This document shows positions 1 to 64,000 of a DNA stretch of 64,000 nt, one piece after another (positions within the stretch are counted from its first letter, which is position 1; the number at the start of each line of letters is the position of its first letter). This DNA is from Dictyostelium discoideum. Taxonomy: Eukaryota. The stretch is taken from NCBI GenBank assembly GCA_000004695.1, contig CM000151.3, positions 4,448,001 to 4,512,000 of the forward strand. The letters run 5' to 3'. The position numbers were made by a program, and so were the translations under genes. The notes below the pieces were generated by a model. The model was given only the letters and a program-made list of their open reading frames with translations. It did no database searches and had not been told where the DNA came from.

Positions 1-254
1 TATCATTATTTGTTACACCACCGATTGCAACTGATTTCTTTGGGACAGCTGCTGCTGTTGTGGTGGTTGTGGTAGTTGTTGGATTTTGATCCTTCTTTAA
101 AATTGGTTTATTATCTAATATATTTTTATTTGAAATATTAGTTTGGTAGGAACGAGTTAAATCTGCTACTGAAAGTGATGATGTATCAAAATTGATACCT
201 GATGGTACTTTAACTTTTGATAAATTACTATCATAATCATCAGAAATATTTATT

Positions 255-285
<31 letters not shown>

Positions 286-414
286 TATTGTTCTGATTAT
301 TTGTGTTATTATTACTATTACTATTACTATTACTATTATTATTATTATTATTATTATTTATATTAGTGGTGGTGGTTGATGATCCTTTTTGTGGTATATT
401 ATTACCATCATCAT

Positions 415-450
<36 letters not shown>

Positions 451-685
451 CATCGAAATTTGAAAACATCCATTGAAGTGGTTTAGATAATAATTTTGAA
501 ACCATATTTTTAAAGAATCCAGCCTTATTTGTTTGTTGATTATTTGGTGGTGATGATGAACCATTCATTAATAATGAACCATTCTCACTTTCATCTCTTT
601 CACTGTTTATAGTATTTCTATTATTTCTACCTGATGTTGAATATGGGTTATACGCAGTTTGATTTTGTCTGATTCTACCGTTCAT
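1..685 (-). CDS. Hypothetical Asn/Ser/Thr-rich low-complexity protein. The N-terminal part is in the window; the gene runs off the window's left edge.
   Basis: ATG at 685-683 (minus) in an A-rich context. The open frame reads MNGRIRQNQTAYNPYSTSGRNNRNTINSERDESENGSLLMNGSSSPPNNQQTNKAGFFKNMVSKLLSKPLQWMFSNFDESSSSSSSS... and continues without a stop to position 1. The listed ORF 358..564(-) is in a different frame. This one is absent from the ORF track because no stop codon falls inside the window. Confidence 0.45.
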
Positions 686-1267
686 TCTTTATAGATAAAA
701 AAATATTATTATTATTATTTTTATTATTTTGTTTCTTAATATTATATAATCTCTCTTTCTATATCTGTATCTCTCTCTATCTCTGTATTATCTATTACGT
801 TTAACCTATATGTGACAAAATTATGTTAGGAATTGAAAAAAAAAAAAAAAAAAAAAAATTTATTATTAGTGAATATACCTTAGAAATAAAGGAAAGTAAA
901 TTTGTTTTTATTATTATTTCTTCAATTAATTTGATAATGTGTGTGTGTGTTTTTTTTTTTTTAAAAAAAATAAAAAAAAACTCCTTTCTTTTTTTTCTTT
1001 TTTTTTTTTTTTGTTGTTTTTGCTTTTTTTTTTTTTATTTTAAACTTACAAAAAAACACTTGGGTGTATGTTTTTTTTTTTTTTTTTCCTCACTCAAAAA
1101 TCTAATTAGGTTAGGTTTGAACAACAAAAAAGAAATTATTATATATTTATTTTTATGTAAATTTATAAAAAAAATTCGTAACGATGACCTTGTGTGTTTG
1201 GGAGAGAATTATAAAAAAAAAATTTTGAAAAAAAAAATAAAAAAAAAAAAAAAAAAACAAAATTTTG

Positions 1268-1299
<32 letters not shown>

Positions 1300-1563
1300 A
1301 ATAAATAAAAAAAAAAATAGAGAAAATAAAATTGATCTGTAAAAATTTTAAAAATAAAAAAATTAATTATTGAAACATCTTAGATTTATAATTTTTATAC
1401 TATTTTTTTATTATAAATAATAATTTAACTTATTTTTACATTTTTTTTTTATTTTTTTTTTTCCAGTCCCACTAAATTTATTATTATTATTAATATATAA
1501 TATTTTAATTATTTGATCGATTATTTTTTTTTTTTTAATTTTATTTTATTTTTTTTAAATTTT

Positions 1564-1974
1564 CTATTCAGGTCTGGAAATAAAACTTAAAACAACACAA
1601 ATAGTTGCAGTGATTTCAACAAATAATGAAATGATAACTAAAATCCAACCAGTTCCAGGTCCGAATTTTACAATCAAACCACCAACACTAACAGTTCCTC
1701 TCCATTTTGAATCACAAGTTTTCACACAATAAATGAATTTTGTACCATTATCTTCATCCTTTTCAAATGCTTTAGTTGTACCAGCCATAACACAAACTGA
1801 AATAAATGTACAAATCAACATACCAATTACCATAAATCTTGCGATTGTCCATATCTTTTCATTTCTTAAAATTCCAATTTGATTTAAAATTGTAATTATA
1901 ATTATAAAAAATCCAATCATGAATGCAAATGCTGAAAATGCTAATCCAGTATTAAATATATTACGAGTACTATA

Positions 1975-2014
<40 letters not shown>

Positions 2015-2295
2015 TTAGTGAATAAATTATTTTTAATTATTATTTTTAATTATTTTCCATACTTTTTTAAATCAAAATCGCCCCAATCCATATTATCTGA
2101 AGTACTTGACGTTGTTAATGTTTCTATTGTTGAAACTATTTTAGGTGAATACATTGAAATGTCATATGTTATACCATTTACGGTATCTGCATAATTAATG
2201 TAATACCATCTGGTTGCCATACCTGCAACCAATAGACATATCGATATAAATACCAATACTAATGTTGCTATTTTTAATTTTCCAATTTCTGCCAT
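1564..2295 (-). CDS. Small 4-TM membrane protein, paralog A, ~212 aa, two exons. Exon 1 is 2063..2295 and exon 2 is 1564..1969. The intron is 1970..2062 (93 nt), GTATGG...TATAG, phase 2.
   Basis: Exon 1 encodes MAEIGKLKIATLVLVFISICLLVAGMATRWYYINYADTVNGITYDISMYSPKIVSTIETLTTSSTSDNMDWGDFDLK. The splice then restores the frame to ...NTRNIFNTGLAFSAFAF-MIGFFIIIITILNQ... (ORF 1564..1920), giving three more hydrophobic helices and a CxxxC loop. The poly-Phe N-terminus of ORF 2050..2529 is a homopolymer artefact upstream of the real ATG at 2295. Confidence 0.6.
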
Positions 2296-2297
2296 TC

Positions 2298-2331
<34 letters not shown>

Positions 2332-2591
2332 TTTTTTTTCTTTCAATAAAAAAATTATATAAATAATAATAATATAGAAATAATAATAATAATAATAATA
2401 ACTAAATTTTAAATTGTATTTTAAATTTGGAATTGAAATGGAAAAAAATAAAAAAATAAAAAAAAAACAAAAAAAAAATAAAAATAAAAAAAAAAAAAAA
2501 AAAAATAAAAATAAAAATATCATCCTCATATTTTAAAATAACTGATTTTCAAATAAAATTTTCTATCAACGCGATAAATTGGTTTATTTTT

Positions 2592-2625
<34 letters not shown>

Positions 2626-2726
2626 TTCCAAATTCTTTTTTTCTTTTTTTCTTTTTTATTTGAATTTTAATGGTCATATGACACAATGTTGTAAATATAA
2701 AAGTACATTTCTTGGTTTAAAAATTT

Positions 2727-2757
<31 letters not shown>

Positions 2758-2800
2758 CACCCAACACAAAAAAAAAAAAAAGAAAAAAAAAAATTTTATT

Positions 2801-2995
2801 TTAAATTCTCGGTATAAATGTAAATAAAAATACACAGGGTAATAAAAAAAGCTCTGATAGTAATGAACAACATGCGATAATGAAAGCTGGGCCAGGTCCA
2901 AATCCAGTTACACTATTATCGGTTTTTATTTCGCCACTCCATTTTTCATCACAACTATTATTACAATAATAAAATGAATTTGTAGAATTATTATT

Positions 2996-3026
<31 letters not shown>

Positions 3027-3578
3027 AAATTTTCTAAATCATTTTTAAAAGCTTTAGTAATTCCAGATAAAATTGAAGCTGATATTATTGTAAAAATAAA
3101 CATTAAAATAACAGCAATTCTACTAAATACAGGCATTCTTTTATTTCCATACATATGTTTTCTAAATTTAAAAAAATATGCAATTAATGATAAAATACCC
3201 AAAACAAATGCAATTATTGAAAATGCTAAACATGAATTAATTATTTTATGTGTACTTGATATTTATAAATAATTTAAAAATTAGTGTTAAAATTATTATT
3301 TATTATTATTTATTATTATTATTATTAATTTTTCAAAATTATTACCTTTTTAAATTAAAATCATTCCAATTTTTAGTGGTTTTAATATCATTATATGAAC
3401 TTGTTTGAACAATTTTTGTTGAATAAAATGTAAAATCTTCACTAATATCATACTTTATATTATAATAATTTACATAGTACCAGTTTGTAAAAAAGGTTGG
3501 AATAAGTGCACAACATGAGATGCAAATTAATATAAAACTTATAATATTACCCCAATTTTTGGGGCCGTAATACGTCAT
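2801..3578 (-). CDS. Small 4-TM membrane protein, paralog B, ~228 aa, two exons. Exon 1 is 3346..3578 and exon 2 is 2801..3254. The intron is 3255..3345 (91 nt), GTAATA...ATCAAG, phase 2.
   Basis: Exon 1 encodes MTYYGPKNWGNIISFILICISCCALIPTFFTNWYYVNYYNIKYDISEDFTFYSTKIVQTSSYNDIKTTKNWNDFNLK, then splices to STHKIINSCLAFSIIAFVLGILSLIAYFF.... It has the same architecture as paralog A, an identical exon-1 length (233 nt), and the same intron position and phase. Both share the W-Y-Y-x-N-Y...YDIS...YS.KIV motif in loop 1 and C-x-x-x-C-D-x-K-W in loop 2. Confidence 0.6.
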
Positions 3579-3890
3579 TTAAAATTATTTTATTTAAAAA
3601 GAAAAAAAAATTAATTTGCCAAAAAGGGTTTAAAAAAAAAAAAAAAAAAAATTGAAATCGAGAAAATTAAAAATAAAAAAAAAAAAAAGAAAAAAAATAG
3701 AAAATCCCAAACTTTAATTTTCTAGATAAAATGAAAATTAAAAATAATAATAAAAAAAAAACATTGTTTTTTTTGTGATTTTTAATTATTATTATTTTGA
3801 AATTTGCATTGGCAATTATTTTTTATTTTTATTTATTTATTTTTTTTTATATATACATTAATTTTAATTTTTAATTTTTTAATTTCCTGG

Positions 3891-3944
<54 letters not shown>

Positions 3945-3946
3945 CC

Positions 3947-4200
3947 TTAATTGATAAATCCTTTTTTATTTTGCTTTTCAAATGGATTATCAAAACTTAT
4001 ATTATTTTCCAAAAGAGGTGAAATTGGCAGAGGTGTAATTGATATTAATTGTGGCGATGAATTTATACTACTATTATTACTACCATCAAATGATAGTTGA
4101 GGTGATGATGATGTTGATGTCGATGTTGATATATTTGGTGAATTATTATTATTATTACTATTATTTGTATTATTATCGATACTAATGATATTGTTATTAT

Positions 4201-4247
<47 letters not shown>

Positions 4248-4527
4248 GGTAATAAAGTTATTTCATTTGAAGTGCTTGTTGGTACTACAGCAGTTGGGCC
4301 GACTGGAATAGTAATTGAACCAACAATTGTTGGGAATTCTTTTGTTATGAAATCTCTTAATTGACCCTCAACTAATGTTGAAACAAATTTAGCAGCAGCT
4401 GGAAAATCATCAAAACTTGTAACTATATTAACCTTTTTTAATGGATCTTCTGTAAAAAATGCTTCGATTTTACCACCACCATTATTATTATTACTATTAT
4501 TACTATTATTACTATTATTATTATTAT

Positions 4528-4558
<31 letters not shown>

Positions 4559-4572
4559 TGCTGATCCTGCAA

Positions 4573-4617
<45 letters not shown>

Positions 4618-5161
4618 CATTATTTAAAATTGAAACTGACAAAACACCATCAAATTCAATATCTCTAATAGTTATACTTAATGGCACAATATGTGGATTT
4701 GCAGCTGACCCAAATTTAAGCCTTTTAATTAATTCTCTTTCTTGTTTAGATGATGTAATTGTTGTTGCCATATATATTGGATTTGCCTATATTGTTAAAA
4801 TTGAAAAAATAAAAAATAAATATAAAAAAAAAAAAAAAATACGAATTTTAGAATCTTCAATTGAATGAAGGGAATGAAAATAAAAATAAAAATAAAAACA
4901 TACTTGAACCATTGTTCTTAATTCTAATAAACCATTGCCATTATATTTTATTTTAAAAACGAATTTTAAACGATTGATTGATGGATCGACTTCTAATAAT
5001 TGAATATTTGGTGCAATATCACCTAAATGAATATTATGAACTAATAGTTTATCTGTAATGTTTGGAATTGGTGGTCCACTATTTAATGTTGTATTTAGTG
5101 ATGTTTTCAATGTTTCGTAAAACTTTTCATCAAAACCTCCCCAACTTAATTTAAATGACAT
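3947..5161 (-). CDS. Mdm34-like SMP-domain protein (ERMES complex component), ~365 aa, two exons. Exon 1 is 4904..5161 and exon 2 is 3947..4786. The intron is 4787..4903 (GTATGT...ATATAG, phase 0).
   Basis: The N-terminus MSFKLSWGGFDEKFYETLKTSLNTTLNSGPPIPNITDKLLVHNIHLGDIAPNIQLLEVDPSINRLKFVFKIKYNGNGLLELRTMVQ|ANPIY... matches the conserved Mdm34/Mdm12 start (MSFxxNW...SFYE...LN...I...GxxxPxxxILE...F.GxFxI.Y.G...L.L.T.VQANP). The rest of the SMP/TULIP-like domain is interrupted by poly-N, poly-S and poly-T tracts. ORFs 4438..4620 and 4459..4668 are microsatellite artefacts inside this exon. Confidence 0.6.
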
Positions 5162-5166
5162 TTTCG

Positions 5167-5203
<37 letters not shown>

Positions 5204-5275
5204 TGATACAAGTTGTATTATTAATATTATTATTATTATATTATTATTAATGTTATTGAGTGCAAAATAGTGAAT

Positions 5276-5312
5276 GGTGGCGATGGATGGTGGCGATGGA
5301 TGGTGGTGATTG
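5276..5312. promoter_or_regulatory. GC-rich imperfect tandem repeat (GGTGGCGATGGAT x2.8) in the divergent intergenic region between the Mdm34-like (-) and Grx5 (+) genes.
   Basis: ggtggcgatggatggtggcgatggatggtggtgattg sits ~115 bp upstream of the minus-strand ATG at 5161. Everything around it is >90% A+T. Confidence 0.3.
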
Positions 5313-5800
5313 AAATAATTTAATCTAAAATTTTTGTTGTGTTTTTGAATAAAAAAAAAAAAAATAAAAAAAAAAAAAATAAAATTTTTTTTTATTTTTT
5401 TTTTATTTTTTTTTTATTTTTTTTATTTTGGCGCAAGATAACAGGATAAACCTTTTTAAAAACTTTGAAGATTGACCTGCTAAAGTTTTTTTTTTTTTTT
5501 TTTTTCTATCAATTTATTTTATTATGTATTAAATTTTATTTTGTTTTTGTTTATTTTATTTTTTATTTTCATTTTTTATTTTTATTTTTTTTTTTTTTTA
5601 TTTTTTAAATTTTATTTATATCCAAAAAAAAAAAAATACAAATTAAACAGCAAATCATTTGTTTTGGAAAAAAAAAAAAAAACGATATTTTTTTTGAATT
5701 TTTTTCATTTTATTTTTTTTTTTTTTATTTTTTCATTTTATTTTATTTTTTTTTTTTAATTAATTAAATTTCGATTTCACACCCAATACATACACATAAA

Positions 5801-6676
<876 letters not shown>

Positions 6677-6939
6677 AATTATAAATAAAATAAAAAAAAA
6701 ATAAAAATAAAAATAAAAAAAAATAATAATTATATTATCACTCTTGACACCAAGATATAATAAAGTTTTAAATCTCAACAGTTATTAAAATTATTTGTCA
6801 AAACTTAAAAACATGGAATTTATAATTATTTAGTTACTCAAATTTTTTTTATTTTAAATCCAATTCAATTGTTATTTTGTTTTTTTTTTAATTAATAATG
6901 AAATTTCATAATTAATTAATCCATGAAATTTCATTATTG

Positions 6940-6993
<54 letters not shown>

Positions 6994-7235
6994 ATTTTTT
7001 ATTTTATTATTAAAATAAAAGTTACCAAAAAAAAAAAGTTAATAAAAAACATTAAAAAATAAAAAGGTATCTTAAAATAATTATTTGGTTTTTTTTTTTT
7101 TTTTCCATAATAGTCAGTTGGAAACCTTTTGTTTAATTTTATTTATTTTGTTTTATTTTTTTTATTTGAAATGTTTTTAAGAACCAATCAAAAAAAAAAT
7201 TGATTAGATATTTTTTTTTTTTTATATTTTTTTTT

Positions 7236-8715
<1,480 letters not shown>

Positions 8716-9215
8716 AAATAATAATTTGTAAAAAAAAAAAAAAGAAAAAAACATTTTTGTTTATATTTATATTATATTTTTTTTAAGTGTTTTTTAAATT
8801 GGACAATGTTCTTGGAAAATATTTAAAATCAATATTAAATGATTTGTTTTAATTTTTAAATGAAATTACCAAAAAAGAAAGAACCCCTTTGTCAACTTTT
8901 CCATTTTTTCTTTTTTTTTTTTTTTTTCAATTTTTAACCTATAAATAATACATTAAGAATGTATTGAACATGTTTAAAGTTTACAAAGGATTTTCTTTTA
9001 TTAATTTTACTTTTTAACAAATTTATAAATATAAAAAAAACTTGGAAGTTGATAAAGGGATTTCTTTGTAGATTTGCTAAAAGGTAATATTATTTCAAAG
9101 ATTTTTTAAATGTTTTTAATGTCAATATAATATGTTTTTAATTTTTATATAATTAGTTTTATTTTATTTATTTTATTTATGTTTTTAATATTTTATTTTT
9201 TTTTATTTTATTTTT

Positions 9216-27690
<18,475 letters not shown>

Positions 27691-28279
27691 ATTTGTTTAA
27701 AATATATGAAAAAAAAAAAAAAAAATAACTACTTTTTTTTTTTTTTTTTTAATTTCTTTTTTTAAAAAAACAATATAATATATTTAAATAAAAAAAAAAA
27801 AAATAAAAAATATAAAAAAAATAAAAAAAAAAGTTTTATTTATAAATAAACATGTAAATACTAGTATTTTTTTTTCAATTGACTTTTTTTTTTTTTTTTT
27901 TTAATTTTTATTTTCAAAAAAAGATTTTTTTTTTTTATTTTTTTTTTTTTTATTTTTTTTTTTATTTTCAAAACAGGTTAGAAGGTGCCGTGCTTCTACT
28001 AAAAAAAAAAAAAAAAATAAAAAAAAAATTAAAATAAAATAAAAAAAAATAAAAATTTAAACAGAAAATTTTTTTGAAAGATTTTTAAATTACTTATATT
28101 TGATTCCTATTTTTTATTTTTCATTCTTTTTTTTTATTTTATATTAATTTTATTATAAAATTAAAAATTTCCCCATTAATTCTATTTTTTATTTTGGATT
28201 TCGCAATCAAGAAATATTTTTTTTTTTAGATTTTTTTTTTTTTTTTTTTGATTTTGATTTGTGGCCCAATCAACCGTGT

Positions 28280-28316
<37 letters not shown>

Positions 28317-28399
28317 TTTAATTTTTTATTTTTTTATTTTTAAAATTTTCTATTTTCTATTTTTATATATTTTAAATAAAAAAAAAATATATTTTAAAA

Positions 28400-30843
28400 A
28401 TGAAATCATATTATTATTTATTATTTGTATTTTTGATAATTTCCAATATTTTAAAGGTAACAAAATCTGATTTTTTATCATTTATTGGCCCTATTGATAT
28501 TGAAGATAATTCCTTTTTCGATCAATCTGTTTGGTCACCACAAAAAATTCCAACATTTTCAGATTCACTTTTAATTGGAAATGGAGCCACTTGTTGGATT
28601 ACACCATATGATAGTATTGCTTTATCCAATTCTTTAAAAATAACCAATGATTCAGTATTAGCATTAACTGGAGATTATGGAATTGATGAAAAATTTGAAT
28701 TATTTGGTGGAAATTTAATAATGGCCTTAAGATCTAATCTCCTTGCAGGTACAATCACTGCTGAAAATAGTACAATTTTAATTCAAAACTTTTTTACACA
28801 TATCAACGATTTTGATTATGATGCAATTGTAAAAGATACAAATATAACAATTTCCAGTTTTGCTACTTTATTAGTTCGTAAGTTAACCAATTCATTTAAA
28901 AAAAAATAAATAAAAATAAAAAAATATTAATTTATTTTCCGAAAAAAAAAAAAGATCATAATTCAACATTTTCATTAGATAATTCAAGTTTAACAGTTAT
29001 TAATAATGGTTATGTTGGAATTGGCGAAAATACTAAATTTTATTTAACATATCCATTAATTATGAATGATGTTAGTTTAATGGAATGTATTGGTGGTGTA
29101 ATTTGGATTAATAAATTTGATTGTTTTTTAGAATCTGAAATGAAAATTTTTGATTCAAATATTACATTTTTTGATACTGTTAATTTTTATGATTATTCAA
29201 AAGTATCATTTATTGATACCAGAGTGTTAGTACTTGGTAATATTAATTCGTATGGTAATGTAACGACAATAGTGTATGGTGGTAGTTTACTTTTAAATGG
29301 TGATTATAAGTTAAGAGATAGTTCAAGATTTTTAGTAAATGGTAAAGATACAATGGTATTTGTTAGAGGTGAATTCTCAAATATAGATGATTCAATTTTT
29401 TATTTAAATCAAAGTCAATTCCTGGTGTATGGACATGCATCATTCTCAAGTCAAAGCTACTTTGATAGTGGTTTATTCGTTGTTAATAATATTGCTATTT
29501 GGAATGGATGGGTGTTGGGTAATTATACAAATTTCGTAGTGAATGGTTCATTGGTAATTAACACATCCTATGCATCTATGGTTGAAAGTCATATTGTATC
29601 AATTGGTGATATTACAGTCAACGGTATTCTAACAACTACCAATACACGTCTTTATGTGGATCAAGGTAATTTCATTGTTAGTGATAATGCAATTCTTCAA
29701 TTAATTGGCTCAGAAGCTAGAATTAATTCAGGTCAATTAAAAATCCATCCATTGGCATATATTGATATTGTGAATTCAAGTTTCACATTGATTACAGGTA
29801 ACGTTGATACATTGGGTAACGTTTATTTAGATAGTAGTTCAGATTTAAGTAATCAAAATGGTACTTATAATCTTTATTCTGGAATTTACTATACAAATGA
29901 TACAACTGTTAAAAGTAACAATGTTACAGTTTTAAATGATGGTGTTTTCAATGTGGCTAATAATTCCGTTCAAATCAATGTTGCATTTACAAATAGTGGT
30001 AATAATTCAAATATTGCTCAATTAAATATCAATAATAATACATTATTCATTTATGATTTTAAAAATGAAAATGGTGGTGAAATAACATTAAATGGTGGTA
30101 CTTTTTCAAGTGACAATTCAATTCAATTAAATGGTGGTTCAATTAAAGGAAGTGGTTCATTCAATACTTCAATCAATCAATCAAATGGTCAATTTGGTTC
30201 AAAATCAACTGTTAATAATTTTAATATTACTGGTGATTTCATTCAATCAAATAATTCAAATAATAATACAAAAATTATCATTGTAATTGATTCATTAGAT
30301 TCTTTCTCAACTTTAAATATTGGTAATTTAGCTGATATTAATGGTATAATTGAAATTAGAATTAATCAAGATATTTTAAAAAATTTAAATAATAATAATA
30401 ATAATAATAATAATCTTGAATCAAATTTATCATCTCAAAGTGGTAGTAGTAGTGATGGTATAAAGTCAGCATCATTTAATTTAATTAGTTATAATAGTAA
30501 GACATCAAATAGTTTTAATAATATTCAATTTAAAAGTTATGATCCAAAGAGTGGTAGTGAAAGTGATATTGATAAGAATTCTTGTATTCAACCAAAATCA
30601 AAAAGTGGTTCTTCCTCTTTCTCTGTATTATTAGAACAAAATGAAGACTGTGCTAATGGAGGTGATGGTGGTGGTGGCAAAAGTAAAATATCAGGTGGTG
30701 CAATTGCAGGTATTGTAATCGGTTGTGCAGTTTTAGCAATTATTATCATATCTACAGTACACTATCGTGAAAGATTAAGATTGTTTAAAATAAACACTTC
30801 AAGAAAAATTCGTAGTATGTCTGTAAAATTAACAAAAAAATAA
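28400..30843 (+). CDS. Type-I membrane glycoprotein, ~788 aa, two exons: 28400..28877 and 28955..30843. It has an N-terminal signal peptide, a long Asn/Ser/Thr-rich ectodomain with many N-x-S/T sites and beta-rich repeats, one C-terminal TM helix, and a short basic tail. The intron is 28878..28954 (GTAAGT...AAAAAG, phase 1).
   Basis: Signal peptide MKSYYYLLFVFLIISNILKVTKS. ORFs 28400..28909 and 29062..30843 join through ...ATLLV|H|NFTFSLDNSSLTVINNGYVGIGENTKFYLTYPLIMNDVSL.... The C-terminus is ...GGAIAGIVIGCAVLAIIIISTVHYRERLRLFKINTSRKIRSMSVKLTKK. The repeats (e.g. NGGTFSSDNSIQLNGGSIKGSG) are reminiscent of parallel beta-helix / polymorphic-membrane-protein-type repeats, but I could not confirm this by eye. 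Confidence 0.7.
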
Positions 30844-30974
30844 ATTTTTTCTGTATTCCAAATCAATATCATTCATTTTTATTATTATTATTTTTTTTTT
30901 TTTTTGAATTATTTAATATTTATTTGTAATAACCTTCGCTATATGGGTATTTTAATTTTTGTTTTAAAGACCTA

Positions 30975-31133
30975 GATAATTTTGAACACTAAAATTTAAT
31001 AAATAAAAAAAAAAAATAACAAAAGAATTTTTTTAATTTCTTTTTTTTTTTTTTTTTTTTTTTTTTTCTTATTTTTTTTTTTCTTTTTTTTTTTTTTTTA
31101 ATTCTCTAATAAATTTTAGTGTTTGAAATTATC
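30975..31133. repeat. Inverted-repeat element ~130 bp downstream of the glycoprotein stop. It has ~27-bp arms (gataattttgaacactaaaatttaata / taataaattttagtgtttgaaattatc, ~85% complementary) separated by ~103 bp of T-runs.
   Basis: Read directly on the plus strand. Arm 1 is 30975..31001 and arm 2 is 31107..31133. Confidence 0.45.
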
Positions 31134-31207
31134 TAAACAATTTTAAAAAAAAAAATACAAAATAAAAAAAAAAGAAAAATTGAAGGAAAAATTTAAATTG
31201 AATCATG

Positions 31208-31223
31208 ACCAAGGAACCTTGGT
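31208..31223. promoter_or_regulatory. Perfect GC-containing palindrome ACCAAGG-AA-CCTTGGT in AT-only intergenic DNA, ~530 bp upstream of the His/Gly-rich gene.
   Basis: catgaccaaggaaccttggttat was read directly. It has 7-bp perfect arms. Candidate dimeric transcription-factor site. Confidence 0.3.
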
Positions 31224-31271
31224 TATTATAATAATAACAAAATAATTAAAATATCTAAAAAATAATTTTTT

Positions 31272-31322
<51 letters not shown>

Positions 31323-31335
31323 TGCATGGTCAAAT

Positions 31336-31696
31336 AACGTTATTATTTTTTTTTTTTGAGTGTGAGATATTTAATTTTTATTTCTTAAAATTTAAATTAA
31401 TTTTTTTTGTAACGTTGTACGTGGTAAAAATAGAAAAAAATAAAAAAAATAAAAAAAGAAAAGAAAATAATTTAAAAAAATTAAAATTCATCAAAAGAAC
31501 AAAAAAAAAAAACGTTATTCATGGGATTTTAACAATTACCACCCCCTTTTAAATATTTATTATTGAAAATTCAATAATAATGTAAAACGTTACGTAATTT
31601 TAATGGATTTTTTTTTTTTTTTTTTTTTCACATTAAAATAATCCTATAAATAGTTAATTTTTTTTTTTTTATTCAATATTAAATTAAAAACGTTAC
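31336..31696. promoter_or_regulatory. Array of five AACGTTA(Y) motifs at 31336, 31411, 31512, 31587 and 31690, spaced 75/101/75/103 bp. This is consistent with 2.x copies of a ~176-bp tandemly duplicated promoter module upstream of the ATG at 31756.
   Basis: caaatAACGTTAtt, ttgtAACGTTGTACGTgg, aaaaAACGTTAttcatgg, taaAACGTTACGTAat and aaaAACGTTActaat. CpG is otherwise very rare in this intergenic DNA. The second and fourth copies each carry an extra ACGT half-site. Confidence 0.4.
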
Positions 31697-31755
31697 TAAT
31701 AAAAACAAATAAATATTATATCAAATAAATTAATAATAATAAAAAATTTTAAAAA

Positions 31756-32527
31756 ATGGAACAACAACAAAATCAAACAGAATCAGTTAATAATAATTCA
31801 ACAAAAGTTTGTGAAACATTTCTCCAAAACTTACCAACTGATGTAAAAGAAAGAAAGCAATACATTTGCCAAGTTAAGAAAGCTCTCAAAGAAGAAAAAA
31901 GAAAATTAAAACAAACTAAATATGAAAAGTATGGGAAACAATGCAAACGTGATAAACACGACAAACATGACAAACATGACAAACATGACAAACATGACAA
32001 ACATGACAAGCATGACAAACATGAAGGTTATTTCCACGGCCACCGTTATCACCATGGAGGTCATCCAGAGTGTCCATCAGTAGGTTATCCAGTTCACCAT
32101 GGTTACCAAGGTTTCCCAGGTCACCATTTCGGCGGTCATCATGGTCATCACTTTGGTGGTGGTCATCATAGCTATCCAGGTCATCACGGGTCATCAAGGC
32201 TTCCCAGGTCATCATTTCGGTGGTGGTCATCATGGTCATCACTTTGGTGGTGGTCACCATGGTCACCATTTCGGTGGTCATCATGGTCATCATGATGCAA
32301 TGAATGATTGGAGTGTACAAAGTAAAATCAATCATTTAATTAGTAAGAAACAAGTTCTTATTGCTAAAACTCAATTAATTGAATCTAAAATTGCTGCTTT
32401 AACTGAAATAAATCAAACTACAACTACAACTACCACTGCTACTGCTGCACCATCAACTCCAACTCCAACTCCAACAACACCTCAACAACCAATTGACTCT
32501 GTTATCGGAAGTTTTAGTCAAATGTAA
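31756..32527 (+). CDS. His/Gly-rich repeat protein. It has an N-terminal basic region with (KHD)7, then HHGHHFGGG / GYQGFPGHHFGG repeats, then a C-terminal coiled-coil and a Thr/Pro-rich tail. The reading frame needs a -1 correction near 32189-32191 (an extra G in 'cacggg'). It is a frameshifted gene, a pseudogene, or a reference error.
   Basis: ORF 31756..32295 encodes MEQQQNQTESVNNNSTKVCETFLQNLPTDVKERKQYICQVKKALKEEKRKLKQTKYEKYGKQCKRDKHDKHDKHDKHDKHDKHDKHDKHEGYFHGHRYHHGGHPECPSVGYPVHHGYQGFPGHHFGGHHGHHFGGGHHSYPGHH, then runs into a Trp/Ser-rich nonsense tail. ORF 32099..32527 in the +2 frame continues the same repeat (GHQGFPGHHFGGGHHGHHFGGGHHGHHFGGHHGHHDAMNDWSVQSKINHLISKKQVLIAKTQLIESKIAALTEINQTTTTTTTATAAPSTPTPTPTTPQQPIDSVIGSFSQM*). 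Deleting one G from ggtcatcacGggtcatcaaggcttccca restores HHGHQGFPGHHFGGG. Confidence 0.6.
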
Positions 32528-32660
32528 TTTGAATGTAAATAATCAAAATCAAAAAAATAACAATAAATTTATAATAATTTAAAATATTATTTTTTAATTT
32601 TATTTATTTAAATTACTTTTTTTATTTATAAAGTACAAGTTTTGTTAAACATAAATGATA

Positions 32661-32834
32661 TTAAATTTTTATTTTGAAAAACCTATTTAATCTAACTTTA
32701 TTTGAAATATAAAATACCAAAACAAAAACCAATATTGAGATATAAATTCCTATTAAAATTCCCATACCTATCATAAATTGTAGGTGATTTAATTTTAAAT
32801 ATCTTATGATTAAACAAAAAATTGACACAACCAT
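32661..32834 (-). CDS. Possible small two-helix membrane ORF or terminal exon: MVVSIFCLIIRYLKLNHLQFMIGMGILIGIYISILVFVLVFYISNKVRLNRFFKIKI (57 aa). The open frame extends upstream to ~32975 without an ATG.
   Basis: Found by manual translation of the minus strand. It is below the ORF-track length cutoff, and no convincing upstream exon was found. Confidence 0.2.
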   Translation of the reverse strand: MVVSIFCLIIRYLKLNHLQFMIGMGILIGIYISILVFVLVFYISNKVRLNRFFKIKI

Positions 32835-32983
32835 GATGGCAACTGGTAAAAGTATTGGAATTCTTTTTACTTTTAATTTAAATTCATTGACAGTATCACC
32901 AAATTCGTTGGATGAAATAATACCTTTTAATTCTTTTAGTAATGAGTGTTTTGATGTAAATCTATCAATTGTATATTAAAACA

Positions 32984-33086
32984 TTTTATTTTATTTTATT
33001 TTATTTTATTTTATTTTATATTATTTTATTTTATTTTATTTTATTTTATTTTATTTTATTTTATTTTATTTTATTTTATTTTATTT
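32984..33086. repeat. (TTTTA)n microsatellite, ~20 units.
   Basis: Read directly. Confidence 0.9.
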
Positions 33087-33625
33087 AATTCCAATTAATT
33101 TTTTTTTTTTTTTTTTTCTACCTTAATGATTATTCTAATTTGGTTTTTATTTTTTTTTTTATTTGATTTTTTAATTTTTTTTTTTTAAATATTATTACCC
33201 CAATAAAAAAAAATATTTATAAAAAAAAAAAAAAAGGGATTTGGGGAATCCGATCAAAAAAAAAAATATACATAACATTTACATTGTCTTTTCAAAAAAA
33301 CAAGTGTTTATGTAATTTTATTTTTTAAAATATTAAGAAACTTTTTGTCACATTTTAATTTGATCGTGTAACTGTTTTAAAAAACACAATAATTTTTTTT
33401 ATTTAATTTATTTTTTTTATTTTTTATCAAAATTTCGGAAAATTTCAACATCTCTTTTAAAAGGCTGGTCGGAATTAAAAAATGAAATTAAATTTTGTTT
33501 TTTTTATTTTTTTTTTTATTTTTTTTATTTTTTTTTTTTTTATTTTCTGAAAATCATTCACACACATCACAATTCATATATTAAATAATTAAATAAACAA
33601 ATAAATAAATAAATAAATAAATAAA

Positions 33626-34490
33626 ATGACAGGAACTAGAACTTTTTTTGTTGGTGGAAATCATAAAATGGTAAATATATATTTTAATATTAATATTAAT
33701 ATTATTTTTAAAATTGTTTATTTAACATTTTTTTTTTTTAAATTAATTTTTTTAAATTTAGAATGGTAGTAAATCAATGTTAGAATCTTTAAGTAAAGGA
33801 ATGAATGAATCAGTTGAAAATAAAGAAAATGTTGATATTTTCATTGCACCATCATATCCATATTTAGAATTTTTATCAAATAAATTAGATAATAAAAAGT
33901 TTAAAGTTTGTTCACAAAATTGTTATAGTGTTGCCAAAGGTGCATTCACAGGTGAAATCAGTGCTAATATGTTGGTTGATTTAGGTATTCCATACGTTAT
34001 CATTGGTCATAGTGAGAGAAGAAATGTATTTAGCGAATCAAGTGAGTTAATTACAAAGAAAACAAAGTATGCAATTTCATTAGGTCTCACAGTTATCTTA
34101 TGTTTAGGTGAACTTTTAGCAGACAGAAAATCAAATAACACTGAACACATCCTAAGTGAACAATTGAAAGATTTCGCTTCATTCACTCCAGAAGAATGGT
34201 CAAAGATCGTAATTGCCTATGAACCAGTTTGGGCAATTGGTACTGGTGCCGTTGCAACTCCACAAGAAGCTCAAGATACTCATGTTTTCATTCGTAAATG
34301 GATTAGTGAAAAGGTTTCTGAAGATGTTGCAAAGAAAACCTCGATCATGTATGGTGGTTCTGTTAATGCTGACAATTGTCATAACCTTTCAAAGCAATCT
34401 GATATCGATGGTTTCTTAGTTGGTGGTGCTTCCCTTGTTGCCAGTGATTTCATTGCCATCATTAAATCTGCTGTTCCAAAGAAATATTGA
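33626..34490 (+). CDS. tpiA: Triosephosphate isomerase, 257 aa, two exons: 33626..33670 (MTGTRTFFVGGNHKM) and 33762..34490. The intron is 33671..33761 (GTAAAT...ATTTAG, phase 0).
   Basis: The spliced product MTGTRTFFVGGNHKM|NGSKSMLESL...QNCYSVAKGAFTGEISANMLVDLGIPYVIIGHSERR...IAYEPVWAIGTGAVATPQEAQDTHVFIRKWI...IMYGGSVNADNCHNLSKQSDIDGFLVGGASL... carries the catalytic Lys, His and Glu, plus the FVGGNWKMNG, AYEPVWAIGTG and YGGS TIM signatures. Track ORF 33777..34490 is exon 2 starting at an internal Met. Confidence 0.9.
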
Positions 34491-34648
34491 ATCTCAAATT
34501 TATAAAAATAAAAATAAAAAATAAATAAAAATCTATAAGATTATTTTAATCTATAATGTAAAAAAAAAAAAAAAAATAATATATAAAATTAGATAATAAA
34601 AACTATAAATAATTTATAATAATAATCATAAAAAAAAAAAGTTTATTT

Positions 34649-34697
<49 letters not shown>

Positions 34698-34748
34698 TTT
34701 GAATGTATGTACAATTAATGGAAACTGTAATGATTTTTCCCTTTTTTT

Positions 34749-35298
34749 TTATTTCTTGGCAACTACTTTCTTTTTTGAGGCGACAACTTTTTTACCAGAT
34801 GAAGAAGCTGAAGCAGTTTTCTTTAATGCAACAACTTTCTTCTTTTCAACTTTCTTTTTGATTGCAGTGGTTGGCTAAAAATATAAAAAAAAGAAAAAAA
34901 TATTAAAAGTTAATGTGAATATAAAAAATATTTGCAAATTATTTATTATATTGTGTATATAAAAAAAAAAAACCACCAAAAAAAAAAAAAAAAAGAAAAA
35001 AAATATTTATTAATAAAACATACCTTAACTGTTGTGGTTGATTTCTTACGAACAACTTTGGAAGCAACTGGTGGTTCTATAATATAATTTTTTTTTTTAA
35101 AAAAAAAAGTATTAGAAAATAGAAAAAAAAAAAAATGACTAAAAAAAAAAAAAAAAACGTACGATCTGCTAATCTTTCTGGTGCTTTGATTATTGTTCTT
35201 GAACTGGAATGAGTAATAACACCTTGAAGAGAAAATGGTTTTCTTGTAGTTGTTGATTTCTTTGTTGTGGCAACTTTAGCAGTAGATGTTTCTGTCAT
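34749..35298 (-). CDS. Small Lys/Thr-rich basic protein, 104 aa (histone-H1-tail / HMG-like composition), three exons: 35163..35298, 35024..35076 and 34749..34874. The introns are 35077..35162 (GTACGT...TATAG, phase 1) and 34875..35023 (GTATGT...TTTTAG, phase 0).
   Basis: Exon 1 encodes MTETSTAKVATTKKSTTTRKPFSLQGVITHSSSRTIIKAPERLAD. The junction gives Q, then exon 2 PPVASKVVRKKSTTTVK, then exon 3 PTTAIKKKVEKKKVVALKKTASASSSGKKVVASKKKVVAKK*. The poly-Phe tail of ORF 35077..35298 is intron read-through. Confidence 0.55.
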
Positions 35299-35881
35299 TT
35301 TTTTTTTTTTTTTGGTTGGTTGAGTTATTGATAATGATAAAATTTTATTTAATTTTTTTTTTTTAGAAAAAAAGGGAAAAGTTTAGTTGGTAGTCAACTG
35401 TTTTTTTTCTATAATATATTTAAAATTGATTAAAAAAAATAAAATGTTGATATTTTTAATTTTTTTAATTTTTTTTTTTATATTTTTATTTTTATTTATT
35501 AACAGATAAAAAAAAAAAAAAAAAAAAGGGATTAGTAAAAATTAACAATGATTTTAGATTTTTTTTTTTTTTTTTTTTTTTAATACACACATGATAATAA
35601 CAAATATTTTGAAAAAATATGTATTGTCAAATATATTTTAAATAACAAAAATAAAAATGAAAAAAAAAAAAAAAAAAAAAAAAAAATATCAAAATTTCAT
35701 TTTTTTTTATTTTATTTTATTTTTTTTTAATTATTTTAAATTTCAAACCTAACGGCTATAAATAAACATTATCCACACCTTTTAAAAAAAAAACTTTTTT
35801 ATTTTTAGATTTTTTATTTTTTTTTTATTTATATCATTTTTATTTATTAACATATGATTGAAATATTATCTTATTTTAACA

Positions 35882-35917
<36 letters not shown>

Positions 35918-35983
35918 AGGTATGGAATTTTGTTTAAAAAAAAAAAAAAAATGATTTTAGATTTTAATTTTAATTTTTTATTA

Positions 35984-36016
<33 letters not shown>

Positions 36017-36018
36017 TA

Positions 36019-39000
36019 TTAAATTGTTTGGATTGTGGGGAAATTATTTATAAATAAATTAGATAAATCTTGATAACCAAGAGATTGAGATAAACTATAC
36101 CATTGTTTAACATCATTAATTTTTATAGAAGCTTTACAATTATTAATAAAAAAAGTAAAGAATTCAATATGATTTAATTCAACCAAAGAATGAATAGATT
36201 GTAATGAACTATCAATAATAATTTTATCTTTTAATTTACAATCATTTAACATCCAATCTAATAAATCAATACGTAATACTTGAATTGCTGATTTAAAAAC
36301 TAAATTAATATCTAAACAATTATTATTATTATTATTATCATTATTATTTGAAATACAAAACTCATTTATAAAACGATTTAATAATTGTTTATCTTTAAAA
36401 TTACCAAATATTTTTGATAAAACTTGTAGTAAAATATTTGAAGTATTATTATTATTATTATCATTATGAAGTTGGTCTTGATTTTGATCTTGATCTTGTT
36501 GTAATTGTTGTTTTAAAAATCCTTTAAAACATTTAAATAATGGTTCAATTTCACCAATATTACCAAAGAAATAAACATCTTTTTCATTATCTGAAAATAC
36601 ATCAATTCTAATATGTTGATGAGTAAATAAACGTGGTTGTAAATTATTATAATTTTCATTTTCATTTTCATTTTCTTGAAATAATGATTGTAATTTTAAA
36701 AGTAATTGAGTTTCACTAGAATTAAAAATTGAATCAAATGAAAATTCAGGTTTCATTAAACATTGAGATAAGAAAGGATCTTGTAAAAGTCTTGATGAAT
36801 CTTTATCTTTTTTTTTAATTAAATAATTAAATCTTTCTTTTGAAATTATAAAAGATGAAATTTTAATTGATTTAATTGTTAAATAATTAAAAGTTTCAAA
36901 TAAATCTTCAGAAACTTTATAATTACCAATTGATAATAAAATATCTCTAACTAATTTAATATTATAATAATTTGAATCAAAACATTGTATAATAGTTTTA
37001 TATAAATGTTCAAATAATGGTACTAATATATCATTATAATAATCATCACCACCACCACTACCATTACCACTACCACCTTTTTTAAAATTCCAATTTTTTA
37101 AAATTAATTCTAAAACTTTAAAAACCAATTGAAATTGAAATTTATTTTTATAAATTTTCTTTCTAAATCCATCATCTTCAGCAACTTTATAAAAACAATA
37201 TTGTTGAGTTTGATAAACGAAACCATTGATATCATTCAATTTAATTGAATCAATATTGCTATTAAAATTTAATGATGATAAAATTATTAATGCTTCTTCA
37301 AATTTATTTTCAAATATAAAATTTATTACCAACATAATTGATTCATTTTGAAATTGATTATAATTTATATTTAATTGTTTTAATAATTCAATTTTATTTT
37401 CACCCTCTAAAGTAACATGTAATGATTTAAATAATGAAGAAATATATAAAATCCAAGTTTGACAATCGAAAATTCTATAATTTGATTGATTTAGGTAATC
37501 GAAAAATTCAATAATTTTATCTTTTTCAATTTGATTTGTAATTTCATTAAAAAATTCTTTTTTATAATCAGTTTTTGCTAAAATTTCTCTTGAACCAAAG
37601 TTTTTAAATACAACACCAATTTTTAAATCCAATTCTTTTAAAATCTTTAAATTAAATGTTAATAATGATTTTAAAAATGGTATTGAAAAACAATAATAAT
37701 CTGGAATATGTTTAAATAATGATTTAAAATAATTTGAAATTGAAATTGAATTATTATTATCATCATCATCGCTCTCTAATAAATTCATTGAAATTGGTAA
37801 AAATTTAATTTCAAGTTTAATTGATGGATTTCTAATTTTAAATATAAAATCAACATCTTGTTTACATTGTATTGTTGATAAGTATTGATTTAAGCCATAG
37901 TATTCAATTTGATTATCTCTATAATTAGGTAAAATAACATTTTCATAATACCATTGATATTTTTTCATTGGTGATATTTCACCAACAGGGAAATCAATAT
38001 TAATAAAACTCTCTCTGTATGGGAATCCTTTAATATTTGTTACTTTTTCAACCAAGTCAACTGAAAATTCTCTATAGTATAATAAACAATTTGCAAATGT
38101 TGGCCAAAATAAAAATTGTAAACCTGTATCTTTTTTAAGATTTTCTTGAGACCTATATTGGCAATATTGATTTATGAATTCGATTATTCTATTCTCACTT
38201 TCTTTACTACCATCAAATAGTTTATCCTTATATGTATAATAATTATTTAAATATTTCTCTTTTAAAGTATTTGACCATTCCGGTGAGATTTTACTTTGTC
38301 TACTCAAACTTTTACTTGTTAAATATTTTAAAGCATTGATTGAAAGTAATGAAAATGTATATTCATAAACAACTGAATCAAATAATGGTAAATCTGCTAT
38401 AACATCATCATAATCTACTAAATATTCAAAATATAATAATTCTTTATCAATTGATGACATTGGTGATTTAAGTATTAAAATTTTTAATTTTTTTATATAA
38501 TCTTCATTATCACTACCACTACCATCAATTTTATTATTTAATAATAAATTATAATAAATTAATTCTTGAATTGATTTATCTTTTAAAGTTTTAATAATTT
38601 TATCAACAACAATTGAACAAATATTAGTTTCATTATCATTTTCTCTATCTAATAAATTCATTTCTAATAATTTTATTGAAATTGTTAAATTTGATTTAAT
38701 ATTTAATAAATGATTTAAATGAATTTTTTCCATTTCTTTAAAATTAATTTCATTATATAATCCTTTATTTAATACCCATTGAATAATATCTATTGATCCA
38801 TTTATTGTTGATAATTTTAATGATTTATTTTCAATCTTTCCTTTTAATAATTTACTACCACTACTACCAATACTATTTATTATAATTTCATTATATAAAT
38901 ATTCCATAACTTCAATTGAAGATGAATTTGATAAAGCATATTCAATAGTTGTTGAATCAATTTCAAATTTTTTATAATATATATCTAATTCTTTATTTAT

Positions 39001-39468
39001 TTCATTTTCTTTATCTGATTTTTGAGTTTTAAATAAATATTTTATAAAATTTAAATTATTAAATTTAATTGATAATTCTAATAAATTTGAAATTTTAAAT
39101 AAAATTTCTCTTTTTAAATTAAATAATAATAATAATGATTCTTCTTGTGATTCGTGTGATTGTTGTTGTTGTTGTGATTGTTGTTGTGATTGTGATTGTT
39201 GTTGTTTTATTAATACTTTTTTAAATAATAATTCTATACCATCTCTATTAATTTGAACAAATTCTCCACTTTTTAATTTATAATTTAATAATGGAAATTG
39301 ATTTTTTTCAACCATAAATTTTAAAGAAGAGATATGTTTAAATTTTATTCTATTCAAGTGATTGTATTGAGAGAGTTCATCATAGTTTAATTTATCATTT
39401 GAAATATGATAAAATATTTTATTTCTTAAAAATAAATTTTTATATACTTTAAAAAAGAGTTCATCCAT
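36019..39468 (-). CDS. Hypothetical protein, 1,149 aa, with Asn/Gln-rich low-complexity segments. I could not assign a domain by eye.
   Basis: A long single ORF with an ATG in an A-rich context: MDELFFKVYKNLFLRNKIFYHISNDKLNYDELSQYNHLNRIKFKHISSLKFMVEKNQFPLL... Codon usage is typical for this genome. Confidence 0.7.
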   Translation of the reverse strand: MDELFFKVYKNLFLRNKIFYHISNDKLNYDELSQYNHLNRIKFKHISSLKFMVEKNQFPLLNYKLKSGEFVQINRDGIELLFKKVLIKQQQSQSQQQSQQQQQSHESQEESLLLLFNLKREILFKISNLLELSIKFNNLNFIKYLFKTQKSDKENEINKELDIYYKKFEIDSTTIEYALSNSSSIEVMEYLYNEIIINSIGSSGSKLLKGKIENKSLKLSTINGSIDIIQWVLNKGLYNEINFKEMEKIHLNHLLNIKSNLTISIKLLEMNLLDRENDNETNICSIVVDKIIKTLKDKSIQELIYYNLLLNNKIDGSGSDNEDYIKKLKILILKSPMSSIDKELLYFEYLVDYDDVIADLPLFDSVVYEYTFSLLSINALKYLTSKSLSRQSKISPEWSNTLKEKYLNNYYTYKDKLFDGSKESENRIIEFINQYCQYRSQENLKKDTGLQFLFWPTFANCLLYYREFSVDLVEKVTNIKGFPYRESFINIDFPVGEISPMKKYQWYYENVILPNYRDNQIEYYGLNQYLSTIQCKQDVDFIFKIRNPSIKLEIKFLPISMNLLESDDDDNNNSISISNYFKSLFKHIPDYYCFSIPFLKSLLTFNLKILKELDLKIGVVFKNFGSREILAKTDYKKEFFNEITNQIEKDKIIEFFDYLNQSNYRIFDCQTWILYISSLFKSLHVTLEGENKIELLKQLNINYNQFQNESIMLVINFIFENKFEEALIILSSLNFNSNIDSIKLNDINGFVYQTQQYCFYKVAEDDGFRKKIYKNKFQFQLVFKVLELILKNWNFKKGGSGNGSGGGDDYYNDILVPLFEHLYKTIIQCFDSNYYNIKLVRDILLSIGNYKVSEDLFETFNYLTIKSIKISSFIISKERFNYLIKKKDKDSSRLLQDPFLSQCLMKPEFSFDSIFNSSETQLLLKLQSLFQENENENENYNNLQPRLFTHQHIRIDVFSDNEKDVYFFGNIGEIEPLFKCFKGFLKQQLQQDQDQNQDQLHNDNNNNNTSNILLQVLSKIFGNFKDKQLLNRFINEFCISNNNDNNNNNNCLDINLVFKSAIQVLRIDLLDWMLNDCKLKDKIIIDSSLQSIHSLVELNHIEFFTFFINNCKASIKINDVKQWYSLSQSLGYQDLSNLFINNFPTIQTI

Positions 39469-39499
39469 TTTTTTTTGAATATGAATACATTAAAATGAT

Positions 39500-39532
<33 letters not shown>

Positions 39533-40655
39533 AAAAAAAAAAGAAAAAAAGAAGAAATTATTTAAAATTGTTTTTTTTGAAAATAAATATCGTGATATTT
39601 TTTTTGTGTGATTGAAAAAAAAAAAAAAAAAAGAATTTATTTAATTTTTTGTTAAAAAAGTGAAATAATACAAATAGCATTACGTTTTTCAAATCATTTT
39701 ATTTTTTCATTTTTAAACTGTTATGAATAAATTAAAATAAATTATGTATAAAAAAAAAAAAAAAAATAGGTTTTAAATTAATAATATAAGGTTGAGGTAT
39801 TTAATTATTAATTTTTATTTTATATTTTTTAACCTTCTTAAATTATAATATATTTTTGATTTGCTTTAAAATGTAATTATTTGATAAAACCATTAAGAAT
39901 GATAAAAAATTGTTTTTTTTTTTTTTTTTTTATAAAAAAAAAAATTTGGTGATTGTCGTAGTAATATAATTATCTACCTATCAACAATGACATAGTGCAT
40001 AGATAAATCTTTCCTTTCTCTGTCATTGGATTAGTACCGATTTATATTAGGCAAACAAACACCTTTTTTTTTAAAATTATTTTGAGCCATCTGGAACAAG
40101 TTAACTGTTTGAATGGTTAGGTCATTTCAAAATTGATATTATTATTGAAATTTGATATTAATCTTGAAATGCACTATAGAGATTAACTATAATAATATAA
40201 TTTGAGAATATTATACTCTTTTTTTTTTTTTAAATAAACAATAATAATAATAATATTTACTTTTTTTAAAGTTAAAGTGTCTTGGTTGGTTGTAAAGGTA
40301 ATGGTGGGAAAAAAAAAAAAAACTCTTTAAATACTTTTCTTTTTTTTTTTTTCAAATAAAATCAAATTGATATATTAGGAAAATACCTTTTTTTGATTTA
40401 AAGATCTCACAAATTAGATTTTTTAAATAATAATTTTTCTAAAAAGGAATAGTTTTTCAAAGGTTTTTTATTTTTTTAATTAATTAAATTTTTTTTTTTT
40501 TAACTTTAAATTTGAAAATTTTATTTGTTTTTAAATATCAAAATGATCAAAAAAAAAAAAAAAAAAAGAAAAAAAAATAGAAATAAAAAAAGGAACAGAA
40601 ATAAAAATACCATAAATACTATTGAGTTTTTTTATTTTTTTATTTTTTTTTATTT

Positions 40656-41805
40656 TTATTCTGGACCAAATACTAATTTTGGAGGTTCTAAATTATTTTC
40701 TTTTGAATAAAATGAAGGTTCTTTAGTTTGTAATAAAGATTGTGGGAATAAATGAATTGCAAGGTCATGGAAAATAAATTGAGTTGTATAATTATTTGGA
40801 AATAATAATTCATCATGAATTCCAAATGTTTTAGTGGTATAACTGAATGGTAAATGGTCCTCCTCAACCCTATTAATACTATCAATATATAAATTAAAAC
40901 TATTTCCAATGATTATAATATTTGAAAGTGTTTCCCAATTCGCCCATAATACATTATCATATAATTTTCTACCACAAAATGGCATGTAAAATATTGTGAA
41001 ATTTTCATCATTATTAGTAGTATTCGCTTTTCTTTTTCCTTCTTCATTAATTTCAATTAATTTAAAACCAATTTTTGATATTAATTGTTTCTCTAAATTA
41101 TTCATAACTGGATCATATATATAAATTGATTCAATATTACTATACATTGATTTAATAGATGTTATATATGCTAATTGATCTAAACATTTCTTACTTGAAC
41201 TAAAATCACCAATACCATAACATACTATTTCATTAACTTTTGAAAATATATCTTTAGTGTCACTTTCTTTATTATTGTTATTAAATTTATAATTAAATTG
41301 TAATTCAAGTATATCTTTAAAAAATTTAGTTTCTTTCATTTTATTTCTTTTTTGGAAATAATATTAGTTTTGAATTTTTGAATTTTTGAATTTTTTTTTT
41401 TTTATTTTTATATTTAAAAAAAAAAACATACTCTGATTCAATTAATGAATTATATAATTTAATTAATTGTTGTTCTTCTGATAATTCTTCAACTATTAAT
41501 TTATTATTTTTCTTTTTCTTTTTATTATTATTATTATTATTGTTATTTTGTGGATTATTTTGTAATTCTTTTTCACTTTCTTGATAATTTGAAGTCCATT
41601 GATTTTGTTTTTCAAAATATTTATCTCTAATCTCTTTATTCTTTTTATTATCATTGGTTGTAATTGTTTGTTCAATCTTTTGATTTACTTTTAAAACTTT
41701 ATTTTTTTTACCTTTTACAACAATTTGAAATCCATCTTCGTCTAGCAATGCTTCTGATTTTACTTGTGGTTGTTTATTATTATTATTTTTATTATTATTT
41801 GACAT
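40656..41805 (-). CDS. SRR1-domain protein, ~354 aa, two exons: 41432..41805 and 40656..41346. The intron is 41347..41431 (GTATGT...AAAAAG, phase 2).
   Basis: Exon 1 encodes MSNNNKNNNNKQPQVKSEALLDEDGFQIVVKGKKNK... (the DGW/FQ-V-kkk SRR1 N-motif) ...LIVEELSEEQQLIKLYNSLIESE. It joins to NKMKETKFFKDILELQFNYKF...EIVCYGIGDFSSSKKCLDQLAYITSIKSMYSNIESIYIYDPV..., the conserved SRR1 core (C-x-G-x-G...Q...YDP). ORF 41341..41805's C-terminal poly-Lys tail is intron read-through. Confidence 0.75.
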
Positions 41806-42493
41806 TTTAAGAAAATATAAATATGTCGTTTTTTTTTTTTATTTTCACTTTTTTTTTTTTTTTTTTTTTTTTTTTCATTCACACTTTTTTTTCATTTTAT
41901 TTTTAATTTTTTTTTTATTTTTGTTTTTATAACAGTGACCCAATTTTATTTTTCAATATGAATGTTTATAAAAATGGAGTTTTAATCTTCAACTAGAGTA
42001 TCAAACAATTGATTTTTGAGTAGCAGAACCTTTGGCTTTTGAATTGATTTCATTACCAAAAACTAACTAAATTCATAAAATAGTTTTACACTTTCAGTGA
42101 TTCTTGGGCATTAGGATTAGATTCATGGATCCTAAAAATTTCGATAGTTGCTAAATTTATCAATTACAAATATTTTTTTAAAAAAAAAAAATAAAAAAAT
42201 AAAAAAATAAAAAAATAAAATATAAAAAAGTTGGGAATAGAGGAAAAAAAAAAAAATTGGGAGGGACACAAATTTTTTTTTTTTTTTTTTTACAAACATT
42301 TTTTATTTAAAATAAAATGAAATAATAAAATAAAATTAAATTAAATTAAACTAAATCAAATCAAACCAAAACCAAAACCAAATCAAATCAAACCTAATCA
42401 TATTAAAAATATTAGTAATCTATTAATATTTTTAAATAATAAATTTTAAAAAAAAAACCTAGAAATAATATATTAGTTTTTGAAAGGGAAGGA

Positions 42494-43339
42494 ATGGAGA
42501 ATTATTTTAATAATTTAAAAGTATGTGATTGGGAAAGTATACATACAAAACAATGGTTATTGGATTTACAAAAAAGTATTAAAGTTGATAACCATGTTTT
42601 AGATATGATTGGTTCTTTAAATGGTAAATTTTTATTATCAATGGAAAAAGAAACTTTTAAATATTTCGACAAAATCAATGGTGAATTATTATATGATTCA
42701 ATTCAAAACTTTATACCATTCCATACCGAATATATCAAAGAAGCAAATTATTATAAAAAATTTAGTTTTAAAATGGTTGGATTCAATATAAAAAATATTA
42801 AAGAAAAGGGTCAAAATATTGATAAAATTAAAGAATTATATTTTAAATTAGTAAATTCAAAAAGTGGAGGAAAAAGAATAATTATAAGTGATAATAAATT
42901 AGACACAAAATCAATTGGTAAATATTTATATAACTTATATCAGACTGATAATAGACCAGTATTATATATAAATTGTAAAGGCGATTTCGAATGTACAAAT
43001 AAAAATCTTGAGAAATCTTTACAATCATTATCAACAATTGAAACAAATCAAAGATTAGCATTACCATCAGGTAAAAGATACCTTTCAAAATTAATTATTG
43101 GTTTATTAGAAAACAATATAAGTGTAATTTTAAATGAATTTCATCAATTAGATAATATACCAAATATGATGGGTTATTTTCAACAAGATTTCGATAGTAT
43201 AGGTGCATCAGTACAAAATGGTACTCTTTTTGTACTAAGCTCTGATGAAAAAAAGATGACCCATTTATTTTCAAGTGCAAGACCATTGTATATGAGAAAT
43301 TTTCTCGATCACAACATAATAAATCAAAACATTTTATAG
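42494..43339 (+). CDS. Hypothetical protein, 281 aa. The N-terminal ~70 residues resemble a SAM/Pointed-type domain (W..W..WL...L.....F...G..LL).
   Basis: MENYFNNLKVCDWESIHTKQWLLDLQKSIKVDNHVLDMIGSLNGKFLLSMEKETFKYFDKINGELLYDSIQNF.... A single ORF with a good ATG context (gaaggaATGg). Confidence 0.6.
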   Translation: MENYFNNLKVCDWESIHTKQWLLDLQKSIKVDNHVLDMIGSLNGKFLLSMEKETFKYFDKINGELLYDSIQNFIPFHTEYIKEANYYKKFSFKMVGFNIKNIKEKGQNIDKIKELYFKLVNSKSGGKRIIISDNKLDTKSIGKYLYNLYQTDNRPVLYINCKGDFECTNKNLEKSLQSLSTIETNQRLALPSGKRYLSKLIIGLLENNISVILNEFHQLDNIPNMMGYFQQDFDSIGASVQNGTLFVLSSDEKKMTHLFSSARPLYMRNFLDHNIINQNIL

Positions 43340-43672
43340 AATTTCATTTTCTAAAATTTCCATTGTGTCCAAACAACACGAGACCTACCTTCATGGTGGT
43401 TTTCAATATTTAATTATCTAAGATTTGGTGTTTTGGATTTGTATAGGGCGACATTATTTTTTTTATTTTTTTTTTATTTACTTTTCATAACAAGTTTTTT
43501 TTTTTTTTTTTTTTTTGGATATTGATATTTACAACACTAAATTTATTATAATAATGGAATTGAAATTTAATTATTAGAAAAAAAAAAAATAAATAAAACC
43601 AAAAAAGAAGATATTTAGATATTTATTTTCTTTCACTAAAAAATAAAAAAAAAAAATCTTTTTTTTTTTTTT

Positions 43673-43716
<44 letters not shown>

Positions 43717-43791
43717 GTTTAAGTAATTGTTTATAAATAAATACCAAAAGAAATCATTATTATTATTATTACTGATTTTTAAAAAAAAAAA

Positions 43792-45969
43792 ATGAATGAA
43801 GCAAATTGGAAATCATTGATTGAAAATTTATTACCAATTTATAATAAAAATGGAAATGATTGTAGTAAAATTAAAACAATGAGTTTGGGAAAGAGAATGA
43901 TTTCAAGAAATTATTTAAATCATTTATATAAAGAAAATGGTGATATTTTAGAAACTATTGAACAAGATCAAATCAAATCTAATCCATTTTTAAAGGATGA
44001 AATATCAAATCAAAAAATTATTTTTAAATTTCAACCCCAATTTCCATCAATGGAATTAACAATTTTAAATTTTGTTAAATTATTATTTAAAGATGTTGAT
44101 GATATTAATAATGATGGTGAATTATCAATTATACCATTCTCTGAATTTGGAATAATTAAATCAATGAAAAAAAATGAAAAAAACAATTATCATCAATTAT
44201 TACTACAATATCAACCAAAAACAAATAATGATGATATAACAACAACATTATTAAATGTTTTAAAAAGTGATGATAAAGATGAAAAATTAAAAAAATTAGA
44301 TTCTTATTGTTTTTCAAAATTAATAATAACAACTATTTTAACTAATCCTGCAAATGGTTGCTTTGAAAATTATTTATTTACACCAATGAAAAATGGTAAT
44401 TTTAAATTGGTTTCAATGAATAATGAATTATCATTTGTACCAGAATCAACACAAACTATTAAAACTGGTATATTTTCAAGTGAAATTTCATTTTGTGTAA
44501 ATACTTGTTTATTTATGTTAGAGCAAATGCATAACCCAATTGATAAAGAAATTATTAATAAATTGAAATCATTAGATGTTTTAACATTTTTAAAAGAATG
44601 GATATCATCAATTGGTGTAATTAATAAACAAATTAATAATTTAATTCATAAAGATGGTAATTGTGAAATTGGCAAAAAGAAACCATTCATTCATAGATCT
44701 GAAAATAATAAAACTTATCCATTAACTAAATTTCCAGAAGGTTCAATTAAATTATTATATTCAAAATTAATTAGATTAAAAGAAGTTTTAATTAAAGAAT
44801 CAACTTCATTATCATCAAAGAAACCAATTACATTTTGGAAACTTTTAACAATTTTAGAACCATTAATTTCAAACCGTATGTATTTAAATAGAACTTGTTA
44901 TACAACAAAAGTATCAGTTATTGAAAATTATAATTGGTATTTAAGAACTCAAGATATTTCAAGAAATCATGAACCAATGCCATTAATATCATCAAAAATT
45001 AAAGTTTCAAGGGGAATAAATAAAAAAAATAAAAATCAATATGGTTTAAAAGATTTAGAAGTAATTGATGAAGAAATTACATTTTATAAAAATATTTCAT
45101 CAAATACTATGGATGTTGATTTAAAAAATTTAAAATCAAAATTAACAACGACAGCATCATATCCTTTTCAACCAATTTCAATTTTATTTGAAGAATTTTT
45201 AAACGGTAAATCTAATTTTAATGAATCACTAAGCACTTCACAAAAATCAATATTTTATGAACAAGTTTTGCCACTTTCAAAAGATTTAAGATATTTAAAA
45301 TTTTTAAATAATGAATATTTAACAAATAAATTATTAATATCTTCACAATTTTTAAATGGTTTAAAAAGATTGGAAATTTGTGATTGCAAAAATCTTAAAC
45401 AATTATCAAATGGTTCTGATGAATTAAAATTACCAACAGTTTCTAAAATGTTGGTTTCCAATTGCACAAATTTGAAAACAATTAATATTTTCACATTAAG
45501 TTTAAAAACATTAAATATTAAAAATTGTGAAAATCTTAAAGAATTTCAAGTTTATGCACCAGTTTTAGAGAAATTAAAATTACAATCAACATTGATAACT
45601 TCAAAATTATTATTAAAATTAGATGAATCAAAGTTTTTAAAATATATTAATTTTTCAAATTCAACAATTAATGGTGTTTCAAAATCAATTGATAGTTTAT
45701 CAAATTCAATTTGTTTAGATGTATGGGAGAATCTAATTGAATTTAAAGCAATTAATTTAAAATCACTTTCAAAAATTACAATTTCAAAAGAATTAAAACA
45801 TTTAAAACTTTTAGATTTTAATGGTTGTTCAACATTGGTTGATATTTTTAATTTTAAAAGAAATGGAAATGGTCTAGTTCCTTCTTTAGAAATTTTAAAT
45901 TTAAATGGCACAACACTTGAAGATAATGAAAAACAATTAATAATTTTTAATAATTTAAAAAATAAATAA
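43792..45969 (+). CDS. Leucine-rich-repeat protein, 725 aa, with an N-terminal domain of unknown function.
   Basis: The C-terminal third is built of L-x-x-L-x-L-x-x-C/N-x-x-L units (LKRLEICDCKNLKQLSNGSDELKLPTVSKMLVSNCTNLKTINIFTLSLKTLNIKNCENLKEFQVYAPVLEKLKLQST...). The ATG is preceded by an A-run. Confidence 0.7.
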   Translation: MNEANWKSLIENLLPIYNKNGNDCSKIKTMSLGKRMISRNYLNHLYKENGDILETIEQDQIKSNPFLKDEISNQKIIFKFQPQFPSMELTILNFVKLLFKDVDDINNDGELSIIPFSEFGIIKSMKKNEKNNYHQLLLQYQPKTNNDDITTTLLNVLKSDDKDEKLKKLDSYCFSKLIITTILTNPANGCFENYLFTPMKNGNFKLVSMNNELSFVPESTQTIKTGIFSSEISFCVNTCLFMLEQMHNPIDKEIINKLKSLDVLTFLKEWISSIGVINKQINNLIHKDGNCEIGKKKPFIHRSENNKTYPLTKFPEGSIKLLYSKLIRLKEVLIKESTSLSSKKPITFWKLLTILEPLISNRMYLNRTCYTTKVSVIENYNWYLRTQDISRNHEPMPLISSKIKVSRGINKKNKNQYGLKDLEVIDEEITFYKNISSNTMDVDLKNLKSKLTTTASYPFQPISILFEEFLNGKSNFNESLSTSQKSIFYEQVLPLSKDLRYLKFLNNEYLTNKLLISSQFLNGLKRLEICDCKNLKQLSNGSDELKLPTVSKMLVSNCTNLKTINIFTLSLKTLNIKNCENLKEFQVYAPVLEKLKLQSTLITSKLLLKLDESKFLKYINFSNSTINGVSKSIDSLSNSICLDVWENLIEFKAINLKSLSKITISKELKHLKLLDFNGCSTLVDIFNFKRNGNGLVPSLEILNLNGTTLEDNEKQLIIFNNLKNK

Positions 45970-46013
45970 ATTATTTTATTTTTATTTTTATCTTTTTTAT
46001 TTTTATTTTATTT

Positions 46014-46496
46014 TTATGGATGAATTGAAGTCCAACCATCACCAAGTCTAAGAATGATTTCACCATTACCAGATGGTACTGGATTAACACCTGGGAATAA
46101 ATCATTTAAATTTAAATGATATGCATTGATTGTATTATTACATAATACAAAAACACAACCTGAATTTTGTAAACTTGTTAACATTGGTTGAAATTCTGGA
46201 TTTGAATTTAAATAAACATTATAACCTTTTCCAAATGCAACTAAAATTATCTCTAATCTATTAATTAATCTTGGATCTCTATAAGCATTATAGATATTTA
46301 TGAGTGTTGAATTAATTAAACCAAAATCATTAGTATCTAAAATGTACATTGTTTTATAGAGACTATGAATTGGTTTTGCTGGTTCAAATTTAACATCATT
46401 AACGACATTGATTGAATTTGTATTAATTATTGATGTTGATTTTGAAACATAAATTAATCCTAATATTAATATTAATAATAAAATTGTTGATTTCAT
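46014..46496 (-). CDS. Secreted DsrE/DsrF-like (YchN-fold) small protein, 160 aa, with an N-terminal signal peptide.
   Basis: MKSTILLLILILGLIYVSKS is a signal peptide. The core RLEIILVAFGKGYNVYLNSNPEFQPMLTSLQNSGCVFVLCNNTINAYHLNLNDLFPGVNPVPSGNGEIILRLGDGWTSI matches the DsrE/DsrF/YchN pattern (vv.F.GdGV.ll...l..l...Gv.f.vC.nsl...gl.....pGv..V.sg..el..l...Gw..I), including the conserved Cys. This is a motif-level resemblance only. Confidence 0.6.
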   Translation of the reverse strand: MKSTILLLILILGLIYVSKSTSIINTNSINVVNDVKFEPAKPIHSLYKTMYILDTNDFGLINSTLINIYNAYRDPRLINRLEIILVAFGKGYNVYLNSNPEFQPMLTSLQNSGCVFVLCNNTINAYHLNLNDLFPGVNPVPSGNGEIILRLGDGWTSIHP

Positions 46497-46957
46497 TTTT
46501 TTTTTTTTTTTTTCTTTTTTTTTTTTTTTTAATATTATTAGCTTTTAATTTTAGTTTTAAATAAAAAAAAAAAAATAAATAAAGTAATATATCGAAATTA
46601 TTTGTGGTTATACTATAAAATAAAAAATTGAAAAATAAAAAAAATTTCTGTTTAAAAAAAAAAAAAATAAAAAAATAAAAATAAAAAAAAAAATAAAAAA
46701 AAAATAAAAAAATATCATTGGATAGTTCCAAAGAATGAAACGTATTCCAAATTCTTTTTTTAATAATATAAAAAAAAACTAAAATAATAACACAAGATAC
46801 AAAAAAATAAGGTTGGTTGGAAAAATTTCACCACTCAAGTTGTGAAAAGTAATTTTATCTTTTTTTTTTTTTTGTAAAAAAAGAAATGTAAGAATTAGAA
46901 AAAAAAAAATAAAAAAAAATAATTAAAGAAAAAGAAATGGTTTTTTTTTTTTTTTAC

Positions 46958-48487
<1,530 letters not shown>

Positions 48488-48720
48488 TTTTTTTTTTTTT
48501 TTTCAAAATATCTCCGAACCATCTATTCATATAAAATAAGTAAAAAAAAAAAAAAAAATAAAAAAACTAAAAAAGATATTTTTGGTAAAAGATAATTCAA
48601 TATTTTAATTTTTTTATTTATTTTTTTTACTTATTTTATTTGGATGTTAAAATATTTTACCATTTTTTTTTTTTTTTTTTACTTTTTTATTTTTTAATAT
48701 TGATTTAATATTAATAAAAA

Positions 48721-50102
48721 TTAATAATTCTCATATGGAGAAGGTAATGGAAATAAAGATTCAAAAAAATTTGATATATCATTAATGATTTGATTATTTA
48801 AATAATGACTTTGAGAGTTTGGAAAAGTTTCAAATTTAAATAAATCATTTAAACAAATTGTTTTATAATGTTCTTGATTTTCAATTACAATATTTAAAGC
48901 TTCTTTATAATTTTCATTTGTTAATGCAAAGTATTGATTATTTAATTTCATATTTTTAAATTTCCTTGAATACTTCTTAACAAATTGATTATACACAAAT
49001 GGAATTTGAATATCATTTGAATTTCTGAATTTATTACTAGACGTAATTGAAAGTTCATTCTTTAAATCAAAACTTAATATTGACCAAATCTCTTTATTGA
49101 ATACTTGAATACCATGTTGTGCATTAAATCTTGACTTTGTTGAATTCCCAACTCTATCCAACACCCTATTGGTATTGACTAAAGTTTGAGTCCAAACATC
49201 TTTTCTTGATATATTCGGTGTCCAACTTGACACAATTTCATTAGTTTCAAATAAATTATGATAATATTCATTATCAAAGAAATCATCAATTTCAACTTTT
49301 TCTCTAAAAAATAAATCATCATTTGAATATAAAAAACAATTTGAAACTTGGTTTGGTAAATTCCAAAAATTCGATTCAATTGAATTCGAATTAAATGTTG
49401 GTAAATCTTTTCTAAAAAATAAAAAATTATTAATTATAAATTATAAATTATTAAAAAAAAAAAAAAAAAAAAAAAATATAAAAAAAAAAAAAGATTTACT
49501 TACTTATTTTTATAAAATTTTTCATGAAATATAAATTTAACATTATCACTATTTGATTGATTAAACCATGAAGGTATTTGATTAGCAGTTATTATATAAA
49601 TTTTATTTATCCATGGTGCATATTTTCTTACACTTCTTAATGAATATTTTAAACTACCATAATCTCTAAATCTTTGTGATTCCTCTTCATTATCATAATT
49701 TTCTTCTTCTTCTTCATCTTCTTCTTCATCTTGTTGTTTTAATTTTTTTAATTTTTCATTTTTTTGAATTTTTTCTAAATTATGATAATAAATTCTACTT
49801 TCAATATGTTTTAGATCTGAGCCGTTGACCCATGTATATATTAAATCAATATCTTCACAATATCTACTTTCTTTGAGACTATCCAAAACAGGTGTCCTAC
49901 TTTTAATTATAATTGATTTGGTTAAATCTTCATCAAATTCGTGATGATGTTGATGATGTTGTTGTTCTAATAGCTTTTTATTAAACTTTAATTTATTTTC
50001 ATTCATTAACAAATAAAAACTAAATAATACAAATAATGATAAAATAAATAAATAAACATATGAAATTTTATTTTTACAATATGTCAATTTTTTGGATATC
50101 AT
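48721..50102 (-). CDS. Stealth-family protein (GlcNAc-1-phosphotransferase / capsule phosphotransferase-like), ~429 aa, type-II membrane topology, two exons: 49504..50102 and 48721..49411. The intron is 49412..49503 (GTAAGT...TTTTAG, phase 2).
   Basis: Exon 1 holds MISKKLTYCKNKISYVYLFILSLFVLFSFYLL (a signal-anchor), then CR1 DIDLIYTWVNGSD, then CR2 RFRDYGSLKYSLRSVRKYAPWINKIYIITANQIPSWF. The splice continues KDLPTFNSNSIESNFWNLPNQVSNCFLYSNDDLFF (the Stealth LPTFNS/NDD block). CR3/CR4 follow: VNTNRVLDRVGNSTKSRFNAQHG ... FRNSNDIQIPFVYNQF. Track ORFs 49500..50102 and 48721..49233 are the two exon cores. ORF 49179..49379 is an out-of-frame artefact. Confidence 0.8.
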
Positions 50103-50181
50103 CTTTTTTTTTTTAATTTTTTAAAAAGATTTATTTACAAAACTACTATATTTGTATTTATTATTATTATTATTATTATAG

Positions 50182-50214
<33 letters not shown>

Positions 50215-50817
50215 CCTTTTCCTTTTTTTTTTTTTTTTATTTTATTATTTTTTTTGAATTGTTTATATTTCTTTAAATTGTTTATTTTCCTTTTTCTTAT
50301 TATTTTACCTTTTTTTTATTTTTTTATATTTTTGTTTATTTTTTTTTTATTTTATTTTTTTTTTCCATTTATGGCACAAATGGCAAAGGTTGGAATATTC
50401 CATTTTTAAATATTTTTTGACCACATCATATCTTCAATTCCAAATATCTTTATTTAATTTTTTAAAACAAAAAATATTTTATACTCTGAAATCAAACATT
50501 GGTATGGATTTCCTAGCAACTACAAAGACAAAGAAAAAAACTAAAGTTTTTTTTTTTTTTTTTTTTTTTATAAAAAATATACCAATTTTTTAAATGTCTA
50601 TTTTATTAAAAATTTATTCCCTCTTGTAGTTTTTCGAAATAAAAAACAATTACAAATTAAAAATTAATGATTAATTAATATATTGAAATTAAAAAAAAAA
50701 ATAAAAAAAAATTTTAAAAAATAAAACAATTAAAATCATTTTTTTCTTATATAATTTTGTGTATTTTTGAGTGCTCTATTTATCTATACTAAAATTCATA
50801 ATAAAAATAAATCATTG

Positions 50818-50860
<43 letters not shown>

Positions 50861-51239
50861 AATAAAAAATAATTTCAAAAAACAAACTATATTAAATCTC
50901 AAAAGTTACTGTTTGAAAACAAAACCATTTTTTTTTTTTTTTATTTTTTTTTCTAAATACTACTTACTATATAAATATTTCTAAAAATGTAAAAAATGTG
51001 TTTTTTTTATTTTTTTTAATTTTTCTTTTTTTTTTTTTTTTACGCTTTCCATCCCCAATTTTTTTTTTTTATTTTTTTTTTTATTTTCGTCAAAAAATAA
51101 TTAAGATAAAGATTAACACACCATGTTTAATATTTGAATAATGTAAACAAAAAAAAAAAAAATAAAAAATAAAAAAAAAAACCTATTCTAATATCTTTTT
51201 AATATTATTTTTTAAAGGTTAAATAACATATTAGAATTA

Positions 51240-56150
<4,911 letters not shown>

Positions 56151-57146
56151 ACTCTCAATAAATTGTTCCTTTGTAAATATTTGATTTTTAATATTATTTT
56201 TATTTTATTTTTATTTTTATTTTTTATTTTTTATTTTTTTTTGTTTTCCCAAAGGGATAGGACCTTTACTTTGGGTAATTAATTTATATGTTGTATTTTT
56301 TATTTGTATAATATGTTATCATTTTTATATTTGCAACTATTAAATGAATTATAACAGTGTTTTTTTTTTTTTATTGGGACCATCTAAAAAATTTCAAAAC
56401 TCATACCAAGATAAGATTGGACTAGAAAAGAAGAATAGTTCATTAGTTGGTAATATCCAAAGATTTTTAATCTCTGGTGTTCACACATTAATGGCCATTT
56501 AAATGGTATTAATTATTATGCTTGATTCTTTCTAAAAAAAAAAATCAAACTCTTTTAAAGCAGATTTTTCAGTTTTAATCTTTTTATTTTTTTTGCTGGA
56601 TATTATTTGAAAAATGTAAATGCAATAATGGTACAATTATTTGAATTTTTTTTTTGTATTATATAATTATTTTTTTATTTTTCTTCAATTTTTTTTTTTT
56701 TTGTAATTACTTTTCAAATAAATAAAATAATAATTTAATCCAAAAAATAAAAATATAACATCTATTTCAAAACAAGAGTAGATAAAAAACTAAAAAAAGT
56801 ATGGACAAATTATTTAGTAGATAAAATTTCAAACACTGCTAAAAAGGAAAAAATGCATTGCGTCTGCAAAAGCCAAAACAATAAATTTATTAATTTAAAA
56901 AAAATAAAATATCTTTTTTTTTATTTTTATTTTTATTCCCATTTTTATTTTTAAAAAAAAAAAAAAAAATCAGTTTGAAAATGATTTTGAAAACTGGATG
57001 AAATTTGGAAAATAATAATATTCATTTTGATAGGTTGTGTTTACATGTAATTTGGTATTTTTATTTATTTTATGAAAAAACGAAAAAAAAAAAACGAAAA
57101 GAAAAAAACTAATAAATAATATGCACAATTTCATTTCTTCTAAAAT

Positions 57147-59593
57147 TTATTGTAAAGTTGGTGGTGGAGCACTGTAGGGATTATATTGATAAAAATTTTG
57201 GGGAAATTGTTGATGAATTTGAGGTTGCATTTGAGAGTTAATATTAATTGGACTTTGAATCCATCCATTATTGATGTTATTATTATTATTATTGTTGTTG
57301 TTGTGGTTATTTCCATTTATATCATGAATATTGGAACCATTATAGATTGGGAAAATGGGAGCCATTTGTTGAATTGGTGGTGGTGGAGGTGGTTGTGGAG
57401 TGTGATGAGGTAAATATTGTCTTTGGAAATCCATTTGATATTGCACATGTTGAATTGGTGGTGGTGGTGGTGGTGGAATTTGATGAGAATTTTGGTGTCG
57501 TAATATATTTCCCTCATTATTACCAAAACTATTTATATTATTACTATTCATATCCATATTTCCATTTCCATTTCCATTATTATTATTTATACCATTAATA
57601 TTACTGTTGTTATTATTGCTATTGTTATTATTTAAAAATGATTTGGGAATATGTCTAACATTACTATCATCACCGTCATTTGCCCTGTAAAATGGTGAAA
57701 ATACTATTTATATAAAAAAAAAAATTAGTATATTTTACTGAAAAAAAAAAAAAAAAAAAAATAAAATAAAAAAATGATAATATACATTTTCCAACAACTT
57801 GTTCAGTTTGTGAAGATTGAAAAGATTGTGGTGAAGAAGGTGAAGAAGGTGAATTTGATTTTGGTGATGATTGACTTGAAGTTGGAGTTGTATTAAAATT
57901 AGTTATTATTGTTGGTGGTTGTTTTTGTTGTGGCTGCTGTTGTGGCTGTTGTTGTAATTGTTGTTGTTGGGTAATCATTTCTTCATCTCCTTTTGTTGAA
58001 GATTTTGATTTTGTTTTTTTCGTTTTTTGTGTTTCTATTTGAAAAAAAAAAAAAAAAAATAGTTATTATTAATATAATGAACTTAATAATGATAATAAAA
58101 AAAAAAAACTTACTTTTTTCTTTATCATCTTGTTTGTTTTTATCTACATTATTTTTATTTGAATTATTTAAATTATCATCAATTAAATCTTGAAGTGATA
58201 AATCATGTATACTTCTTTTATTCTTTGTTTCTTGTTTTTGTCTTAGATAATATTTTTGTGCATGGCTTTGAATTTGAGTTGGAGTTCTTGTACCAACAAA
58301 TTGTGCAATCTCTTTCCATGCACCCTTACCATGGATTTGAATACCATTTAAAAATCTAATATGTTCCTCTTTTGTCCAACCTTGTTTTAAAGATGTTTTT
58401 TTACCTGTTGGATTTGTTTTGCCTCCACTGGTTGTTGTTGCTGTTGTTGTTGTGGTTGTCGTATTGTTAGTGTTGTTATTATTATTATTATTATTGTTAT
58501 TATTATTATTATTACTATTACTATTATTATTATTATTATTATTTATTATTGAAACTGTAATTGGAGTTGAAGTATTTGAATGAGTTGATGAAGTTGATGT
58601 GGTAGGTGAATTGAAAATTGGTGCAACAGGTGTTGATAAAGGTGTTGATAAAGGTGTTGATAATGGTGTTGATAATGGTGTTGACGAGGGTGTTACTACT
58701 GGTGTTGTAATTGGTGTTACAATTGGAGTAATGGTAGGTGTTTTACCATTAGAAGATGAAGTATCCATTGGATTCGATGTGTTTTCTATATTATCAGGTG
58801 AAACTGGTTTAGTATTATCTTGTGAATTATTTAAACTTGATGAAATTGGTGAAGATGTTACCATTACATTATTATTAGCAGATGCAAAATCTACATGATC
58901 ATTTGTATTAAAAACTACATCTGTCATCATTGTTGGTGAAGAGGTTGAATTTAAATTTGTATCTTGTTGCTCTGCTCCCTGTTGTTCAACCGCTGTTGTA
59001 GTTGTAGTTGTAGTAGTTGTAGTGTTTGATTCATTTGGTTGTTGTTCTTTTTGTTGTTGTTCTTGCTCCTCTTGTTGTTGTTGTTCTTTTTGTTGTTCTT
59101 TTTGTTGTTCCTTTTGTTGTTGATCTTTTTGTTGTTGTTGAAGATAAGAGTTTTGGAATGACAACAATGCCTCTTTTTGTTGTTGAGTTTGATTAAATGA
59201 ACCTAATGATGAGAATGAATTAAAAAATGATTGTCCAAAATTTTTATCAAATGAATCATTATTTCTATAGAAGAAAAAAAAAAAAAAAAAAAAAAAAGCG
59301 TTAATTTTTGTTTTTTTTGTAATTTGGATAAAAAAAAAAACTTACAAAATATTTAAATTTGAGTTTGAAGTTATGGAACTCGCTTGTTCATTGAATGCAT
59401 AATCTGGAGAAAATAAAGAACCAAATCCTCCATGAAATGAAGTTGAAGAAAGGAAATTAAATCCATTTGGTATTGAATTAAGATTACCATTACTTTTGAA
59501 TGGTGGAGAATTATTATTTAATAATGTACTTCCTCCGACATTGCTTGTATTTTTACTTGGTGATTCAATTTGGTTCTGTTGATTATTTGGCAT
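57147..59593 (-). CDS. Myb-like DNA-binding protein of the SHAQKYF class, ~734 aa, four exons: 59346..59593; 58114..59264; 57786..58034; 57147..57703. The introns are 59265..59345 (GTAAGT...TCTATAG, phase 2), 58035..58113 (GTAAGT...CAAATAG, phase 1) and 57704..57785 (GTATAT...AAATAG, phase 1).
   Basis: Exon 2 carries the single Myb repeat GWTKEEHIRFLNGIQIHGKGAWKEIAQFVGTRTPTQIQSHAQKYYLRQKQ with its SHAQKY signature. Exon 1 encodes MPNNQQNQIESPSKNTSNVGG...SNSNLNI. Exon 2 starts NNDSFDKNFGQSFF... and ends DKNKQDDKEK. Exons 3 and 4 are Gln/Pro/Asn-rich (putative activation region). Poly-Phe and poly-Lys segments in track ORFs 57983..59167 and 57676..57978 are intron read-through. The exon 3/4 junction is the least certain. 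Confidence 0.7.
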
Positions 59594-60107
59594 ATTTAAA
59601 TAAATAATTTTATACACCTATATATTATATTATATATATATATATAAATTTATATATGAATTTGAATGCTAATAATTATAATTATTTTTTGTGGTGGAAT
59701 TTTTGTTTTTTTTTTTTTTAATTTTTTTTTTTTTTTTATTTTATTTTAAAAAAAAAAATTATAATTATTTTTTAAAAAAAAAAAAAAAAACTTATTTGGT
59801 GTTTTGTAATAAAATAATTATATATTTATATTTAAATAATTTTTTTTTCTTTTTTTTTTTTTGTTTTTGTTTTTTTATTTTTTTTTTTTTTAAAAATAAA
59901 TTAAAATTAAAAAAAAAAAAAAAAATTGAAAAATAAAAAATTAAAATATAAAAAAAAAAAAAAAAAAAAGAAACAGAATTTAGTCCTTTTTTTTTCTTTT
60001 AATGTTTCTAGTTAGTTCCTTTTTAGTAAAGTTTCGATTATTTTATTTTTTTTGTTTTTTTTTTGGTGTGTTTATTTTTATATTTTTTATTAAAAAAAAA
60101 AGATATA

Positions 60108-60217
<110 letters not shown>

Positions 60218-60644
60218 AAAAATTTAGTTGCTTTTGAAAAAAAAAAAAAAAAAAAAAAAAAATTATATTTTAAATATTATATTTTAAGAATAGATTTGAA
60301 AAAAGTGGAAAAAATTTGAAATTAAAATTTTTTTTTTTTTTTTCTGAAAAAAAAAAATAAAAAAAAAAAAATAAAGGAAAAAAAAAAAAATAAAAATAAA
60401 AAAAAAAATTTTCGGTTGTTTTATTTAAATTATTTAATTTTTAATTTTTTTTTTTTTTTATTTTTTTTTTTTATTTTTTTTTATTTTTTTTGGAAATATA
60501 CAAATAAATTATTATTTGATATTGAACACCACTTTATCACCCCCTTAAAACCCCCACTCAATATTCACACATAAAACATTTAATTGAATTTTTGTTTTGA
60601 TGATACCAACTTAAGATCTATTATCTTTTCACCCACAATCCCCA

Positions 60645-60682
<38 letters not shown>

Positions 60683-60758
60683 AAATAAAATAAAAAATAA
60701 AAAATAAACTAAATTTTTTTTTTTTTTTTTTTCTTTCTCACCCCACTAAACTCAAACA

Positions 60759-60888
60759 ATGATTAGAAATTTAATTTTAAAATCTACAAAATCTCAAAAC
60801 CTTTCAAGATTTTATAAAACAAAAACTACAAATTTTAATAATATAACATTAACAACTAATAATAATAAAAAATGTATATTTTTTAAAG

Positions 60889-60924
<36 letters not shown>

Positions 60925-61952
60925 GAATTCAATATTCTACAAGTAGTAGTAACAGCACTATCAATAAAAATCAAACTAAAAAAGTTGAATCATTAAATAA
61001 AGAGACAAAGGATTCTAATGATAAATCAATTTATGGATCAATTGGCGATATTGATTTTAGTAAAAAGGAGAGTGGACCATCAAAGAATGCATTAAGCAGA
61101 GAGAAATTAAGTAAAAGTTTATTATTAATGAGAAAATCAGGTACACTTTCATCAGTTAATATGATGGCAAAGATGGAGAATGAAAATTCTACACCTGTTT
61201 ATGGATCATTATCAGCCTATGCGTTATTTGATAGCGAAGAGGAGGTGTCAGGTGACATCACACAAGAGCATTTGAAAACCAAAGTGACAGTATACAATCC
61301 AATCATAGCATTACATAAATCAAGTGCCCACATCAAGCATTTCAAACACTTCAATAAGGTATCACTAGTGGTGTACCCATTGACACCCATCGGCAGACCA
61401 CCAAGCGAGTATGACCTACCACGTGTGAATTTCAGTGGTCGTATGAGACTGCTACCATCACCTAACGCCAGTAAAGACACACAAGACATTCTAACCTACA
61501 CAAAAGCGAAAAGACTCTATTTCGAGAGACACCCAAATTCAGCAGTGGTGATGGGCGATCAGTGCGACAAGGATTACGATTTCTTCATTATGGATATCTC
61601 TGACGCCTACTATTATGAAAGAAATCAAAAATTAACTTCCATTCCAATCGAGGTTTTGAAATGTTGTTCAGCAGATCCTGTCACTATTCAAAGTAGAGAA
61701 ATTATTGAGACTGTAAACTCAAAGTACCAAGACTCGCTCTCTCTCATCGTTGAGCAATATGGTGATGTTAAATTGGATGATTGTTTCATGTATTTCGTTG
61801 ATAGTTTCGGTTTAAATTGTATAGGTAAGAAAAAAGGTATTGATGAATGGTTAGATATTCGTATACCTTTTGATTCATCTTTTGATAATTTTGAAAATTG
61901 TAAATCTGGATTATATGAAACTTTAAGATTAGTTCGTAATAAAATTTTTTAA
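60759..61952 (+). CDS. Hypothetical protein, 397 aa. The N-terminal ~60 residues are basic and Ser/Thr/Asn-rich, possibly an organelle-targeting sequence. The C-terminal 250 residues are a compact, conserved-looking domain of unknown function.
   Basis: A single ORF: MIRNLILKSTKSQNLSRFYKTKTTNF.... The middle part (61200..61760) is markedly more GC-rich and uses C-ending codons (gac cta cca cgt gtg ... ggc gat cag tgc gac aag gat tac gat ttc ttc att atg gat atc tct gac gcc tac tat tat), encoding ...VYPLTPIGRPPSEYDLPRVNFSGRMRLLPSPNASKDTQDILTYTKAKRLYFERHPNSAVVMGDQCDKDYDFFIMDISDAYYY.... Confidence 0.65.
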
Positions 61953-62567
61953 AAAAAAAAAAATTATAATCAATAATATTTTTTTTTGATTTTTTTTTTT
62001 TTTTTTTTTTTTTTTCAAATAATATTTATTTATCAAACTTTTAAATAAAACGTGTAAAAAAAAGATTAGATATTTTTTTATTTCTATTTTTAAAAAAAAA
62101 AAAAAAAATCAAAAAAAAAAAAGAAATCAAAAAAAAAAAAAAAATCAAAAAATACTTTGAATTTATACCAATTTTATCAATAAAATATGATTTTTTTTAA
62201 AAACTAAATGAAATCTAAAAATCATATGATAATTTTTTTTTTCATTTTTTTTTTTTTTTTTTTATTTTCCAATAATTTTTTTTTTATATGAGACAAACAC
62301 TGTTCATTCCGACAGGAAATTAAATTTTTTTTTTTTTTTTTTTAATATATTTTTTTTTATTTTCACTTTTTTTTATTTTTTATTTTTTATTTTTTTTTTT
62401 ATTTTTTATTTTTTTTTTTTTAAATCCCAGGTGTGTTCACAAAAATAACAACAACACTAAAAAAAGTCTTCATTGTTTTTTACTTTTTTTTTTAATTTTT
62501 AATTTTTTATTTAATTTAAACAATATATAAATCAATTAAAATAAACACTCACTCGATAGTGTAAAAG

Positions 62568-62618
<51 letters not shown>

Positions 62619-62634
62619 ATATAAAAAAAAAAAA

Positions 62635-64000
62635 ATGACAACAACGTCAAAAATCATTAATGATGGTGAAGGTGAAGATGTTAAAGGTAATAAAAATATA
62701 AATAAAAAAAGTTTAATTGATGAAAATAGATTAGATGAAAAAAAAGATTTATTAAGTGATAAAGTTGAGAGTAAAACCCATTGTTCAGTAAAGAGAATGG
62801 CAGTATTAACATCAGGAGGTGATAGCAGTGGTATGAATCCAGCAATTAGAGCATTTGCAAGACAAGTAATGTTAAAAGGAGCAAAAGTATTTGCAGTTAG
62901 GGAAGGTTATAATGGTTTGGTTAACGATTCAATTGTACCTTTGAATTGGGGATCAGTAGCAGGTATTATCTCCCGTGGTGGTACAATCATTGGTACAGCA
63001 AGAAGTGCTGAATTTCGTACACGTGAGGGTAGAAAGAGAGCCGTATTCAATTTGGTGAAGAATAGAATCGACAATCTATTGGTTATAGGTGGTGATGGCT
63101 CATTGACAGGCGCAAATTTATTGAGAACTGAATGGTGTTCATTGCTTGAGGAGTTGGTCAAAGATGGCAAGTTGACATTGGACGTTATGGAGCATTTCCC
63201 AATTTTATCAATCGCTGGTATAGTAGGATCGATCGATAATGATATGTGTGGCACAGATTTAACGGTTGGTGCTGATACAGCAACCAAGAGAATTTTAGAG
63301 GCAATCGATTCAATTCTATCGACAGCAGTTTCACATCAACGTAGTTTTGTCATTGAAGTTATGGGAAGAAATTGTGGTTGGTTGGCATTGGCATCGGGTG
63401 TTGCAACAGGTGCAGATTATATATTGATACCTGAATCACCACCAGATGATGGTTGGGAGCAAACTATGGCTGATAATCTTGAAAGGGGTAGATTGTCAGG
63501 AAGAAGATGCAGTTTGGTCATTGTGTCAGAAGGTGCAATCGATCGTCAAGGCAAACCAATCACTTCAGCCTATGTTAGACAATTCCTTGAGGATAAAGGC
63601 CACGATGCAAGAATCACCATTCTTGGTCATGTACAACGTGGTGGTACACCAACATTTTTAGATCGTTACATTGCAACTCGTATGGGTATAGAAGCAGCAA
63701 ACTATTTCTATGATTCAACCATTGAACAATTGAAACAACCTGTATTGATCGGTATGAGTGGTATGGATACCATTCGTTCACCATTGATGGAATGTGTACA
63801 AAAGACTCAATCAATTGCATCACTCATCAAGGAGAGACGTTTCAATGAGGTTGTCGATGTTAGAGGTGGTATGTTTAAAGAGTTTTATGAGATCTTCATT
63901 GCATGTTCAAATTTACATCGTAGAAAGGTTGAGAGCAAGGGAATGGGTGTTTTAATACTTCATAGTGGTGGTCCATCACCAGGTATGAACCCATGTGTTC
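62635..64000 (+). CDS. pfkA: ATP-dependent 6-phosphofructokinase. The N-terminal ~455 codons are in the window and the 3' end is truncated at the window edge.
   Basis: MTTTSKIINDGEGEDVKGNKNINKKSLIDENRLDEKKDLLSDKVESKTHCSVKRMAVLTSGGDSSGMNPAIRAFARQVMLKGAKVFAVREGYNGLV...LLVIGGDGSLTGANLL...GSIDNDMCGTDLTVGADTA...SHQRSFVIEVMGRNCGWLALASGVATGADYILIPE...LGHVQRGGTPTFLDRYIATRMG...GMGVLILHSGGPSPGMNPCV. It has the canonical PFK ATP-binding (GGDGS), F6P-binding (MGR, H-Q-RGG) and duplicated-half signatures. It is absent from the ORF track because it runs off the window. Confidence 0.9.
   Translation, partial: MTTTSKIINDGEGEDVKGNKNINKKSLIDENRLDEKKDLLSDKVESKTHCSVKRMAVLTSGGDSSGMNPAIRAFARQVMLKGAKVFAVREGYNGLVNDSIVPLNWGSVAGIISRGGTIIGTARSAEFRTREGRKRAVFNLVKNRIDNLLVIGGDGSLTGANLLRTEWCSLLEELVKDGKLTLDVMEHFPILSIAGIVGSIDNDMCGTDLTVGADTATKRILEAIDSILSTAVSHQRSFVIEVMGRNCGWLALASGVATGADYILIPESPPDDGWEQTMADNLERGRLSGRRCSLVIVSEGAIDRQGKPITSAYVRQFLEDKGHDARITILGHVQRGGTPTFLDRYIATRMGIEAANYFYDSTIEQLKQPVLIGMSGMDTIRSPLMECVQKTQSIASLIKERRFNEVVDVRGGMFKEFYEIFIACSNLHRRKVESKGMGVLILHSGGPSPGMNPCV

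Follow-up and report, generated by a model that had tools for sequence, protein, structure and literature searches.

Why should five copies of one CpG-containing hexamer crowd into the DNA just upstream of a single Dictyostelium gene? The window analyzed here (the whole stretch of DNA, 64 kb) has a G+C content of about 22%, long homopolymer runs, and Dictyostelium-type genes, which include a very large VPS13-like open reading frame, triose-phosphate isomerase, and two actin genes. One of its intergenic regions, 912 bp long and bounded by the stop codon of an upstream plus-strand gene (30841 to 30843) and the ATG of a His/Gly-rich gene (31756), carries AACGTT five times, with starts at 31336, 31411, 31511, 31586, and 31689. 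A preliminary description of this DNA had seen in these copies either a dedicated cis-regulatory array, for instance one for a metal- or stress-responsive factor, or a small satellite.

The gene downstream of the cluster (31756 to 32527, plus strand) encodes an extremely His-rich protein; its N-terminal helix is conserved, and its C-terminal part is a heptad coiled coil. In the sequence given, the reading frame is broken by a +1 frameshift near 32186 to 32189, and the orthologs P0001 and P0002 are intact. Pfam returned no match for the reconstructed protein. Searches with this protein recovered Dictyostelium proteins only, and a full HMM scan of 1.84 billion representatives found six, all of them from group-4 dictyostelids. 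A noncoding RNA or tRNA gene in the intergenic region was considered and rejected, given that no Rfam family matched between 30500 and 32000 at an E value of ≤1 and no tRNA was present.

The cluster itself is real, statistically strong, and partly conserved. AACGTT occurs 13 times in the window, against 10.4 ± 2.8 expected, so its total is unremarkable, and 5 of the 13 occurrences lie in this one promoter. That observation of five copies within 360 bp, made in the preliminary description, was borne out: none of 1,000 dinucleotide-preserving shuffles of the window reached it (the maximum was 3), and none of 2,000 shuffles of the intergenic region alone exceeded 3. As a one-motif cluster upstream of a core promoter, the copies are thus over-represented. 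The scarcity of CpG in AT-rich DNA was likewise confirmed, with 2.8 CpGs per kb in other AT-rich tiles versus 15 per kb between 31300 and 31755, and all seven CpGs of that interval lie inside ACGT cores. Some details needed correction. The first two start coordinates had been right and the other three (31512, 31587, and 31690) one base too high, and the spacing is therefore 75/100/75/103 rather than 75/101/75/103. The core AACGTT holds for every copy, but AACGTTA does not, because copy 2 reads AACGTTG on the plus strand and AACGTTA on the minus strand only. Copies 2 and 4 had also been given the common extension AACGTTRYACGT; copy 4 reads AACGTTACGTAA and therefore does not fit it, its second ACGT beginning 5 nt after the first, versus 7 nt in copy 2.

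Two ways of producing such a cluster without selection on each copy can be weighed at this point. One is that it arose by chance or from the composition of AT-rich intergenic DNA, for which the unexceptional window-wide total could be cited. Five copies were never reached in any whole-window or local shuffle, however, and the cluster recurs in independent paralog promoters, which makes an accident of this kind extremely improbable. The other is that the motifs derive from about 2.5 tandem copies of a module of about 176 bp and recur through repetition of the unit. The alternating 75/100/75/103 spacing, seen in this one genome, is its sole support, and the sequence of the putative units speaks against it. 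Tandem Repeats Finder and a repeat finder reported no 176-bp unit, no tandem array, and no direct-repeat family of that period. The interval from 31336 to 31510, aligned to that from 31511 to 31688, scored z = 0.39 relative to shuffles, so that head-to-tail units alike over their whole length are not what is found here. A self-comparison, which had been suggested as a way of confirming the period, gave identities of 0.33 to 0.35 at lags of 175 to 178, below the all-lag mean of 0.375. Moreover, the flanks of the five copies are mutually unrelated, and the orthologous promoters are spaced 64/81/74/122 and 77/100/105/104/92. The tandem module and the small satellite are both refuted by these results, and an origin of the motifs in unit repetition is hardly credible. 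Spread of the motif by a mobile element was also considered and rejected, since the flanks are unrelated and about 180 kb of fetched sequence contains no further clusters.

What the copies have in common becomes clear when they are pooled with those of related promoters. A logo built from 28 sites is a symmetric 10-bp palindrome, RTAACGTTAY, with a purine at position -2 in 25 of 28 sites and a pyrimidine at the mirror position in 26, and with T at position -1 in 19 and A at its mirror position in 21. Its outer positions carry 32% G and 43% C against a background of 7%. The symmetry of the logo suggests that the element would be read by a dimer.

Within the promoter, site 1 (31322 to 31343) contains a perfect 10-bp palindrome, ATAACGTTAT, at 31334 to 31343 and a conserved upstream flank, GTGCATGGTCAA; the block GTGYATGGTCAAATAACGTTA is identical in Dictyostelium dimigraforme. 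Site 2 (31409 to 31424, plus strand) is composite, a further ACGT core (ACGTGG) coming 2 nt after GTAACGTT, and both TTTTTTTTGTAACGTT and ACGTGG are invariant in 3/3 orthologs. Site 3 (31509 to 31518) reads AAAACGTTAT, of which AACGTTA is invariant in three species, and it is followed by two further conserved blocks, TGGGATTTTAA at 31522 to 31532 and CCACCC at 31539 to 31544. A second conserved element, unrelated to AACGTT, lies at 31564 to 31577. This 14-bp block, TGAAAATTCAATAA, is invariant in three species and holds a GAA-NN-TTC dyad (31565 to 31572); its portion CTGAAAATTCAA recurs in Dictyostelium citrinum, in the promoter of the short paralog. Site 4 (31584 to 31601, minus strand) is again composite, with AACGTT overlapping the palindrome TTACGTAA (31590 to 31597). 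Its ACGTAATTTT is invariant in three species, and (G/A)TAACGTAAT is kept at the corresponding position in Dictyostelium firmibasis and in the paralog L003.

These four copies all precede a conserved TATA box at 31644 to 31653 (plus strand; CTATAAATAG, of which CTATAAAT is invariant in three species), which is followed by an oligo-dT run at 31658 to 31670. The fifth, site 5 (31687 to 31696, minus strand; AAAACGTTAC), is found 44 bp past the TATA box, with 67 bp between it and the ATG, and its AACGTTAC is invariant in 3/3 orthologs. The order of TATA box, T run, and AACGTTAC is found in paralog promoters too. On the coding strand, the proximal copy has the sequence AACGTTAC in every one of the nine promoters with the element; eight of these place it 35 to 44 bp past the aligned TATA box, and L003 places it 59 bp past. 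Dictyostelium transcription usually begins immediately past the stretch of oligo-dT behind the TATA box, and site 5 is therefore probably located at or just after the predicted transcription start.

Comparison of homologous genes indicates which of these features persist. The syntenic orthologs are those of D. dimigraforme (L001) and D. firmibasis (L002). In the former, all five sites are kept in unchanged order; in the latter, four aligned sites are kept, one of them as AACGTA, and two extra copies lie further upstream. In the alignment of the three species, the G+C-containing blocks that never vary are T8-GTAACGTT, ACGTGG, AACGTTA, TGGGATTTTAA, CCACCC, TGAAAATTCAATAA, ACGTAATTTT, CTATAAAT, and AACGTTAC, and G or C bases are invariant at 11 of 14 positions in ACGT cores versus 17 of 49 outside them (Fisher P = 0.005). 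Nevertheless, the orthologous promoters still align when the motifs are masked (z = 36 and 13), and so conservation among such close species is by itself weak evidence.

The paralogs carry more weight. A second long paralog, L003, has five AACGTT copies and one AACGTA within 373 bp upstream of its ATG. A short paralog, which lacks the long His/Gly tract, was compared in five genomes (L005, L006, L008, L009, and L010; the gene is DDB_G0277209 in AX4). Each of these five promoters has two to four sites, always including the TATA-proximal AACGTTAC, and ATAACGTTAT is the invariant distal site in every one. Pooled over the nine positive promoters, AACGTT reaches 7.3 per kb, whereas the other 156 kb of sequence has 0.17 per kb; these nine promoters represent three independent lineages only, and their sites could have been inherited at gene duplication. 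A further gene copy, L004, has no promoter and has decayed to a pseudogene.

The array is not shared by the whole family. For its two most distant members, Dictyostelium purpureum P0011 (L011) and a third His-rich paralog, P0012 (L012), we had predicted beforehand at least two AACGTT copies, including a TATA-proximal AACGTTAC; neither has a single AACGTT or even an ACGT in the 800 bp upstream. The array is thus present in three of five sampled lineages. Two look-alikes in L012, GTAACATTAT and AAACATTAG, are not significant, given that AACATT/AATGTT has a background density of 1.86 per kb and about 0.9 matches are expected per 500 bp. Sites are retained in two orthologs and two paralog lineages and absent from L011 and L012, and the orthologs are alignable outside the motif as well.

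Because the cluster is real, exceeds chance, and is kept in related species and sister genes, the AACGTT copies are probably binding sites for a factor, and the cluster is most likely a set of transcription factor binding sites. The retention of the sites in the same order in orthologous and two paralogous promoters fits the proposal of a dedicated cis-regulatory array. We propose, with reasonable though incomplete confidence, that the interval from 31322 to 31696 is a promoter with five sites of one type, RTAACGTTAY, for a predicted dimeric factor, and that the same element would co-regulate at least three paralogous gene lineages. The promoter would serve a His/Gly-rich coiled-coil gene limited to the D. 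discoideum species group. A sequence-specific and probably dimeric transcription factor would bind four sites upstream of the TATA box and a fifth some 44 bp beyond it, at the predicted start, and two of the sites would be composite, with further ACGT-core half-sites (ACGTGG and TTACGTAA). This proposal draws on sequence comparison, which bears it out in three independent lineages and goes against it in two more distant ones, together with expression data from one paralog. The clustering, the palindromic logo, and the retention of sites in orthologs and two paralog lineages are observed; from these we infer protein binding at the sites, binding as a dimer, and the position of the transcription start. 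In several respects the array resembles one-type binding-site clusters of other eukaryotic promoters, which likewise place several motif copies in the 400 bp or so ahead of the TATA box, with irregular and species-variable spacing and with number and order kept. It differs from them in that a single copy has a fixed position and a fixed orientation just past the TATA box.

That fixed copy invites another interpretation, namely, that site 5 works at the level of the transcript, as an element of the 5′ leader that affects translation or stability, and that the upstream copies are unrelated to it. The position of AACGTTAC past the TATA box in eight of nine promoters and its constant orientation on the coding strand do imply that site 5 is probably transcribed. 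Ahead of the TATA box, however, the same palindromic word is found in both orientations, which suggests that double-stranded DNA is recognized, and the Rfam search of the region matched nothing; a role confined to the transcript is accordingly very unlikely. Somewhat less improbable, yet still unlikely, is the idea that AACGTTA is bound by a metal- or stress-sensing factor, which thereby turns on a His-rich protein that buffers metal. The extreme His content of the product would suit it, as would the conserved GAA-NN-TTC dyad, which resembles two units of a heat shock element (HSE), and a metal-responsive factor with an undescribed site is compatible with all of the results. Against it, the short paralogs carry the same sites without a long His/Gly tract, the one paralog with expression data is developmentally regulated, late, and in cup cells, and the nine promoters contain no MRE (TGCRCNC), no ZRE (ACCTTNAAGGT), and no three-unit HSE. 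These were among nine known patterns scanned (MRE, ZRE, two HSE forms, GAANNTTC, CCAAGG, Myb YAACKG, CRE, and W-box). Only two of the nine gave matches: the two-unit GAANNTTC was matched in four of nine promoters, where it is only 1.9 times denser than elsewhere, and the W-box in three of nine; with nine short patterns tried, such matches are expected by chance and serve as leads only. The metal- or stress-responsive array of the preliminary description hence found no support here.

If the five copies are binding sites of one factor, when and where that factor acts may be suggested by the family member with expression data, DDB_G0277209, the only one for which such data were available. Its transcript rises at 16 to 24 h and is cup specific, with 46 transcripts per million (TPM) in cup cells versus 0.7 in spores, 1.2 in stalk cells, and 0.8 in vegetative cells (PMC6198379, supplementary file 5). 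Among the supplement rows listed, there is no expression record for the window gene or its dictyBase neighbors. DDB_G0277209 is likewise absent among the listed rows of the cdl1a-knockout RNA sequencing supplement and among those of the MybE/DimB array table (PMC2845816), and no main-text literature was found on it or on a "histidine-rich" Dictyostelium gene. Transcription factors enriched in cup cells include mybE, bzpH, bzpD, and a cudA-like factor, and mybE is the second most abundant of them, at 903 TPM and 8.4-fold enrichment (PMC6198379). The pathways that drive gene expression in cup cells have been described as unknown (PMC8808424).

In the open-access literature, we found no paper that mentions the AACGTT element; motif queries returned primers and unrelated oligonucleotides. 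Among published Dictyostelium sites, the nearest is the consensus for MybE, AAC(A/T)GTT, a sequence longer by one base that was derived from three sites in the ecmA and mrrA promoters (Fukuzawa 2006 and Tsujioka 2007, summarized in PMC2845816). Both are Dictyostelium sites with inverted AAC...GTT half-sites, and the cup enrichment of mybE matches the cup-specific expression of the one paralog with data. The central A/T of the MybE site is missing from the window element (AAC|GTT). AAC(A/T)GTT itself is absent from the window promoter and from eight of the nine positive promoters, with one match at L008:2969, and the canonical Myb site YAACKG is absent from the window, L001, L003, L006, L009, and L010 promoters. 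The MybE/DimB study reported no enrichment of the MybE consensus in MybE-dependent promoters, and its authors wrote that both consensus sites should be defined better (PMC2845816). The DimB consensus, A(C/A)AC(A/C)(T/A)CA (PMC2845816), is unrelated to the window element. Were MybE the reader, its poorly defined consensus would have to be widened to AAC(N0-1)GTT. A further point of resemblance to the MybE site is a homologous block that reads AACGTTATGAATGT in L005 and AACTGTTATGAATGT in L012.

Members of the bZIP family are another candidate. ACGT-core elements bound by bZIP proteins include the G-box CACGTG, the A-box TACGTA, the PAR/Yap-type TTACGTAA, and the plant "T-box" AACGTT, and described bZIP half-sites are TGAC, TTAC, CCAC, and TTGC. 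The window element has an ACGT core with dyad-symmetric flanks, as evidenced by the placement of all seven promoter CpGs in such cores and by the mirrored R/Y and T/A preferences over 28 sites, and it is palindromic about a C|G center. Also, each of the two conserved composite sites contributes a further half-site of classical bZIP type, ACGTGG in one and TTACGTAA in the other. The all-ACGT pattern and these composite partners fit a bZIP factor, and the cup-enriched bzpH and bzpD would be available. The dominant half-site differs, however: only the composite partners correspond to described half-sites, the main one being (R)TAAC, which to our knowledge is not a described bZIP half-site. No canonical CRE is present in the scanned promoters. 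Moreover, the short paralogs conserve an isolated GTAACGAT without an ACGT core, a pattern that is more readily explained if a GTAAC half-site is recognized than if an ACGT core is. Our guess is divided evenly among a MybE-like single-Myb protein, a cup-enriched bZIP (BzpH or BzpD), and something else. Autoregulation by the family proteins as bZIP-like factors was dropped from consideration because no Pfam DNA-binding domain was detected in them at an E value of ≤1.

These observations can be combined into a more specific reading, which we regard as tentative and on balance doubtful, that RTAACGTTAY is an undescribed element of the late cup-cell program, read by MybE or a cup-enriched bZIP, with the start-site copy gating initiation. 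On the same reading, the cup-cell program, which is derived from anterior-like cells, would itself be an innovation of group-4 dictyostelids, and the young family of genes would provide a compact handle, defined at the sequence level, for asking how target genes are acquired by a new cell type. Few cis-regulatory elements have so far been defined in Dictyostelium, and the density of the 10-bp palindrome in the promoters of the three co-retained paralog lineages exceeds that elsewhere about 40-fold. An element with a copy fixed relative to the core promoter is therefore a cheap and concrete target for gel-shift assays (GTAACGTTAC versus GTAAATTTAC), DAP-seq, and reporter mutagenesis.

Finally, the preliminary description had placed a second signal just upstream of the cluster, a perfect inverted repeat with the structure ACCAAGG-AA-CCTTGGT (ACCAAGGAACCTTGGT, 31208 to 31223). 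The repeat exists at exactly that position. It is specific to this genome, being absent from the aligned orthologous promoters L001 and L002, and the intergenic stretch that contains it does not align with the orthologs; its membership in the promoter module is doubtful, and we do not count it as a part. A single AACCTTGGTT occurs in the paralog promoter L003 (5527 to 5536). In the window as a whole, G+C-rich perfect inverted repeats with 7-bp arms are found at two loci, versus 0.34 expected.

Two paralogs of the His/Gly-rich gene share a homologous promoter block, as revealed by comparison of L005:5834-5856, from a locus of the short paralog, which lacks the His/Gly tract, with L012:2596-2620, from the locus of the third His-rich paralog. 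The block reads AACGTTATGAATGT..GTAAC in the former and AACTGTTATGAATGTAAC in the latter, and in this single case (n = 1), an AACGTT site at L005 has an AACTGTT site as its counterpart at L012. The AACTGTT site fits the published MybE consensus, AAC(A/T)GTT. Both loci also contain the 11-mer GTTATGAATGT, for which the chance expectation, estimated by hand, is ~2e-4 per 500 bp.

Another shared promoter element is TGAAAATTCAATAA (window 31564-31577), which contains a GAA-NN-TTC dyad, is unchanged across three species, and is present in part in short-paralog promoters. Dyads of GAA with this "reversed STAT" geometry are binding sites of CudA-family factors, and cup genes require Cdl1a, a cudA-like factor. 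Short-paralog promoters additionally carry TTTCCCA direct repeats on both sides of the distal ATAACGTTAT, the whole reading TTTTCCCACCAATAACGTTATTTTTTTTCCCA (L006:5584-5613 and orthologous positions in L008, L009, and L010, loci of the same paralog in other genomes); long-paralog promoters instead carry a CCACCC block (window 31539-31544). The short-paralog 5' leader of D. discoideum-type genomes contains, downstream of the proximal AACGTTAC and ahead of the ATG, an (AAAT)n microsatellite whose length varies (L006:5881-6000, L009:2903-3000, and L010:2925-2990), whereas the leaders of D. citrinum and D. dimigraforme are without it.

The His/Gly-rich gene itself is split by a +1 frameshift at window 32180-32195 (local sequence, GGTCATCACGGGTCATCAAGG), which leaves open reading frames at 31756-32295 and 32099-32527. 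The frameshift could be a genuine, recent pseudogenization, or else it could be a homopolymer sequencing error; removal of one G would give back ...GHHGHQGFPGHH..., and the reading frame is intact in the orthologs. The protein collection that was searched has no entry identical to either open reading frame. A second copy of the gene, in another genomic context, occurs in one D. cf. discoideum genome (L004:5690-6355), and this copy carries in-frame stops as well as frameshifts. Its similarity to the window begins only ~12 bp upstream of the ATG, and the region upstream of it contains no ACGT. The copy looks like a duplicate that is decayed and without the promoter.

Several other repeats were observed in the window. 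An inverted repeat of ~30 bp (TAGATAATTT..AACACTAAAATTTA, 30972-31004 and 31108-31139) lies on both sides of a long T run, in an intergenic stretch without an equivalent in either ortholog. Possible readings of this repeat are a small inserted element and a sequence able to form a hairpin. Besides the palindrome at 31208-31223, the window contains just one G+C-rich inverted repeat that is perfect over arms of at least 7 bp, ACTTGGGA... (11465-11484), and this one falls within the VPS13-like coding region. On a larger scale, 7236-8717 and 46960-48486 form a 1.5-kb inverted duplication with 95% identity; of the two, the latter was examined, and it encodes a 376-amino-acid actin (47093-48223, minus strand). 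Finally, the upstream gene has two GTAACGTT words 18 bp apart in its coding sequence (29799-29823), and they translate to a repeated Gly-Asn-Val. This pair is taken as a coincidence; D. firmibasis has one of the GTAACGTT copies as well (L002:4301).

Follow-up and report, generated by a model that had tools for sequence, protein, structure and literature searches.

Within a 64,000-nucleotide stretch of Dictyostelium discoideum DNA, hereafter the window, the His/Gly repeats of a single gene are written in two reading frames. Does the cell carry this break, does the ribosome bridge it, or is it a flaw of the sequence record? The window has a G+C content of 22.7%. Since two of its encoded proteins are identical to the AX4 RefSeq entries DDB_G0274919 (XP_644152.1) and triosephosphate isomerase (TIM, XP_644150.1), it is consistent with AX4 chromosome 2.

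In frame 1, the ATG at 31756 starts an ORF of 179 aa that ends with a TGA stop at 32293-32295, and beyond approximately codon 145 its product becomes a string rich in Ser, Trp and Arg (GSSRLPRSSFRWWSSWSSLWWW...). Shifted by +1, the frame gives GHQGFPGHHFGGGHHGHHFGGGHHGHHFGGHHGHHDAMNDWSVQSKINHL...SVIGSFSQM and is closed by a TAA stop at 32525-32527. Both meet behind CAT CAC (32182-32187), where the 0-frame continues as GGG TCA TCA AGG... and reading one base on yields GGT CAT CAA GGC TTC CCA GGT CAT CAT TTC GGT..., which translates into GHQGFPGHHFGGG... The post-shift frame contains a single, terminal stop, compared to 5 and 11 stops in the other two frames. Removal of one G from the GGG at 32188-32190 resulted in a continuous protein of 256 aa, comprising KHD x7, HHGHHFGG x3, 41 His and 31 Gly. 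The coding sequence is laid out as follows.

31756..32187, plus strand: 5' part of the coding sequence, codons 1-144, frame 1; aligns with the orthologs
32188..32190, plus strand: GGG run with one surplus G, shifting the frame by +1; GG in the AX2-like assembly described below
32189..32527, plus strand: 3' part of the coding sequence, frame 2, codons 145-256 plus TAA; identified by ortholog alignment and dN/dS
32293..32295, plus strand: TGA closing the frame-1 ORF; placed by the frame-1 translation

Most of what a sequence-only reading had claimed for this locus is borne out by these translations. It let the His/Gly repeat leave frame 1 near 32189 and resume at +1, and the break indeed lies at the GGG at 32188-32190. 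The nonsense tail in frame 1 with its stop at 32295 is confirmed by the Ser/Trp/Arg string and the TGA at 32293-32295, and the repaired translation agrees with the claim that deleting a single G restores 256 continuous amino acids. The shift was also correctly labelled '+1', but the downstream frame was called 'frame 3' and is frame 2 by coordinate (32525 mod 3 = 2). The TGA at 32293-32295 acts as a stop solely through the surplus G.

The 5' part encodes, in this order, an N-terminus rich in Q and N, a basic helix region that is conserved (CETFLQNLPTDVKERKQYICQVKKALKEEKRKLK), the KHD repeats and the opening His/Gly repeats. In the 3' part, further His/Gly repeats give way to a long helix (predicted), then to a stretch rich in Thr and Pro, and finally to a conserved tail (PIDSVIGSFSQM). 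Three elements stand out along this architecture.

31944..32024, plus strand: 9-nt tandem repeat CAAACATGA, 9 copies, coding for KHD x7 (Tandem Repeats Finder)
32086..32263, plus strand: internal duplication of a ~29-30-codon unit, YPVHHGYQGFPGHHFGGHHGHHFGGGHHS and YPGHHGHQGFPGHHFGGGHHGHHFGGGHHG (Tandem Repeats Finder, period 91, 2 copies)
32309..32416, plus strand: conserved C-terminal helix WSVQSKINHLISKKQVLIAKTQLIESKIAALTEINQ, probable coiled coil (AlphaFold2 model of the D. firmibasis ortholog; near-invariant in the alignment)

The internal duplication allows the gene to be compared with itself. Copy 1 measures 87 nt and copy 2 measures 91 nt, that is, 90 nt plus the surplus G. Around the break, CAC CAT GGT TAC CAA GGT TTC CCA in copy 1 faces CAT CAC G GGT CAT CAA GGC TTC CCA in copy 2. 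Where copy 2 has the extra letter, the within-gene duplicate shows just one GGT codon, which again marks this base as surplus. Among genomes, the repeats vary in number: the AX lineage has 7 KHD copies versus ~3-5 in other genomes of the D. discoideum clade, KHE/KHG variants of the KHD repeat occur in D. citrinum, D. dimigraforme and D. firmibasis, and the number of His/Gly units in the alignment also differs. These KHD and His/Gly copy differences are in-frame repeat-length polymorphism within a constrained gene.

Searches with the repaired protein matched orthologs of 230 aa in D. dimigraforme (E = 5.5e-78) and 253 aa in D. firmibasis (E = 2.8e-72). Taken together with the stop counts of 1 versus 5 and 11, these matches show that the frame break is no chance pattern. 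Each ortholog is encoded by a single exon and sits just upstream of the TIM gene, in a locus collinear with the window. The same locus was reached in five more assemblies via the single-exon neighbour gene encoding 1149 aa and members of the TIM cluster, so that seven other genomes could be compared (three labelled D. discoideum, and one each of D. cf. discoideum, D. citrinum, D. dimigraforme and D. firmibasis). A continuous frame in the orthologs had been predicted, and an uninterrupted syntenic ORF (MEQ...SVIGSFSQM*) was found in 7/7 of these genomes. At the shift site, D. cf. discoideum reads CAT CAC GGT CAT CAA GGT TTC CCA. For the non-repeat C-terminal part (DAMNDW to the end, in the post-shift frame), dN/dS was 0.13-0.32 against six orthologs, and for the N-terminal part it was 0.04-0.31. 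By this sequence-based measure the post-shift part is under purifying selection, and the ratios on both sides of the break identify the full-length frame as the one kept by selection.

AX2 and AX4 are separate derivatives of the NC4 isolate. Across 23.5 kb, the window shares 99.6% identity with one of the assemblies, GCA_054883475.1 (locus-tag prefix ACTFIT), whose ORF matches the window gene at 771/771 nt once one G is taken out. GGG versus GG is the sole difference in the coding sequence, and downstream of the break 339/339 nt are identical. The assemblies were built from Nanopore and Illumina data, and the isolates retaining the name D. discoideum are the axenic laboratory strain AX2-214 and two diverged isolates from the wild, CR116C and OT3A (PMC12745789); coverage is given as 79x for AX2-214 versus 8x for AX4 (Table 1 in PMC12745789). 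Since identity to the window at this locus is just 85-90% for the two further assemblies under the name D. discoideum, ACTFIT is, by elimination and not by a strain label, almost certainly AX2-214.

In total, 34 differences separate the window from ACTFIT. Among them are 11 long A/T homopolymers, each 2-12 nt shorter in the Nanopore plus Illumina AX2-like assembly than in the window, at the following positions.

Window 28282, 31005, 31274, 33099, 34650, 35660, 35885, 39501, 41849, 43675 and 46510: A/T homopolymer differences

These homopolymer differences are a systematic length bias of one of the two technologies. ACTFIT is Nanopore-based and, with 11 long A/T homopolymers shortened, imperfect in its indel accuracy. 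Many others form two dense clusters of substitutions and small indels, at 39636-39680 and 40458-40590, in AT-rich intergenic DNA where outgroup matches are spurious. Five more are isolated substitutions, and one is the G.

Three of the isolated substitutions could be polarised, at 27188, 27472 and 31606; the other two were left outside this set, as 27903 falls within poly-T and 40275 is not covered by the outgroup alignment. In 3/3 cases AX2 shares its base with the outgroups and the window stands alone. Including the surplus G, four states unique to the window thus fall within 5 kb, and 27188, 27472, 31606 and 32188 together suggest a low-quality patch of the chromosome 2 reference.

The window's G at 27188 stands against a T in the AX2-like assembly, D. 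firmibasis and D. dimigraforme. This position, read on the minus strand, belongs to a highly conserved exon-like stretch of a giant VPS13-like gene (...EEEEKK[N/K]QLELKRKKLEKFE), and the change turns a conserved Lys into Asn; the G is probably a further reference error. On the minus strand, 27472 is the +6 position of an intron donor (GTACGG versus GTACGT/GTATGT), and 31606 sits ~150 nt upstream of the ATG of the His-rich gene.

We consider it probable that the surplus G is a sequencing (base-call) error in the reference record. The real gene would then be ordinary and intact, with a single exon encoding a His/Gly-rich protein of 256 aa, and would lie immediately upstream of the triosephosphate isomerase gene, while the Sanger-era record of AX4 chromosome 2 would give GGG for GG at 32188-32190 and thereby create a false +1 break and a spurious ORF of 179 aa. 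In the cell, the site is most likely GG and translation runs on without interruption, and a biological mechanism would not be needed. Weakly supported reads in an 8x Sanger assembly could account for all four unique states. What we found has the marks of a reference error: the lesion is absent from an assembly of the same lineage, the lesion-free state is ancestral and selected, and the neighbouring discrepancies are likewise unique to the window. Discrepancies between the reference and AX4 clones are known to exist, since 1916 candidate differences versus the reference were common to independent AX4-derived lines (PMC3466296). The present case resembles those described by Saxer et al. 2012 (PMC3466296) in being single-base, confined to the reference-like sequence, and found in the same genome at the same small scale. 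That study set aside its 1916 shared differences as reference errors or clone differences. However, it scored substitutions only, whereas here a 1-nt insertion in a coding repeat leads to a visible frame break. We infer that the surplus G belongs to the record and is not a true AX4 allele.

Other technical origins of the discrepancy were considered as well. A chance loss of the G from the AX2 assembly that recreated exactly the ancestral codon is a negligible prospect, since the difference is the sole short-homopolymer indel outside low-complexity A/T DNA. Band compression in Sanger reads by a local DNA hairpin finds no support, as folds around the site are no stabler than shuffles (z = +0.65, +1.27).

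A biological origin of the GGG is the competing reading. The surplus G would in that case have been truly inserted, and very recently, in the laboratory lineage of AX3/AX4, leaving a truncated product of 179 aa and making the gene a strain-specific loss of function or nascent pseudogene; we regard this as unlikely. The GGG is present in the sequence as given, and AX2 and AX4 were separately derived from NC4, both of which speak for such an insertion. AX4-specific changes are also on record, e.g. the chromosome 2 duplication (PMC12745789). Against it, we detected no degenerative changes beyond the surplus G in the whole gene when compared to the AX2 sequence, and the 339/339 nt past the break are free of further decay, although a very recent lesion would look alike. 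Mutations of the nitrosoguanidine type are G:C>A:T transitions, unlike the T>G, A>C, T>G and +G observed here. In addition, a hit in one particular 772-nt gene is improbable at the very low spontaneous mutation rate (PMC3466296). The window is, moreover, also the singleton at the three neighbouring substitutions, and four real changes per 5 kb would be implausible; given the rate of ~2.5-2.9e-11 per site per generation stated for this organism (PMC3466296; PMC7466956), four real lineage changes in 5 kb are not credible for laboratory derivatives of one isolate. If the insertion were true nonetheless, the most widely used reference strain, AX4, would be a natural knockout of a conserved Dictyostelium-specific His-rich protein that is intact in AX2 and wild isolates. 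The two strains would then offer an isogenic AX2/AX4 contrast for the function of the orphan family, and one more hidden genetic difference between them would have come to light.

Decoding and splicing offer two further ways around the break. Known programmed +1 shifts are conserved across orthologs and involve a stop or slow codon and a re-pairing P-site tRNA. GGG is a rare Gly codon in the AT-rich Dictyostelium genome, and it is unique as such a trinucleotide within the His/Gly region; re-pairing of a Gly tRNA on GGU is conceivable, and the 100 nt downstream form a fold that is stabler than shuffles (z = -3.1). All this would suit programmed +1 ribosomal frameshifting at CAC-GGG-U, which would lead ribosomes from frame 1 into frame 2 and produce the full-length protein. 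We nevertheless hold it to be very improbable. Neither the near-identical genome of the same lineage nor any of the six other orthologs has the shift (0/7), which is therefore no conserved decoding signal. Moreover, the context CAC GGG UCA contains neither a stop nor an obviously slow codon in the 0-frame A site, tRNA-His is unable to re-pair (CAC -> ACG), the downstream hairpins consist of GGU GGU / CAU CAC codon repeats that recur upstream of the site and across the repeat region, and the frame-1 tail has no homolog. Like ornithine decarboxylase antizyme, yeast Ty1/EST3/ABP140 and bacterial prfB, the gene as recorded has two overlapping frames per full-length product and a shift in the +1 direction, but unlike in these systems the shift is missing from all relatives and the codon context is lacking. 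Least probable of all, with next to no chance of being right, is a short spliceosomal intron across the site whose removal restores the frame. Although 143 GT..AG intervals of length 3n+1 formally join both frames, a canonical GTAAGT-type donor occurs in 0/143, the interval is ~50% A+T compared to 96% A+T in the real neighbouring TIM intron, and the whole stretch is coding and collinear in seven other genomes. Among the three causes that the sequence-only reading had offered, sequencing error is hence the best supported, a recent inactivating mutation retains a small share of the probability, and a site of translational frameshifting finds no support, with the shift missing from the near-identical genome and all orthologs.

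With the surplus G read as a record error, the product to be considered is the 256-aa protein. No Pfam family matched it at E <= 1, and a profile search among 1.84 billion representative proteins returned only five representatives, all from Dictyostelium. That is, the His-rich protein belongs to a small Dictyostelium-only orphan family. Common motifs of the paralogs are LP.D.KERK.Y...K.LK.EKRKLK at the N-terminus and the helix HLN.KK..L..K.Q.I.SKI at the C-terminus. The middle varies and is His/Gly-rich, His/Pro-rich (P0022) or almost absent (P0021), with HHHGGHHHHSPPPP repeats in some. The paralogs P0003, P0020, P0021 and P0022 lie at other loci in the diverged D. discoideum and D. cf. discoideum genomes. 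One of them, P0003 (L001 10001-11533), apparently does not end at the conserved ...TFSQI but continues with additional sequence; a stop or an intron may have been missed there, or a tandem copy may have been fused to it.

AlphaFold2 predicted helices at 20-27, 33-62 and 187-219 of the D. firmibasis ortholog, the last with a pLDDT of 81-91; the remainder is low-confidence (mean pLDDT 52.5 for the model). Foldseek found no fold match in the PDB for this mostly low-confidence model. Two conserved helices around a variable His-rich linker are particular to the small Dictyostelium family. The protein resembles Helicobacter Hpn, the His-rich tails of UreE/HypB and Dictyostelium hisactophilin in its very high His content (here 41/256) and its His/Gly repeats, but it differs from them in having no sequence or fold relation according to Pfam and PDB. 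Judged from its composition (16% His), the protein could bind metal. Our best guess is that it is cytosolic or nuclear and may oligomerise through its helices, with the disordered His-rich linker binding divalent metal ions or sensing pH. Our literature search found no useful description of a His-rich or frameshifted gene at this locus, and the orphan His-rich family is mildly interesting in itself.

The main value of these results lies in curation and gene-model correction; with regard to recoding, they hold nothing new. If the G is an error, the AX4 model should be one exon of 771 nt encoding 256 aa, and any 179-aa, pseudogene or artificial-intron model needs replacing. Beyond this gene, the new assemblies of AX2-214 and wild isolates can be used for finding and polarising reference errors.

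Deposited models of the relatives show problems of their own. The AX2-like model has 263 aa over 902 nt (L004 16785-17686, minus strand, equal to L007 2135-3036, plus strand), compared to 256 aa and 771 nt with the conserved ...SFSQM* stop for the plain ORF; it seems to be spliced beyond the natural stop into the 3' flank. The same problem was observed in the ACTFIW model (252 aa, 845 nt). Exact look-ups of the window's 179-aa, 142-aa and repaired 256-aa products in a protein collection gave no entry. This collection also does not contain the annotated orthologs of the ACTFIR (240 aa) and ACTFIY (252 aa) assemblies, and absence from it is weak evidence where low-complexity proteins are concerned. 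Finally, the intergenic DNA between the His-rich gene and the TIM gene harbours a pentanucleotide tandem repeat, ATTTT x27, at 32983-33117, and six-frame translation of this repeat yields a fake ORF of FYFIL repeats.

Follow-up and report, generated by a model that had tools for sequence, protein, structure and literature searches.

A DsrE-family gene of very probable Bacteroidota origin, with a predicted signal peptide, in Dictyostelium discoideum

A short open reading frame (ORF) on the minus strand of Dictyostelium discoideum chromosomal DNA was initially annotated, from its sequence alone, as a secreted protein with the fold of the DsrE/DsrF/TusD sulfur-relay proteins. This raises the question of how a eukaryotic genome came to hold such a gene, and what its product might do outside the cytoplasm. 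We addressed this by examining the 64-kb window around the ORF (the whole stretch of DNA analysed) and by searching protein, structure and genome collections with the encoded protein.

The ORF at 46014..46496 starts with ATG in the mechanically produced ORF list of the window and encodes 160 aa. That it is real is confirmed by its translation, which is 100% identical to XP_644156 (DDB_G0274465, UniProt Q86HR3) of D. discoideum AX4, a gene carried on an 8.48-Mb contig and labelled "hypothetical protein". Considering an ORF of 160 aa in a genome of 22.7% GC and homologues at E-values of 1e-27 to 1e-99, a chance ORF can be ruled far out. The features to which we refer below are as follows.

46014..46496, minus strand: complete intronless coding sequence (160 codons plus stop) of the DsrE-family gene DDB_G0274465, from the ORF list, the 100% identity to XP_644156/Q86HR3 and a Pfam DsrE match above cut-off.
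46437..46496, minus strand: residues 1-20 (MKSTILLLILILGLIYVSKS), predicted by direct reading of the sequence to be a signal peptide that is probably cleaved after S20; equivalent hydrophobic leaders occur in all dictyostelid orthologues and in the bacterial relatives, and the structural model has a low-confidence helix at residues 5-15.
46368..46436, minus strand: variable, probably disordered linker, residues 21-43, with pLDDT of about 60 and with length and sequence that differ among orthologues.
46017..46367, minus strand: DsrE/YchN-fold domain, residues 44-160, with pLDDT of about 97, a Foldseek match to 1l1s at TM 0.94 and a phmmer alignment to 1l1s that spans query residues 47-160.
46305..46313, minus strand: predicted N-glycosylation sequon N62-S-T64, with N62 and T64 invariant in all dictyostelid orthologues.
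46155..46157, minus strand: codon of Cys114, a second, dictyostelid-specific cysteine, invariant in five dictyostelid sequences and replaced by Val in every bacterial sequence examined.
46140..46142, minus strand: codon of Cys119, an invariant and putatively sulfur-binding cysteine at which strand 115-119 passes into helix 120-125, from alignments and the AlphaFold2 secondary structure.

The chromosomal setting is that of an ordinary Dictyostelium gene. The window has a GC content of 22.7%, as is usual for Dictyostelium DNA, and contains two actin genes and a VPS13-family giant ORF; no tRNAs were found in its 64 kb. An actin gene flanks DDB_G0274465 on one side and a 725-aa ORF without a Pfam match on the other, and the same order of actin, dsrE-like gene and large ORF was found in an independent assembly of D. 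cf. discoideum. Comparison of the window with the D. purpureum and Polysphondylium violaceum loci by tblastx showed no conserved flanking genes, and synteny is confirmed within the discoideum complex only. The initial annotation had proposed intron content and codon usage as a check. The coding sequence is intronless, and its GC content (24.2%) and GC3 (8.7%) are those of an AT-rich host gene, with GC3 close to the 7.4% of the neighbouring 725-aa ORF and far from the 51% of a Mucilaginibacter homologue. DDB_G0274465 is a genuine, chromosomally integrated Dictyostelium gene that is fully AT-adapted.

The closest non-amoeba relatives belong to bacteria of the soil, on which amoebae feed, and contamination with bacterial DNA or an artefact of assembly might be suspected. 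We consider this explanation effectively refuted by the host-like GC3, by the chromosome of several megabases on which actin and an ORF of Dictyostelium type enclose the gene, in an arrangement that recurs in an independent assembly, by an identity of just 36-50% to any bacterial protein, and by its presence in more than seven species.

Several searches support the proposed DsrE/YchN fold. The protein matched the Pfam profile DsrE (PF02635) over positions 19-113 of 116 with 24.7 bits (E-value of 2.8e-5), a small margin over the gathering cut-off of 22.7 bits. A phmmer search of PDB sequences identified MTH1491 (1l1s, E-value of 8.9e-11, query residues 47-160 aligned to chain positions 4-113) and ST0148 (2pd2, E-value of 3.6e-7), and a profile built from 27 family members found the same two structures with E-values of 2.1e-33 and 2.6e-20, respectively. 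The AlphaFold2 model, predicted from the family alignment, is confident for residues 41-160 (pLDDT of about 97) and much less so for residues 1-40 (about 60). When compared to the PDB with Foldseek, it best matched 1l1s (TM 0.94 on the target, rmsd 1.3 Å, 30% identity), and ST0148 had a TM of 0.83. The top ten matches were all DsrE-fold entries: 1l1s, 2pd2, 8uja (a design derived from 2pd2), 3pnx (two chains), 3mc3, 2qs7, 1jx7, 2hy5 and 2fb6. Besides the first two proteins, the names among these hits were Swol_2425 ('DsrE'), SSO1125 (3MC3, DsrE3A), SSO1126 (2QS7, DsrE2B), E. coli YchN, DsrEFH and BT1422. Matches beneath the DsrE-fold entries were noise. Neither the profile search nor the structural comparison pointed to any other fold. 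Neither the amoeba protein nor the relative from Mucilaginibacter is covered by an NCBIfam model.

The initial proposal of a DsrE/DsrF/TusD-type sulfur-relay protein holds for the fold, while the branch is a different one. Judged by sequence similarity, DDB_G0274465 is a member of the MTH1491/ST0148-like branch of the DsrE family and not of DsrEFH/TusBCD. The latter share the alpha/beta fold and PF02635 with it (2hy5, and 1jx7 for E. coli YchN), but DsrEFH and TusBCD form cytoplasmic hetero-hexamers with adjacent partner subunits, and YchN is a homo-oligomer. Membership of DsrEFH/TusBCD was rejected as no DsrF- or DsrH-like partners are encoded in the window, identity to 2hy5 and 1jx7 is 10-13%, and the amoeba protein has a secretory leader. 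MTH1491 and ST0148, the closest solved relatives, are DsrE/DsrF-like proteins from structural genomics without an assigned function; the literature found on MTH1491 concerned bioconjugation and folding. Their C-[NSE]-N-[TS] cysteine motif and C-terminal 'SG.GE...GW' block align with those of the amoeba protein. Both are archaeal, have about 110 aa and lie in the cytoplasm without a leader, whereas the amoeba protein has a signal peptide and a linker in addition. Unlike them, it also has a 'DPRL' insertion motif and 'SGNGE', as in periplasmic proteins of Bacteroidota.

Both motifs singled out in the initial annotation fall on conserved parts of the domain. Across 27 diverse family members, five residues are invariant: D74, G91, C119, G145 and E146. 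G91 lies in the conserved 'AFGKGYNVYL' segment, and the second Cys of the 'GCVFVLCNNT' segment is C119, which was also invariant in every group of an alignment of more than 100 sequences and aligns with a Cys of both MTH1491 and ST0148. Its place at the strand-helix junction may correspond to that of the active-site Cys78 of DsrE/TusD. In addition, a block of 19 residues at positions 133-151 (LFPGVNPVPSGNGEIILRL), around the 'VPSGNGEI' motif, is identical in all dictyostelids, including a paralogue in D. cf. discoideum. Two features became fixed in dictyostelids when compared to their bacterial relatives, and would have been gained after transfer: Cys114 and the N62 sequon, a position that is mostly K, R or T in Bacteroidota. 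A second sequon, N120-N-T122, directly adjoins Cys119, and its glycosylation could block sulfur transfer or interfere with the active site.

The N-terminus reads MKS-TILLLILILGLIYV-SKS, with the probable cleavage site before the following T. A charged n-region is followed by an uncharged, Leu/Ile-rich h-region of 14 residues and by small residues at -3 and -1, so the layout of a cleavable signal peptide proposed in the initial annotation is present in residues 1-20. The 160-aa protein ends in ...SIHP and contains neither a KDEL/HDEL-type retention motif nor a second hydrophobic segment. From this layout we infer that the protein is secreted. With about 14 residues the h-region is fairly long, and the N-terminus might instead be a signal anchor or an organellar targeting sequence that places the protein on a membrane or inside an organelle. 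We consider this improbable, since small residues at -3 and -1 follow the h-region not only in D. discoideum (S-K-S) but also in orthologues (A-T-S and S-F-S), the donors would be Sec-exported periplasmic proteins, and transit through the ER lumen would agree with the conserved N-x-T sequon.

We searched for the gene across eukaryotes in 5.8 billion protein clusters, a collection that includes EukProt among its sources, and in an exhaustive HMMER pass over 1.84 billion representatives. Eukaryotic carriers were D. discoideum, D. cf. discoideum, D. citrinum, D. firmibasis, D. dimigraforme, D. purpureum and P. violaceum, all in the family Dictyosteliaceae, and a further JGI sequence had 97% identity to the domain of the P. 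violaceum protein. No orthologue was found in these collections in eukaryotes outside the Dictyosteliaceae, including, at the level of predicted proteomes, other dictyostelid families. This agrees with the initial view of a eukaryotic copy as unusual. The separation from other sequences is sharp: with a dictyostelid-only profile, dictyostelids scored E-values of at most 6.5e-75 and the next protein, of Bacteroidota type, 7.9e-35, a drop of about 40 orders of magnitude. Among the 1.84 billion representatives, the dictyostelid cluster representative was the only hit with an E-value of at most 1e-30, and 16 reached 1e-10 or lower.

The orthologues appear to be intact genes. The D. purpureum entry labelled 'partial' (136 aa) corresponds to a complete intronless ORF of 175 aa with its own signal peptide and an additional His/Asn-rich insert in the linker, and the P. 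violaceum gene is also intronless. A dN/dS of 0.23-0.43 among D. discoideum, D. purpureum and P. violaceum, with dS saturated, indicates purifying selection. The D. cf. discoideum paralogue, a tandem copy, differs from the AX4 gene by 2 synonymous and 30 nonsynonymous changes.

Where, then, did the gene come from? We scanned prokaryotes, each species represented by one genome, with an alignment narrower than the broad family alignment. A relative was encoded in 348 genomes, and the best 80 of these were almost all Bacteroidota. The genera among the best 80 of 348 include Mucilaginibacter, Pedobacter, Pelobium, Hydrotalea, Hanamia and Compostibacter, as well as Segetibacter, Flavisolibacter, Hymenobacter, Spirosoma, Chryseobacterium and Flavobacterium. 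These proteins, for instance in Mucilaginibacter, Pedobacter and Hydrotalea, are labelled just 'DsrE family protein', are about 150 aa long (~151), and resemble the amoeba protein over their full length, leader included, with 36-50% identity. They also share with it DPRL, VPSGNGEI(I/L)R...GW..HP and the single invariant Cys. Their Sec leaders end in A-x-A or AQ, so export is ancestral and not a eukaryotic invention. Thus, the initial annotation was right that eukaryotic residence is rare, but secretion is not novel, as the bacterial relatives themselves have signal peptides. Similarity to the dictyostelids differs among bacterial groups as follows.

Sphingobacteriaceae and Chitinophagales: mean identity to dictyostelids 45-46%, group HMM 111-120 bits.
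Flavobacteriales: mean identity to dictyostelids 42.7%, group HMM 94-104 bits.
Leaderless (cytoplasmic) MTH1491-like proteins: mean identity to dictyostelids 33.7%, group HMM 66-71 bits.

Single residues tell the same story. N144 in 'SGNGE' occurs in virtually all Bacteroidota members and in all dictyostelids, and is M, Q, V or I in most other groups; the DPRL and VPSGNGEI signatures and the N-terminal export signal are likewise common to dictyostelids and the Bacteroidota clade. In a neighbour-joining tree (117 columns, 200 bootstraps), the dictyostelids were monophyletic in 200/200 replicates and formed a long branch inside or beside the Bacteroidota clade. The phylogeny that the initial annotation had called for thus bears out dictyostelid monophyly and the affinity to Bacteroidota, but leaves the sister lineage alternating between single Sphingobacteriaceae-type sequences and the whole clade. 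The suggested horizontal acquisition is supported by the restriction to Dictyosteliaceae, by Bacteroidota as the nearest group and by the monophyly of the dictyostelids. From these sequence comparisons, a single transfer from a Bacteroidota donor into the Dictyosteliaceae stem would be the simplest reading.

The alternating sister group, together with a gene composition that is fully Dictyostelium-like, could also be accommodated by an ancient eukaryotic or amoebozoan gene that was lost almost everywhere else, or by transfer from amoebae to Bacteroidota. Such histories are very improbable given that no other eukaryote appeared in the 5.8 billion clusters or 1.84 billion representatives, that the bacterial family spans 348 species from several orders, is deeply diverged and is found in conserved operon contexts, and that the dictyostelids form one tight clade with the Bacteroidota-specific N144. 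We thus hold the identity of DDB_G0274465 and its bacterial origin to be very probable.

To see what the bacterial proteins may do, we analysed their genomic neighbourhoods. Two Mucilaginibacter neighbourhoods that are unrelated in other respects both have a gene for a di-haem cytochrome c of 335 aa, with the dsrE-like gene 13-14 bp downstream. This cytochrome matches TsdA of Allochromatium vinosum (E-value of 6e-44) and keeps the 'DCFERSL' motif, in which the Cys ligand of haem 1 presumably lies. TsdA converts thiosulfate to tetrathionate and back. Among the 80 loci counted, which are those of the best 80 of 348 genomes, a TsdA homologue was located immediately upstream on the same strand in 56. 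A SoxB-like gene was immediately downstream in eight. These SoxB-like neighbours matched TIGR04486 with 268-309 bits, by far their best family hit, although under the equivalog cut-off of 550 bits, and their best PDB match was SoxB (2wdc). SoxB hydrolyses carrier-bound cysteine S-thiosulfonate. Other upstream genes encoded a metallo-beta-lactamase/rhodanese fusion (5/80 loci), with a weak match to Blh-type persulfide dioxygenase, and a ResA/TlpA-like thioredoxin (4/80). The remaining 11 of the 80 loci had no tsdA, soxB-like, metallo-beta-lactamase/rhodanese or tlpA-like neighbour, and four of these were on truncated contigs. We found no description of the tsdA/dsrE-like pairing in the literature searched.

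A further indication comes from DsrE3A (Metallosphaera cuprina Mcup_0681, with SSO1125, 3MC3, as representative), which has the same fold (Foldseek E-value of 4.4e-5, rank 5) and is the only close fold relative with characterised biochemistry. It is small and Cys-dependent, and reacts specifically with tetrathionate to form Cys-S-thiosulfonate (PMC4175335); this substrate is the product of the TsdA encoded beside the bacterial relatives. In sequence DsrE3A is no close relative, with about 15% identity to the amoeba protein, and it is cytoplasmic and works with TusA and the sHdr system, whereas the amoeba protein has a leader. The DsrE3A family is characterised by a Cys-X7-Cys motif and linkage to tusA and sHdr (Liu et al. 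2014, PMC4175335). The amoeba protein was not assigned to it, as its motif is C114-x4-C119, with the second Cys conserved, and there are no tusA or hdr genes nearby. Taking the TsdA and SoxB neighbourhoods together with the tetrathionate chemistry of DsrE3A, a periplasmic carrier of Cys-thiosulfonate or sulfane sulfur would be the most economical function for the Bacteroidota clade.

What this implies for the amoeba can be put as a proposal. An ancestor of the Dictyosteliaceae would have acquired the gene from soil Bacteroidota most similar to Sphingobacteriaceae or Chitinophagales. The donor protein would have been periplasmic, with a single DsrE-fold domain of the MTH1491 type and one invariant cysteine. 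Its gene would usually share a transcript with that of a TsdA-type thiosulfate dehydrogenase or, failing that, with SoxB-like, persulfide-dioxygenase/rhodanese-like or TlpA-like genes. The bacterial protein most likely holds thiosulfonate or sulfane sulfur on that cysteine, as a carrier. In the amoeba only the carrier gene was seen, with what appears to be a eukaryotic signal peptide, no predicted membrane anchor and a conserved active-site region, and the protein is most likely soluble, either secreted or in the endolysosomal lumen. Cys119 would still bind tetrathionate, polythionates or persulfides, for example those arising from prey bacteria. We infer the sulfur-binding chemistry, in bacteria as in the amoeba, and the physiological role of DDB_G0274465 from the comparisons above; no experiment or expression data on DDB_G0274465 or Q86HR3 were found in the literature searched. 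On balance we favour the proposal as a whole, a Bacteroidota-derived, exported sulfur carrier retained in the amoeba. For one of its parts, the retention of sulfur-carrier chemistry in the amoeba, we see the chances as about even.

One reason for caution lies in the missing context. The bacterial genes sit in pairs or clusters for sulfur oxidation, whereas the amoeba gene stands alone beside actin and has Cys for Val at position 114. No TsdA-like or SoxB-like partner gene and no second DsrE-like sequence were found in the 64-kb window, and the secretory pathway of eukaryotes, to our knowledge, would be unable to mature a c-type cytochrome. The amoeba protein would therefore act outside its accustomed setting, and its function may have shifted. 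It might have kept the fold and the cysteine for a role unrelated to sulfur trafficking, for instance in binding, structure or signalling as a secreted protein, or as a thiol-disulfide redox protein using C114 and C119. The absence of the bacterial partner gene from the window would fit this, as would an invariant Cys114 and a conserved N62 sequon that are new since the transfer, and the 2 synonymous and 30 nonsynonymous changes in the D. cf. discoideum paralogue suggest functional diversification. Conversely, the family-invariant residues and the 19-residue 'VPSGNGEI' block are strictly kept in every dictyostelid, paralogue included, and strict conservation of family-invariant residues is what retained ancestral chemistry predicts. 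For the redox variant, the model places C114 and C119 at opposite ends of strand 115-119; judged from these secondary-structure positions, an intramolecular disulfide was rejected as unlikely. We regard a non-sulfur role as the main alternative to the retained sulfur carrier, though as an unlikely one.

The carrier proposal can be extended further, as a speculation that we consider rather doubtful. The tsdA/dsrE-like and dsrE-like/soxB-like modules of Bacteroidota might together form an undescribed, SoxYZ-free periplasmic pathway in which a DsrE-fold protein carries thiosulfonate on a single cysteine. Amoebae would have taken the carrier alone and would export it to the medium or the phagolysosome lumen, where it could capture tetrathionate, polythionates or persulfides from killed prey bacteria.

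Part of this was already known. The DsrE family assignment is present in public databases, where the Pfam match is precomputed and the P. violaceum orthologue is named 'DsrE family protein'. What appears new is the Bacteroidota origin, the distribution restricted to Dictyosteliaceae, the periplasmic ancestry of the leader, and the linkage to tsdA and soxB-like genes. Alsmark et al. 2013 (PMC4053834) list 61 prokaryote-to-Dictyostelium transfers and record 18 from an earlier Pfam-domain-based analysis in the genome paper; among the D. discoideum transfers that they assign to donors, only 2 come from Bacteroidetes/Chlorobi. Neither XP_644156 nor DDB_G0274465 was found in the accessible text of the supplementary tables. 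The gene described here would be an event of the kind catalogued there, in which a soil amoeba that feeds on bacteria has kept one of their genes.

For Dictyostelium, which already has dozens of catalogued bacterial acquisitions (PMC4053834), the gene would add a transfer that is cleanly datable, to the ancestor of the Dictyosteliaceae, and that comes from Bacteroidota, the donor of few earlier-assigned transfers. Perhaps the more useful lead is the very consistent tsdA/dsrE-like pair in soil Bacteroidota, with its soxB-like variants, which suggests that thiosulfate dehydrogenase has a periplasmic partner yet to be characterised. It also provides a first functional hypothesis for the MTH1491 family, whose structure has been known since 2002 while it remained a functional orphan. 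If the proposed function of the amoeba protein is true, a DsrE-fold sulfur carrier would be at work outside the cytoplasm of a eukaryote, and if the SoxYZ-free pathway also holds, it would be a eukaryotic extracellular sulfur carrier without a known counterpart, in a genetically tractable model host for which knockouts, tagging and feeding assays are routine.

Within the window, the dsrE-like gene (DDB_G0274465) has one of two actin genes as its immediate upstream neighbour, while a 725-aa ORF converges on it, with stop codons only about 45 bp apart. The actin genes and large ORFs in the window are:

7464-8594 (+), actin gene, 376 aa (Pfam)
10478-27085 (-), single ORF of 5535 codons, its N-terminal part matching VPS13_N (1039 bits)
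36019-39468 (-), large ORF, 1149 aa
43792-45969 (+), large ORF, 725 aa
47093-48223 (-), actin gene, 376 aa (Pfam)
51240-56150 (+), large ORF, 1636 aa

The two actin genes, which belong to Dictyostelium's large actin family, have equal Pfam scores (506.2 bits) and so are probably the same or nearly the same in sequence. The 600-bp intergenic stretch upstream of the dsrE-like gene (46497-47092) consists mostly of long poly-T and poly-A runs, a make-up typical for Dictyostelium promoters. The 5535-codon ORF encodes a VPS13-family lipid-transfer giant that bears no relation to the dsrE-like finding. At E <= 1e-5, Pfam gave no match to any of the 725-, 1149- and 1636-aa ORFs; the C-terminal half of the first is leucine-rich.

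Whereas AX4 has one dsrE-like copy (compare window 45970-46496) between the actin gene and the large ORF, D. cf. discoideum (GCA_054859235.1) has two in tandem between these genes:

L088:6421-6903, dsrE-like copy
L088:8001-8474, dsrE-like copy

The extra copy, P0002, is 79% identical. Its comparison with AX4 gave 30 non-synonymous and 2 synonymous changes (omega about 4, NG86), and that with its own tandem neighbour an omega of about 2.4 (NG86), a substitution pattern that hints at fast diversification following duplication; extreme AT bias inflates such ratios. In D. purpureum, the public model DICPUDRAFT_22143 is labelled partial (136 aa). The complete dsrE-like ORF, which carries a signal peptide and has a His/Asn-rich insert, NHNRNHNRNHNNHKNHNN, in its linker, is:

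L087:5884-6411 (GL870975.1), 175 aa

Among the bacterial relatives, a highly conserved gene pair was found in soil Bacteroidota, in which a TsdA-type di-haem thiosulfate dehydrogenase gene is followed within tens of bp by a periplasmic DsrE-like gene:

L001:6980-8456, tsdA/dsrE-like pair
L005:6979-8462, tsdA/dsrE-like pair
L006-L085, the same pair in 56 of these 80 loci

Alternative clusters around the DsrE-like gene were found at four loci:

L054:2621-5880
L027:2488-5609
L047:3399-5891
L073:3289-5800

These are of two types, in which the DsrE-like gene stands between a SoxB-like gene on one side and, on the other, either an MBL-rhodanese (persulfide-dioxygenase-like) or a TlpA/ResA-like thioredoxin gene, with the SoxB-like gene last in the order. 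At 406-488 aa the SoxB-like proteins are short, and their scores fall far under the SoxB equivalog cut-off, so they may form a distinct thiosulfohydrolase-like subfamily.

The sole non-Bacteroidota label among the best 80 loci belongs to L010 (JBPBPL010000006.1), from a MAG labelled Janthinobacterium lividum. This 434-kb contig carries a typical Bacteroidota-type tsdA/dsrE-like pair, with a TsdA 65% identical to that of Mucilaginibacter, and may be mis-binned or reflect a recent transfer.

No published description of the tsdA/dsrE-like two-gene module was found in the literature searched. The pairing suggests that the DsrE-like protein is a functional partner for TsdA, which would provide a first lead on function for the orphan MTH1491 family.
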